DNA of 64,000 nt, from assembly GCA_965222605.1 (NCBI GenBank), contig OZ244960.1, positions 4,480,001 to 4,544,000 of the forward strand, written 5' to 3'. The translations under genes were made by a program, and so were the position numbers. Below the pieces are notes generated by a model. It was not told the origin of the DNA and did no database searches. It was given only the letters and a program-made list of their open reading frames with translations. The stretch comes from Candidatus Latescibacterota bacterium. GTDB taxonomy: Bacteria > Latescibacterota > UBA2968. The first letter of the stretch is position 1. The number at the start of each line of letters is the position of its first letter. Positions 1 through 64,000 of this stretch are shown in pieces.

Positions 1-2216
1 TTGTTTCCTATCACCAGGATAGGGCGATTCGATTCGATGACAAGCGCTGGATTACGACCCCGTATGTGCGGGCACACGTCTCGATTCTCGGCGCTGTTCT
101 CGCTCTTTTGCTCGCGTGGGGGTATTGGCTAAAAAGATACGAACTGCTCTATTCCTTTCGCAAAGAAGTTTTTGTTGGCGCGGGTTATACAGACCTCAAT
201 ATTCAAATTTGGGCCTACTATCTGATGCTTTTGGGGCTTATTGTTCTCGCGGGTTTGCTCTTTTACAACGTGCGCGTTCGCACATGGACGATTCCCGGAT
301 TTGGCGCGGCGGGCTATCTCGGTTCGCTCATTGTTGTGAGTTGGTTTATCCCTATTGTCTTTGAATTGGTGGTTGTGCGGCCCAATGAGTTTGACAGAGA
401 AAAGCCCTATATTCAACATGCTATTAATTACACGCGCAAAGCATATAGTCTGGACAAGATCGAGGAGGTACCTTTTCCCGGAGAATCTGATCTCACTGCG
501 GATGATATCGCAAATAATCAGGCTACCATACAAAGTATTCCGCTGTGGGATCGCCGCCCGCTTATGGACACGTATTCGCAGATTCAGGAAATTCGGTCCT
601 ATTACAAATTTCGAAGTGTCGATGTGGATCGGTATCGCATTGACGGCACGTATCGGCAGGTTATGCTGGCTGCCCGCGAACTGGCGAGAAATCCGCGCGA
701 TTTGCCAGGGGATACATGGGTTAATCGGCATCTTGTGTACACGCATGGATACGGTCTGGTCATGAGTCCGGCCAATGAGATTGCAGCCGAGGGGCTGCCG
801 GGGTTTCTGCTCAAAGATATTCCACCGGTTACATCAACTGGCCTGGAGGTTGTCCGCCCCGAACTCTACTACGGGGAAGACATGCGCGATTATGTCATCG
901 TTCGGACCAACACACCCGAATTTGACTATCCCAAAGGCGATGAGAATATATACACGTCCTACAAGGGGCGCGGTGGCGTACCATTGGGCGAATTTTTGAC
1001 GCGCCTTGCATTTGCCATTCGCTTTGTCGATCCATTTATTCTTTTTACCGATGCGATAACGTCTCAAAGTCGCATTGTTTTTGACCGGCACATCGGCACC
1101 CGCTTTGGCGAAGATGCCCCGCGGCGGTTTGACAAAATTGCTCCATTTCTCCGTTTTGACAACGATCCCTATCTCGCTCTGGTTGAAGGCCGCCTGGTCT
1201 GGATACAGGATGCCTATACCGTGTCCAATATGTTTCCCTATTCGATGCCCTATGGGCGGCCTTATGTGCGAGAGATGAATTATATCCGCAATTCTGTCAA
1301 AGTGGTGCTCGATGCGTACAACGGTAGCGTCACCTTTTACGCTTGGGATACGAGCGATCCCCTTCTCAAGACCTATATGGCGATTTTCCCACACCTGTTC
1401 AAGTCAGCCGATGAAATCAGTCCCGCACTTCGCGCACACCTGCGGTATCCGATAGATATGTTTGATATTCAGGTGTCGCTTTACAATACGTATCACATGA
1501 CCACTCCGGTTGTGTTTTACAACCGCGAGGATGTGTGGGAAATCCCCACCGAATACTACGGCACAGTTGATCGCCCCATTCGCATGCGTCCGTATTATGT
1601 GATGGTGCGCTTGCCGGATGAAGACCGCGAGGAATATATCCTCATGCTGCCGGCCACACCTTCCAACAAACCGAATATGATCGGATGGGTATTTGCGCGC
1701 TGTGACGGAGAAAATTACGGACGACTTGTGGTCTATAAATTGCCCAAGGAAAAGCTTATTTACGGGCCGATGCTCATCGAACAACGCATCAATCAGGATA
1801 CCGATATTTCCCGAGAAATTACCCTGTGGGACCAACGCGGGTCAGATGTCATACGAGGCAATTTGCTGGTTATTCCCATTCGCAATTCGTTCATTTATGT
1901 CGAGCCGCTTTATCTGCGCGCGTCCCAACACGGCATGCCAGAGCTCAAGCGCGTGCTCGCCATTCACGGCGATCACCTCGCTATGGGCGAAGATCTCAAC
2001 GATGCCCTCAACAGGGTTTTTGCCAAAACAACGGGCGTGGGAGTTCGGGATCGGGATATTGAAAATTTGCCAGAAGATCTCAAAGCACTTGCGCGTCAGG
2101 CATATCTCCTCTTTGAAACGGCTCAAAAGCACTTGAGTTCAGGCGCGTTTTCCGATTATGGACAAAGCATTGAGGCACTGCGTCAAACCCTTCAGCGCAT
2201 GAATGAAAATGAATAG
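1..2216 (+). CDS. UPF0182 (COG1615) family membrane protein, 5' end outside window
   Basis: The frame is open from base 3 (VSYHQDRAIRFDDKRW...). Family-typical motifs GAGYTD, QEIRSYYKF, DVDRYRIDG, HLVYTHGYG, NYIRNSVK, GNLLVIP, YVEPLYL and PELKRV. Confidence 0.9.
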   Translation, partial: VSYHQDRAIRFDDKRWITTPYVRAHVSILGAVLALLLAWGYWLKRYELLYSFRKEVFVGAGYTDLNIQIWAYYLMLLGLIVLAGLLFYNVRVRTWTIPGFGAAGYLGSLIVVSWFIPIVFELVVVRPNEFDREKPYIQHAINYTRKAYSLDKIEEVPFPGESDLTADDIANNQATIQSIPLWDRRPLMDTYSQIQEIRSYYKFRSVDVDRYRIDGTYRQVMLAARELARNPRDLPGDTWVNRHLVYTHGYGLVMSPANEIAAEGLPGFLLKDIPPVTSTGLEVVRPELYYGEDMRDYVIVRTNTPEFDYPKGDENIYTSYKGRGGVPLGEFLTRLAFAIRFVDPFILFTDAITSQSRIVFDRHIGTRFGEDAPRRFDKIAPFLRFDNDPYLALVEGRLVWIQDAYTVSNMFPYSMPYGRPYVREMNYIRNSVKVVLDAYNGSVTFYAWDTSDPLLKTYMAIFPHLFKSADEISPALRAHLRYPIDMFDIQVSLYNTYHMTTPVVFYNREDVWEIPTEYYGTVDRPIRMRPYYVMVRLPDEDREEYILMLPATPSNKPNMIGWVFARCDGENYGRLVVYKLPKEKLIYGPMLIEQRINQDTDISREITLWDQRGSDVIRGNLLVIPIRNSFIYVEPLYLRASQHGMPELKRVLAIHGDHLAMGEDLNDALNRVFAKTTGVGVRDRDIENLPEDLKALARQAYLLFETAQKHLSSGAFSDYGQSIEALRQTLQRMNENE

Positions 2217-3117
2217 ACAGGTCTCAAAGTGGGCGGGGTTGCTCACTGAACAGCGCAATCCCAACAGCACCCATATTGACCGGTGTTCAACGGTGGATGC
2301 GTTGCGCCTTATCAATGCCGAAGATCAAAAAGTAGCGCGTGCTGTTGAAGATGTGATAGATGATATTGCCAGTGCTGTCGATCTCGTGGTATCGGCATTT
2401 CAAAAGGGCGGCCGCCTTTTTTATATTGGCGCGGGAACCAGCGGTCGCCTCGGCGTTCTCGATGCGTCTGAATGTCCACCGACCTATGGCGTATCACCCG
2501 ATCTCGTGCAGGGTATTATCGCCGGTGGTATTCCCGCTTTGACGCATTCACAAGAAGGTGCGGAAGACCATCCCGAAGATGGAGAAGCAGCACTCAAAGA
2601 TCGCGGCTGCACATCCGATGATGTCGTTATGGGTATTGCGGCGAGTGGGGTTACTCCTTTTGTGCTCGGTGCGCTCGAATACGCACAACGTATTGGCGCG
2701 AAGGCTTTGTTTTTTACATGTAATCCCGATGTCGTAGAAAAAGTACGCGCAGATGTTGCAATTGTCCCTGTTGTGGGGCCAGAAGTCATTGCCGGCTCGA
2801 CGCGCATGAAAGCGGGTACGGCTACCAAGCTCGTGCTCAATATGATAACGACAACGGCCATGATCCGCGTGGGCAAGGTCTATGAAAATTTGATGGTTGA
2901 CCTCGCGCCGACCTGCGACAAACTCATAGACCGCGCAGAACGCATTTTGGGGATCGTATCTGATCTGACGCCTGAAGAAAGTCGTCGGGCACTTGACAAT
3001 GCACTGGGCGATCTCAAAACGGCTATTGTCATGACAAAGCGGGCTGTCTCCATAGAAACAGCCCGCGAGTTGCTGCGGCAAAACGATGGCGTTATCAATA
3101 AGGTCCTGGCGGATTAA
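2203..3117 (+). CDS. murQ: N-acetylmuramic acid 6-phosphate etherase
   Basis: Motifs TEQRNP, GAGTSGRLGVLDASECPPTYG, GPEVIAGSTRMKAGTATKLVLNMITT and GKVYENLMVD. Start at 2203 or 2209. Confidence 0.95.
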   Translation: MKMNRQVSKWAGLLTEQRNPNSTHIDRCSTVDALRLINAEDQKVARAVEDVIDDIASAVDLVVSAFQKGGRLFYIGAGTSGRLGVLDASECPPTYGVSPDLVQGIIAGGIPALTHSQEGAEDHPEDGEAALKDRGCTSDDVVMGIAASGVTPFVLGALEYAQRIGAKALFFTCNPDVVEKVRADVAIVPVVGPEVIAGSTRMKAGTATKLVLNMITTTAMIRVGKVYENLMVDLAPTCDKLIDRAERILGIVSDLTPEESRRALDNALGDLKTAIVMTKRAVSIETARELLRQNDGVINKVLAD

Positions 3118-4643
3118 GACTTACTTTGTTCCCCTTGATAGAATGCTTTTACCAGGCCGTTGAGAAAGTCTTTGGGCTGACGCACGGCTTCTGCGGTAAT
3201 GACAAAAGACTGGTGTCCCAACAGTTTTAGCCCGTGCCCGTAATCATCGAATAAATCCGGACACACTTCGTCAACTGTGCGATTTTCTTTTGTTGCCTTT
3301 TCGGCAAGTGCGCCCAGTGCTTCATTGTCAAATGTGAGTGCGATGCCATAAGCGCTCTGGAATCGCTTGACAAATGCGCTCGTGCCCCTCAAGACCAGCA
3401 ATTGCTGAAGTGCGTGTTCGGGATTTTCAATCACATTTTTCGTGACGTGAAACGAATCGATGTCTGTCGATGGCAATGATTTTTCAAATTTTAGCAACGC
3501 GCGTTCACATACGCTGACCAGACTCCGTGCGCCGGTTTGTTCCAGGGCGGCTTGTTCAGCCAACAACCTGAGGGCGTCGTCGTCAAAAGTCAGATCAATG
3601 CCGTAGGATTTGAAATCGCGTTTCTTGCCCAAAACCACCGAACTGGTCGGGCTTTGCAAGATCGCGTAGAGATCGTCAACGCTCAAGGGCGTTAAAATTG
3701 CTGTTACGGGTAACCGCCCCACAAACTCAGATTCAAAACCGTATTCGATCAGGTCTTCTGTTTTGGCGTATTGCAAAAGTTCTGTGTGATCCTGTTCGTG
3801 AGCAATGTCGCGCCCCGATTGAAACCCGACTTTGCCCAGGTTGAGACGCTTGCGCACGATGTCATCGAGTCCGCTGAAGGCACCACTTACGATAAACAGG
3901 ATATTGCGCGTGTTAATTTTTTGACGCTCTACTTTGCCACTGCGCTGAAACTGCATCATGGATTCCATCTGCGATGTGAGGTCGTGCGGTGCTTTGAGAT
4001 CGACATCGGTTTCTTCCATGAGCTTGAGCAAGTTGCGCTGAACGCCAGTGCGCGATACATCTGGGCCGACCTGATTTGAGCTCGATGCGATTTTGTCTAT
4101 TTCGTCGATGTACACGATGCCGTATTGTGCCATTTCAATACTGCCATCGGCTTCGCGCACGAGTTCTCGAATCAGGTCTTCGACATCGCCACCCACATAT
4201 CCCGTTTCGCTGAATTTTGTCGCATCGCCCTTGACAAATGGAACGCCAATGCGTTGTGCAATCAACTTGATCAAATACGTTTTGCCCACGCCCGTAGGGC
4301 CAATCAGGAGTATATTGTTTTTGATTTGCCCCACATTTTTGTGCGAAAATTCTGGGTCTTCGTGGTCGAGTTTCATGCGGTTGTAATGCGTACATATCTT
4401 GGTGGCTAATACTTCTTTTGCTTCGGCTTGTTGCACCACATACTCGTTTAAATAAGCCTCCAACTCTTCGGGTTTGAGGTCAAAATCTATGGTTTGTTCT
4501 GCGGGTTCTTCCACGCGGGGACCTTCCTGCATCCCGTCAGTCTCCCCTTCGGGAAAGACCACCTGATTCCCGTATTTTTGTTCGAGGAAATTTTTGAGAT
4601 CTTTTTGCAATTCTGCTGGAGAAAAAGGTCGTTTTTCAGACAT
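3114..4643 (-). CDS. ClpX-like AAA+ ATPase lacking the N-terminal zinc-binding domain, with a duplicated C-terminal small subdomain
   Basis: Walker A GPTGVGKT, DATKFSETGYVGGDVE pore loop, Walker B IVYIDEIDKI, DVSRTGVQRNLLKLME, VGF loop, EFVGRLP and TGAR. No CxxC N-terminal domain. Confidence 0.85.
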   Translation of the reverse strand: MSEKRPFSPAELQKDLKNFLEQKYGNQVVFPEGETDGMQEGPRVEEPAEQTIDFDLKPEELEAYLNEYVVQQAEAKEVLATKICTHYNRMKLDHEDPEFSHKNVGQIKNNILLIGPTGVGKTYLIKLIAQRIGVPFVKGDATKFSETGYVGGDVEDLIRELVREADGSIEMAQYGIVYIDEIDKIASSSNQVGPDVSRTGVQRNLLKLMEETDVDLKAPHDLTSQMESMMQFQRSGKVERQKINTRNILFIVSGAFSGLDDIVRKRLNLGKVGFQSGRDIAHEQDHTELLQYAKTEDLIEYGFESEFVGRLPVTAILTPLSVDDLYAILQSPTSSVVLGKKRDFKSYGIDLTFDDDALRLLAEQAALEQTGARSLVSVCERALLKFEKSLPSTDIDSFHVTKNVIENPEHALQQLLVLRGTSAFVKRFQSAYGIALTFDNEALGALAEKATKENRTVDEVCPDLFDDYGHGLKLLGHQSFVITAEAVRQPKDFLNGLVKAFYQGEQSKS

Positions 4644-4800
4644 AAAAAAGCTCCAGTGTCAAGAGGCTGGGGACTGGGACAGGTCTCAGTCCATCCAGAG
4701 TAGTAATAACTGAAAGCATCTACAACGATACCAATACTGCTTCTGACTGTCAAGTTATCATCAGAACATACAAACCGCGTACTCAAAAAATATTACGGAG

Positions 4801-6537
4801 ATGAATACAGGTATGAATCTCAGTCCACTAACACTTCGTCGGTTATGCGATGAATTGCGGCCTCAGATTGACCATCGTCTGATCCGCGATGTGTACCTCG
4901 TTGGTCGGCACGATCTCTTTTTTTCTCTGGGCGATGCCGGGCATCTTTTGCTTTCTGCACAACCGAGTCGCAGTTGCCTGATGCTGACCCAACCGCCCAG
5001 CGACGCCCAGCGCGTGCGCATCCCCTGGGCAGATCGCTATTTGCGCGGTGCGGGTATTATTGGCATTGAGCATGTTCCCCACGAACGCATTGTGCATCTC
5101 GTGGTTCGCAAGCGCGATCGCATTGGCACTACTACCGATTCCCGCATTATATGCGAATTGATCAACAGGTATGCCAATGTTGTTCTCGTCGATATGAGAA
5201 CGGAACGAATTCTGGGGTCACTCAGGTCTGTTCGCTCGCGTCAGAACCGCGTGCGGGAAATATTGCCGGGAAAGATCTATCAGCCGCCGCCAGCACTTGA
5301 CCGCACACCGCCGGAAAGCGCGAAGCTTTCCTTTTTGATCGAGATTCCCAAAGATATGCGCGCAAACGCGCTTGTACAAAATATTGCGGGGCTCGATCTT
5401 ATATCTGCACGCGAATTGCTTTATATTGCTGGTTTTGTGGAAAAACATTCGCTTTCCGCCAGCGATCTCGCAAATTTTGCGGAAATTATTCGCGCCTTTT
5501 TTGCGAATCCGCCATTTTATGACGGAGGCTTGCGCGTGCGCGATGGGGATAATCGCAACGCGGTTTGTGCCCTTGATGTCCGGCATACGCAGATAGAACA
5601 GATGTATAGTACGCTCGGCGAAGCCATATCGGATGTTGCGGCGTGCGAAGTCCAGGCTGAAGCACTTAAAGGGCGACAGAAAAATATTGAGAAGGATGTG
5701 AAAAAACGCCTGACTATCTGCGAGCGGAAAATTGCGCGTATCCGCGCAGATATCGACGATGCGGGCAATGCGGACTTGTATGAAAAGATGGGCAATGTGC
5801 TGATGTGTCACATCGCGCAGATTCCTCTGAATGTCGATACTATCACGCTGCCCGATGTGTTTAGTCCATCCGGTGGGGATATGGTTATTCCTCTCAATCC
5901 GAGACGCACGGCTTCGGAAAATGCCAGTGCGTATCTCAAGCGGGCGCGAAAAGCGCGAAAAGGCGCGCCTATTCTCGCCAAACGCCTCGTGGTCGCGCAG
6001 AGGGAAAAGGATGAAATCCAGCAGTACATAGATCGCATCAATACTGTCCGTTCAGAAGCTGAGTTTGATGAGATACGCAGGGAACTGGAAGACGCACGCC
6101 TGATCAAAACACCAAAAAAGAGACCGCAATCCAGGTCCAAACGCCAGCCTGGCGATATTCATCCCAGGCGATATCGCACACAAGACGGTTGGCGCGTGCT
6201 GGTGGGGCGGAATAATGCGGAAAACGATAGGCTTACCAAAAGTTCAGGCCGCGACGATCTCTTTTTGCATGCTCACGGGTGCCCGGGATCCCATGTGATT
6301 CTCAAACGCGATGGCAGAGCGGATCGTCCCTCTCAGAAAACACTTAAAGAAGCGGCCAGTCTGGCGGCTTATTGGAGCAAAGCGCGGGGTGCCAAAAGTG
6401 TGCCGGTCAATTATACGGAGGTTCGCTATGTGCAAAAACCGCGCGGGGCACCGCCGGGTCTGGTCACGATTCGCAACGAAAAAACCGTGATGGTCTCGCC
6501 TCGTGAACTCAAGCGCGAGGATGGGGAATATTCATAA
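4801..6537 (+). CDS. rqcH: NFACT family ribosome quality-control factor (RqcH/FbpA-like)
   Basis: N-terminal ERIV and ELINRYANVVL, central coiled coil, NASAYLKRARKARKG, and NFACT-R domain VGRNNAENDRL...FLHAHGCPGSHVIL...AASLAAYWSKAR. Start may be 4813. Confidence 0.85.
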   Translation: MNTGMNLSPLTLRRLCDELRPQIDHRLIRDVYLVGRHDLFFSLGDAGHLLLSAQPSRSCLMLTQPPSDAQRVRIPWADRYLRGAGIIGIEHVPHERIVHLVVRKRDRIGTTTDSRIICELINRYANVVLVDMRTERILGSLRSVRSRQNRVREILPGKIYQPPPALDRTPPESAKLSFLIEIPKDMRANALVQNIAGLDLISARELLYIAGFVEKHSLSASDLANFAEIIRAFFANPPFYDGGLRVRDGDNRNAVCALDVRHTQIEQMYSTLGEAISDVAACEVQAEALKGRQKNIEKDVKKRLTICERKIARIRADIDDAGNADLYEKMGNVLMCHIAQIPLNVDTITLPDVFSPSGGDMVIPLNPRRTASENASAYLKRARKARKGAPILAKRLVVAQREKDEIQQYIDRINTVRSEAEFDEIRRELEDARLIKTPKKRPQSRSKRQPGDIHPRRYRTQDGWRVLVGRNNAENDRLTKSSGRDDLFLHAHGCPGSHVILKRDGRADRPSQKTLKEAASLAAYWSKARGAKSVPVNYTEVRYVQKPRGAPPGLVTIRNEKTVMVSPRELKREDGEYS

Positions 6538-7194
6538 TTTTTTTTTCAAGGGAGATATTGTGTCGCGAAAGAAGGTATTGATTACAGGTGCAGCAGGGCG
6601 AATTGGCGTGGTTCTCACAGATGGTTTGCACGAGCGGTATCAACTGAGAGTGCTGTACAATCGCACGATTTTAGATCAGAAGTACGACGAGGAAGTGCTG
6701 GTGGCAAATATTACGGATCTGGGGAAGATGGAAGAGGCAGTAGATGGAATGGATGCGGTGGTTCACATGGCGGGGAATCCGTCGGGCGGTGCGACGTTTG
6801 AAGAAACCGTGGAGGCGAATATTATCGGCACCTACAATATTTATGAGGCGTGCAAGCGCAGGGGGGTGAAGCGGGTGATTTTTGCCAGTACAAATCACGT
6901 TACGGGCATGTACGAAAAGAAGGGGCCGATTTATACGACCTGGGAAATGCCCGTGCGTCCGGACAGTTATTACGGTGCGAGCAAAGCTTATGGCGAAGCG
7001 TTGGGACGGTATTATGTCGATGAATATGGGCTGTCTGTGATTTGCCATCGCATTGGGTCTTTTCAGCCTGTTTCTTCTGTTCGCAATCGAGGTAGTGACC
7101 GCATTTTATCGACCTGGTTGAGTTATAAAGATACTGTGCAATTGACCTGGCGAAGCATTGAGGCACCGGAGAAAATTGATTTTGCGATTTATTA

Positions 7195-8095
7195 ACCTTT
7201 GGTGCTAGTGTTATATTCTGAAGTGTGCGATGGCAAGGTTAATGAACCCATCTTCATCGGGTTTAAAGCCCTGCCATTGTACCAAGATATTGAAGGCGGC
7301 CATGGTAAAAGCCAATCGCATTGCAAAATAGCTCCAGACCCGATGCATGACTTTCTTAAAATGCCACACGAGCGTCATCATAGATAAGATGGTTTCAACC
7401 ACCATGCGCTCATTCCAAGTGCCACGCGGACAGATTTTTAAGTTTTCTGGGTTGTCTTGCGCTTTTTGAAAGCCGACATCGGCAAAGACGACCATGTCTG
7501 ATTGCACCTGCTTGATGAGATGGTGGAAGGTGGTATCGTGAACATTAGCTGTCTGACAGTCCCAATCCACGATGAGACCCCATTGATTGATCAACAGACA
7601 GAGCTTGCCACCGACAATCCAGCGATAATTCGATTTGCCTTTCTTCCCGATCTGAGCAGGACTTCTGCCTTCTCGGATCGGATGAATCAACTCAATGCCA
7701 TAGCTATCAATGATGCCCAACACGCTCTTTTCGGCTAAAAATCGGCTTGTGGCGTGTTGATGCCTTAAAAAGAGGCGAAACAAGCGCGTGCGATGAGGTA
7801 AGTTAGGAAACAGGTGCTGCCAATCGTTTATCAGCCAATCATAATAGGCGCGATTGCCCACCCCTTTAATCGCAAAAAGCAAGGCCAACGTGATGACTTC
7901 GCTGGGATAGAGCTTGGCTTGAGGATGTTTCTCAAGGTCTTGCGTTTGATCATCTACCCGACAGAACAGGTCAATGATCAGCATTTCAGTCGTCATGAAG
8001 TTTACCTCCCTGCTGTGAATGAATGAGGTGCTAACTCATTCAGCATAGGTAAACTTCTGGCGACTTACAACTTCTTATCTACTAGCACCAAAGGT
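7195..8095 (-). mobile_element. IS982-family insertion sequence (901 bp)
   Basis: Perfect 15-bp terminal inverted repeats ACCTTTGGTGCTAGT (7195-7209 / 8081-8095). 5-bp duplication TATTA at 7190-7194 and 8096-8100. Single DDE transposase. Confidence 0.85.
7211..7996 (-). CDS. IS982-like DDE transposase
   Basis: IIDLFCRVDD, LYPSEVITL, IIDS, GKLCLL, ANVHD, FADVGF and ERMVVET. RBS GGGAGG. Confidence 0.8.
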   Translation of the reverse strand: MTTEMLIIDLFCRVDDQTQDLEKHPQAKLYPSEVITLALLFAIKGVGNRAYYDWLINDWQHLFPNLPHRTRLFRLFLRHQHATSRFLAEKSVLGIIDSYGIELIHPIREGRSPAQIGKKGKSNYRWIVGGKLCLLINQWGLIVDWDCQTANVHDTTFHHLIKQVQSDMVVFADVGFQKAQDNPENLKICPRGTWNERMVVETILSMMTLVWHFKKVMHRVWSYFAMRLAFTMAAFNILVQWQGFKPDEDGFINLAIAHFRI

Positions 8096-8208
8096 TATTA
8101 CGGTATTTCGGGCAATACGCGAGCGTATTGGGATATTCAGAATGCGCGCGAAGAGATCGGGTATGATCCTGTGGATAATGCTGAGGATTATGTTTAGCGG
8201 GAAACGCG

Positions 8209-8244
8209 AAAAACCGCCAATTGCTCACAATCGGCGGTTTTTTT
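8209..8244. terminator. Bidirectional intrinsic terminator
   Basis: AAAAACCGCCAATTG-CTCA-CAATCGGCGGTTTTTTT between convergent genes. Confidence 0.75.
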
Positions 8245-8263
8245 GTGTCTGAATGCGACGGCT

Positions 8264-9145
8264 TTACGCGAGGCCGTGCATGCGTTTGGCCGATGTTATG
8301 GTGTTGTGCAGGAGCATGGTGATGGTCATGGGACCAACGCCGCCTGGGACGGGTGTGATGGCGCGTGCTTTTTTACTGATGGCTTTGTAATCGACATCGC
8401 CAACGAGGCGATAACCCGCTTTTTTGGATTTGTCGGGTACGCGGTTGACGCCAATGTCGATGACGACTGCGCCGTCTTGCACCATATCGGCAGTAATGGT
8501 TTTAGGATGCCCTGTCACAACGATGAGGATATCTGCCTGACGGGTGAAGTGTCCGAGGTCGCGTGTGCCGGTATGGCACAAGGTGACGGTGGCATTTGTG
8601 GCTTTTTGCGAAAGGATGTTGGCGAGGGGACGACCGACCAAGGTGCTGCGCCCCACGATGACGACGTGTTTGCCCGCAACTTCAAAGTTGCCGCGTTTGA
8701 GGATTTGTTGGACGCCGTGCGGCGTGCAGGGCAAAAAGCCTTCTTCGCCGCGCATGAGGCGACCGAGGTTGACCGGGTGGAGGCCATCTACGTCTTTGTC
8801 GGGTGAGATGCTGTTGAGGGCGGTTTGTTCGTCAAAGCCTTCGGGTAGGGGAAGTTGGACGAGGATGCCGTGAATGGTGGGGTCGTCGTTGAGTTGTTCA
8901 ATGATGTCGAGAAGGGCAGATTCGGGCTGGTCGGCTGTCAGGGTGTGTTCAATAGAATATATGCCGATGTCTGCACATGCTTTGCGTTTGCCTTTGATGT
9001 AGGATATGGATGCCGGATCGTCGCCGACGAGTACGACCGCGAGGCCCGGGGTGAGGTTGTGCTCTGCTTTGAGGTTCTTGACTTCTTCGGCCATTTCAGC
9101 GCGCATGGTTTTGGACAGGTCTGTGCCGTTTATGATTTTTGCCAT
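8264..9145 (-). CDS. folD: Bifunctional methylenetetrahydrofolate dehydrogenase/cyclohydrolase
   Basis: PGLAVVLVG, HGILVQLPLP, KDVDGLHP, PCTPHG, GRSTLVGRP and TPVPGGVGPMTITML. Confidence 0.97.
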   Translation of the reverse strand: MAKIINGTDLSKTMRAEMAEEVKNLKAEHNLTPGLAVVLVGDDPASISYIKGKRKACADIGIYSIEHTLTADQPESALLDIIEQLNDDPTIHGILVQLPLPEGFDEQTALNSISPDKDVDGLHPVNLGRLMRGEEGFLPCTPHGVQQILKRGNFEVAGKHVVIVGRSTLVGRPLANILSQKATNATVTLCHTGTRDLGHFTRQADILIVVTGHPKTITADMVQDGAVVIDIGVNRVPDKSKKAGYRLVGDVDYKAISKKARAITPVPGGVGPMTITMLLHNTITSAKRMHGLA

Positions 9146-9171
9146 GATCGCTTTCTCCCATGTGAATGCCC

Positions 9172-9217
9172 AAAATAAAAATACGCCCGGGCGATGTGAT
9201 TGTTGTTAGCCCAGGCG
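9172..9217 (-). terminator. Riboswitch expression-platform terminator
   Basis: The aptamer 3' end CGCCTGGGC can pair with downstream GCCCGGGCG, followed by TATTTTTATTTT. Confidence 0.7.
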
Positions 9218-9284
9218 GTCGGCGTGTGTTTATAGTCCAGTGCTTCCTCGTGGTTATTTCCACGTTTCCGCCAGTTACACTGGA
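9209..9284 (-). ncRNA. ZMP/ZTP (pfl) riboswitch
   Basis: The minus strand reads TCCAGTGTAACTGGCGGAAACGTGGAAATAACCACGAGGAAGCACTGGA...ACGCCGACCGCCTGGGC. This matches the ACUGGCG...GUGG..CCAC..GA(A)GC...GCCGACCGCCUGGGC consensus, and it lies directly upstream of folD. Confidence 0.9.
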
Positions 9285-9355
9285 AATTTCTGTAAATTTA
9301 AGGGATTTGGGCAGACAATCCAAATTTTTTTTGGAATTTTACCAGCCCGCGTTTT

Positions 9356-18252: not shown

Positions 18253-19536
18253 TTAAACCTGAAGTTCTGCAGGGTCGTTGGTGCGCGCGCCTTCGGGGGC
18301 AGGGACTGAGCCTGCGAGCAATGGATCGCGAGTTGTTTCCATCCAGGCTTGGAGGCGATGGCGCAGGTCGTTCAGCGCGTCCTGATGGTTGGGATCAGAG
18401 GCGAGATTGTTGGTCTCATGTGGGTCAAAAATGAGATCATAGAGTTGTTCCTGGGGTTGATTTTTCTGCCGCCAGCCCTGGGTGAGAAAGTAGGATTTGC
18501 TGGGGCTGCCGTCGCAGTTGATGTCGCCGGGACGCGATGTGGGATACCAGTGGCGGATATATTTCCATTTTTTTGTGCGAATGGCGCGTTGCGGGTCGTA
18601 ATAGCTGTGGTAGTTGATTTCTGCGAAAATTTCATCGCGGATTTCATCTGTTTCATCGCGGATAAGTGGTAGCACGGATTTGCCTTGCAGCCAGTGGGGG
18701 TGGTCTATGCCGATCACGTCGCACAAGGTGGGGAAGAGGTCAATTTGAGAGACCATGCCATCGGTGACTTTGCCGCCTGAAAAACCCGGTCCGCGCATGA
18801 TGAGCAAAACGCCGATGCCGTGATCGGTGAGGTTGCATTTCATCATGGGGAATGCGATGCCGTGATCGGTGGTGCTGATGACGATGGTGTTTTCGGCAAG
18901 TCCGACACGATCTATGGCGTTGAGGACGCGCCCGACTTCGGTATCGAGAATGCGAACGCAGGTTTTGTAAGCAGCGGTATCGTATCGGGTTTCGGGGGTG
19001 TCGGGCAAAGGCGCGGGGGGTATGCAATAGCGCGGGTCGTCTTCTGGCTCTGGTTCGGGAAAGCTGCGATGGGTGACGGTATATCCGACGTCGAGAAAAA
19101 AGGGCTTGTCGTGAGATCGGTTGAGAAATGCGATGGCCGCATCTGAGGTCGCCCGTTGATTTTTAGCTGTGTCGAATATTTCGTCATAACCGATTTCCGA
19201 GGGATCGGCTGCGGGGGGGCGACCGACGTGCTGAAAACCCGATAGAGCGGTTGTGTAACCCGCTTTTTTGAGCGTATGAACGAGGTGATGGCTGTAATCG
19301 TTGAGGCGAAAACCGCGGTGTGCCAACCCCAGCATGCCGCAACTATGGGGCCATTGTCCGGTCAGGAGTGCGGCTCGGCTCGGCGAGCAGGTCGGGTTGG
19401 CGCAAAATGCCTGGCGGAATAGAATGCCCTGTTCGGCGAGGCGCTGAAAATTCGGGGTTGGCATGGCATGCCCAAAGGGCTGAATGTAGCGACCCGTGTC
19501 GTGAGAATGGATGTAGAGGATATTTGGATGGGACAT
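18253..19536 (-). CDS. Cys-type sulfatase (sulfamidase-like)
   Basis: PNILYIHSHD, CSPSRAALLTG, TTDHG and EQLYDL..DPHE. Confidence 0.9.
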   Translation of the reverse strand: MSHPNILYIHSHDTGRYIQPFGHAMPTPNFQRLAEQGILFRQAFCANPTCSPSRAALLTGQWPHSCGMLGLAHRGFRLNDYSHHLVHTLKKAGYTTALSGFQHVGRPPAADPSEIGYDEIFDTAKNQRATSDAAIAFLNRSHDKPFFLDVGYTVTHRSFPEPEPEDDPRYCIPPAPLPDTPETRYDTAAYKTCVRILDTEVGRVLNAIDRVGLAENTIVISTTDHGIAFPMMKCNLTDHGIGVLLIMRGPGFSGGKVTDGMVSQIDLFPTLCDVIGIDHPHWLQGKSVLPLIRDETDEIRDEIFAEINYHSYYDPQRAIRTKKWKYIRHWYPTSRPGDINCDGSPSKSYFLTQGWRQKNQPQEQLYDLIFDPHETNNLASDPNHQDALNDLRHRLQAWMETTRDPLLAGSVPAPEGARTNDPAELQV

Positions 19537-19564
19537 TGAATTTTCCTGTGATTATTTGCTGATG

Positions 19565-20980
19565 TCACGCATGAGATAGATACGCTCGAAGGTGTTTGAG
19601 GGCACGGCCATTGTTTATTGCTTTTCGCGCTTGTTGAATTGCCTTGTGAGGATCGGCAGTGAAACCGAGCAGGTAATCTGTGAGGGCCACATTGAGTACA
19701 ATGCGGTCGTAAACAGGACCTTTTTCGCCAGAGAGGGCTGCGAGTCCGAGTTCGGCAAAGGTCTGTGCATCGACGGCTTCGGGGCGTGGATTTTGTGCGT
19801 AGTGAAAGCCGTAAGTGGCGGGATTGATGTCGCAAGCATAAGTTTGATCGGCGCGAAAACCCTGTGAAAAATTGATGGCGTTGCGCGTTTTATCGGTGGG
19901 TTTTCCCAGGCGAAGGGAAAAGTGGCTGGTGCCTTCTTCCCCCTTGATTGCGACTGCAGATGTAAATCCGGTCTCGCGTGCGATTTTCAGAAGGGGGATT
20001 TCGTATCCCGAATGGTAATAACCGATGACAATGTGATTGCTGCCGGCACAGGTGAAGAGTTGCTGCGCTTTTTCTGTGGCAGACCACGGGGGGCGTTTGC
20101 CAATGTGGGCGCGAAGGTCGCGGGCTGCATAGGCTAATGGCGCATATTCGCGCTGGCTGATGTAGGCAAAGCCAATCTCGGGATTTTCGAGTCGTTCTGC
20201 TGCTTCTGAAAGCGACAAATTGGTGCGGGCATTGAGGGCGTTGAGGATCTGTTCGTCGGTTACACCCCATTTGGGTGGCAGGGCATCTACACCGTGAAGT
20301 ACGGTGGGGCGACCGAGGGCCGCGCGCAGTGCCGCGACAAAAAGGGTGGGTTTGAAGTAGCGGGTTGAGCCATTGTAGGGTTGACCAAAGTGGGTGAGGT
20401 TATTCACCTGTACTGTGTGGATGCGTTCGGGTGCAAAGGTCGAGTGGAGGTATCCGCGCACCTCGTCGTAGGATTCGAGGTTCATGCGCTGGCCGATCAG
20501 CGCGGCACCTTTGAGGCTGCCGCGAACGCTGTCGGTGAGAATGGCTTCGCACATAAGGCGCGTTAGGTCGTAGGTGAGATGCCCCCCGTTGAGAATGGTT
20601 TTTAGCGCGGAAATGACGGTTTGCTCATTGGGCGATTCTGTGGGACAGTGATCTTTAAGGCCGAATATATATTGCAGGTCGGGTGGCAAGTGGGTGTGTA
20701 GAGGAGGAGCATATTGTTCAAAGGCATTGATTTCCGCCTGGCTCCAGGCTGTTTTGGGCGGGTAATTGCGCCGCAGACGCATTGCGGCAAAAAAGGCTCC
20801 CATCTGGATATCGGAGACCGGATGACGCGCTTTGTTTTGCAGCGTATTGAGGATGGCATCCAGGACGGGCTGTGGCTGTGGATCGCCGGGTTTGTTGCCC
20901 AAAGGACGAGATTGCGTGGGGCCTGTACACACACGCGCCTGGGCTTCGAGAACGAGGGGGTTGGGATCAAATAGTGGCAT
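19565..20980 (-). CDS. Anthranilate phosphoribosyltransferase-like (glycosyltransferase family 3, YbiB/TrpD2-like) protein
   Basis: QMGAFFAAM, HFGQPYNG, HGVDALPPKWGVT, REYAP..LRAHIGKRPP and KGEEG. The canonical TrpD GTGGD motif is absent. Confidence 0.7.
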   Translation of the reverse strand: MPLFDPNPLVLEAQARVCTGPTQSRPLGNKPGDPQPQPVLDAILNTLQNKARHPVSDIQMGAFFAAMRLRRNYPPKTAWSQAEINAFEQYAPPLHTHLPPDLQYIFGLKDHCPTESPNEQTVISALKTILNGGHLTYDLTRLMCEAILTDSVRGSLKGAALIGQRMNLESYDEVRGYLHSTFAPERIHTVQVNNLTHFGQPYNGSTRYFKPTLFVAALRAALGRPTVLHGVDALPPKWGVTDEQILNALNARTNLSLSEAAERLENPEIGFAYISQREYAPLAYAARDLRAHIGKRPPWSATEKAQQLFTCAGSNHIVIGYYHSGYEIPLLKIARETGFTSAVAIKGEEGTSHFSLRLGKPTDKTRNAINFSQGFRADQTYACDINPATYGFHYAQNPRPEAVDAQTFAELGLAALSGEKGPVYDRIVLNVALTDYLLGFTADPHKAIQQARKAINNGRALKHLRAYLSHA

Positions 20981-21133
20981 AAGGTGAAATTATCGCGGGG
21001 ATGCTGTGTTGTCAAGTGATTGAAATGGAGGGAATCACAGTTGCGTGATGAAGTATTAGCCAATATTGACCGCTGTGCGCAAATTACAACTTTTAGTAAA
21101 GCCAAGCGGTACAAATTTTGTGGAAAAAAAGAT

Positions 21134-21162
21134 TTGACTTTCGCATAGACAAGTAATATTTT
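21134..21162 (+). promoter_or_regulatory. Putative sigma70 promoter for the STAS gene
   Basis: TTGACT-17 bp-TATTTT. Confidence 0.35.
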
Positions 21163-21294
21163 AGCTGAACTTCTCAAGTCCCTATTGAGCGAATGGCTTG
21201 TTCGGGTTTCGATTTATGCAAAAGTCGAATTTCATGCACGTGGCGTGCGGCAAGAGCTTTCGTAGATCATTTTCACACATCAGGATACAGGTCA

Positions 21295-21633
21295 ATGGAG
21301 ATTAAGACCCAACGAGAAAATGGAATTTTAATCGCGAATGTGAATGGCCGGGTTGATAGTGCCAATGCCCGCGAGTTCGAAAATGTATTAAGCTCTGCAA
21401 TCAGTGACGACGATACTTGCGTGATTGTAGATTTTGGAGGGCTTTCTTACATTAGCAGTTCGGGCCTGCGGGTCATTTTGCTGGTTGCCAAGTCACTCCG
21501 GAATCGCAATGCGGAATTTGCGCTTTGCTCGCTTTCTAGCCCCATCGGAGAGGTCTTCAAAATCAGCGGATTTGACAAGATCATTTCGATCTACGACTCA
21601 CAGGCAGAGGCTTGCGCCGCACTGGGCGGATAA
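21295..21633 (+). CDS. STAS-domain anti-sigma-factor antagonist (RsbV/SpoIIAA-like)
   Basis: GRVDS, VDFGGLSYISSSGLRV (phospho-Ser motif) and VFKISGF. Confidence 0.92.
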   Translation: MEIKTQRENGILIANVNGRVDSANAREFENVLSSAISDDDTCVIVDFGGLSYISSSGLRVILLVAKSLRNRNAEFALCSLSSPIGEVFKISGFDKIISIYDSQAEACAALGG

Positions 21634-22140
21634 CCTGACCTTTAGTTTTATCGCGTGTGCTCTCAAGCCATAGATGGAGGGCTTGGCGTGTTTTGACCTA
21701 TTTCACAGACCGAGTTAGACTCGCCCTGCTTAATGTGTGTGCTTTCCACAATCGGGTTGCTGGCGAAGCCATATTATTGAAACTCACACGCCGATCTGAT
21801 TGTCAACTTCTTCCTGTGTATCTGATCCATAGATCACTATTCCAGGGTATCTCTCATGCCCTGTATATCCGCTTTCAAAACCTCCCGAATAACAGCCACC
21901 CTTCTATAATTCAGTAACTGGTGTCGTGTAGTTTGTCATTACACAATGACCGATTCAGCAATCGTTCACATTCTTTAATACCTCTCCTCGGATTCTTCTC
22001 TCTTACAACGCAGCGAGTAATGGGGGATAAGTCCATAAAGCGAGGACGTTTGCTATCGCAATGATTGTACACCGATCAAAGAATGCTTAACGTCGGTATA
22101 AGTAAGACACCATTAATATATCAATATAAGAGGCGCATAT

Positions 22141-23310
22141 ATGACAAAGGCGAAATACAAAATCCTCGTGGTTGATGACGAACCCGATCTCGAACATCTT
22201 ATGCGGCAGCGCATGCGGCGCGATGTGCGCGCCGGGCACTACTCATTTGCCTTTGCCCAAAACGGCGTTGAGGCTCTTGAGGTGCTGAACAAGGATCCGG
22301 ATATTGACATGGTGCTCTCGGACATCAATATGCCGCGGATGGATGGTCTCACGCTGCTCGAACAGATGCCGCTAGTCGATCCCGACCTCCGTGCTGTGAT
22401 TGTCTCGGCTTATGGCGACATGAAAAACATCCGTACGGCCATGAACCGGGGAGCGTTCGACTTTGTTACCAAGCCCATTGATTTTCAAGATTTGCGGGTC
22501 ACTATTGAGCGCACTTTGGTACACCTGAAAATGTGGCGCGAGGCTGTGGCTTCTCGGGACAAGTTGGTGGCACTGCAAAACGAGCTTCGCGTTGCCCATG
22601 ATATGCAGCAGTCGATCCTGCCGAAGACCTTTCCCAATAAACCTGGTTATCAGTTGTTTGGAAACATGGAGCCTGCACGCGAAGTGGGGGGCGATTTTTT
22701 CGATATTATCAATCTGGAAAACGATCGCGTTGGCTTGGCAATTGCCGATGTTTCCGACAAGGGCGTACCAGCTGCCCTTTTCATGATGTCCAGCCGCACG
22801 TTGTTGAAAGGGGCCGCCATCGGCAAATCGAACCCGGGCGATGTGCTGACCGAGGTCAATTATCTCTTGGAGGAAGACAACGACGCTGCGATGTTTGTCA
22901 CCGTGTTTTATGCCGAATACAATCCGGCGAATGGATTGCTGTCGTACGCTAACGGGGGGCACAATCCCCCGATTGTCGTCCACGCGGATGGTAGCTCGAC
23001 TGTGCTTCCCCAGACCAACGGGATTGCTCTGGGTATCCTGCCAGACATCCAATACGAACAAAACGCAGTCACTCTGTCGCCCGGCGATGCCCTCGTGCTT
23101 TACACAGATGGCGTCACCGAAGCTGTGAATGCCCAGAATGAGGAGTTTGAGATGCAGCGCTTGCTTACAGTATTATCCGAGGCGTCGTCGAGTGACGTCC
23201 GCGAAATGAACGAGGCGGTATTTCAAGCTGTGCAGGCATTCGCGGGCGAGATACCCCAGTTCGACGATATGACTTGTATGACACTTTTTTGCAAAGAGAT
23301 AGAGACATGA
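22141..23310 (+). CDS. Response regulator receiver-PP2C (SpoIIE) phosphatase fusion
   Basis: ILVVDDE, DINMPRMDG and FVTKP, then QQSILP, VGGDFFD, ADVSDKG, GGHNPP, YTDGVTE and QFDDMT. Confidence 0.93.
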   Translation: MTKAKYKILVVDDEPDLEHLMRQRMRRDVRAGHYSFAFAQNGVEALEVLNKDPDIDMVLSDINMPRMDGLTLLEQMPLVDPDLRAVIVSAYGDMKNIRTAMNRGAFDFVTKPIDFQDLRVTIERTLVHLKMWREAVASRDKLVALQNELRVAHDMQQSILPKTFPNKPGYQLFGNMEPAREVGGDFFDIINLENDRVGLAIADVSDKGVPAALFMMSSRTLLKGAAIGKSNPGDVLTEVNYLLEEDNDAAMFVTVFYAEYNPANGLLSYANGGHNPPIVVHADGSSTVLPQTNGIALGILPDIQYEQNAVTLSPGDALVLYTDGVTEAVNAQNEEFEMQRLLTVLSEASSSDVREMNEAVFQAVQAFAGEIPQFDDMTCMTLFCKEIET

Positions 23311-23729
23311 AGGTGAAACGTTCTTTGAGTATTGAGTCGGATCTCAGCGAGTTGGAAAGGCTTCACGATGCCGTGGCAGAACTCGGCGAGGTAGGGAATT
23401 GGCCCCCCGATCTCGTGTACCAGGTCGATCTCGTCCTTGAAGAATTGATCGTCAACACTGTGAACTACGGGTACGACGACGATGAACGCCACGAGATTGA
23501 GATTGCGCTGACTTCGGATGCGGATGTCTTTACTGTTGAGATTATAGACGACGGGCATGCCTTTAATCCACTGAGCGACGCCCCCGAATCGGATCTGGAC
23601 GCAGAGATAGCAGATCGCCCGATAGGGGGGCTTGGCATCCATCTGATGCGCGTTATGATGGACGAAGTACACTATCAGCGCGAGCAGGATAAGAATTATC
23701 TTACTCTGATTAAGCGGAGGAATGGATGA
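23307..23729 (+). CDS. RsbW-like anti-sigma factor / serine kinase (HATPase_c_2)
   Basis: LVLEELIVNTVNYG, IIDDGHAFNP and GGLGIHL. ATGA overlap with the upstream gene. Confidence 0.9.
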   Translation: MKVKRSLSIESDLSELERLHDAVAELGEVGNWPPDLVYQVDLVLEELIVNTVNYGYDDDERHEIEIALTSDADVFTVEIIDDGHAFNPLSDAPESDLDAEIADRPIGGLGIHLMRVMMDEVHYQREQDKNYLTLIKRRNG

Positions 23730-24898
23730 GGAGAACGCGCTACAGTTGTGCGGTTTTACTACTCGTCTTGCTAATTGCAGAAATCCGTGCGGAAGAATCC
23801 GGAATCTCTGACCAGCGCATTCTATTCGGGCAGTCCGCCGCTTTTAGTGGTCCCGCTCAAGAACTGGGCAAGAACATGCGGATTGGAATTGAGGCAGCTT
23901 TTCAGGAGGCCAACACGCGGGGCGGCGTGCATGGTCGGCAGCTAATACTGTTGTCTCTCGATGACGCTTACGAACCAGAAGCCGCCATCGCCAACACCCA
24001 GCGGCTGATTGAGCAGGAACGGGTTTTCGCACTAATTGGTGCTGTTGGCACACCCACTTCGCGCTCTGCTACTCCTATCGCCGAGCGCGCGGGTGTTCCC
24101 TATATCGCGCCTTTTACCGGTGCTGCCTTCCTGCGTGAGGCCAGGTGGAAAAGTGTGATCAATTTGCGGGCGTCTTATAACCAGGAGACAGAGGCTATGG
24201 TCGCTCGTTTGACCACAGACCTGGGCATTAAACGCATTGCCGTGATGTACCAGGATGACTCTTTTGGTCGGGCGGGCTATCGCGGCGTGCGGCAGGCACT
24301 CGAACGGCGTAGCATGGAACCTGTGGCAATAGGGGTGTACCCGCGCAATACCACGGCGGTAAAGACGGGCTTGCTCAACTTGCATAGTGCAAACCCCGAT
24401 GCAGTCATCCTGATCGGGGCTTACCAGCCCGTGGCAACGCTGATTGCCTGGGCGCGACACACGGAGCTGGATCCCGTGTTTATGACCATCTCCTTTGTGG
24501 GCAGCAATGCGTTGGCCAAGGAACTCGGTCGCGCTGGTGCTGGGGTCTTTGTCACTCAGGTCGTGCCTTTTCCAACAGATGAGATCCCCCGCGTTGGTAT
24601 TGCCTATCGCCGTGCCCTGGCGACCCACGCGCCCGAAGCAACTCCTGGCTTTGTCTCCTACGAAGGCTATTTGGCGGGTCGATTGGCTATTACCGCTCTC
24701 GAACGCTGTGGTAGGGAGGTTGACCGCGCCGGGTTTCTCAAGAGTTTGCGTAGCACAGACACCATTGATCTCGATGGCTTTGAACTTCTCTATGGCGAAA
24801 ATGATAATCAGGGTTCAGACGCTGTTTTTCTTACCGTGATTGGCACAGATGGCAGTTATCGCTCGATCCAAACGCTGCGGGACGCAATAAAGCCATGA
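23726..24898 (+). CDS. Periplasmic binding protein, LivJ/Peripla_BP_6-like
   Basis: Signal peptide, GQSAAFSGP, GGVHGR..LDDAYEP, VGTPT, RASY and YEGYLA. Confidence 0.85.
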   Translation: MRRTRYSCAVLLLVLLIAEIRAEESGISDQRILFGQSAAFSGPAQELGKNMRIGIEAAFQEANTRGGVHGRQLILLSLDDAYEPEAAIANTQRLIEQERVFALIGAVGTPTSRSATPIAERAGVPYIAPFTGAAFLREARWKSVINLRASYNQETEAMVARLTTDLGIKRIAVMYQDDSFGRAGYRGVRQALERRSMEPVAIGVYPRNTTAVKTGLLNLHSANPDAVILIGAYQPVATLIAWARHTELDPVFMTISFVGSNALAKELGRAGAGVFVTQVVPFPTDEIPRVGIAYRRALATHAPEATPGFVSYEGYLAGRLAITALERCGREVDRAGFLKSLRSTDTIDLDGFELLYGENDNQGSDAVFLTVIGTDGSYRSIQTLRDAIKP

Positions 24899-27057
24899 TT
24901 GACATACTAAAACATCTGCTTGAAGGCCGCTACCGAATCTCGACGCAACTCTATCTGGGCATTGGCGGGGCTGTTGTCCTCACTATGGGGGCGAGTCTGG
25001 TTGGCTGGCTTTCCTTCAACAGCGTGGGTGACGCGCAAAGTCGCGTGAATGAAGGCAGTGTGCCCGGAATGGCAGCCGCATTTGGAGTCGCTCAACAAAG
25101 CGGTGCTCTTGTAGCTGCAGCCCCGCGCCTGGTCGCAGCTACAACACTGGATGTCTTTGATCAGGTTGCCGCTGAAATCGGCAAAGAGCAAAGTGCCTTT
25201 GAAGCGCAGTTGGTGGCTCTGACGCAGCAAGGTGAAGAAGAGGAACGCTTCAGTCGCATTCGCGCCCAGGGTGGTACGCTGATCTCAAATATCGAGGCAA
25301 TTGAAAGCTCGGTAGCCGAGCGTTTTGATCTGCAAGCACGAAGCGAAGCCCTGCGTGCAGAACTGGTCAAAGTGCGCAACGAACTGGTTGATGTCATGGG
25401 TCCGCTTATTGACGATCAGTTATTCTACGCTATGACGGGGTATCGCAATCTCGGCGAAGCACCCGCGCCGCTTACACAGCACTTGTCGAGAAAAGAGTTC
25501 GACCACTATCGCCATCTGGCTGCGTTGCAAGCAGACGCGACCATAGCAATCCAGCTTCTGTCGAGTGCTTTCAATCTTTCGGACGCACCCCTGATTGAAC
25601 CATTGCGGGAGCGCTTTGAGGCTGCTAAAGACAGGATTGAATGGAGTCTATCGGCACTCGGAACAGCCCGTGCGCGCAGTCAGGTCGCCCCGACATGTGC
25701 CCGCCTGTACCAGTTGGGGCTGGGAGAGCAAGGGGGCTTCGACCTGCGTGCACGAGAACTCGAACTCGCTGCGCACCAGCGAGATCTGCTCGCACACAAT
25801 CAGTCTCTGGCCCTTGATCTAATCGCTGAGGCCGAAGGGCTGGTAAGCTCAGCTCGCATAAGCGCGCAGGAAGCTACCCTCGCTTCCACGCAGGCCATCG
25901 GCACCGGGCGCAGTCTTCTGTTGGTTTTGAATGTGATCAGCATTACTGGCGCGTTGTTGATCGCCTATTTATTTGTGGGACGAATGCTGTTGCCCCGTCT
26001 CGAGCGACTATCCGAACGGATGCGCCGCATGGCTGATGGCGACCTGGAGGGCAAGGTCGAGATCGGTGGGCACGACGAGGTGGCAGACATGGCCGCAGCC
26101 CTTGAGATTTTTCGCCGCCATGCTCTGGAGGTGCAGCGCCTGAATCTGGTGGAAAAACTGGCCGAAGAGTTGCAATCTAAGAACGCAGAGCTTGAAAAGG
26201 TGCTGGACGAATTGCGTGTGGCGCAGGACCAGATCGTCATGCGCGAGAAATTGGCCGCGCTCGGCGAACTCACTGCAGGTGTGGCGCATGAGATCAAAAA
26301 TCCGCTGAATTTTGTGAAAAATTTCTCGGAAGCGTCGGAAGAACTGATGGAAGAGTTGACAGAGGTCCTGGACGAGAGTGCTAACGCACTGGACGAGGAG
26401 CAGCGCGAATTGGTTGACGAGATATGCCAGGATCTCACCGACAACATGGGGCGCATCCTCCAACACGGCAACCGCGCCGACAGCATCGTTCACGACATGC
26501 TCATGATGGGGCGTGGCTCTGGTGAGCGACAGCCCACTGAGATCAACAATCTGCTCAATGAACACGCCCGCCTTGCCTACCACAGCGCACGGGCGACTGA
26601 TGCGGATTTCAACTTGACTATCGAGCAGGATTTCGACCCGGAGGCGGGGCAAATTGAGGTCGTTCCGCAGGATCTGGGGCGCGTCTTTCTCAACATGGTA
26701 GGCAATGCCTGCTACGCTACCGACGAGAAACGGCGTGCTATCGAATCAGATGCTGGCGAGACCTATTTCCCGACCCTGTCGCTGATTACCAGACGCATGG
26801 ATGATCGGATAGAGGTGTGCATACGGGACAACGGGAATGGGATGCCGCCCGAGGTTATCGAGAAAATTTTCAATCCTTTCTTTACCACAAAACCGACAGA
26901 CAAAGGCACTGGCCTCGGCCTTGCTCTTTCCAACGATATCGTGCGCGAACACGGGGGAACCATCCGTGTCGTATCCGAACCCGGTGAATTCACCGAGATG
27001 ATAGTCGAATTGCCTTTGGTGCCGCCCGCGGTGACGACTGAAGAGGTAGCGAGCTAA
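24895..27057 (+). CDS. Sensor histidine kinase with a large helical periplasmic domain (TorS-like) and HAMP
   Basis: Two TM segments, HAMP (DEVADMA), H-box GELTAGVAHEIKNPLNF, NMVGNA, DNGNG and FNPFFTTK..GTGLGL. Confidence 0.9.
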   Translation: MIDILKHLLEGRYRISTQLYLGIGGAVVLTMGASLVGWLSFNSVGDAQSRVNEGSVPGMAAAFGVAQQSGALVAAAPRLVAATTLDVFDQVAAEIGKEQSAFEAQLVALTQQGEEEERFSRIRAQGGTLISNIEAIESSVAERFDLQARSEALRAELVKVRNELVDVMGPLIDDQLFYAMTGYRNLGEAPAPLTQHLSRKEFDHYRHLAALQADATIAIQLLSSAFNLSDAPLIEPLRERFEAAKDRIEWSLSALGTARARSQVAPTCARLYQLGLGEQGGFDLRARELELAAHQRDLLAHNQSLALDLIAEAEGLVSSARISAQEATLASTQAIGTGRSLLLVLNVISITGALLIAYLFVGRMLLPRLERLSERMRRMADGDLEGKVEIGGHDEVADMAAALEIFRRHALEVQRLNLVEKLAEELQSKNAELEKVLDELRVAQDQIVMREKLAALGELTAGVAHEIKNPLNFVKNFSEASEELMEELTEVLDESANALDEEQRELVDEICQDLTDNMGRILQHGNRADSIVHDMLMMGRGSGERQPTEINNLLNEHARLAYHSARATDADFNLTIEQDFDPEAGQIEVVPQDLGRVFLNMVGNACYATDEKRRAIESDAGETYFPTLSLITRRMDDRIEVCIRDNGNGMPPEVIEKIFNPFFTTKPTDKGTGLGLALSNDIVREHGGTIRVVSEPGEFTEMIVELPLVPPAVTTEEVAS

Positions 27058-27100
27058 AGGGAGTAGAGGCACTGTCTCATCACGATGGGAGGAGATAGCC

Positions 27101-28498
27101 ATGCGAACATTTTCAAAAGCCCTTATTCATCACCGATTCACCACATTGGTGGGAAAAACACTCGCGGTGCTCGGCTTCCTTGCGTGTGCTACAACTGCCG
27201 CGCATGCGGCGGTTGACGAGGAAACCCTGTTCGTCTTCAACACTTTTTCCTTTCTCGTTTGGGGCGCGTTGGTGATGTGGATGTGCGCGGGATTTACCAT
27301 GCTCGAGTCCGGCTCTGTGCGCACCAAGAATGCCTCCATGATTTGCCTGAAAAATATCGGCCTCTATTCCATTGCCGGGCTTGCCTACTATTTTATCGGC
27401 TATAATCTCATGTATGTCGATGTGGGGAATGTGATCGGGTCATTCAAATTCTTATATGGAGCGTCTGGCGATGAGCTTGCTCTGCTATCAGCGGAAAATG
27501 ACGCTGCAAAGGCGGCCGCAACGGCGGCAGTGATTAAGAACGGCTATTCCACCATGTCCGACTGGTTTTTCCAGATGGTCTTTGTGGCGACCACTGCTTC
27601 CATTGTTTCCGGAACCCTGGCCGAACGAGTCAAGATGTGGTCGTTCTTTGTTTTTATTTTCGTGCTGACAGCGATTATATATCCCATCGTCGGTGCGTGG
27701 ACATGGGGCGAGGGATGGCTAAGTGCGATGGGTTTCAAGGATTTTGCTGGATCGACCATCGTGCATAGCACTGGTGGCTGGGCGGCACTTGCTGGCGCGA
27801 TAGTCGTTGGACCGAGGCTCGGCAAATTCCGCAGCGATGGTACGATCAAATCTACTCCGCCCTCCAATATTCTTGTGGTGACGCTGGGCGTCTTTATTCT
27901 ATGGTTTGGCTGGTTCGGATTCAACGGTGGATCGCAACTGGCATTGGGAAGCGCGTTCGACGCAGTAGCCATGAGTCATGTACTGGTCAATACCAACCTG
28001 GCGGCCGCAGCCGGCGTTATGGCAGCCCTCTTATTTTCGCGGCCCATCCTGGGGCGTACAGATCTATTCGCTGGTTTGAATGGCGCGATCGCTGGCCTGG
28101 TCTCGATTACCGCGGGACCTGATATTGTTGATCACTACTGGGCGGTCATTATTGGTGCTATTGGCGCGGTTTTGTGTACCGCCGGAATCAGGTTCTTGGA
28201 GAAGGTCAAGCTGGATGATGTTGTCGGGGCGATACCGGCTCACTTGTTCGCCGGTATCTGGGGTACTGTGGCGGTCTGCATAGCCGGCGGCGGCAACTTA
28301 GGCGTGCAACTGATCGGCATCGTGGCAGTTGGCGCATTCGTGTTTGTGACTTCGTGGGTGTTGTGGCGCGCAATTGCGATGACGTTGGGCGTGCGTGTGT
28401 CGCGCCAGGTCGAACAATTGGGTCAGGATGTCGGGGAATTGGGAATTGATGCCTATCCCGAATTTGTGCTTATGCCAGAAGAAGATGATGAGGAATAA
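27101..28498 (+). CDS. amtB: Ammonium transporter
   Basis: GFTMLESG.VRTKN, FFQMVF, DFAGSTIVH, LWFGWFGFNGGS, NGAIAGLVSITA and DDVVGAIPAH; twin His retained. RBS GGAGGAG. Confidence 0.95.
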   Translation: MRTFSKALIHHRFTTLVGKTLAVLGFLACATTAAHAAVDEETLFVFNTFSFLVWGALVMWMCAGFTMLESGSVRTKNASMICLKNIGLYSIAGLAYYFIGYNLMYVDVGNVIGSFKFLYGASGDELALLSAENDAAKAAATAAVIKNGYSTMSDWFFQMVFVATTASIVSGTLAERVKMWSFFVFIFVLTAIIYPIVGAWTWGEGWLSAMGFKDFAGSTIVHSTGGWAALAGAIVVGPRLGKFRSDGTIKSTPPSNILVVTLGVFILWFGWFGFNGGSQLALGSAFDAVAMSHVLVNTNLAAAAGVMAALLFSRPILGRTDLFAGLNGAIAGLVSITAGPDIVDHYWAVIIGAIGAVLCTAGIRFLEKVKLDDVVGAIPAHLFAGIWGTVAVCIAGGGNLGVQLIGIVAVGAFVFVTSWVLWRAIAMTLGVRVSRQVEQLGQDVGELGIDAYPEFVLMPEEDDEE

Positions 28499-28504
28499 GC
28501 CTTA

Positions 28505-29446
28505 CTAAGTAGCAAGAATCTTCTGCATATCTTCTGGTGGATGTGCTTCAAACATCATTTCTTTTTTTGTCACGGGATGCACAAATGTCAATTGGGTTGC
28601 GTGGAGCATCTGCCGATTTGTTTGCGCGAGCAGATGGGTTGCCTCTCTCCGAAACAGGGGAGTAATCCCCTGTAGCCGCTCTTCACGTCCGCTGTATATC
28701 GGATCACCAAATACAGGGCGATTGAGATGCGCCAGATGCACTCTGATCTGGTGCGTACGACCTGTCTCCAGTGCGAGAGATAGCAAAGAGAGAAAGTCGT
28801 AACGCGCCTTTATTTTCCAGCGCGTTGCCGCAAATCTTCCATTCTGAGAAACAGCCATTCGTTTTCGATCTTTTGGATGCCTCCCAATAGGTGCTTCTAT
28901 ACGCCCTTCATCTGCTTCAAAGCCCCCCCATATCAGCGCGAGATAACGCCGCTCTATAGCTCTGGCCTCCAACTGGGTAGCCAATCCGCGGTGTCCTGCA
29001 TCACTTTTGGCGACGACCATCAGCCCCGATGTGTCTTTGTCCAGCCGATGTACAATACCCGGTCGCAAAACCCCATTGATACCCGACAAATGCGTACAAT
29101 GTGACAGGAGGGCATTGACGAGTGTTCCCGAGGTCACTCTCCCCGCTGGATGCACAATCATACCCGCAGGTTTGTCGAGTACCAGCACATGGTCATCTTC
29201 AAAAAAAATATCCAGAGGAATATCCTCTGGATTAATTGTACTGTCTATTGGAGGTGGTATATCTACTGTGATACTATCGTCAGCCACCACCCGATAGCTC
29301 GACCGCGTTGTCTTCCCGTTGATGCAAACAGCACCCTCGACAATCAGTTTTTGAAAGCGTGAACGCGAAAATTCGGGGCGTTGATCGGCCAAATAGCGGT
29401 CCAGACGCTGGCCTTCATGTTGGGGCAGAATTTTTAGATGAATCAC
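28505..29446 (-). CDS. rluD: RluA/RluD family pseudouridine synthase
   Basis: S4 domain RLDRYL, KPAGMIVHP, RPGIVHRLDKDTSGL and ETGRTHQIRVH. The GTG start is approximate. Confidence 0.9.
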   Translation of the reverse strand: MIHLKILPQHEGQRLDRYLADQRPEFSRSRFQKLIVEGAVCINGKTTRSSYRVVADDSITVDIPPPIDSTINPEDIPLDIFFEDDHVLVLDKPAGMIVHPAGRVTSGTLVNALLSHCTHLSGINGVLRPGIVHRLDKDTSGLMVVAKSDAGHRGLATQLEARAIERRYLALIWGGFEADEGRIEAPIGRHPKDRKRMAVSQNGRFAATRWKIKARYDFLSLLSLALETGRTHQIRVHLAHLNRPVFGDPIYSGREERLQGITPLFRREATHLLAQTNRQMLHATQLTFVHPVTKKEMMFEAHPPEDMQKILAT

Positions 29447-29912
29447 GGTTATACACCGTCTCACGGCGTTTAGATGTGATGCCAAAAGCAAAAATTAAGA
29501 GGGCGGTTCCCACACTGACGCAGGTATCCGCGAGGTTAAAAACCCACCACCGCGCAGTTCCAATGCCAAAATCGAGAAAATCAATTACGACACCAAATCG
29601 CACGCGGTCGATGATATTGCCAATTGCACCTCCCAGCACCAGAGTTAAACCAATGGCTGCGAGGCGGTCTTCGGGAGGGATACGCCACAGCAACCCACCA
29701 ACCACGAGAAGCGCCACACAAGCCAGTAACAGATGCAGGTATGGGTTGCCCAATCGGATGCCGAATACTGCACCTGGATTGTGAATGTAGGTCAGTCTAA
29801 AAAAAGACCCCAGCACCGGTACAGATTCACCTAAGTTCATGGTTTGCAACACCCACCATTTTGTGAGCTGATCCAGTAACAATGCCACACCTGTAATCCA
29901 CAAAAATTTCAC
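29415..29912 (-). CDS. lspA: Lipoprotein signal peptidase II
   Basis: LDQLTK, NPGAVFG, GGAIGNIIDR, VIDF and FNLAD. Confidence 0.93.
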   Translation of the reverse strand: MKFLWITGVALLLDQLTKWWVLQTMNLGESVPVLGSFFRLTYIHNPGAVFGIRLGNPYLHLLLACVALLVVGGLLWRIPPEDRLAAIGLTLVLGGAIGNIIDRVRFGVVIDFLDFGIGTARWWVFNLADTCVSVGTALLIFAFGITSKRRETVYNRDSSKNSAPT

Positions 29913-29919
29913 AAGCACC

Positions 29920-30291
29920 TCATGCCAATTTGTTTTGTTTTTCTTTACAGGGCACGCAAATTTCCGTGGTCGGCACAGCTTCCAGTCTTGCTCTGGGGAT
30001 GGGATGTTTACACTCTCGACACACGCCAAATTTGCGGTTTTTGATGCGCGCTAAAGCGGCTTCAATTTGATCCAAATAAGCACTGTCGCGCGCTGCAAAT
30101 AGAAAAGCCTTTTCGCGTTCCATGGTCGCATTGCCCAAATCGGGCATGTGATCTGAATACGTCAGGTCGCCCGACGATTCTGCCGAGGTGACCTTCATGG
30201 ACTGACTCTGCAAAGTACCCAGGTCTTTAACGATAGAAATGCGTTTGGTCTCTAAAAGATTTTCGAAATAATCCAGATCTTGTTGTGTCAT
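29920..30291 (-). CDS. TraR/DksA C4 zinc-finger protein
   Basis: ALARI, FGVCREC and RLEAVPTTEICVPCK. Confidence 0.9.
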   Translation of the reverse strand: MTQQDLDYFENLLETKRISIVKDLGTLQSQSMKVTSAESSGDLTYSDHMPDLGNATMEREKAFLFAARDSAYLDQIEAALARIKNRKFGVCRECKHPIPRARLEAVPTTEICVPCKEKQNKLA

Positions 30292-30292
30292 T

Positions 30293-30757
30293 TTATTCCT
30301 TTCTATCCGCAGCTTTCCGAATTTGACGCGCGTTTTCTTCGATTAGCGCGCGTTGTTCCGGCCAAAAAAAGGCAGGGAGTGGATCAAGCGGCACCCACGA
30401 CATACTTTCGTGATGTGTTGTGTCGGTTGGAATGGCCTCAATTTGCTCGGTCGAATACAAAAAATAATGTGTTATTTTCCATTCTGTTTTGTGAAAATCA
30501 AGCCGTTCTTTTATGCCGAGTTTTTCTATGAGTTGCAGTTTTGATATTCCCACTTCTTCTTCGATCTCTCGTCTGGCAGCACATTCGATTTCCTCGCCCG
30601 CTTCAACGTGTCCTTTGGGCAATACATAGTCGGTATGCCCTCTCTCGCGAGCCAGAGCCAGCAAGACCTGATTGCCATCCCGACGCACGACCACACCGCC
30701 TGCAGCATGACGTTCTCGCAACCCTTTGGGGCGTATGTACCAGCTATTGTCGATCAT
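30293..30757 (-). CDS. NUDIX hydrolase
   Basis: AAGGVV and Nudix box LPKGHVEAGEEIECAARREIEEEVG. Confidence 0.88.
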   Translation of the reverse strand: MIDNSWYIRPKGLRERHAAGGVVVRRDGNQVLLALARERGHTDYVLPKGHVEAGEEIECAARREIEEEVGISKLQLIEKLGIKERLDFHKTEWKITHYFLYSTEQIEAIPTDTTHHESMSWVPLDPLPAFFWPEQRALIEENARQIRKAADRKE

Positions 30758-30785
30758 AAAAGTTATCAGTGGCGCGCGTTTTTTA

Positions 30786-31661
30786 TTACTCCCAGTACTT
30801 ATTATATAAAAGACTGAGTCGTTCTTTTGCCGCGCTGGAAATTGCATCTGGCGATGTAATAATCGCAAATTGTGCTGCATTGAGACAATCGCAATCCGAT
30901 GTTCTGGGCAACAGCGCGGCCAATGAGCATACAATTTGATTTGCGTGCTCGGCATTGGTTTTTAACACAGCGACTACAGCTTCTACCGACACATCTTCTT
31001 CAGCTTCATGCCAGCAATCGCAATCGGTGCCCATAGCCAGCATCGCATAACACATTTCAGCCTCGCGTGCGAGCTTGGCTTCGGGCAAAGCCGTCATCCC
31101 GATCACGGTCGCATTGACTTCTCGGCGATAAAAATGAGACTCTGCACGCGTGGAGAACTGCGGCCCTTCCATACAAATATACGTTCCGCCATCGTGGGTG
31201 GTCACCCCGGAATTTTTTGCAGCGGCCAGCAGTAAGTCGCGCAATTCGCCGCAAAAAGGATCGGCAAAGGCGACATGTCCGGCAATGCCCGCACCAAAAA
31301 ATGTGCTTGTACGGATGCCGCGGGTGCGATCAAAAATTTGGTCGGGCACCACCATATCGCCCGGTTTTATGGTTTCCCGCATAATTCCCACAGCACTTAT
31401 CGCCAACAGATGCGTCACGCCCATCTGTTTCATGGCATATATATTGGCGCGATAGGGCACTTCAGAAGGCAACAGCACATGCCCGAGTCCATGACGGGGC
31501 AAAAAATATACCGCTTGGTCGCATATACGCGTTTCGACAACTGCATCTGAAGGCTCGCCAAAAGGTGTGGCAAGGCGATGTTCGGCTATAATTTCCACAC
31601 CTTCCATGTGATAAACACCCGATCCGCCCATAACACCCAGTCGAACAATCTGTTCAGGCAT
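30786..31661 (-). CDS. mtnP: S-methyl-5'-thioadenosine phosphorylase
   Basis: GGSG, TPFGEPS, LPRHG, YRANI, EGPQFSTRAES and GMTALPEAKLAREAE. Confidence 0.92.
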   Translation of the reverse strand: MPEQIVRLGVMGGSGVYHMEGVEIIAEHRLATPFGEPSDAVVETRICDQAVYFLPRHGLGHVLLPSEVPYRANIYAMKQMGVTHLLAISAVGIMRETIKPGDMVVPDQIFDRTRGIRTSTFFGAGIAGHVAFADPFCGELRDLLLAAAKNSGVTTHDGGTYICMEGPQFSTRAESHFYRREVNATVIGMTALPEAKLAREAEMCYAMLAMGTDCDCWHEAEEDVSVEAVVAVLKTNAEHANQIVCSLAALLPRTSDCDCLNAAQFAIITSPDAISSAAKERLSLLYNKYWE

Positions 31662-32175
31662 CTTCGTTATCCTGCTCTGTGGCGTCATATTCTTTCGGGA
31701 TATCCTCTTTTACCACATCGAAGGTGGTCGTCACTTCCAACTGGTCCAAAAAATCAGTCTGAACCTGTACCAGAGCCTTAAACTTGGACAAGAACATATT
31801 GCGTTGATTTTGTAAATCCACAAGCTCTGTGCGGATCTCGTGCACCTGCGTGCGCGCTTTTTCAATGGCCCGACTGCTGCGGATCTCTGCTTCTTTCACA
31901 ATCAGCCGCGCTTCTTTGTGCCCATTTTCCTTGACTTCTTCAGCCGTTTGTTGGGCAGTTCTGAGCATCTCCTGGAGGGTTTGCTCTATTGATTGATAGT
32001 GATGCACTTCTGATTGCAACATATTGAGATGTTCTTTTAGTTCGATATTTTCGCCGTTGAGATGTTCAACTTCTGTCGCCAGCATGTCGAGAAATGCCTG
32101 CACCTCCTCTTGATCATAACCGCGAAAAGACTTTTTAAAAATCTGCTTGCGAATATCCAGCGGTGTGATGTTCAC
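31654..32175 (-). CDS. DivIVA domain protein
   Basis: ITPLDIRKQIFKKSFRGYDQEEV followed by a coiled coil. Confidence 0.9.
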   Translation of the reverse strand: MNITPLDIRKQIFKKSFRGYDQEEVQAFLDMLATEVEHLNGENIELKEHLNMLQSEVHHYQSIEQTLQEMLRTAQQTAEEVKENGHKEARLIVKEAEIRSSRAIEKARTQVHEIRTELVDLQNQRNMFLSKFKALVQVQTDFLDQLEVTTTFDVVKEDIPKEYDATEQDNEDA

Positions 32176-32198
32176 AATTTCCCTCCCCCAAGGGCTAT

Positions 32199-32786
32199 TT
32201 ATAACTCAAATACACTTTGAATGGCACTCTGAACAATTTGCAGAAGCAAAATTAACAAAATAGGTGACAAATCGAACATGCCCAGTGGAGGAACGATTCG
32301 CCGAAAAGGCCCCATAATAGGCTCAGTCAAGCTGTAAAGCGTCCACATAAATCTGCCTCCGCGCACAAAGGGCAACCAGGAAAATACGATACGCGCGATA
32401 ATTAAAACCAGCAAGATCGCAACGGCCCCATAGAGCAGCCATCCGATGATATGCAGGATTTCGCCAGAAGAAATTCCGTGCAACAATCCAATGAGTGAAT
32501 ACAGCACATCGTTGGTTAACCATTTTAAAAAAAATGCCCCGATCAATGTCGCAATCACCAGGATCAACGGTGCCGCGGCGGCATTTCCGGGCATGTGTTG
32601 GGCAATGGGCCACACGAGCGGATCAGTTACGCGCCGAACATAATATGCAGACCAGCCAGAAGAATTTATACGCAATAAAACAGCGCGCAACAACAGCAAC
32701 GCCACCATGCCGATTACCAATGCAACAAGCACCCAGTCAATGGCTTGTTGGATTAAAATAATCGTCTGAGCAACCACATCAACCAT
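32199..32786 (-). CDS. YggT family membrane protein (two YGGT repeats)
   Basis: VTDPL and LTEPIMGPFRRIVPPLGMFDLSP. Confidence 0.88.
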   Translation of the reverse strand: MVDVVAQTIILIQQAIDWVLVALVIGMVALLLLRAVLLRINSSGWSAYYVRRVTDPLVWPIAQHMPGNAAAAPLILVIATLIGAFFLKWLTNDVLYSLIGLLHGISSGEILHIIGWLLYGAVAILLVLIIARIVFSWLPFVRGGRFMWTLYSLTEPIMGPFRRIVPPLGMFDLSPILLILLLQIVQSAIQSVFEL

Positions 32787-32789
32787 AGT

Positions 32790-33473
32790 CTATACCGCCC
32801 GCTGGCCAAAAATCGCCGTGCCCACGCGAACCATTGTCGCGCCTTCTTCAATCGCTACTTCAAAGTCGTTGGTCATCCCCATAGACAGGGCAGACACCTG
32901 AGGCTTATGAATTGCGATGCGGTCCCTGATTTGTCGCAACAGGACAAAATTTGGCCGCGCTGTTTCGGGGTCTGGTGCAAATGCGCCAATCGTCATCAGC
33001 CCTACCACCGAAATACCCGCTAAGTCATCAACCTGTCCGACGAAGTCTATTGCCGCGTTGGGCGATAGACCAAACTTCGATGTTTCGCCCGATGTATTCA
33101 CCTGTACCAATACATGAACTGGGGTATTTCTGCGCATGGCCCACCGGCTGATCTCTTTCGCCAGACGCAATGTGTCAACCGAATGAATCAGGTCGAATAA
33201 AGGCAATGCAATTTTGACTTTGTTGCGCTGTAAGTGCCCAACCAAATGCCAGGATACCGCGTCCGTTACTTCTGCGACCTTGTGCTGGGCCTCTTGCACG
33301 CGACTTTCACCTAAAATCCGTGTCCCCGCATCTACGACCTGTTGCACGATATCGGCAGGCCAGGTCTTTGTTACAACTATCAATTTAATCGCATCTGCAG
33401 ACCGCCCGGACCGATGGGCAGCCCTGGCAATGCGGTCTTGAACGCGTTTTAAGTTCTCAGCAATTGCCGACAT
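32790..33473 (-). CDS. yggS: PLP homeostasis protein, YggS family
   Basis: VVTKT, GESRVQE, WHLVGHLQRNK, GLMTI and LSMGMTNDFEVAIEEGATMVRVGTAIFG. Confidence 0.95.
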   Translation of the reverse strand: MSAIAENLKRVQDRIARAAHRSGRSADAIKLIVVTKTWPADIVQQVVDAGTRILGESRVQEAQHKVAEVTDAVSWHLVGHLQRNKVKIALPLFDLIHSVDTLRLAKEISRWAMRRNTPVHVLVQVNTSGETSKFGLSPNAAIDFVGQVDDLAGISVVGLMTIGAFAPDPETARPNFVLLRQIRDRIAIHKPQVSALSMGMTNDFEVAIEEGATMVRVGTAIFGQRAV

Positions 33474-33602
33474 AGGTTTCGATCTCAAAATTAAAATATA
33501 GATTTCATAATGTAGGTAAAAACCAGTGTAATGGCAACAAAAACGGCTTGGAATACTGAGGCGAATCGCGTGAGATTTTTAGCTTTGTAGGCTAAAAAAA
33601 CG

Positions 33603-33632
33603 TTGACTCCACACGGGAGATATATGTATTGT
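33603..33632 (+). promoter_or_regulatory. Putative sigma70 promoter
   Basis: TTGACT-18 bp-TATTGT, about 50 bp upstream of 33682. Confidence 0.4.
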
Positions 33633-33681
33633 ACAGGTGCTCTCATATCACGTCTTATCTTTTTAATCCGGAGCTATTCTT

Positions 33682-35604
33682 ATGCCGCGAAATGGTTATG
33701 GACACATGGTGCTGGATGACTATGTCGCGCGCGTGCGGGCTGTAAATGCCGACCGCGCAAAACGCCTATCGTCCATCCGCACAAAAAAAGAAGCTTTCGC
33801 ATACCAGGATACGGTGCGCGAGGCGATTGACAAAGCCTATCGCCCATGGCCGCGCAAAACACCTCTTTGTGCGCGCGTCGTGGGTACAATTGAACGCCAT
33901 CATTACCGCATTGAAAAAATTCTTTTTGAGAGCCGCCCGGGTTGTTTGGTCACCGCCCATCTCTATGTGCCCGACAAACTCGATGGGCCGGCACCCGGTA
34001 TTATTGGCTCCTGTGGTCATGCTGCCGAAGGCAAAAATGCACCGCTTTATCAGGCATTTTGTCAGCGTTTGGCGCGCAACGGCTTTGTCGTTTTGATCTA
34101 TGATCCCTTCAATCAGGGCGAGCGCGATCAATATTATGCCCTGCACAGCCGTGAAAGTGTGCGGTCATCAACACATGCCCACAATATGATGGGCAAACAA
34201 CTCGAACTCGTAGGCGAATGGTTTGGCGCGTGGCGTGCATGGGATGGCATCCGTGCACTCGACTATCTGCTCACTCGTCCCGAAGTCGATCCCGCGCACA
34301 TCGGGCTTACGGGCAACTCGGGCGGCGGCACTGTGACCAGTTGGATATGGCCAGTAGAAGAGCGTTTTACTATGGCTGCCCCCAGTTGTTTTGTCACCAC
34401 TTTTGCCGCCAATCTCGAAAATGAACTGCCCGCCGATTCGGAACAATATCCGCCGGGTGTGATTGGCGCGGGCCTGGATATGGCCGATTTTTTTATTGCT
34501 CGAGCACCTGCCCCTATTATTTTGCTCGGGCAAACCTATTGCTTTTTTGACCGACGCGGTCTCAAACAAGCCTATTCTGAAGTCCGTCGTTTCTACGATA
34601 TCATTGGCGCGCCAGCCAATGCGACTGATATTTTTATTGGGTCAGAAGGCCACGGCTTTTTCCGAGATAACCAGGAAGCTATGGTGCGATTTTTTGCAAC
34701 GCATGCCGGCATTCAGCAGGTTGCCCGTTTGGAAGAGACCGAAGACCTGGGCGATGTCTTAAATGCCACTCCAAAAGGTGAGGTTGTGCCCGAAGGTGCT
34801 ACTCCTATTTACGATCTCATTGCCCAAAAAGCAGATGTTCTTGCATCAAAACGCAAAAAGTTGAGCAAAGACGAACTCATCCGTTGCGTGCAAGGCGTGC
34901 TCAACTTGTCTGTCAACCGCGACCTGCCCCACCACCGCTGGTTGCGCAGCACGACCGAAGACGGCGTTCGCCTGGCGCGGTATGCAATTGAAACGGAGGG
35001 CAATATTCGCGCTATTATGCGGAAACGCCTGTCCAATCCGTCTTATGCGCATACGCTCGATGTCGAGCGCGAAGTCCACCTTTATTTGCCACATGTTTCT
35101 GCCGAAGTGGATCTGATCGAAGATCCTTTTGCGAAAAAACTCAAAGAACAGCATCCGATCTATGCACTCGATGTGCGCGGCCTGGGAGAATCGCTTGCCG
35201 ATGATGAACGCGAATTTTTTCATCCTTATGGCAATGACTATATGTGCAATGGTTATGGTCTGATGCTCGGTCAAAGTTTTCTCGGACGGCGGGTACAAGA
35301 TGTGTTATCCACACTCGATCTGCTGGCTTATGAAGGCGCGGAAAAAATCCATCTTTACGGTCGTGGGCAGGGTGCGATTCACGCGCTATTTGCCGGATTT
35401 CTCCATTCTGCAGTGACGACTATAACTCTGAAAAATTATCCGCTGTCCTATCACGCCTGGACACAAACGCCCCTGATCTGTTGGCCTGCAGCCAGTATCC
35501 CTCGGGGCGTTCTCACATCATTTGATCTGCCCGATTTGGTGGATGCCCTGGGCAAAAAACTCGAGCTTATACAGCCCTGGGGAGGCGATATGGGAGAAGG
35601 GTGA
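33682..35604 (+). CDS. Two-domain alpha/beta hydrolase (acetyl xylan esterase-like)
   Basis: FESRPG, CGH, DPFNQGER, WDGIRALDYL and nucleophile TGNSGGG. The second domain has DVRGLGES and a degenerate GRGQGA. Confidence 0.8.
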   Translation: MPRNGYGHMVLDDYVARVRAVNADRAKRLSSIRTKKEAFAYQDTVREAIDKAYRPWPRKTPLCARVVGTIERHHYRIEKILFESRPGCLVTAHLYVPDKLDGPAPGIIGSCGHAAEGKNAPLYQAFCQRLARNGFVVLIYDPFNQGERDQYYALHSRESVRSSTHAHNMMGKQLELVGEWFGAWRAWDGIRALDYLLTRPEVDPAHIGLTGNSGGGTVTSWIWPVEERFTMAAPSCFVTTFAANLENELPADSEQYPPGVIGAGLDMADFFIARAPAPIILLGQTYCFFDRRGLKQAYSEVRRFYDIIGAPANATDIFIGSEGHGFFRDNQEAMVRFFATHAGIQQVARLEETEDLGDVLNATPKGEVVPEGATPIYDLIAQKADVLASKRKKLSKDELIRCVQGVLNLSVNRDLPHHRWLRSTTEDGVRLARYAIETEGNIRAIMRKRLSNPSYAHTLDVEREVHLYLPHVSAEVDLIEDPFAKKLKEQHPIYALDVRGLGESLADDEREFFHPYGNDYMCNGYGLMLGQSFLGRRVQDVLSTLDLLAYEGAEKIHLYGRGQGAIHALFAGFLHSAVTTITLKNYPLSYHAWTQTPLICWPAASIPRGVLTSFDLPDLVDALGKKLELIQPWGGDMGEG

Positions 35605-35621
35605 AGTGAGAGGGCTGGGGT

Positions 35622-36374
35622 TTATCCTTCCAGTTGTTCGCGCAAATGGGTTTCCATTGCTACAAATTGGGGGTCGGCGCGCAAGGTGTTTTCTCGAGGA
35701 TGGGGAAAATTGACTCTCAGGTCTTCCGTAATTCTGCCGGGTCTGGCAGACATCACCACAACGCGGTCGGAGAGGAGCAATGCCTCAGAAATGCTGTGGG
35801 TAATAAATAAGACAGCAGCACCGGTCGCCTGCCAGATTCGCAGCAGTTCAATTTGCATCTTTTCCCGCGTCATTTCATCCAATGCCCCAAAAGGCTCGTC
35901 CATAAGCAAAACGGATGGTCGGAAGGTCAAGACTCTGGCTATGGCGACTCGCGATTGCATGCCACCGGATAGTTCGCGTGGATACGCATGCTCAAATCCA
36001 GCCAATCCGACAATGTCGATCATCTCAGAGACGCGGCTTAAAATTTCTGCGTCTCCAAAGACCTCTGCGGGTAGGCGTACATTTTCTTCTACCGTGCGCC
36101 AGTCGAGAAGCGAGGGATGTTGAAATACAAAGCCCACCAACCGTTCGCGTCGCGCGGCTTCGGGTATTTTCCCCAGTACGCGAACCGTGCCTTTCGTCGG
36201 TGTTTCCAGATCGCCGACAATCCGCATTAAGCTCGTTTTGCCACATCCCGAGGGACCGATCATACTGACAAATTCGCCCTGCGCTATCTGTAGCGAAATT
36301 TGTGCGAGTGCCTCTACGCGATTGCTGTCGGTTACGAAAACCTTGTGAATATCTCGCAGTTCAATGGCTAACAT
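35622..36374 (-). CDS. ABC transporter ATP-binding protein (NitT/TauT type)
   Basis: GPSGCGKT, LSGGMQ, LMDEPFGALD, ITHS and SARPGRI. Confidence 0.92.
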   Translation of the reverse strand: MLAIELRDIHKVFVTDSNRVEALAQISLQIAQGEFVSMIGPSGCGKTSLMRIVGDLETPTKGTVRVLGKIPEAARRERLVGFVFQHPSLLDWRTVEENVRLPAEVFGDAEILSRVSEMIDIVGLAGFEHAYPRELSGGMQSRVAIARVLTFRPSVLLMDEPFGALDEMTREKMQIELLRIWQATGAAVLFITHSISEALLLSDRVVVMSARPGRITEDLRVNFPHPRENTLRADPQFVAMETHLREQLEG

Positions 36375-36400
36375 TGGAACTCACTTTTCGCGTCTCATTT

Positions 36401-37882
36401 TCAATGCTTGATCAAGTGCTTTTCCAGGGTTTTGACCGCGGTTCTCAGCGTTTTAATGCGTGCATATAGCTTGCAGTTGGACTCTACAACGGTCCATGGC
36501 GCGCAATCTGTATTCGTGCGATACAACATCTCATCCACTGCGTCGCGATACTGATTCCATTTCTCTCGATTGCGCCAATCCTCATCTGTAATTTTCCACT
36601 GTTTGAACGGTACTTTTTCGCGGTCTTGAAAACGCTTCAATTGTTCGTCTTTGTCAATATCGATCCAGAATTTGAATAATAAGGTGCCGTAATTTGCCAT
36701 CTGTTCTTCCATTTCGTTGATTTCGCGGTACGCGCGTTGCCATTCCTGTTTTGTCGCAAATCCCTCTACGCGCTCGACCAGAACGCGCCCGTACCACGAC
36801 CGATCAAAGATGGCAAAATGGCCGGCTTTGGGCATTTTGATCCAAAACCGCCACAAATAGTGATGTGCCAATTCAATATCATTTGGCGCGGCGATGGGGA
36901 TCACTTCGTATCCCCTCGGGTCCATACGGCGCACCAGGCGTTTGATATTGCCGCCCTTTCCCGCAGCGTCCCAGCCTTCGTACACAATGACCACCGACTG
37001 TCTTCGCAAATACACTTCGTGTTCGAGTTCCCATATCTTTTTTTGATAAATGCGGCGCAGACGATCGTATTCTTTGCGCGTGAGTTCTTTGGATAAATCA
37101 GAAGTTTCGAGCATAGAATGCGGGATTGGGGGTAGGGAAACCGCGTTGGTCCGCGTCTTTTTGTTCAGAGATGCCAGTTTTTTTTCCAGGACTTCTATTA
37201 CTTTTTCAAATACTGAAACTGTTGCAAAACGCCAATTTCGAGCAGACACAATATACCAGGGGGCATATTCATTGTCCGTACGTGCGATCATTTCTTCGAT
37301 GACTTCCCCATACGATTCGTATTGCTTATTCTTTTTCCAATCGTAATCTGTCACGCGCCAGGCAGTCAGGGGATTTTTTTCGAGTTGCTTAAAACGCTTT
37401 TTTTGTTCTTGGCGCGAAATGTGCAGGAAAAACTTGACGATTACATGGCCGTCATCTACGAGTTGTCGCTCGAAACTATTCACTTCTTGATATGCCTTGT
37501 CAGCCGGTAGTTTGCCCATCATCGGATCCAATTTCTCCACAATGAACCGACTGTACCAACTTCGCCCGTAAATCGCAATGCGCCCGCGTTCGGGTATTTT
37601 GGTCCAGAACCGCCACATAAATGGTCGGTAAGTCTCTTCTTCATTGGAAACCTGCGTCGAATATACTTTGACGCCGCGGGGATCGAGTACTTGCAATAAT
37701 TCGTTGATCAGCCGCCCTTTGCCAGAAGCGCCCCAGCCTTCAAATACGATCGTGATGGGCACTTTGTTTTCCAGAGCTTGTCGCTCGAGTTGGCCCATTT
37801 TTATTTCCAATTTTTCCATCCGGGCGTTGTATTCAGATTTTTTTATTATTTGTTTTAGATCGATAGCATCCAGCATTTCCAT
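36401..37882 (-). CDS. Two-domain polyphosphate kinase 2 (polyphosphate:AMP phosphotransferase type)
   Basis: FEGWGASGKG...GRSWY, then YEGWDAAGKGG...FDRSWYGRVLVERVEG and WKITDEDWRNR. Confidence 0.92.
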   Translation of the reverse strand: MEMLDAIDLKQIIKKSEYNARMEKLEIKMGQLERQALENKVPITIVFEGWGASGKGRLINELLQVLDPRGVKVYSTQVSNEEETYRPFMWRFWTKIPERGRIAIYGRSWYSRFIVEKLDPMMGKLPADKAYQEVNSFERQLVDDGHVIVKFFLHISRQEQKKRFKQLEKNPLTAWRVTDYDWKKNKQYESYGEVIEEMIARTDNEYAPWYIVSARNWRFATVSVFEKVIEVLEKKLASLNKKTRTNAVSLPPIPHSMLETSDLSKELTRKEYDRLRRIYQKKIWELEHEVYLRRQSVVIVYEGWDAAGKGGNIKRLVRRMDPRGYEVIPIAAPNDIELAHHYLWRFWIKMPKAGHFAIFDRSWYGRVLVERVEGFATKQEWQRAYREINEMEEQMANYGTLLFKFWIDIDKDEQLKRFQDREKVPFKQWKITDEDWRNREKWNQYRDAVDEMLYRTNTDCAPWTVVESNCKLYARIKTLRTAVKTLEKHLIKH

Positions 37883-37885
37883 ATT

Positions 37886-39010
37886 TTACTCCTCTACCCA
37901 CGAACGCGAGTCGGGCACGTCTAACCACGCTTCGTCTTGTACAATTGATTGCTGACTGATTAATCCCGGCAAGGTCATGTCCATGGCTTCATGAATGCCA
38001 ATCGGACAGGCGATTTCGCCGTTAATGCTTTGAATAAAATCTAGGACCTCGAAAAAGTCGCCCCCGCCGTGCCCGGCTTTTAATGCCGTTTCAGAGGGAT
38101 TGCGCCACATGTCGGGCAAATAATCTTCTTCCAGATCTGTCAAATCCATCCATTCATTTTTTTCGTCGCAGATATCTGCAAGCCATACGCGATTGACACC
38201 ACCGCGCGAGCGCGCCGATTCATAGCATCCTTTTGTCCCTTGCAGTTGAAAATTGCCGGTTGCATGGGGGCGTTCCGATAGCATATCTACCCGGATTTTT
38301 ACCAGTCCGCCACGCGCCATCTGGCACAACATGACGCACGAATCCTGATTTTCATACTGATCTCCCCGCGGGTCTGTGTAATGGTGTCCGCTGCCCGCAC
38401 AACACACCCGCACCACGCGATCGCCTGGCATCCATTGCAAAAGAGGTCCCAGGCTGTGCGTGCAATAGGTTATACCATCAATACCCGTTTGCCACTTGCG
38501 CCGCCAGGTTGTGATTTCATTCAGGGCTTTCAATTCGTGCAAATACTCTCCTTCACCGTAATATACATCGCCGAACAAACCCCGCCGCACGAGTTCTTTC
38601 ACCAGTACGTTGGGGCGGGTATAGGTGTAATTTTCAGCCATCATATAGATTGCTTTTGACGAAGTAGCGGCATGTACCAGGCCGCGGCATTCCGCTACGG
38701 AGACCCCGGCTGTGACTTCGCTCAAGACGTGGATATTGCGATGCAGTGCCTCAATTGCTTGCGGAGCGTGAAAATGCATGGGCGTGCCGATGACGACCGC
38801 ATCGAGTTCAGAACGCGACAGCATGGTTTCGTAGTCCGCGTATTTTTCAGACGCTCCCAGTCGTTCAGCAGCCGCGTCGAGTTCCTCTTCGCGCACATCG
38901 CATACCGCGTGAATGCGAGCCGTTTTCTGCGCTTCAAAAGCCACCCGAAAACTGCCCCCACGCCCAGCAGCGCCCACAATGCCCACGTTTAATTTTTCAG
39001 CAATGCCCAT
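37886..39010 (-). CDS. Gfo/Idh/MocA family oxidoreductase
   Basis: VGIVG, GTPMHFH, VLSEV, MAENY, YCTHSLGP and GHGGGD. Confidence 0.88.
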   Translation of the reverse strand: MGIAEKLNVGIVGAAGRGGSFRVAFEAQKTARIHAVCDVREEELDAAAERLGASEKYADYETMLSRSELDAVVIGTPMHFHAPQAIEALHRNIHVLSEVTAGVSVAECRGLVHAATSSKAIYMMAENYTYTRPNVLVKELVRRGLFGDVYYGEGEYLHELKALNEITTWRRKWQTGIDGITYCTHSLGPLLQWMPGDRVVRVCCAGSGHHYTDPRGDQYENQDSCVMLCQMARGGLVKIRVDMLSERPHATGNFQLQGTKGCYESARSRGGVNRVWLADICDEKNEWMDLTDLEEDYLPDMWRNPSETALKAGHGGGDFFEVLDFIQSINGEIACPIGIHEAMDMTLPGLISQQSIVQDEAWLDVPDSRSWVEE

Positions 39011-39031
39011 TAAATATCTCCGGAAAATTGG

Positions 39032-40720
39032 CTAATCGCTTCCGCCAAGACTCGACAGACGCATATCTTCTACCAGCATTTGCACGTTGGTTCTGCCTTG
39101 CCATGTATTGGCCTGTAGTGCAAAGGCGAGATCGACGCGATCGCCCACTGACAATTCGTAAACTCGTTCGCCCTGGCGAAACCAGATTGCATCGCACAGA
39201 TCAGCACCTGTATCCACGCTGAGTTTCAAATGCGCTCCGCGGCCTATGGCGCGCGCATCTGCAATTCGGCAATTGCGGGCTATAAAACGCGGCGATTCGT
39301 TCTTCGAACCAAAAGGTGCCAATTTGTCCAGGGTGTCAACGGTCGCGAGCGAAATATCGGATGGCTTGAGTGCGACATCGACTTCTAATTGTGGCGTTAG
39401 TGCTTCCTCTGATAACCGCGCTTGAGCATCTGCGATCAATCGCGCTTGAAATTCGGGATAATTTTCAGCGGGGACTGAAAATCCGGCGGCATCGGCGTGT
39501 CCACCAAATTCGGTGAGCAAATCTGAGGCGCGGAAAATCGCCTCGACGATATTGTATCCCCCTGCTGTGCGCGCAGAACCCGTATAGATGCCATTTTTTC
39601 GAAAATTAGTACACACCAGTGCGGGGCGCGAAAATTTTTCTACCAATCGCCCGGCGATTAATCCAACCACACCCAGATGCCAGTTTTCGCCGTGCACGAC
39701 CAAAATGCGATGTTGATCCAACCCGCCATTTTCTACCATGCGTTCTGCTTCGGCTATACCGTCGTTTTGTAGAGCCTGCCTTTCGCCATTCAGGCTGTTT
39801 AATTCTTCAGCGAGTTTTGCAGCTTGCGCGCGATTTTGACAGCGCAACAAATTGAGTGCCAGGTCAGCCGACGATAGGCGCCCGGCGCTGTTGATGCGCG
39901 GTCCCAGGAAGAATCCAATAGAGATCGTGTCGATGGTGCGGTTGCCTGTGCCAGCGACGGCTTTGAGTGCCTGCAAGCCCGGCCGCTCGGTGGTATCGAG
40001 TACCTGCATTCCCTTCCGCGTAAGCAGGCGATTTTCTTCTATCATGGGGGCCATATCTGCTACAGTGCCCAGAGCTACCAGATCCAAAAGTGAGTTCAAG
40101 TACCGACGGCGTTCCGATGCGGACATGAACTCCGCTGCCAGAGCCTGCACCACCTTAAATGCCACCCCTACGGCAGCCAGTCCCTTGAAGGGATATTCGC
40201 AGTCTGCGCGATTGGGATTCACCAGTGCCAGAGCGTTTGGCAATTTGTCCTGTGGAAGGTGATGGTCAATTACTACGACATCTACACCGGCGGCATTGGC
40301 AGCCTCAATAGCCTCAAAAGACGAAATGCCATTGTCGGCAGTTACTATCAGTTGTGCTCCCTTTTTGAGTGCTCGCGCCACACTTGGCGGCTTCATGCCA
40401 TACCCATCGCGGAACCGGTCAGGCAATAAAAATGAGGCATCGGCCCCAACTTCATCGAAAAAATCCAGCAATACAGCCGTGCTCGTGACGCCATCCACAT
40501 CGTAATCGCCAAAAACCACAATGCGCTCTCCATTGCGAATGGCTTCCGAAATGCATTCAACAATGCGGTGCATGTCCTTCATCAAATAGGGATCATTCAA
40601 AAAACTGGGAGAATCGGACAAATCCTCTATATTCAATGAACGGTTTGCGAGAATGACATCGGCAATAGAATGATAATCGCCCTTATGGCGTATGTTCCAT
40701 ATCGGGTATTTGGGCTCCAT
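39032..40720 (-). CDS. recJ: Single-stranded DNA exonuclease RecJ
   Basis: GDYDVDG, DNG, IDHH, GTVAD, PRINSAGR, GSAR and FGGHADAAG. Confidence 0.96.
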   Translation of the reverse strand: MEPKYPIWNIRHKGDYHSIADVILANRSLNIEDLSDSPSFLNDPYLMKDMHRIVECISEAIRNGERIVVFGDYDVDGVTSTAVLLDFFDEVGADASFLLPDRFRDGYGMKPPSVARALKKGAQLIVTADNGISSFEAIEAANAAGVDVVVIDHHLPQDKLPNALALVNPNRADCEYPFKGLAAVGVAFKVVQALAAEFMSASERRRYLNSLLDLVALGTVADMAPMIEENRLLTRKGMQVLDTTERPGLQALKAVAGTGNRTIDTISIGFFLGPRINSAGRLSSADLALNLLRCQNRAQAAKLAEELNSLNGERQALQNDGIAEAERMVENGGLDQHRILVVHGENWHLGVVGLIAGRLVEKFSRPALVCTNFRKNGIYTGSARTAGGYNIVEAIFRASDLLTEFGGHADAAGFSVPAENYPEFQARLIADAQARLSEEALTPQLEVDVALKPSDISLATVDTLDKLAPFGSKNESPRFIARNCRIADARAIGRGAHLKLSVDTGADLCDAIWFRQGERVYELSVGDRVDLAFALQANTWQGRTNVQMLVEDMRLSSLGGSD

Positions 40721-40916
40721 AAAATCTCCAGAGTGGTTGGTCAGAGTGAATATATGCGATCTGTGCTTGACTTGAAGTCAATTTGAACGTTAATTTTTTG
40801 AAACTAATATTTCACTTGGGAATCTCATAGGCTGGATGGTGGACTGATGAACTGGCCTGAGAGGTGGCCAGTTGCACACCGGTCCGCTGACCGCTAACTG
40901 CTTTCAGGAGTTTAAA

Positions 40917-41312
40917 ATGTCAGAATATTTCAATACAGTCAAATCTTATCTTCAAGACCTCAATCTCGCGGTTGACGAGGAAGATACCGCTGAAGAACTC
41001 GTTGTGGTGAGTAACGAAGATCGCGGTATCAATCACCTCATTGTCGATTGTGAAGATCCCATCCTCATTATTGAGCAGGCCATTCTGCCCATTCCCAACG
41101 TTCCTGGCGACCTGTACAAAAGGTTGCTCGAAATGAATCGCACACTCGTTCACGGGGCGTTTGCCCTCGATGAGGAAACCGGCACGATTCTTTTCCGCGA
41201 TACCCTGCGCCTCGATACCCTGGATCGATCGGAGCTTGAAGGCTCTATCACGGCGCTCGAACTCGCATTAGCCGAAAATGCCTCAGAATTACTCGAATAT
41301 AGCCATCAGTAG
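40917..41312 (+). CDS. CesT/YbjN-like (type III chaperone-fold) protein
   Basis: RBS AGGAG. LLEMNRTLVHGAFALDE and FRDTL; lies directly upstream of pspA. Confidence 0.7.
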   Translation: MSEYFNTVKSYLQDLNLAVDEEDTAEELVVVSNEDRGINHLIVDCEDPILIIEQAILPIPNVPGDLYKRLLEMNRTLVHGAFALDEETGTILFRDTLRLDTLDRSELEGSITALELALAENASELLEYSHQ

Positions 41313-41360
41313 TCAGTATTACTACGTTGACCGCTGACCATTTCTTAAAAGGAGTATCTT

Positions 41361-42065
41361 ATGAGCATCTTTCAACGCCTCTTTAATGTGGGCAAGTCCG
41401 AAGTCAATGCGGCCATTGACAAATTTGAAGACCCAATAAAAATGACCGAACAGGGTATTCGCGATCTAAAACAAGACCTCAATGGGGCGATGACCAGCCT
41501 GGCAGAGGTCAAGGGGCAGGCCATTCGATTGCGAAAGCAGGCTGAAGACAACAAAAAGGCATCTGCAGATTGGGAGAGAAAGGCCATGATTTTGATCCAA
41601 AAGGCCCAAAGCGGCGATCTGGATGCTGAGGAAGCCGATCGGTTGGCAACGGAAGCTCTCAGCCGCAAATCAGAAGCCGACAGCCGCATCTCTCAGTTTG
41701 AACAGGATGCTGAGATGCAGGAAAATATGGCCAATAACCTTCAAAGTCAGGTGGAGAAACTCAAATCTACCATTGCAACACACGAAAATGAACTCATTTC
41801 ACTGCGTGCGCGTGCAAAAACAGCCTCTGCGACCAAAAAGATCAACAAGCAGCTCGCCAAAGTCGATTCGTCTGGTACGATCGCCATGCTCGAGCGCATG
41901 AAAGAACGGGTTGAAGAAGACGAATCGCTCTCGCAGGCTTATGGTGAAATGGCCAATGAATCCAAGAGCGTTGATGAGGAAATTGACGCGGCACTGAGTA
42001 CTTCATCGAGTGGCACAGATCAACGCCTTGCTGAACTCAAAGCAAAGATGGGGATGAATTCGTAA
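41361..42065 (+). CDS. PspA/IM30 family protein
   Basis: MSIFQRL, EDPIKMTEQGIRDL, LRARAKTA, ERMKERV and RLAELKAKM. Confidence 0.92.
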   Translation: MSIFQRLFNVGKSEVNAAIDKFEDPIKMTEQGIRDLKQDLNGAMTSLAEVKGQAIRLRKQAEDNKKASADWERKAMILIQKAQSGDLDAEEADRLATEALSRKSEADSRISQFEQDAEMQENMANNLQSQVEKLKSTIATHENELISLRARAKTASATKKINKQLAKVDSSGTIAMLERMKERVEEDESLSQAYGEMANESKSVDEEIDAALSTSSSGTDQRLAELKAKMGMNS

Positions 42066-42152
42066 GTCGTGGATTGGCTCTGGGTGTGCCTGGGAATGAG
42101 AGACTCGCGCACCCGGATGAGTTTTTTACTCGCTGCGTTGCAGGGAGAGAAA

Positions 42153-42692
42153 ATGAATTGGAATCTTTTTAAAAAAAAGAAAGAAGAACCCGAAGCTCTC
42201 GATCCCCTTAGTATTACGCTGTCCGATCTCAAACTGGGTTATGTTCTCGACTACGATCTCAAAACATGGCAGGTCACGGCGCAGCATTATTACGATTACG
42301 AAGGGGATCGCGTGGATGAATGGGAACTTACCTGCGGCGATGACCTGGCATATCTCGAGCGGGCAGAAGACGATAATATCGCCTGGGCATTGACGCGCAA
42401 AATTCCCCTTTCCGATATTGAGAGCAATATCCGCGCGCATATGAGCAACTACGATGATCCCCCAGATGAAGTCACTTGCAATGGTATTATTTACTACGGG
42501 GAATCATCAGCCGTTGGATCTTATTACAAAGATGGCGAGGGAGAGGGGCAGGAGTTTATCATCTGGAATTATCTCGACGAGTCGGCAAAGCACACTTTGT
42601 CTCTCGAGCAATGGGAAGAAAATGCTTATGATGCCGCAGTGGGTGAGGTCGTCGAAGAATATCAATTTAGCAATATCCTGCCAGTCGCGTAA
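42153..42692 (+). CDS. DUF4178/YjfK-like acidic protein
   Basis: LDYDLKTWQV, EWEL, PPDEV, LSLEQW and EYQFSNILP, plus the gene context. Confidence 0.65.
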   Translation: MNWNLFKKKKEEPEALDPLSITLSDLKLGYVLDYDLKTWQVTAQHYYDYEGDRVDEWELTCGDDLAYLERAEDDNIAWALTRKIPLSDIESNIRAHMSNYDDPPDEVTCNGIIYYGESSAVGSYYKDGEGEGQEFIIWNYLDESAKHTLSLEQWEENAYDAAVGEVVEEYQFSNILPVA

Positions 42693-42697
42693 TATCT

Positions 42698-44233
42698 CTA
42701 TTCAACTCCCCATTCTGATTTTCTATAGTATTGATCTACTGTCGGTTCCATTTCTGTGCTGACATCAATTGCGTGTTTTTCGTCAAACATGCCCTTCCAG
42801 AAGTGCAACATTCCCCGCATCGCTTCCGCATTCAAAAATTGTGTTTCAATATTCGCAAAGGTGAGTTGCCGCATTCGGCGACCCAGATCCTCTTTGCGCA
42901 TTCCCTGTGTTTTCATCCCCAGTACCCATCCCCAATCGCCCATCGTTGGTATATAGGTGTGATAGGGTATTGTCGAAAAGCCGGCGTCTTCCATCGTGCG
43001 CTCAATGCACAGAAAAGCAAGACGCGCGTTAAGAGGACTCGATGCCTGGGTTACCAGCACGCCATCGGGTGTTAGGTGACGCGCACACAAGCGATAAAAT
43101 TCCCGTGAATACAATCTGGCGAGGTCTGGCCCTTTGGGGTCGGGCAGGTCGATGATGATGATATTGAATAACGCATCTGAATGCGCCAAAAACGCGCCGG
43201 CATCGCCGATTACTACATTTACACGCGGGTCGTCCAGTGCCCGCGCGTTCGCTTCTACAAAAATTGGATATGTGCGCGCCAGGTCGATTATCGCTTTATC
43301 TAAATCTACCAGCGTAATCGCTTTCACATCTGCGTATTTCACGACTTCGCGCACAGCCAGTCCATCCCCTCCGCCTAAGATGAGCACGTTGTTCCGCGAT
43401 CCAGATAGTTGCAGGGCCGGATGCACCAGCGATTCGTGATAGCGTTCTTCGTCATAGGTGCTGAATTGTACGTTGCCATTTAAGTGCAGCCAGTGGTGGC
43501 CTTTCCATTCTGTTATGACAATGCGTTGATAAGCGGTCTGTTCCTGATAGACTACGCGGTCGCGATACCGACTTTGCTCGCCCCATATCACAATGGGACG
43601 GATATAAATTCCCAGTACCAGAAGGCCTGCGCCCATAATCCAAAATGCCGCCAACAATCGAATGGGCCGCGCCAATAAGTGTCGATATTGCCACAGTAAT
43701 ACCGATGCCACGACAAAGTTAATCGCGGCCAACGCCAGCGGTGTGTAGGTCAGGCCCAATTCTGGCAATAAAAAAAAGGCGAACAATAGTCCGCCGATCA
43801 ATGCGCCAAAATAGTCTTTTTCCATTACTGAGGCGATATTGGTACGCAGATCCTGGTACGCTTCGTTCATGCGAGCGACCAGCGGAATTTCCATGCCGAT
43901 TAGCACGCCGATTGCAAAAGCATACACATAGATGAAAATACCTGCCGACAGCACGAGTGTCGATCCAAAATACGCCGCAACCGCACAGGTGGCACACAGA
44001 GCCGAGAGATAAAATTCGATTGCGATAAAGCGATCCAGCAACCGGTCTGTCAATAAGCGGCTCCATCGACTGCCCAGGCCCATGGCAAATAACATCAGCG
44101 ACATGAGCATTGCCCACTGCAATGTCGTATTGCCCAATAGATAGCTCGCCAGCGTTGATAGCGTAAATTCCGCTACAATGCCCGAACACCCCGTGGCGAA
44201 TATACAGGCTTTTAAGAGATAACTTTGACGCAT
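42698..44233 (-). CDS. speE: Membrane-anchored polyamine aminopropyltransferase (spermidine synthase with N-terminal TM domain)
   Basis: About 7 TM helices, then QTAYQRI, QFSTYDEERYHESLVHP, LILGGGDGL, IIIDLPDP and LYSREFY. Confidence 0.9.
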   Translation of the reverse strand: MRQSYLLKACIFATGCSGIVAEFTLSTLASYLLGNTTLQWAMLMSLMLFAMGLGSRWSRLLTDRLLDRFIAIEFYLSALCATCAVAAYFGSTLVLSAGIFIYVYAFAIGVLIGMEIPLVARMNEAYQDLRTNIASVMEKDYFGALIGGLLFAFFLLPELGLTYTPLALAAINFVVASVLLWQYRHLLARPIRLLAAFWIMGAGLLVLGIYIRPIVIWGEQSRYRDRVVYQEQTAYQRIVITEWKGHHWLHLNGNVQFSTYDEERYHESLVHPALQLSGSRNNVLILGGGDGLAVREVVKYADVKAITLVDLDKAIIDLARTYPIFVEANARALDDPRVNVVIGDAGAFLAHSDALFNIIIIDLPDPKGPDLARLYSREFYRLCARHLTPDGVLVTQASSPLNARLAFLCIERTMEDAGFSTIPYHTYIPTMGDWGWVLGMKTQGMRKEDLGRRMRQLTFANIETQFLNAEAMRGMLHFWKGMFDEKHAIDVSTEMEPTVDQYYRKSEWGVE

Positions 44234-44249
44234 ATTAAAATAATAAAAA

Positions 44250-44280
44250 TAACTCGGCGGGTGGAATACCCACCGAGTTA
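44250..44280 (-). terminator. Terminator-like hairpin between the DUF350 gene and speE
   Basis: TAACTCGGTGGGT-ATTCC-ACCCGCCGAGTTA followed by TTTTTATTATTTT on the minus strand. Confidence 0.55.
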
Positions 44281-44310
44281 AAGAGATTTAATCAGGGAAT
44301 TTTACAGTTT

Positions 44311-45156
44311 TCACAAACTCCACACAATCAGGAACGACGCGCCGATATAAGACGTGGCCTCAATGAAGCCCGCGGCCAAATTGGGGTGTTCTTGATTGGC
44401 GATTTCATCGGTGAGTTTTTGTCCGGGCAAGAGGATCACATCGGAGATGAACCGGGCGATGGGTAGCAGTATTAATCCCGCGATTACTTCGATTGCAAAA
44501 TCCTGTAGATTTACGGTCCATGAAATAAAATCACCCGCCGATGCGTGAAATACAATGACGCCAATGCCGACCAATGCGCCAGCAAAAGCGACGCCAGCGG
44601 CGACATTGTCTTTTTCAATTTCGTCGTGAATGCTATACGGGGTAATCCATTCGTACACCAGCCCGGCCAGTATCAGGGCTATTTGACCCGATGCCCAGAA
44701 AATCACTGTTGTCACAATCCCGCCAATTTCACCCGATACCGCACCAAAGATCACCAATCCCGTTGCAATATACGACGCAGCGACCACAACACCCGTGCCC
44801 ACGTTCTGATCGTCAATCAATTCATCCCGAACTTTGAATCCATGTAAGATCACCCAGTCATTGACCAGACGGGACAAATTCAGCAAGACAATCGCCAGCA
44901 GTCCGTATATGCCAATGTCGATCAAATCGTTTTCCAATCCCTGAGATGGTCCCGATAAGGTGCCACCAATGGCCATTATCAATCCAAAATAATATCCCGC
45001 CATGGCCACACCCAGTGCAGCGTTGTCTTTTTCGACCAGTTCATCCCGCACGCTGTAACTCCGTGTCGTCAAATCCTTGATCAATTTGCCGAGCCAGAAT
45101 AATATAAACGCACTAATGAGATAAATACCCGTTGCGATCAAATCCTGTAAAATCAT
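44311..45156 (-). CDS. DUF350 membrane protein (tandem repeats)
   Basis: Four repeats of EL/EI..DN.A.G (ELVEKDNAALG, ELIDDQNVGTG, EIEKDNVAAG, EIANQEHPNLAAG). ATG at 45156 overlaps the upstream stop. Confidence 0.82.
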   Translation of the reverse strand: MILQDLIATGIYLISAFILFWLGKLIKDLTTRSYSVRDELVEKDNAALGVAMAGYYFGLIMAIGGTLSGPSQGLENDLIDIGIYGLLAIVLLNLSRLVNDWVILHGFKVRDELIDDQNVGTGVVVAASYIATGLVIFGAVSGEIGGIVTTVIFWASGQIALILAGLVYEWITPYSIHDEIEKDNVAAGVAFAGALVGIGVIVFHASAGDFISWTVNLQDFAIEVIAGLILLPIARFISDVILLPGQKLTDEIANQEHPNLAAGFIEATSYIGASFLIVWSL

Positions 45157-45884
45157 TTTCCAAACCCTCCAAAACTGCGGCTGCCAAATCCAGATCGGCT
45201 GCGACTCGTTGAACGCGAACTGCCAAATCCGCTGCGACTCTGGCTCGTGCGACTTTGCACTTTTTGTGTGAACGATTGTCTCTTTTGGGCTATGGTTGCC
45301 TTGCGTCGCTGGAATGTCGTTGGTTTTTGTTTTTGCGTGACAGACCCCTGCGTGCCATATTCCCGATTGCGCCCATAATACGGGCGTCGATCCTGGCGAT
45401 AAGACCGATAATCGTCGTAATCGTAGCGACTCATGCCGAATCCGCCGCCCCAACCGAGCAAACTTCGCATCATCGCGTATTGGCCGTAAAACTCCCAGAA
45501 CGACGTGCCCCCGCGATTCGTCCATTGTCCGTATTGTGGATTGCCCACATAGTGGTATCCGGGCGGGTGTGGCGTATTGTTTACGCCATCTTGCTCAGAT
45601 TTGGCAACCAGCGCCATTCCCAAAAATGGTTCGTATTTTCGATAGATGGCCTCCGATACTTCTATCCAGTCCGATTGTACCTTTTTTTCGCCCTGTGTAA
45701 TTAAATACCGATGATAATACGCGGTAAAAACAGTGCCTTCTTCACGTATATCATCCAACACAATCATATACGCCGGTGCCGAGGCCAGCGATTTTTGCAT
45801 TTCAACTACGGGATCGCGTTCGCCGCCGCACCCGCACAACAACAGAAGGCCGATCAGAAAGACCGGCAATCGTTCTCGTGTCAT
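45153..45884 (-). CDS. Putative lipoprotein with an Arg/Ser/Gly-rich low-complexity tail
   Basis: Signal peptide ending LCGC, PPGYHYVGNPQYGQW..SFWEFYGQYAM, and tail SRSGFGSSRSTSRSRSGFGSRSFGGFGK. Confidence 0.75.
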   Translation of the reverse strand: MTRERLPVFLIGLLLLCGCGGERDPVVEMQKSLASAPAYMIVLDDIREEGTVFTAYYHRYLITQGEKKVQSDWIEVSEAIYRKYEPFLGMALVAKSEQDGVNNTPHPPGYHYVGNPQYGQWTNRGGTSFWEFYGQYAMMRSLLGWGGGFGMSRYDYDDYRSYRQDRRPYYGRNREYGTQGSVTQKQKPTTFQRRKATIAQKRQSFTQKVQSRTSQSRSGFGSSRSTSRSRSGFGSRSFGGFGK

Positions 45885-45955
45885 AATCTCCTCCAGATAT
45901 GGGTGGTTGCAACCATAGTCTTCTTAAGATACGTCAATATCGGTTTTGTGCAATA

Positions 45956-47419
45956 CTATCTTGGGTCTTCGGGCAATTGTGAGAAGTCAAACTCGTTTAC
46001 AGTATTGATGTCTGGCGCGAATGGAGGGATAGCGTGGGGGATATGGCTGTGCCCACAGCGTGCTATGAGCGCTCGGGCGCGCGCTTGCCGTTCGGCTTGT
46101 TTCAAAATATCATCGGCAGACCAGCGTGCAAAATTTTTTTCGAGGCCCGATTGGATCACGTCTTGATATCGGGGGTTATCGCTCAGGTCACGGCGTTCTT
46201 CGGGGTCTTCTTCGATGTTGAACAATTGGCAGGAGTCATGTTCAGAATAATAGTTCAATTTCCACGGACCCGTGCGGATCATGCACGCGGGTTGGTCGCC
46301 GAGCAAGCCGATGTATTCTGCAAAGACTTCATTGGGCCAGTCCGGTGGCGGGGAACCTGTGAGGAATGGGGCGAAGCTTTTGCCCGAGACATCGGGCATG
46401 GGGTCTGAACCCGCAATATCCAGAGCCGTGGGGCCGACGTCGATGAGGCTGACGATGGCATCTTCTGTGCGGTTTTCGTGAAGATGGCCCGGCCATGAGC
46501 AGATTAAGGGAATGCCGACAGAGCCTTCGTAAAAACTGCTTTTCCACCACATGCCGTGTTCATGGGCCATATCGCCGTGGTCTGAGGTGTAGATGATGAC
46601 GGTATTATCCGCATCGGAAGTAGATTGTACGGTGTCACTGATCTGACCGATGTACCGGTCGAGTTCGGTGGTCAAGCCGTAATAAGCGGCTAATCCGCGG
46701 CGGTTCTGTTCCGGGGTGATGTCGTCAACGCCGCGTCGCTCGCGCCATTTTTTCATGGCTGGATGCAGGGCGTTTAGGTATTCGGGAGATTCGGGTTCGA
46801 GGGGTGGTATCTGCGCCATGTAATACTCGAAGTCTTCTCTGTCGCAGATCAGGGGATTGTGCGGGTTCATGTAACCGACGACGAGGGCATAAGGTCTGTC
46901 GTTGTTTTGCCGATCGGCGATGAATTTGCAGGCTGTTTCGGTGACGGATTTGTCAAAGTGGCGATAGCCGGTTTCGCCATGACCAGATACTTGAACGCCG
47001 TATTTGGTTTGTCCTGTTGTGCGATTGTATCCCGCGCCGAGAATTTCTGCGGATAGCCCACCGCAGTCGGCGTGGATGCGTTTTTCAAAGCCGTGGAATT
47101 GGTCGGGGTTTCTAAAGTGCATGCGACCACATAGCACGGCTTCGTATCCCGCCGCGCCAAATGCATGGGCAAATGTGGGGGTGTCAAAAGACAGGCTGCC
47201 ACTGTTGTCATAAACACCCACGTCGCTGGGGTACTGTGCAGACATAAAGCCCGAGCGCGAAGGCGCGCAGAGGGGATAGGGGCAATACGCATTGCGAAAC
47301 CGGGTTCCGCGACGCGCAAGCGTATCTAAATTTGGCGTTTGCACAATGGGATTTTCCGCACATCCCATTACATGGGGGTTGTGCTGATCGGAGATGATGA
47401 TGATAATGTTAGGAGTCAT
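45956..47419 (-). CDS. Cys-type sulfatase (choline-sulfatase-like)
   Basis: PNIIIIISDQH, CAPSRSGFMS, GRMHF and YTSDHGD..KSSFYE. Confidence 0.9.
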   Translation of the reverse strand: MTPNIIIIISDQHNPHVMGCAENPIVQTPNLDTLARRGTRFRNAYCPYPLCAPSRSGFMSAQYPSDVGVYDNSGSLSFDTPTFAHAFGAAGYEAVLCGRMHFRNPDQFHGFEKRIHADCGGLSAEILGAGYNRTTGQTKYGVQVSGHGETGYRHFDKSVTETACKFIADRQNNDRPYALVVGYMNPHNPLICDREDFEYYMAQIPPLEPESPEYLNALHPAMKKWRERRGVDDITPEQNRRGLAAYYGLTTELDRYIGQISDTVQSTSDADNTVIIYTSDHGDMAHEHGMWWKSSFYEGSVGIPLICSWPGHLHENRTEDAIVSLIDVGPTALDIAGSDPMPDVSGKSFAPFLTGSPPPDWPNEVFAEYIGLLGDQPACMIRTGPWKLNYYSEHDSCQLFNIEEDPEERRDLSDNPRYQDVIQSGLEKNFARWSADDILKQAERQARARALIARCGHSHIPHAIPPFAPDINTVNEFDFSQLPEDPR

Positions 47420-47450
47420 AGGTAGAAGTGAGAAGTCTGAAACAACTGGA

Positions 47451-48158
47451 TTATTTTCCGTCATTTCCGTTATACAGTCCCTCTCCGCGTACGAGAAGGC
47501 GTTTGGGGTTGGGGATGTCCATGAGTTCGTCAACGCTGTGATAGCCAACTGTCATGCTCATGCGCGTGTCTTCTGTGTGGTTTTCGCCTGCGCCGTGGAC
47601 GACCATGCTGTCGATTGCGAGCATTCCGCCTGCGGGCATGGGTACGGGGAGTGCCTGGCCCAGAATATCGCTTGCCCAGTCTGCATCGTGAATAGATGTG
47701 GAGACGCCGGGGAAGTGATGCGACCCGGGTACAATGCGGGTACATCCATTTTCAAGGGTGGTTTCTTCGAGGTAAAAGATGATGGTGTAGATGTTGCGCG
47801 TCCACTGCCTGACATCGCGGTGGAGATACGCGCCTTTGTTGTCATTCGCCGTGCGTAAGGTGGCGTGGTTGTGGCGGTTGGTGAGGATTTCGATATTGGG
47901 TCCCAAGAGCGATTCGAGCGGGTCGAGTGTGAATGGATGTGTGACTGCTTCTCGGAAGATCGGCGCGCGATCCATGAGGGCAGAGATACGCACGGCGCGG
48001 CCATCTTTATTGCGTACGATGGGTTCGATTTTGTGGTCAATATCGTCCATGATCGCCGCTTTCAGATTTTCAACCATTTCTTCTGGCAGGGGGTCTGGAA
48101 GGCAGAGAAAACCGTTGTTTCGAAAGAGCTGGATTTGTCGCAAGGTGAGTGAGGGCAT
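47451..48158 (-). CDS. Phytanoyl-CoA dioxygenase (PhyH) family Fe(II)/2OG enzyme, HxD type
   Basis: LHRD, ENGCTRIVPGSH, VHGAGEN and RMSM. Confidence 0.88.
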   Translation of the reverse strand: MPSLTLRQIQLFRNNGFLCLPDPLPEEMVENLKAAIMDDIDHKIEPIVRNKDGRAVRISALMDRAPIFREAVTHPFTLDPLESLLGPNIEILTNRHNHATLRTANDNKGAYLHRDVRQWTRNIYTIIFYLEETTLENGCTRIVPGSHHFPGVSTSIHDADWASDILGQALPVPMPAGGMLAIDSMVVHGAGENHTEDTRMSMTVGYHSVDELMDIPNPKRLLVRGEGLYNGNDGK

Positions 48159-48161
48159 GTC

Positions 48162-48911
48162 CTACTCCTGAATGGGAAGCGCATAGGGATGTGGGTGTCC
48201 TGTATAGACTTTTTCGCCGCGCACGAGAATTTTTTCCGGGTCGTCTTTGATCACATCGTGGGCGTCGTGGGCGCGATAGGCAACCGTCATGCTGCGGCGG
48301 GAATGATCAGAACCATTTGTGTCCGACCCGTGATAACAGCAATCGTTAAAGAGCAGTACCCCGCCGCGCGGCATGGGGATGGGCACTGCGCGGTAATAGT
48401 TGTCGCTGTTGTAAAAATTGTCTCTTTGTTTCTGTGGTCGGCGCGGGTTGAGGAACGGACGGTTGTGGCTGCCGGGCACAATGCGTATACAGCCATTTTC
48501 AATGGTTGATTCTTCGAGGTATATCAAGCCGGTGATCAGCGTGTGGTCATAGGGTTCTTCACCGGCGTGCCAGGGCACGGGATAAGACCCGGATGGGCGC
48601 ACCATGACGTGGTTGTGTTTGTTGGTGAGTACTTCGACGTTTGGACCGATGATGCCTTCGAGGGCATCGAGGATGATGGGGTGAGACACAGCTTCGAAAT
48701 AGACGGAGTCTCTTAAGAAAATTTTTGAAAGGCGGCGAACATTTTCTGGCTTTCGCGCCCCTTTTTCTTCCCAAACAATGGGTTCGCGCATGCCTGAAAT
48801 CTGCCGGGAGGTGACTTCATTTAATTGATCGACCAGGTCGCCAGGCAGGGTCTCGCGGACTTTGTAGAATCCGGTGGTTTTGAAATACCAGAGGTCTTCT
48901 TCTGTGATCAT
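48162..48911 (-). CDS. PhyH family Fe(II)/2OG enzyme with HxG motif (candidate halogenase)
   Basis: WHAG, ENGCIRIVPGSH, YHGSDTN and RRSM. Confidence 0.8.
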   Translation of the reverse strand: MITEEDLWYFKTTGFYKVRETLPGDLVDQLNEVTSRQISGMREPIVWEEKGARKPENVRRLSKIFLRDSVYFEAVSHPIILDALEGIIGPNVEVLTNKHNHVMVRPSGSYPVPWHAGEEPYDHTLITGLIYLEESTIENGCIRIVPGSHNRPFLNPRRPQKQRDNFYNSDNYYRAVPIPMPRGGVLLFNDCCYHGSDTNGSDHSRRSMTVAYRAHDAHDVIKDDPEKILVRGEKVYTGHPHPYALPIQE

Positions 48912-48944
48912 GTTTGAGTTATCCTTTTGAGTGAGATTCTCCTA

Positions 48945-50303
48945 TTATCTCGGGTCCATTACCCGCCCGACAAATAGGGTGGTGTTGGTCGCTATGTCTC
49001 GAATGAGGAAGATAAATGGCCGATCGATCGCGACCACAATCGGCGGTGGGGGAACGGATTTTACGCCTACGACCACGGCGGTGGCTGCTGCGGCTTCTGT
49101 ACCTTTCTCATTTACGAGGACGAATGCCTTGTGAAAGGCATCCGAAATGGAGAGGTCTTTTCTTCCATCCATGCCCGAGAAGTCCGCTAATTGCTGATTG
49201 AAGGCATCTGATATTCCCATCTTTTTGAGGGTTGCGCCCAGCTTGAATTGCGCTTCAAACTCGAATGAAGGCATGGTGAGTTCTACTTGCTCGCGATTCA
49301 GGTCTTCCGAAATTTGACTGACGAGTTCGGCGTTTAGCGAATTTTCGAACGGATTAAAATTACCCTTGTCGGGAAGCAGGATGAGCATGGATATTTCACT
49401 GCCGTCGTAGAGCAACTCAACGGCCTGATATCCCGTGCCACTCGCATAGCCAAATAATTCGGTCTGTCGCATCATCGGTACTTTTACGCTGTTGCCGTTT
49501 AGCAAGTGGAAGTCGCCTTCAGCAGTGGCTTTTTCGTCGAAAGTGTAGAGCCACGCCGCGTTGAAGTAGATGGCATTGGTGAGGACTAATCGGGTCAAGT
49601 TGTCGATGGCACCGGAAGGAATCAGGTCTTTGATCTTGTCTTCCGTCTGATGGGCGACCCAGTCATTGATCGCGACTCGCGAGTCTTCTGGCGCCTCCGT
49701 GAAATTTGCTATTTTCATTCCAGCGCCGTAATTCTCAGCCAGTTTGTCCAGGAAGTCCTGCAGGAAGTCAAAGCCCTGCTGCCCCCAGATCGCATTGGCG
49801 ATGTTCAATCGAAACCCCTTACCCTCTGTGCCGCTACTCCCTTCGCCGCGAGAGGCGAGTTGGAGATCGAGGGCGTTGAACGCGGGATGCAACTTGTCCT
49901 GGGACAGGGTGAAGTGTAGTGTGTTCGATATCTGGCGTTCGGTTTCGCCTCTGGCACCGGCATGTGTCATGGCAAGTGCCAGCGAGATGCTGTAGGGCGA
50001 ATAGAAGAGGTTCCCACTTTCTTCCTCGCGCAGTTTCTGATACAGGTCGAAGGCGAAGGCGTTGTTTCCACGGACCAGGTCTGTTAGTTCTGAATCTGTC
50101 GCCAGAGGTACGGTCACCCGCGTCTTTTCTGAGCGCACTTCTTCTGTCTCAGACGGTGTCTCGGTTGGCGGTGATGCCGTGGGCGAGGAGGTCTCCGGTA
50201 ATTTACCGCATCCGAGTAGTGCTGCTGATAGTATTACAGCGGGTAGCAAACGGTTGGCGAAGATGGGAACTACCATTTTATATGGCTTTTGTGTCGTGTC
50301 CAT
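48945..50303 (-). CDS. Serpin (serine protease inhibitor), predicted lipoprotein
   Basis: NNAFAFDLY, NLFYSPYSI, LTNAIYF, hinge EKGTEAAAAT and DRPFIFLI..LFVGRV. Lipobox LLGC; RBS AAGGAGG. Confidence 0.95.
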   Translation of the reverse strand: MDTTQKPYKMVVPIFANRLLPAVILSAALLGCGKLPETSSPTASPPTETPSETEEVRSEKTRVTVPLATDSELTDLVRGNNAFAFDLYQKLREEESGNLFYSPYSISLALAMTHAGARGETERQISNTLHFTLSQDKLHPAFNALDLQLASRGEGSSGTEGKGFRLNIANAIWGQQGFDFLQDFLDKLAENYGAGMKIANFTEAPEDSRVAINDWVAHQTEDKIKDLIPSGAIDNLTRLVLTNAIYFNAAWLYTFDEKATAEGDFHLLNGNSVKVPMMRQTELFGYASGTGYQAVELLYDGSEISMLILLPDKGNFNPFENSLNAELVSQISEDLNREQVELTMPSFEFEAQFKLGATLKKMGISDAFNQQLADFSGMDGRKDLSISDAFHKAFVLVNEKGTEAAAATAVVVGVKSVPPPPIVVAIDRPFIFLIRDIATNTTLFVGRVMDPR

Positions 50304-50382
50304 CCCAACCTCCTTGGCTACTGTTTTGATGTAGATGTATAGGTACAGAAAAATTATCCTAAATTATAGTGTAAATCAAGGT

Positions 50383-50511
50383 TTATTGTTCGCGGTGGGG
50401 TTGCACGCACAGGATGTTCCCCGACAGCCGCACTTCAAGCGCGATGATTCGAGGTGTCACATTTTTTCCAATCTGGATGCTCTCGTTTTTTCTATGAGTA
50501 AGGAAAAAAAT
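50383..50511 (-). pseudogene. Probable decayed csrA (carbon storage regulator) remnant
   Basis: IFFLTHRKNESIQIGKNVTPRIIALEVRL...HREQ* resembles CsrA MLxLTRxxxESIxIGxxVxVxI...VRLG...HREE. There is no start codon at the expected position. Confidence 0.45.
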
Positions 50512-50575
50512 GTAGTATATTGAAGTTAGTTGGAGTTCTTTGTTTTTTGCTTGCTTTTTGTGAAAGGATGTCTGT

Positions 50576-52411
50576 ATGCCCAATGCGCTCCTGGTATATC
50601 CAAAAAATCCAGTGACGTTCTGGAGTTTTGATGAAGCTTTAAAGTTGGTCGGAAAGAAATCGGCTTTTCCGCCTTTGGGGTTGTTGACAATCGCCGGTAT
50701 GATGCCCGATAACTACAGTTTGCGCGTGGTGGATGTAAATGTACATCCATTGACAGATGAAGATCTGGGTTGGGCAGATATTGTGATTACATCGTCGATG
50801 ATTATTCACTGGCATTCTCTCGAAGAGATTATTGCTCAGTGCAATGTCGCAGGTGTGCCCGTGCTCAATGGCGGCCCGCTGCCCACGCAGTATTGCGAAG
50901 ATATTGAGGGAGATGCGATCTTTTATTTGGGCGAGGCCGAAAATGGCTTTATGGATGTGGTCGAGCGATTGGTATCCGAGCCTTACCGTGGGGGGCGAGA
51001 GTATATTGATCGACGAGGTGATTTTCAAAGCCTCACAACAACACCGCTTCCTCGATGGGATCTGGTCAGTTTTGACGATTATACCGTGATGGTGATTCAG
51101 ATTACGCGAGGTTGTCCAGAAAGTTGTACATTTTGCAATATCCCCGCGCTTTACGGCAAGATAACGCGTTTAAAAAATAGCAGCCTCGTGATTCAGGAAT
51201 TGGACGCGCTTTACGATAGAGGCTGGCGCGGTTCGGTTATGGCAGTTGATGATAATATTGTTGGCAACCGCGACGAGATTCGACAAATACTGGAAGAAGA
51301 GGTGGTGCCCTGGCAAAGAGAGCGCGGGTATCCTTTCCAATTATTTACGCAGGCCAGTATTCGCGTAAGTGATGATCTCGCGTTGTTAGAGGCGATGTAC
51401 CTCGCTGGATTTGATAAGATTTTTGCGGGGATTGAATCGCCAGTGGAAGAAAGCCTGAAGTTTATGGGCGCGCAAAAGAATTTGCAGGGCGATACGCCTT
51501 TGCTGGACAAAGTGAAGATTCTGCAAGAATATGGCATGGAAGTTCAGGCCGGTTTTATTATGGGCCTGGATACAGATCCAGATGATATTGCCGATCGCAT
51601 GATTGCGTTTATCAGAGAAGCGGGTATTCCGGTGGCTATGGTGGGGATTTTGGGCGTGCTGCGCGACACGCCCGACTTCAAGCGCTACAAGCGGTTGGGT
51701 CGCCTGCGTGAAGACGTAAAATATACGGGTGATTCGGGTATTTTCAGCCGGGAGTTGAGTTATGTGCCTATCATTGATCCCGACGAACTGCTGGCGCGCC
51801 ATCGCAAGGTTCTCGAAACGCTGAACAGTCCAGAGATTTTCTTTGAACGCTGCCGCACGCATTATGCACATCGCACGCGCAGACCGCTTCCATCAATGCC
51901 AATTGGTTGGACAGAACTCAGGGCGGGATTACGCTCTTTTTGGCATCAAGGTGTGGTCGGGACTTATCGGTGGACGTTCTGGAAATTTATGGCCCATATG
52001 CTCGTTCACCATCCCCGCGAGTTTGGCGATAGCATACGCATGTCCATTCATGGCCGTCACTTGATTCTCACCACGCGCGACGCCCTGCAGGTCGATGAGG
52101 TGAAAACCTTTTTCGATGAAGCGCTGGATCATCTGAAGCGATTTAGCGAGGGATATAAAGAAGTGAGTGTCAGTGATTACGCGAGCAAGTTGATGCACGC
52201 CTTGCACGGGCGGGTTGATCATTTTCAGGACGATTATCGCACTTTGCAACACAATGCCGAGGTGATGTTGAAGGCGGCTCAGGAATACTGCGGATTGATC
52301 CGCGAAGAATTTCGCCACCAGGTTGCAGAACCTCTTGAGCGTTTTCAACAAGAGATCGAAGCAATCCTCGATTCATATCCCACCCAAAGCGATTTGCAAC
52401 CTGTGCGGTGA
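50576..52411 (+). CDS. B12-binding radical SAM protein with DUF4070-like domain and helical C-terminal extension
   Basis: FPPLGLLT, GGP, GEAE, RGCPESCTFC, DDNIVG, GIESP and GFIMGLD. Confidence 0.88.
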   Translation: MPNALLVYPKNPVTFWSFDEALKLVGKKSAFPPLGLLTIAGMMPDNYSLRVVDVNVHPLTDEDLGWADIVITSSMIIHWHSLEEIIAQCNVAGVPVLNGGPLPTQYCEDIEGDAIFYLGEAENGFMDVVERLVSEPYRGGREYIDRRGDFQSLTTTPLPRWDLVSFDDYTVMVIQITRGCPESCTFCNIPALYGKITRLKNSSLVIQELDALYDRGWRGSVMAVDDNIVGNRDEIRQILEEEVVPWQRERGYPFQLFTQASIRVSDDLALLEAMYLAGFDKIFAGIESPVEESLKFMGAQKNLQGDTPLLDKVKILQEYGMEVQAGFIMGLDTDPDDIADRMIAFIREAGIPVAMVGILGVLRDTPDFKRYKRLGRLREDVKYTGDSGIFSRELSYVPIIDPDELLARHRKVLETLNSPEIFFERCRTHYAHRTRRPLPSMPIGWTELRAGLRSFWHQGVVGTYRWTFWKFMAHMLVHHPREFGDSIRMSIHGRHLILTTRDALQVDEVKTFFDEALDHLKRFSEGYKEVSVSDYASKLMHALHGRVDHFQDDYRTLQHNAEVMLKAAQEYCGLIREEFRHQVAEPLERFQQEIEAILDSYPTQSDLQPVR

Positions 52412-52431
52412 GACGCACTGCGATAGAAAAC

Positions 52432-52468
52432 AAAAAGCCCGATATCATCAAAGATACCGGGCTTTTTT
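52432..52468. terminator. Bidirectional intrinsic terminator
   Basis: AAAAA-GCCCGATATC...GATACCGGGC-TTTTTT between convergent genes. A second hairpin lies at 52490-52510. Confidence 0.7.
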
Positions 52469-52518
52469 CATGAGGTCATAGACCGCGAAGCCGGGGACAC
52501 TGTCCTCGGCCTTTTATT

Positions 52519-52845
52519 TTATGCGAGTACGGCTTTAAGCTTGTCTTCTATCGCGCTTTTGGGGACAGCACCGATAAGCTGATCTGCCTGTTTGCCGTCC
52601 TTAAAGATGAGCAATGTGGGGATGCTGCGAATGCCAAATCCCTGTGCTGTCTGCTGTGCGTGATCCACATCGACTTTGCAGATTTTAACACGACCGTCGT
52701 ATTCACGAGCGAGTTCTTCAATGCTGGGGGCAATCATGCGACATGGACCGCACCATGTTGCCCAGAAATCCACAAGTACCGGAAGATCGGAATCCACAAC
52801 TTCCGTTTGGAAATTTTCATCTGTAATATTCAATGGGCTTCCCAC
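52519..52845 (-). CDS. trxA: Thioredoxin
   Basis: VLVDFWATWCGPCRMIAP and IRSIPTL. Confidence 0.97.
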   Translation of the reverse strand: MGSPLNITDENFQTEVVDSDLPVLVDFWATWCGPCRMIAPSIEELAREYDGRVKICKVDVDHAQQTAQGFGIRSIPTLLIFKDGKQADQLIGAVPKSAIEDKLKAVLA

Positions 52846-52915
52846 TTTGAGACTCCTTTTAGATTGGGTTTGTTCTGATGAGAATGTGCTAAACTACCAG
52901 ATTTTTATGGGGTTG

Positions 52916-53941
52916 TCAAGGGGATGCGCGGCAAATTCGGTATGCCAGGTGAGCGAGAATTTCGAGCGGTGTCCCGCCGCTGGACTTGAGGCGGTTGTCT
53001 GCATCGAGAAGGGCATCATGGGCATTCCAGAGTGCTCGTTCGTCAAATAAACGGGCTTGATCGAGGTAGTTATTTACAAAAAAAGCGGGCACTTTGAGAC
53101 GCGAAGCCAGTGCATTTCTGGACAGGCGCTGGCCCGATATCCATCGCGCGCGCTGCAGAATCCCAAAGTGACGGATGAGTAGTGCGATCGTGCCGGCAGG
53201 GTGTTCTCCCTGTTCGCGGAGCCGTCCAATGAGGATTTGCGCCTTGTCCAACTGGCGGTGTCCGAGTGCGTCGGCGAGTTCAAAAACCGTGACTCCCCGT
53301 GTGTTGTCGATTACCTGAGCGACTTCCTCGCGCGAGATTGGATTGGATTGGGTAGCGATAAAGAGTTTTTCGATTTCGCCGTTCAATTCGCGCAGATTTG
53401 CTCCAATGCTCATGTGAAGCAGGTGAGCCGCATCGGGCGCGATTTGTCTGCCCAGAGTTTTGACACGTGTCTGGATCCAGGCCGGGATTTCGTTGTCGTA
53501 GGGCGGGCGAAATTCGATTGCAATCGCGCGTTTTCGAAGTTCGGCAAATAGTTTTTTGCGACCATCTGGTTTGGTGGCTGTGATGATCAAGGTCGTTGTT
53601 TCGGGTGGGGATTCAATGAGGGGCAGGAGTTCGGGGGCGGCTGCATCGGGTAAGCGGTCGGCGTTTTTGAGGACAATCAGGCGGCGTTGCGTCATCATTG
53701 GAAAGGTGAGTGCTTGTAAAATGACCTGCGAAATATCGATGTCTTCGGCGCGATAGATGTCGAGGTTGAAGGCGCGCGCTGTGGGTTCAATGAGGGTTTC
53801 AACGAGGGCGTTTAAAAGCTGATCGCGTTGGAAGTCTTCCTCCCCGTGGAAGTAGTAGAGGGATGAGATTTCGCCTTTTTTGACGGCATCGAGAACCTGA
53901 GTTGGCGATGGGCCAGTTTTGCGAGGGCGTCGGGTAGCCAT
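52916..53941 (-). CDS. holA: DNA polymerase III subunit delta
   Basis: YYFHGEE, FPMMTQRRLIVL, EIEKL, VFELADAL and ADNRLKS. Confidence 0.88.
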   Translation of the reverse strand: MATRRPRKTGPSPTQVLDAVKKGEISSLYYFHGEEDFQRDQLLNALVETLIEPTARAFNLDIYRAEDIDISQVILQALTFPMMTQRRLIVLKNADRLPDAAAPELLPLIESPPETTTLIITATKPDGRKKLFAELRKRAIAIEFRPPYDNEIPAWIQTRVKTLGRQIAPDAAHLLHMSIGANLRELNGEIEKLFIATQSNPISREEVAQVIDNTRGVTVFELADALGHRQLDKAQILIGRLREQGEHPAGTIALLIRHFGILQRARWISGQRLSRNALASRLKVPAFFVNNYLDQARLFDERALWNAHDALLDADNRLKSSGGTPLEILAHLAYRICRASP

Positions 53942-53965
53942 CTGTGTTATCCGAGGAGTCTGAGT

Positions 53966-54139
53966 CTAAAGGTCTTTGAAGTCCGCGTCTTGAATTTGTG
54001 AATCGTCAATGTCGCGCAGAGGTTTTTTCTTTGATGATGTACGCGTGGTTGGGCGCATTAGTATGGCGCGAAACAGACGACCGACAAAGCGAAAAAATAG
54101 GACCAGGATAAGGGCAATGAGAAATAGACGAAGCAACAT
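53966..54139 (-). CDS. Small membrane protein (57 aa, below the ORF-track cutoff)
   Basis: RBS AAGGA. MLLRLFLIALILVLFFRFVGRLFRAIL...IQDADFKDL*; fills the gap between the RND gene and holA. Confidence 0.65.
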   Translation of the reverse strand: MLLRLFLIALILVLFFRFVGRLFRAILMRPTTRTSSKKKPLRDIDDSQIQDADFKDL

Positions 54140-54163
54140 GGATTTTTCCTTAGCCTTAATGGC

Positions 54164-57100
54164 TCAATCTGCGGCGGTGTGGCGATATGGGGATGTGGAT
54201 TCAATTTTTGGCGCGCCAAACCATCGCCAGATCAGGCTGATCAGGACAGGTACAATGACCAGCGTGAGGGCAGTAGCAAATGCGAGACCAAAGATCACAG
54301 CCACGCCCATTGGCCCCCACCACTGACTGCTGCGCCCCCCAATTTCCCATGAAAAAGAAAAAAAGTCAAAACTTATACCCGTGGCAAGGGGCAACAGGCC
54401 CAGAATGGTGGTTATGGCTGTGAGAATGACAGGGCGAAATCTTACGACGCCTGCGCGTATGATCGCTTCGCGCGCTGAAAGGCCGCGCTGGCGCAATTGC
54501 AGGGTATAGCCGATTAGAACAATGGCGTTGTTGACAACCACGCCTGCAAGGCTGATCACGCCGATACCCGTCATGAGAATGCCAAAAGGGGTTCCGGTGA
54601 CTATCAGGCCGATCAATACGCCAATCATAGACAAAATGACGGATGTGAGAATGGTAAAGGGCAGGGCCAGAGAATTGAATTGCGTAATCAGAATGAGCGC
54701 GATGCCCGCCAATGCTATGAGCAGGGCTTTGGAAAGAAAGGCAGTGGCTTTTTGCTGTTCTTCATTTTCTCCGGAATAGGCGATCTGATAGCCCGGTGGC
54801 AGGGAAAAATTGGATAGGGCTGCTTGCACATCGCGCATGGCTGCATCAGATGTGCGGTCTTGCACTTTGCCTTCAATGGAGATAACGCGCTTGAGATCCT
54901 TGCGCCGAATGCTGCCAAATCCCCCGCCCGTTTCTATACGTGCAACCGCGCTTATGGGCGTGATCTTGCCATCTTTTTCAATGGTAATACGTTTGAGGTC
55001 GGCAAGCGTATTGCGCTTGTCGGACTTGAATCTCACGCGGATATCGTATTCGTCTTCGCCCAGCCGATATTCGGATGCTTCTGAGCCGTAAACGGCTGAG
55101 CGCACCGTAGCGGCAATCAGGCGTGTATTGAGGCCCGCTATTGCAGCGGCTTCTCGATCTACAACGATGCGGACTTCGGGACGCCCGCGGTCGTAGTTAT
55201 CTTTGAGATCTACAACGCCGGGCACATCGGCCACGACGCGTTTGATGCGTGCGGATAGTTGACCTAAGATCTCGAAGTTTTCGCCGGATACCTCAACGCT
55301 GATGGGCGGGCCTACGGGGGGTCCGCCGCGTTCTTGGGACAATTCGATTTCGGCGCCGGTCAGGTTTTTGAGTTTGCTGCGAATTTCCTCAATGGTCTCA
55401 AAAGAGGATTGCTGCCGAAGATTCTCATCGACAAAGTCTATGGAGATGCGACTGGCATTTGAAACGCCTTCGCCACCTGCAAATACATCGCCGCCAGAGA
55501 CACCCACGTTGGCAACATAGGTTTCAATATCGGGAATACCGGCGAGAATAGATTCGATCTGGCGCGCCAGTTGATCCGATGTTTCGAGGTTTGTGCCAGA
55601 TGGAGCGCGCACATCGATATAGGCTGTGTTGGGTTCAATTTCGGGAAAAAATTCGATGCCTCGACCCCCAAAATAGTACGCTACAACGACGAGAAGGAGT
55701 GTGCTCGCTGCAAGAGAGAGGGTTATTCCCGGGTAATTGAGTGCCATTTCGAGGCGACGCTGATAGGCGTTGAGGCTGCGCTGGAGGCGGGGAGATGTCT
55801 CTTTGACCGTTCCTCGCACCGTCATGAAAGATGCACAAAATGTGGGATTGAGGACGAGGCCCACAAAGAGGGATGAAGACAGGGTTATGATCAGGGTTAT
55901 GGGCAAATATTTCATAAATTCGCCCATAATGCCGGGCCAGACAATCATGGGTGCAAAAGCACATAATGTCGTCAGTGTTGAGGTTATCACAGGCCATGCA
56001 ACTTCTCCCGTGCCTTCCAACGCCCCCTGGATGGGAGATTGGCCTTCTTGCCGGTGGCGATAGATATTTTCGACAATGACGATGGCATTATCGACGAGCA
56101 TGCCGAGCGCGAGGATCAGACTAAACAAAACGATCATATTGAGCGTGATGCCCATAATGGATATGATGATAAAGGAAATGAGCATAGAGAGGGGAATGGC
56201 GATACCGACAAAAAAGGCATTGCGGAGGCCCAGGAAAAAGAGGAGCACCAGAATGACGAGGATAAGGCCGGATACGATATTGTTTTCGAGGTCTTTGACC
56301 ATCATGCGAATGTCTTCGGACTGGTCGCCCAAAATGGTGATTTGCGTGCCTGCAGGAAGGGTGGGTTTCAAATCGTCGAGCGCGATTTTAATCTGATCGG
56401 CTATGGCAATCAGATTTTCACCGCTGCGCTTGACAATTTCGAGACTTACACTGGGTTTGTGGTTGAGACGGGCGTAATTTGCGCGGTCCTTAAACCCATA
56501 TACAACATCGGCAACATCGCGAATATAGACCGGGCGGCCTTGCGACGCTTTGATGAGGAGGTCGCCAATTTGGGGAACGGTTTCAAGCTCACCGGGCACG
56601 CGCACGGCGTACTTGTACGCGCCTATATCCACGCTGCCACCAGGAAGGGTCAAATTTTCGCGTTGAATGGCCTCAATCACGTCCTGGATGGCGAGTTTGT
56701 AGGCGATGAGACGGTCGGGATCGACATCGACTTTGACTTCGTGTTCGAGACCGCCCACCACGCGTACTTCGAGGATGCCGGGGATGGTTTCGATATGATC
56801 GGCGAAGTCTTCGGCAATTTCTTTCAGCCGAATCAGCCCATAGTCTCCCGACAATGCGACGAGCATCATGGGGATATTGGAAAAGTTGACTTCGAGAACC
56901 GCGGGGTCTTCAGCATCATCGGGTAATTCTGATTTGGCGAGATCGACCTTGTCTTTGACGCGCTGGAGAGCATTGTCAATGTCGGCATTGGGATTAAATT
57001 CGACTGTAATTGACGAAGCACCTTCGACCGAACTCGATCGGATCACTTTGACATTTTCAATGGATTGAAGTTCTTTTTCCAAAGGTCGGGTGATGAGGTT

Positions 57101-57280
57101 TTCAACATCCTGAGGCGAGGTGCCGATATACGGCGTGCTGACGATGATGAGGGGGATAGTAATATCTGGCGCGGCTTCGCGGGGAAGTGACTGATAGGCC
57201 GAGATGCCCGAGATGATCAGGATACCGACAAAGACGTAAACGGTAATGCGATGTTTGAGTGCGTACGCGGTGATGGTCAT
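54164..57280 (-). CDS. RND efflux permease (AcrB/AcrD/AcrF family)
   Basis: GMLVDNAIVIVENI, GVVVNNAIVL and RFRPVILTAITTILGLLP. Confidence 0.95.
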   Translation of the reverse strand: MTITAYALKHRITVYVFVGILIISGISAYQSLPREAAPDITIPLIIVSTPYIGTSPQDVENLITRPLEKELQSIENVKVIRSSSVEGASSITVEFNPNADIDNALQRVKDKVDLAKSELPDDAEDPAVLEVNFSNIPMMLVALSGDYGLIRLKEIAEDFADHIETIPGILEVRVVGGLEHEVKVDVDPDRLIAYKLAIQDVIEAIQRENLTLPGGSVDIGAYKYAVRVPGELETVPQIGDLLIKASQGRPVYIRDVADVVYGFKDRANYARLNHKPSVSLEIVKRSGENLIAIADQIKIALDDLKPTLPAGTQITILGDQSEDIRMMVKDLENNIVSGLILVILVLLFFLGLRNAFFVGIAIPLSMLISFIIISIMGITLNMIVLFSLILALGMLVDNAIVIVENIYRHRQEGQSPIQGALEGTGEVAWPVITSTLTTLCAFAPMIVWPGIMGEFMKYLPITLIITLSSSLFVGLVLNPTFCASFMTVRGTVKETSPRLQRSLNAYQRRLEMALNYPGITLSLAASTLLLVVVAYYFGGRGIEFFPEIEPNTAYIDVRAPSGTNLETSDQLARQIESILAGIPDIETYVANVGVSGGDVFAGGEGVSNASRISIDFVDENLRQQSSFETIEEIRSKLKNLTGAEIELSQERGGPPVGPPISVEVSGENFEILGQLSARIKRVVADVPGVVDLKDNYDRGRPEVRIVVDREAAAIAGLNTRLIAATVRSAVYGSEASEYRLGEDEYDIRVRFKSDKRNTLADLKRITIEKDGKITPISAVARIETGGGFGSIRRKDLKRVISIEGKVQDRTSDAAMRDVQAALSNFSLPPGYQIAYSGENEEQQKATAFLSKALLIALAGIALILITQFNSLALPFTILTSVILSMIGVLIGLIVTGTPFGILMTGIGVISLAGVVVNNAIVLIGYTLQLRQRGLSAREAIIRAGVVRFRPVILTAITTILGLLPLATGISFDFFSFSWEIGGRSSQWWGPMGVAVIFGLAFATALTLVIVPVLISLIWRWFGAPKIESTSPYRHTAAD

Positions 57281-58326
57281 GGGACGGGTTCCGCATATTT
57301 TATTGCCACGCGGTCGCCATCAATGAGATCGCGCCCGCCTTTGACGATAATTTGATCGCCAGAGGAAAGCCCCTTCTGGACGACGACGCGCTCGGCTTCT
57401 GATGGCCCCAGGCGGAGCGGGCGCATAAGGGCCATGTCGCCTTTTACGACAAAGGCCACAGGCCCGGTTTCGCGTTCGATAATGGCTTCGCGGGGAATGA
57501 CGATGACATGCCGGTGAATGCGGCGCACGGCTTTCAGCGTGCCGATCATGCCGGGGCGGATATGCCCTGTTGGGTTGGGCAGATGGACTTCAATGGGAAA
57601 AACCCTCTGGTCTGTATCTGCTGCCGGGCCAACATGGGCGATTGTGCCCTCATAAGTTTGGTGCGGCAGAGCATCGAGGACGAGGGTGACGAGACTGCCT
57701 TCGACAAAGTCGATGATTTCGCTCTCCGCTACCCAGGCCGCAACGCGCAGGCTGTCGGTTTGAACGAGGCGAAATGTTGCGCCATCTCGCGCGATATGTT
57801 GCCCCTGTGAGAGGTGCCGCTTTGCAATATAGCCTGAAAAAGGCGCTTGTATCCGCCCATAAGAGAGCCGATGCTTTAAGGTCTGCGCTGTTGATTTGGC
57901 CCGATGGAAGTCGTATTCCGTGGCAAAATACGCCTGTTCGGAAATCGATCCTTCCGAGAAAAGTTGTTTGCTGCGCTCGTAATTGTAGGTTTGAAACTTC
58001 AGGTTGGCCTCGGCTTCGATTAATGCGGCTTGCAGAAGCTCCATGTTGAGTTGCGCGAGATTCTCTCCGCGTTTGACGTAATCACCCACATCTTTGTACG
58101 TGCTGATGACCTCACCAGATTCGAGCGCACTGATGGTCACATCGCGCCAGGCTTTTACCGTGGCAGATAGCCTGCTGTATTGGATGAGCGAATCGGGTTT
58201 GAGTGCAAATGTAGATACATTGGTGGTGCGCTCTAAGGGAATTTCTTTTTGCGCCGAAGATTCGTCGCCACAGCCCAGATTGATCAAGATCAAAAGACCG
58301 GGTATCAAAAGCCTGTACAAACTCAT
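57277..58326 (-). CDS. RND periplasmic adaptor (membrane fusion protein)
   Basis: Lipoprotein-like LGC, VGDYVKRGE, IQAPFSG, IRPGM and GLSSGDQII. Confidence 0.92.
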   Translation of the reverse strand: MSLYRLLIPGLLILINLGCGDESSAQKEIPLERTTNVSTFALKPDSLIQYSRLSATVKAWRDVTISALESGEVISTYKDVGDYVKRGENLAQLNMELLQAALIEAEANLKFQTYNYERSKQLFSEGSISEQAYFATEYDFHRAKSTAQTLKHRLSYGRIQAPFSGYIAKRHLSQGQHIARDGATFRLVQTDSLRVAAWVAESEIIDFVEGSLVTLVLDALPHQTYEGTIAHVGPAADTDQRVFPIEVHLPNPTGHIRPGMIGTLKAVRRIHRHVIVIPREAIIERETGPVAFVVKGDMALMRPLRLGPSEAERVVVQKGLSSGDQIIVKGGRDLIDGDRVAIKYAEPVP

Positions 58327-59672
58327 GGTTTATCCTCCTCACCCAAAATGCCCGCACTGAGTTCTAATTGCACGAGGGTGACCGCGAGATCTCGCTTTGC
58401 GCGCGCGAGTTCGGCTTCGGCGCGTTGTAAGGTGAGTTGCCCATCGATGACTTCGATCTGGGTGCCAACGCCATTCTCATAACGCGATTCCGCGATTTGC
58501 AGGCCCCGACGGGCGAGACCAACGGCCTGTATCTGCGCGCTTTTTCTGGCGCGAACTTCGGAAAAAGAGCGACACGCTTGCAGGATGTTGAAACGCACGC
58601 CGCGCTCGGTTTGTTTTTGCACCAGTTCGGCTTGCCGCGTGTCTGAGCGGGCCTGCGCAACCTGTGCGTTTGTGCGAAAGCCATCAAAAATGGGAATGTT
58701 GATGGCGATGCCCGAAAACCAGCTCTGACGAAAATCGTCTTTTACAAAATCAAATTCGTTTTTTTGAGCCTGCCACTGTCCATTGACAATTAAATCTATG
58801 GTCGGGCGGGATTCTGATCGGGCAATGGTCTCTGCATGCTGGAGCATTTCGATCTCGAGGGAGTACTGACGTACAATGGGATGCATTTGCATTGAGAGGT
58901 CAATTAGTTCTGTCTCGGTGATAGTCGATAAAAGGTAGATTTCTTCGCGGAAAGTCCCTTGAGGTGTAATGGATTCATTGGGGTCAATGCCGATCTGGTT
59001 TTTGAACGCGAGATCTGCCAATATATGCACATTCTCCGTGCGTATGGAGTCTGTCAGCAATTCGGCGACCTGAACCTGTGCGCGCAGCAAATCGTAGTCC
59101 GATACGCGCCCTGCCTCGCGCAGTTTTTCGACGCGCTTGAAATTTGCACGCGCGCGCGCTACAGAAGATTTGCTGACGTGCGTGAGTTCTCCAGCCAATA
59201 GCAGGTCGTAAAAAGCCGTTTCGACCTGTGTGTGTACTTGTTGCTTTGCAGCGCGTACCTTTTCCATCGAAAATTGTCTGAGCAGACGCGCAACGCGCAG
59301 GGCTGAAAAAGATTTGCCTCCACCCCAAATGGCTTGTCGAATGCCAACCGTGCCGATGAGGTTGTTGTGCGCGCCGACGGTAAATTGTTGTTGGCCTGCT
59401 GGCGTATCGAAAAAAAAGGTAGGCAGCAACCAGTTGCGCGTGTACTGCAAGGTAATGTCAAACTGGGGGAGAACATCGGCCACTGCATGGCGAATCCGTT
59501 GGTGTGATTTGTCCAGATCTTCGCGCACAATTTGCAGGGCTTCGTTGTGCGATAGCGCGTGCTGTAAACTCTCTTCGAGTGTAATAGACCGGGAATAGGC
59601 TTTGGAGATCGCAAAAAAAAGGAACAGAAGGACGATGGTACACAGCCATCGGCAAAGAGATATATAGTCCAT
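58323..59672 (-). CDS. TolC family outer membrane protein
   Basis: ITLEESLQHAL, IPIFDG and RYENGVGTQIEV. Start approximate. Confidence 0.9.
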   Translation of the reverse strand: MDYISLCRWLCTIVLLFLFFAISKAYSRSITLEESLQHALSHNEALQIVREDLDKSHQRIRHAVADVLPQFDITLQYTRNWLLPTFFFDTPAGQQQFTVGAHNNLIGTVGIRQAIWGGGKSFSALRVARLLRQFSMEKVRAAKQQVHTQVETAFYDLLLAGELTHVSKSSVARARANFKRVEKLREAGRVSDYDLLRAQVQVAELLTDSIRTENVHILADLAFKNQIGIDPNESITPQGTFREEIYLLSTITETELIDLSMQMHPIVRQYSLEIEMLQHAETIARSESRPTIDLIVNGQWQAQKNEFDFVKDDFRQSWFSGIAINIPIFDGFRTNAQVAQARSDTRQAELVQKQTERGVRFNILQACRSFSEVRARKSAQIQAVGLARRGLQIAESRYENGVGTQIEVIDGQLTLQRAEAELARAKRDLAVTLVQLELSAGILGEEDKP

Positions 59673-59755
59673 CGGCATTTGGGGGGATCGAGATTTGGTG
59701 GGGATACTGTTTACCTGAAAATCTACGGGGTTTTGCCGTACATTGTCAAGGTGTT

Positions 59756-60628
59756 TCACAAATTGATACGGCAGACGCTGTCAGATAAGGTCAATGCCTG
59801 GACAGTCTCTGCGACATCGTGAACCCTTACAATGTGTACTCCTGCGGTTATACCCAATGTGATTGCAGCAATGCTACCTGGTAGTCGCTCGTGAGATTGG
59901 CATTTGGGAGCGGTAAACTGCTTGCGCGATGCACCCATGAGAAGAGGATATTCCAGCGTGTGAAATTCGGACAGTCGCGCGAGTGTCTCGATATTGTGCG
60001 CGTATTTTTTTCCAAACCCCAGCCCCGGATCAATCGCAATCTGAGAGCGGGAAATGCCCATTGCTCTTGCGCGGTCAATTTGTGCGCTTAAAAAATTGAG
60101 AATATCGGACACAACATCGTTGTACATGGGGTTCTGCTGCATGGTTGAGGGCGTTCCCTGCATGTGCATGAGGATAATAGCAGCTCCCGTTTCCGCGATC
60201 AGATGCATCATGCTGGCATCAAAACGCAGGGCACTGATGTCATTGACAATGGTTGCGCCGTTGTCAATGGCCTGTCGGGCGACTTCGGCTTTGGTTGTGT
60301 CTATGGAGATGGGTACGTCGAGTTGTGGAGCAATGGCCTCAATAATGGGAATGGTGCGATCCAGTTCTTCTTTTAGAGAGACGACTGTTGCCCCTTTTCC
60401 ATAAGGCCCGGCTGGACGGGTTGATTCACCCCCAATATCGATCATGTCAGCACCTGCCTCAACCAGTGCCAGTGCCCGCTCAATCGCTTTGCGCGGTTCA
60501 AAATAAAGGCCGCCGTCTGAGAACGAGTCTGGCGTGACATTGAGAACGCCCATCACGAGTGTTCGATGACCCAATTGGAGGGGTGTGCCACAGCATGAAA
60601 GCTGGTAAATAGGGCGTATGTGTTTCAT
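59756..60628 (-). CDS. folP: Dihydropteroate synthase
   Basis: MGVLNVTPDSFSDGG, DIGGESTRP, IDPGLGFGK, SRK and VRVHDV. Confidence 0.96.
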   Translation of the reverse strand: MKHIRPIYQLSCCGTPLQLGHRTLVMGVLNVTPDSFSDGGLYFEPRKAIERALALVEAGADMIDIGGESTRPAGPYGKGATVVSLKEELDRTIPIIEAIAPQLDVPISIDTTKAEVARQAIDNGATIVNDISALRFDASMMHLIAETGAAIILMHMQGTPSTMQQNPMYNDVVSDILNFLSAQIDRARAMGISRSQIAIDPGLGFGKKYAHNIETLARLSEFHTLEYPLLMGASRKQFTAPKCQSHERLPGSIAAITLGITAGVHIVRVHDVAETVQALTLSDSVCRINL

Positions 60629-60635
60629 GGGAGCT

Positions 60636-60669
60636 AAAAAAAGAGATGGCAACCGCCATCTCTTTTTTT
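60636..60669. terminator. Intrinsic terminator downstream of ftsH
   Basis: AAAAAAA-GAGATGGC-AACC-GCCATCTC-TTTTTTT. Confidence 0.75.
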
Positions 60670-60676
60670 CTGTGGA

Positions 60677-62827
60677 TTAGTCACCTGATGGCTGTTTTTC
60701 CTGTTCAGAGGTGTGTTCCTCCGAGGTTTGGTCTGTTGCTTCCTGTTCTTCTGTGACCTGATCTTTCGATTCTTCTGGATGTTTGGCACGCCCGTTTGGC
60801 ACTGATTTTTCGAGTGTTTTGCCTTCTAATAACTGGTCGAGCTGTACATTGTTGAGGGTTTCAAATTCGAGTAATGCTTTGGCAAGGATGTGAACGTTGT
60901 CGATGTTATCACTGAGCAATTGTTCTGCGCGGGACTCGGCTTTGAGCACGAAGTTTCTAATTTCCTCGTCGATCATTTCGGCTACTCTGTCGCTGTGGTC
61001 TCGACGTTGTGCCATTTCGAGCCCGAGGAATATTTCGTCGTTTTGCTGCCCATAAGCAATGGGACCGAGTTTTTGACTCATGCCCCAATCGCAAACCATT
61101 TGCCGGGCGAGATTGGTGGCCATGCGGTAGTCTTGCTGCCCGCCTGTTGTGATTTCGCCAAAAACGAGCTTTTCGGCAATTCTACCACCCAGGGCGTAAG
61201 CGAGGACAGCTTCACAATAACTTTGAGGATAGGTGTGGCGCTCGTCGATGGGCAGGGTGTGTGTGACGCCGAGGGCACGCCCGCGAGGAATGATGGTCAC
61301 TTTGTGCAGGGGATCGCTTTCTGGTATGAGTTTGGCTACCAGCGCATGACCAATTTCGTGATAGGACGTGAGGCGTTTTTCCTTGTCGGAAATGACCAGG
61401 CTGCGTCGCTCTGCGCCCATCATGACTTTGTCTTTGGCGTCTTCAAAGTCGTTCATGGTTACGCTGTCTCGGTTGTATCTCGATGCCAGCAGCGCGGCTT
61501 CGTTGACCAGGTTGGCGAGGTCTGCGCCTGCCAGTCCAGGGGTTCCGCGCGCCAGCACCTGTAAGTTGACGTCCTCGGAGAGAGGTGTGTTGCGGGTGTG
61601 AACTTTTAGAATGCCTTCCCGCCCTCTGACATCGGGACGATCTACCACGACCTGGCGGTCGAAGCGTCCGGGTCGCAACAGCGCGGGGTCGAGCACATCG
61701 GGACGGTTGGTGGCTGCGATGAGGATGAGGCCCTCTTTGGATTCAAAACCATCCATTTCAACCAGGAGTTGATTGAGGGTTTGTTCGCGCTCGTCGTGAC
61801 CTCCTCCAATACCTGCGCCGCGGTGCCGCCCCACAGCATCTATTTCGTCGATAAAGATGATACACGGGGCATGATTTTTCCCCTGTTCAAAGAGGTCGCG
61901 CACGCGCGATGCGCCCACGCCGACAAACATTTCGACAAAGTCCGAGCCGCTCATTAAAAAGAATGGAACAGCCGCTTCGCCTGCGACAGCGCGTGCCATG
62001 TACGTTTTGCCCGTGCCGGGGGGGCCAACCAGGAGTACGCCTTTTGGAATGCGCCCGCCCAGGCGTTGAAATTTGCGCGGATCTTTCAGAAATTCGATGA
62101 TTTCCTGTAGTTCTTGCTTGGCTTCTTCGACACCTGCAACGTCTTTGAATGTGATTGTGGTTTTATCTTCAGAGATGAGCTTTGCCTTGCTTTTGCCAAA
62201 GCTGAACGCGCCTTTGGGGCCTCCTTGCATTTGACGCAAAATGAAGAGCCAAAGCCCTATGAACAGTAGCCATGGCAAAAAATTAAAAAATATGTTGAGC
62301 CAGTTAGAGGGTTTTTGAAAGCGAAAGTCAACGCCGTATTTGAGCCATTCTTCGCGGGTCTGGGCATCTACGACGCCCAGGTCAACGACAAAATCGCGAA
62401 AGGTGTGCTGTTGTCTTCGCCCTGGTGGGGTAAGCTCTTCTGCGACGAGGTGGCCGCGAAATTCGTTTTCAATAATAACCGCGCTCTGGATTTTTCCCTC
62501 TTCGAGAAGCATTTTGTACTCTTTGTAGCTGAGCACGACATCGCTGGAGGGGTCGCTACCAAAAAATTTGGAAGCAAAAATGGCAACCAGTACAAAAAAT
62601 ATCCAGAAAGCCAGTGGTTTTGAGATGCGCCGCCAGGGCCGCTTGCCATTCTCCGAAGCCCCATTGCGATCAGCATTATCCCGATTGAGCACTGACAAGT
62701 TTGGGCGCCGCTCTTTTTTCGTTTCAGGCGCGTCATCTTCAGGCTGTGTGGGAGCGCGATCAGGCGTCTCGTCGGATGAATGTGTTTCTTCATCCGGTTT
62801 CGAGTCCCTGTCCTTGGGGTCGGTCAT
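60677..62827 (-). CDS. ftsH: ATP-dependent zinc metalloprotease FtsH
   Basis: Two TM helices, [27 protein letters not shown] and HEIGH. Confidence 0.97.
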
Positions 62828-64000
62828 AAATGCCTCTTTTCGCATTGTGTGATCATGCTACTATAGGTTGCTTTGAGCACGCGCCGAGTAGTTGGTGTGA
62901 TGGGTGCAATTTGTGAACGCCGAAGGCCAACGACCCACAAAATGGTCGCACCACTTACCAGCAGTGGTATTTCGCCGCGCAGTGGGCGGGGTATTTTGCT
63001 GTCGCCGAGCAGTCTGCTGACTTTTTTCCCCCCCTGCATGCCAAAAGGGTGAAACCAGTCGCCCGGCCGGGGTGAGCGGAGATACAACGCCCGGTTGGGA
63101 AGTTGATCCAGATCAAAAAAAACGGTATGATTCGCTGTTTTTGAACTGCTGAAGCAGTTGTACACCGCTTGCAGGTGCTCATGGTTGACTCGATTTAATA
63201 TGGTTATTGAGAATTTGCCGTTGATATCGAGCGTCTCATCGGGTTCAACCAAAAAGCAGTAAGCTCGGGCGGGTTGAGCGATAATAAGTGTGTCATGCGT
63301 GCGATAAGCTGAGATTCCTGGCGTTATTTGAACGCTGTTTCCAGGGGTGGAAGAAATTTCGAGAATTCGTTCAATAACCTGGAAACGCGCGGCTTCGGCA
63401 TTGGCCTGGAGGGCAAAGAGCACCTTCCGAATCAGACGACGCCGAAGTGATATATGATAACTGAAAAATCGCCTAACATCAAGGATAAATTTTCGAGTGT
63501 CGCGGTACAGGAGGGTTTCCGAAAGTGCCTGTTCCGCAATGTTTTCGAGGTGTGCATCGTCATTTTGTAGCAGGGTTGCCGAACGTGAAAGGAGGTCTTC
63601 GATTTGGGGATTGTATGTCTTTTGCAAGTGGGGTATCAGATCTGTGCGAATGCGATTGCGCAGAAATTTTGGATCGCTATTTGTTTCATCGCGCAGCACT
63701 CGCAATTTGCGAGTGCGTACATAAAGTTCGATTTCCGACCTGGAAAATGAGAGCAGGGGACGAATCCAGCACGCTTCTGAAATTGGACGCATACCCCCCA
63801 ATCCGGTGAGTCCTGAACCTCGGACAAGGCGCAACAGGACGGTTTCTGCCTGATCGCTTTTTGTATGGCCAAGCGCGATCCGGTTTGCGCCGGTTTTTTG
63901 TTGTATTTTTTTTAAAAATGCCCGTCGTGCATCGCGCGCTGCTTCTTCGATTGATTGCTTTTTATCTTGTGCTCGCTGCGCAACATCTTCCTTTCCGATA
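62824..64000 (-). CDS. tilS: tRNA(Ile)-lysidine synthetase, 5' end outside window
   Basis: The frame is open to the window edge: [44 protein letters not shown] and [11 protein letters not shown]. Confidence 0.93.

Follow-up and report, generated by a model that had tools for sequence, protein, structure and literature searches.

Relocation of an iron ligand is predicted for an H-x-G oxygenase of the PhyH family in Latescibacterota

Gene A of a Candidatus Latescibacterota genome encodes a PhyH-family Fe(II)/2-oxoglutarate (2OG) oxygenase, in which Gly117 stands where the canonical H-x-D motif has its metal-binding Asp. This replacement of Asp by Gly is genuine and old, and it is strictly conserved. 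From the distribution of a second acidic residue, Asp190, across aligned relatives, we propose that A is an active oxygenase whose metal-binding carboxylate has moved, in the manner of HygX, and we put the probability of this reading at roughly 0.55. Gene A belongs to a module with a canonical PhyH paralogue, gene B, and a divergently oriented gene for a B12-binding radical SAM protein, which is conserved in Latescibacterota and Gemmatimonadota.

Results

Organization of the locus

The window, i.e. the whole stretch of 64,000 nucleotides that was analysed, carries gene A, gene B and a sulfatase gene in succession, with a serpin gene and the radical SAM gene on the other side of A (Table 1). 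Intergenic spacings of 3 nt (A to B) and 31 nt (B to sulfatase) were found, the same values as in the original prediction, and this close spacing suggests that the three genes may be co-transcribed. A scan for promoters and terminators gave no excess of sites over shuffled sequences (6 versus 5.0 and 7 versus 7.0). For the sulfatase we used the same Met start as the original prediction; the reading frame stays open to 47548.

Table 1. Positions in the window of the genes of the locus and of the key codons of gene A
Feature	Position	Strand	Remarks
Gene A, PhyH-family Fe(II)/2OG oxygenase	48162-48911	-	ORF of 249 aa; Pfam PhyH
Gene B, canonical PhyH oxygenase	47451-48158	-	ORF of 235 aa; Pfam PhyH
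Cys-type sulfatase	45956-47419	-	487 aa from Met at 47419; Pfam Sulfatase
Serpin gene	48945-50303	-	Between radical SAM gene and A; Pfam Serpin, 400.6 bits
B12-binding radical SAM protein with DUF4070	50576-52411	+	611 aa, divergent; Pfam
H115-A116-G117 codons	48561-48569	-	H115, 48567-48569; G117, 48561-48563 (GGT)
E118 codon	48558-48560	-	Directly after Gly117; V, I or A (hydrophobic) in HxD relatives
D190 to H194 codons (D-x3-H)	48330-48344	-	D190, 48342-48344; distal H194, 48330-48332
R205-R206 codons	48294-48299	-	R205 invariant across the wider family

As had been stated for the window, no NRPS or PKS carrier protein was detected: carrier-protein, NRPS and PKS domains were absent from the 52 window proteins scanned, a set that excluded the ORFs at 41361-42065 and 42069-42692. 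Nor did these domains occur in 89 scanned proteins encoded by neighbouring genes at related loci, a set made up of 70 cluster representatives (of 110 selected, from 80 loci) and 19 ORFs from seven loci.

Gene A is a PhyH paralogue of gene B with Gly at the Asp position

Both proteins matched Pfam PhyH (PF05721) well above its cut-off of 22 bits, A with 82.4 bits and B with 87 bits. They are 36% identical across 242 columns (E 1e-49), in agreement with their earlier description as adjacent close paralogues. The gapless alignment reported to run from the proximal His to YLEE was reproduced, and it sets Gly117 of A opposite Asp115 of B; likewise, HMMER comparisons with solved structures placed G117 on the HxD Asp of EvdO2, EvdMO1, PAHX, EctD and AviO1. 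The distal His and the Arg are retained in both proteins, as H194 and R205 in A and as H188 (47595-47597) and R199 (47562-47564) in B. The canonical motif of B, H113-R-D115 (47814-47822), was present as H-R-D in 28 of 28 rows of B orthologues, and the AF2 model of B had a pLDDT of 88.9.

The motifs of A are laid out as W114-H115-A-G117-E118 ... D190-C-C-Y-H194 ... R205-R206. Its AF2 model (pLDDT 94.5, pTM 0.91) has the double-stranded beta-helix fold of solved PhyH members, and Foldseek returned 2a1x (PAHX) as the top match to it (E 8.9e-15, TM 0.73), the nearest folds being PAHX, EvdO1, SnoN, proline hydroxylase H11, GriE and EctD. The ESM Atlas yielded only generic PhyH and B12-radical-SAM clusters. 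H115, D190 and H194 are invariant in the alignment of family A, and R205, which we take to be the Arg that binds the C5-carboxylate of 2OG, is invariant in 143 sequences. Because H115, H194 and R205 are invariant, A appears to be under selection as a metal- and 2OG-dependent enzyme.

The H-x-G motif is conserved and arose once

Family A comprises more than 120 sequence clusters (the relatives listed are the best 150 of roughly 2,000 PhyH relatives). 121 of 121 family-A proteins and 58 of 58 genomic copies carry W-H-x-G-E, and a sequencing error or pseudogene was rejected as the source of Gly117 on these counts. The original prediction had called for homologues to be aligned in case close ones carried HxD; none did. 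On a 71-row tree, the HxG clade forms one branch (SH-aLRT 99) with one Asp-to-Gly change. E118 does not vary within the main clade, and a small WHRGA subclade (P0122 and P0268-P0270) has Ala in its place.

An Asp near the distal His accompanies Gly117

An Asp at the -4 position of the distal His (position 190) was found in 115 of 116 HxG proteins; among 173 HxD relatives, an acidic residue occupies this position in just 3. The covariation of this residue with G117 comes mainly from one clade, in which any clade-specific residue would appear to covary. In the HxD outgroups closest to the clade, the position is G, C or S. The sole HxG exception, P0272, carries Asn at 190, with an Asp one position earlier (189), and the four WHRGA rows without E118 still have D190. 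A non-acid at +2 goes together with an acid at -4 in other proteins as well: P0279 combines an H-R-Q motif with D at 190, and cluster 9, the HygX-like neighbours, shows L-H-G-S ... E-x3-H. A review gives the same arrangement for HygX, a PhyH-like oxidative cyclase, as 'H-X-G ... E-X3-H' with a relocated acidic residue, and states that Lys137 fills the gap beside the Gly.

The correspondence between D190 and the HygX residue was also seen in profile alignments. Using hhalign, D190 of A fell on the Glu of FTEAVTH in the HygX-like neighbour family (probability 95%), and this Glu aligns with that of NEALMH in HygX chain 4xc9, the neighbour family serving as the intermediate between A and HygX. When the PDB was searched with residues 170-216 of A alone, HygX was not among the matches listed. 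In the AF2 model of A, residues 190-193 form a turn of four residues that connects strand 185-189 with strand 194-196, a predicted geometry that is compatible with D190 lying near H194.

We infer from these alignments that D190 is an iron ligand. The usual Asp of H-x-D would have given way to Gly117, and a new Asp would stand four residues before the distal His (D190-x3-H194). Iron would still be bound by two His residues and one carboxylate, in an altered geometry as in HygX. Because D190 would supply the carboxylate, the HxG of A would belong to an iron site without a free halide position; with no coordination site left for halide, A would be a hydroxylase, or an oxidase with altered oxo geometry. 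The original prediction had allowed that a Glu after H-A-G might complete the facial triad. Another carboxylate probably does so, but the alignments point to D190 rather than to that Glu.

Two other solutions for an iron site without D190 have to be considered, namely that the metal is held by two His residues alone, as in AspH, or that E118 swings in. AspH, which has H-x-G ... H, is reported to hydroxylate actively with no more than two ligands from the protein, and the Asp-to-Gly variant of FIH to retain some activity. D190 tracks G117 better than E118 does. The case for E118 comes from its invariance in the main clade, where HxD relatives have V, I or A, and from the modelled loop 116-125, which lacks regular secondary structure. 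By the usual alternation, though, a residue at +3 on the strand end would be expected to point away from the metal. Moreover, four WHRGA clusters do without E118 while retaining G117, D190, H194 and both Arg residues, and E118 is therefore not the general solution of the clade. We regard an oxygenase of either kind as unlikely.

The halogenase reading is not favoured

The original prediction took H-x-G as the mark of a halogenase. Its first part stands, in that a Gly occupies exactly the carboxylate position and is fixed throughout the family, and H-x-G/A is an accepted mining motif for such enzymes. The step from the motif to halogenation is not supported, given the near-exclusive occurrence of D190 in HxG proteins at the position of the HygX Glu, which the review describes as a relocated acidic residue. 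A curated halogenase-mining pipeline likewise warns of false positives from HXA/G searches, and H-x-G is also known from the hydroxylase AspH.

We consider it quite unlikely that A is a free-standing Fe(II)/2OG halogenase in which Gly117 opens a site for Cl or Br, with A halogenating and B hydroxylating the same molecule. The single Asp-to-Gly switch from HxD ancestors does resemble what has been described in other halogenase lineages. Many relatives of A come from marine or sponge-associated bins, and because this habitat is rich in halide, halogenation would be ecologically not implausible. The loop after the His holds no acidic residue in the WHRGA subclade, as a halide site would favour, but in the main clade an invariant Glu adjoins the Gly. 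A negative charge beside a halide site would be expected to be unfavourable.

Searches against known halogenases also argue against this reading. A scored 32.2 bits against the model for SyrB2/CmaB-type chlorinating enzymes (TIGR01762) and B scored 34 bits, both below the cut-off of 226.3. No WelO5, BesD or AdaV chain was among the PDB sequence matches with E up to 1, and the listed fold matches were hydroxylases, epimerases and cyclases, with no halogenase among them. The window scan found no biosynthetic cluster around A. Separately, we dropped a supposed likeness to BesD, an Asp right after its Gly; neither 'Asp140'/'Gly139' nor 'D140'/'G139' was found in the literature searched.

If A were a halogenase after all, family A could be a new lineage of free-standing radical halogenases that arose independently inside the PhyH superfamily and outside NRPS/PKS clusters, a conclusion that we hold to be improbable. 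It is similarly doubtful that such a lineage is what has spread through uncultured Latescibacterota, Gemmatimonadota, Poribacteria and Planctomycetota, or that it works on one small metabolite with a hydroxylase paralogue and a B12-radical-SAM enzyme as partners. In such a lineage, D190 and E118 would have roles in the second sphere or in substrate binding.

The conserved partners of A are gene B and a radical SAM gene

Across related loci, the conserved partners of A are B and the divergent B12-radical-SAM gene (34 loci). The latter is absent from the original prediction. Its product matched Pfam B12-binding, Radical_SAM and DUF4070, and the B12-binding domain together with a visible CxxxCxxC core (GCPESCTFC) places it in class B; among NCBIfam models, none was matched over cut-off, the best score being 53.7 bits against a required 600. 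The serpin gene occupies this place in the 13 closest loci alone (L001-L013) and is not part of the conserved module. Literature searches on Latescibacteria with PhyH and sulfatase returned nothing on an A-B-radical-SAM module, and a search by the domain name DUF4070 alone returned papers on hopanoid methylases and DUF classification, with nothing on the module.

The original prediction had asked whether the three-gene block with the sulfatase is conserved across genomes. The sulfatase is not a conserved partner: an orthologue follows A in only 19 of 80 loci, of which 16 belong to close relatives, and the gene is a lineage-specific neighbour. It is a type I sulfatase, with 158 bits against Pfam Sulfatase (PF00884) and a C-A-P-S-R formylglycine motif at Cys51 (47267-47269). 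The nearest NCBIfam model is choline-sulfatase (TIGR03417), at 326.6 bits under a cut-off of 433.45. The protein looks cytoplasmic.

The hydrolytic genes downstream of the module vary by lineage, a sulfatase here and a nitrile hydratase elsewhere. We considered whether the module matures these enzymes, by forming the formylglycine of the sulfatase or the oxidised Cys of the nitrile hydratase, and found this idea unsupported. Among 37 loci with B, five (L015, L018, L027, L034 and L060) have neither enzyme downstream, and L017 has only distant sulfatase-like matches (24-25% identity). The radical SAM protein is not of the anSME type, which also counts against maturation. In the 80 loci as a whole, the contexts of A are catabolic or sugar-like and include GFO/IDH/MocA proteins, aldo-keto reductases, MFS transporters, amidohydrolases, glycoside hydrolases and sulfatases. 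We suggest that A, with its relocated carboxylate, would work beside the canonical B (H-R-D) and the radical SAM enzyme as one module, A and B probably acting in one pathway, and that the substrate would most likely be a small polar metabolite.

The pairing with B also raises the question of whether A is a non-catalytic or regulatory subunit of a heteromer with B, which we judge very unlikely. The 3-nt spacing would fit such a complex, B adjoins A in 34 of 73 loci with enough downstream sequence, and PDB entry 7vbq offers a parallel of the same fold, in which the paralogous dioxygenases TlxJ and TlxI are chains A and B. TlxJ and TlxI form a heterodimer. The invariant proximal His, distal His and Arg of A are not what a non-catalytic subunit would be expected to keep, however, and 43 of the 80 loci have A but no B, 24 of them with no other PhyH gene in the fetched flanks.

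Discussion

If the carboxylate of A has indeed been relocated, family A would give the HygX-type iron site a second natural lineage, far larger than the first and with Asp in place of Glu. A practical rule would follow for genome mining, in which current pipelines lean on the short H-x-G/A motif and admit false positives: the -4 position of the distal His should be checked before a match is called a halogenase. Were A a halogenase instead, the C-H halogenases that need no carrier would gain a new, abundant family. The trio also couples a B12-radical-SAM enzyme with two 2OG oxygenases that require oxygen, and B12-radical-SAM enzymes are typically oxygen-sensitive. The trio is a defined subject for biochemical work in phyla that have no members in culture.

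The known system most like A at the iron site is HygX (PDB 4XC9, 4XCA, 4XCB and 4ZPI), the Fe/2OG oxygenase that forms the orthoester of hygromycin B. Both are PhyH-like and share the local pattern LL-x-N-[DE]-x3-H-G-[ST]; they also share a Gly at the carboxylate position and an acid at -4 of the distal His. They differ in that A has Asp, one methylene shorter, for Glu; in that an invariant Glu directly follows its Gly, where in HygX, according to the review, Lys137 fills the gap; and in genomic context, which is much smaller for A and has no aminoglycoside cluster. The two are distant in sequence, 4xc9 matching A with E 0.072 as a single sequence and 1.2e-05 as a profile and ranking behind many canonical enzymes, and A is thus not close kin of HygX or AviO1.

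The halogenases SyrB2/CmaB, WelO5, BesD and AdaV resemble A in having H-x-G/A, the distal His and the Arg, and SyrB2 is a weak match (E 0.0056 as a single sequence, 1.5e-05 as a profile) from the same broad superfamily. A is unlike the SyrB2/CmaB type in its score (32.2 versus 226.3 bits) and in having no carrier protein nearby. The Asp that family A keeps at -4 of its distal His, and the Glu beside the Gly, are probably further differences from these halogenases. Human aspartyl/asparaginyl beta-hydroxylase, AspH, has a natural H-x-G ... H and hydroxylates rather than halogenates; it differs from A in belonging to an unrelated subfamily, in having a protein substrate and, reportedly, in having no relocated carboxylate. 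The downstream sulfatase finds its best curated match in the choline sulfatase BetC (TIGR03417), with which it has the CxPxR motif in common; from its sequence it is a relative of choline sulfatase, with a score below the cut-off of that model. Canonical PhyH enzymes (PAHX 2A1X, EctD, GriE and proline hydroxylase H11) remain the best fold and profile matches to A (profile E 6.7e-17 for 2a1x) and share its PGSH, H-G-S and Arg motifs, but they have H-x-D and a non-acidic residue at the -4 position.

An ancient Asp-to-Gly substitution distinguishes two tandem PhyH paralogues

Genes A and B of the PhyH family were originally predicted to be tandem paralogues, and the two proteins indeed share 36% identity (E 1e-49), with a gap-free alignment from the proximal His to YLEE. 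Codon 48561-48563 encodes Gly117 of A, opposite Asp115 of B, while the distal His (H194 and H188, respectively) and the Arg (R205 and R199) are retained in both. In HMMER alignments to solved structures, G117 coincided with the H-x-D Asp of EvdO2, EvdMO1, PAHX, EctD and AviO1. The predicted Asp-to-Gly paralogue pair is confirmed by these observations.

To assess conservation, as the original prediction had proposed, we aligned A with the best 120 of 121 proteins found by a word-indexed search (E <= 1e-5; down to 46% identity). W-H-x-G-E was present in 121/121 rows, and the sole H-R-D row was B. Among 80 related genomic loci, crude gene calls gave a full-length A ORF in 57, the remainder being partial or masked by overlapping ORFs; WHxGE was found in 58/58 full-length A rows and H-R-D in 28/28 B rows. 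In the best 150 of 2051 matches from an exhaustive search of 50%-identity representatives (E <= 0.001), H-x-G was limited to relatives of A, and all others carried H-x-D. In a tree of 71 rows (23 HxG, 48 HxD), in which the motif columns were kept (2 of 255), the HxG rows formed one side of a branch (SH-aLRT 99), for which one change is enough. The motif is WHRDA in the nearest HxD outgroup, WH[SATRY]GE in the main HxG clade and WHRGA in a small subclade (P0122, P0268-P0270). Together, the uniform motif, the single branch and the subclade motifs show that the switch is old and under selection, which excludes a chance mutation or sequencing error at Gly117.

An acidic residue near the distal His covaries with Gly117

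A carries D190-C-C-Y-H194, in which the Asp four residues ahead of the distal His is invariant in the family A alignment. We tabulated positions 117 and 190 in 299 aligned relatives, setting aside 9 rows without both His. An acid occupied position 190 in 115 of 116 rows with Gly117 (Asp; P0272, with Asn, was the exception) and in 3 of 173 rows with Asp117, a covariation dominated by one clade. The single row with Gln117 (H-R-Q) also had Asp190, and the closest HxD outgroups had Gly, Cys or Ser there. The AF2 model of A (pLDDT 94.5) shows residues 190-193 as a turn linking strands 185-189 and 194-196, an arrangement also seen in the model of B; therefore, a residue at -4 could lie near the distal His. 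We infer that D190 binds iron: with Gly117 in place of the usual Asp, D190 of D-x3-H would serve as a relocated carboxylate. Our preferred reading, to which we assign a probability of about 55%, is that A is an oxygenase with this H-x-G ... D-x3-H site, partnered by a canonical paralogue and a B12-radical-SAM enzyme.

An oxygenase in which D190 is off the iron, using a two-His site or E118 as ligand, appears unlikely; the four WHRGA rows lack E118 and keep the acid at 190. The invariant E118 of A may form part of the wall of the substrate pocket or occupy the space that the Gly leaves empty. The WHRGA sister subclade has no acid in the post-His loop but retains D-x3-H together with the Arg pair, and so offers a natural control for what E118 does.

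A, B and a radical SAM gene form the conserved unit

The A-B and B-sulfatase gaps measured 3 and 31 nt, as originally stated, and it is this gene spacing that suggests co-transcription; a promoter and terminator scan was no better than shuffles. No NRPS, PKS or carrier-protein domain was found among 52 scanned window proteins, again as predicted; housekeeping and transport genes predominate. The 13 best genomic matches are Candidatus Latescibacterota MAGs with 92-94% identity to A and unchanged gene order. Only these 13 closest genomes have the serpin gene between the radical SAM gene and A; the serpin is bacterial, with a lipoprotein-like N-terminus (…LLGCG…).

B directly follows A in 34 of the 73 loci whose downstream sequence reaches 1.2 kb or more, and lies elsewhere in 3; of the 72 loci with 2.5 kb or more upstream, 34 carry a B12-radical-SAM orthologue. 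Of the 80 loci, 34 have both genes, 3 have B but no radical SAM orthologue and 1 has the reverse; loci without B have another PhyH gene (19) or no PhyH within the flanks (24). That A is a non-catalytic partner of the adjoining B seems very improbable, and a small share of the probability is assigned to no named reading. In 19 of 80 loci, A-B is followed by an orthologue of the sulfatase (at least 60% identity), 16 of them with A at >= 83% identity (the others are L025, L070 and L073). Downstream of A, 15 loci carry an orthologue of nitrile hydratase alpha, and some B-bearing loci have neither, being followed for example by a xylose-isomerase-like gene (L015), a GFO/IDH/MocA oxidoreductase (L034) or an M20 peptidase (L017). 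The co-occurrence and the varied downstream genes define the radical SAM gene together with A and B as the conserved unit, to which the sulfatase has been added in a lineage-specific manner.

The radical SAM gene, with DUF4070, is paired divergently with A-B in 34 related loci of Latescibacterota and Gemmatimonadota (L001-L013, L025, L028, L030, L032-L034, L039 and others). Its product reaches the cut-off of no named NCBIfam subfamily (best 53.7 bits vs 600). B12-radical-SAM enzymes are usually oxygen-sensitive, and here one is fixed beside two oxygen-requiring dioxygenases.

The window sulfatase has a C-A-P-S-R motif and no N-terminal hydrophobic signal by eye; its nearest curated family is choline sulfatase (326.6 bits, below the 433.45 cut-off). 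In the nitrile hydratase loci, the sulfatase is replaced by a genuine nitrile hydratase with its beta, alpha and accessory genes (representatives above NCBIfam cut-offs), followed in most by GFO/IDH/MocA, aldo-keto reductase and MFS genes. A PspA/DUF4178/spermidine-synthase-like/DUF350 cluster (41361-45884) borders the window sulfatase on its downstream side and is syntenic in close relatives. The calls for its last two ORFs overlap, and the true start of the DUF350 gene is therefore probably later; the 243-aa protein begins like a lipoprotein and ends in a tail rich in Ser, Arg and Gly. Elsewhere, the window encodes a GPP34 (Golgi phosphoprotein 3) homologue in a bacterial genome, a second sulfatase unlinked to A-B, and a transposase-rich stretch, probably a mobile-element hotspot, with a G+C dip (0.435 at 14001-16000).

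Features of the window and of loci related to A
Feature	Sequence	Coordinates	Strand	Remarks
Transposases (DDE, IS66, IS4/5 types), Fic-domain gene	window	7211-7996, 11869-13338, 13379-14698, 16712-17512		
GPP34 homologue	window	17556-18182	+	151 bits, full length
Second sulfatase	window	18253-19536	-	Pfam 116.7 bits
PspA	window	41361-42065	+	
DUF4178-like	window	42069-42692	+	
Spermidine-synthase-like membrane protein	window	42698-44233	-	downstream of sulfatase
DUF350 membrane protein	window	44311-45525	-	downstream of sulfatase
243-aa protein	window	45153-45884	-	no Pfam family; downstream of sulfatase
Sulfatase	window	45956-47419	-	from Met first proposed; frame open to 47548
Gene B, PhyH family	window	47451-48158	-	235 aa; Pfam PhyH 87 bits, cut-off 22
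Gene A, PhyH family	window	48162-48911	-	249 aa; Pfam PhyH 82.4 bits, cut-off 22
Serpin	window	48945-50303	-	Pfam Serpin 400.6 bits
B12-binding radical SAM	window	50576-52411	+	DUF4070; opposite to A-B
HygX-like PhyH	L035	5952-6761		just downstream of A
HygX-like PhyH	L048	7779-8588		just downstream of A
HygX-like PhyH	L049	7764-8588		just downstream of A
HygX-like PhyH	L052	7778-8587		just downstream of A
HygX-like PhyH	L053	7763-8587		just downstream of A
HygX-like PhyH	L055	9006-9818		just downstream of A
HygX-like PhyH	L058	9005-9814		just downstream of A
HygX-like PhyH	L065	7763-8587		just downstream of A
HygX-like PhyH	L067	3199-4011		just downstream of A
Nitrile hydratase	L028, L030, L032, L033, L039, L043, L050, L054, L056, L059, L064, L066, L068, L078, L080	about 8.5-10.5 kb in each		

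A resembles oxygenases, including HygX

A was originally proposed to be an HxG halogenase. The active-site variant behind that proposal is real and conserved, but A is probably not a halogenase, and we consider that reading quite unlikely in view of the invariant D190 and its covariation with Gly117. A scored 32.2 bits against the curated "chlorinating enzyme" model (cut-off 226.3); SyrB2 was a weak match in PDB sequence and profile searches, and the WelO5, BesD and AdaV chains gave no match in PDB sequence searches. Foldseek neighbours among the matches listed were PAHX, EvdO1, SnoN, proline hydroxylase H11, GriE, EctD, MysH and ThoJ. Furthermore, AspH is described as a hydroxylase despite H-x-G, and a halogenase-mining preprint notes false positives from HXA/G searches.

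A relocated acid, as in the preferred oxygenase reading, is treated in a review of orthoester biosynthesis, which gives the layout of HygX as H-X-G ... E-X3-H, and the alignment of this acid with D190 also argues against a halogenase. Nine related loci have a PhyH gene (cluster 9) downstream of A whose best solved relative is the oxidative cyclase HygX (4xc9, E 1.5e-10). With L-H-G-S ... E-x3-H, it likewise combines a non-acid at +2 with an acid at -4. We traced the equivalence of A and HygX in two steps through this family. HMMER aligned its F-T-E-A-V-T-H-G-T to N-E-A-L-M-H-G-T of HygX, and hhalign (probability 95%) aligned family A F-N-D-C-C-Y-H-G-S to the same cluster 9 segment, placing D190 on the Glu and H115-A-G117 on L-H-G-S. 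The residue at -4 of the distal His is Glu in HygX, whereas it is Asp in A.
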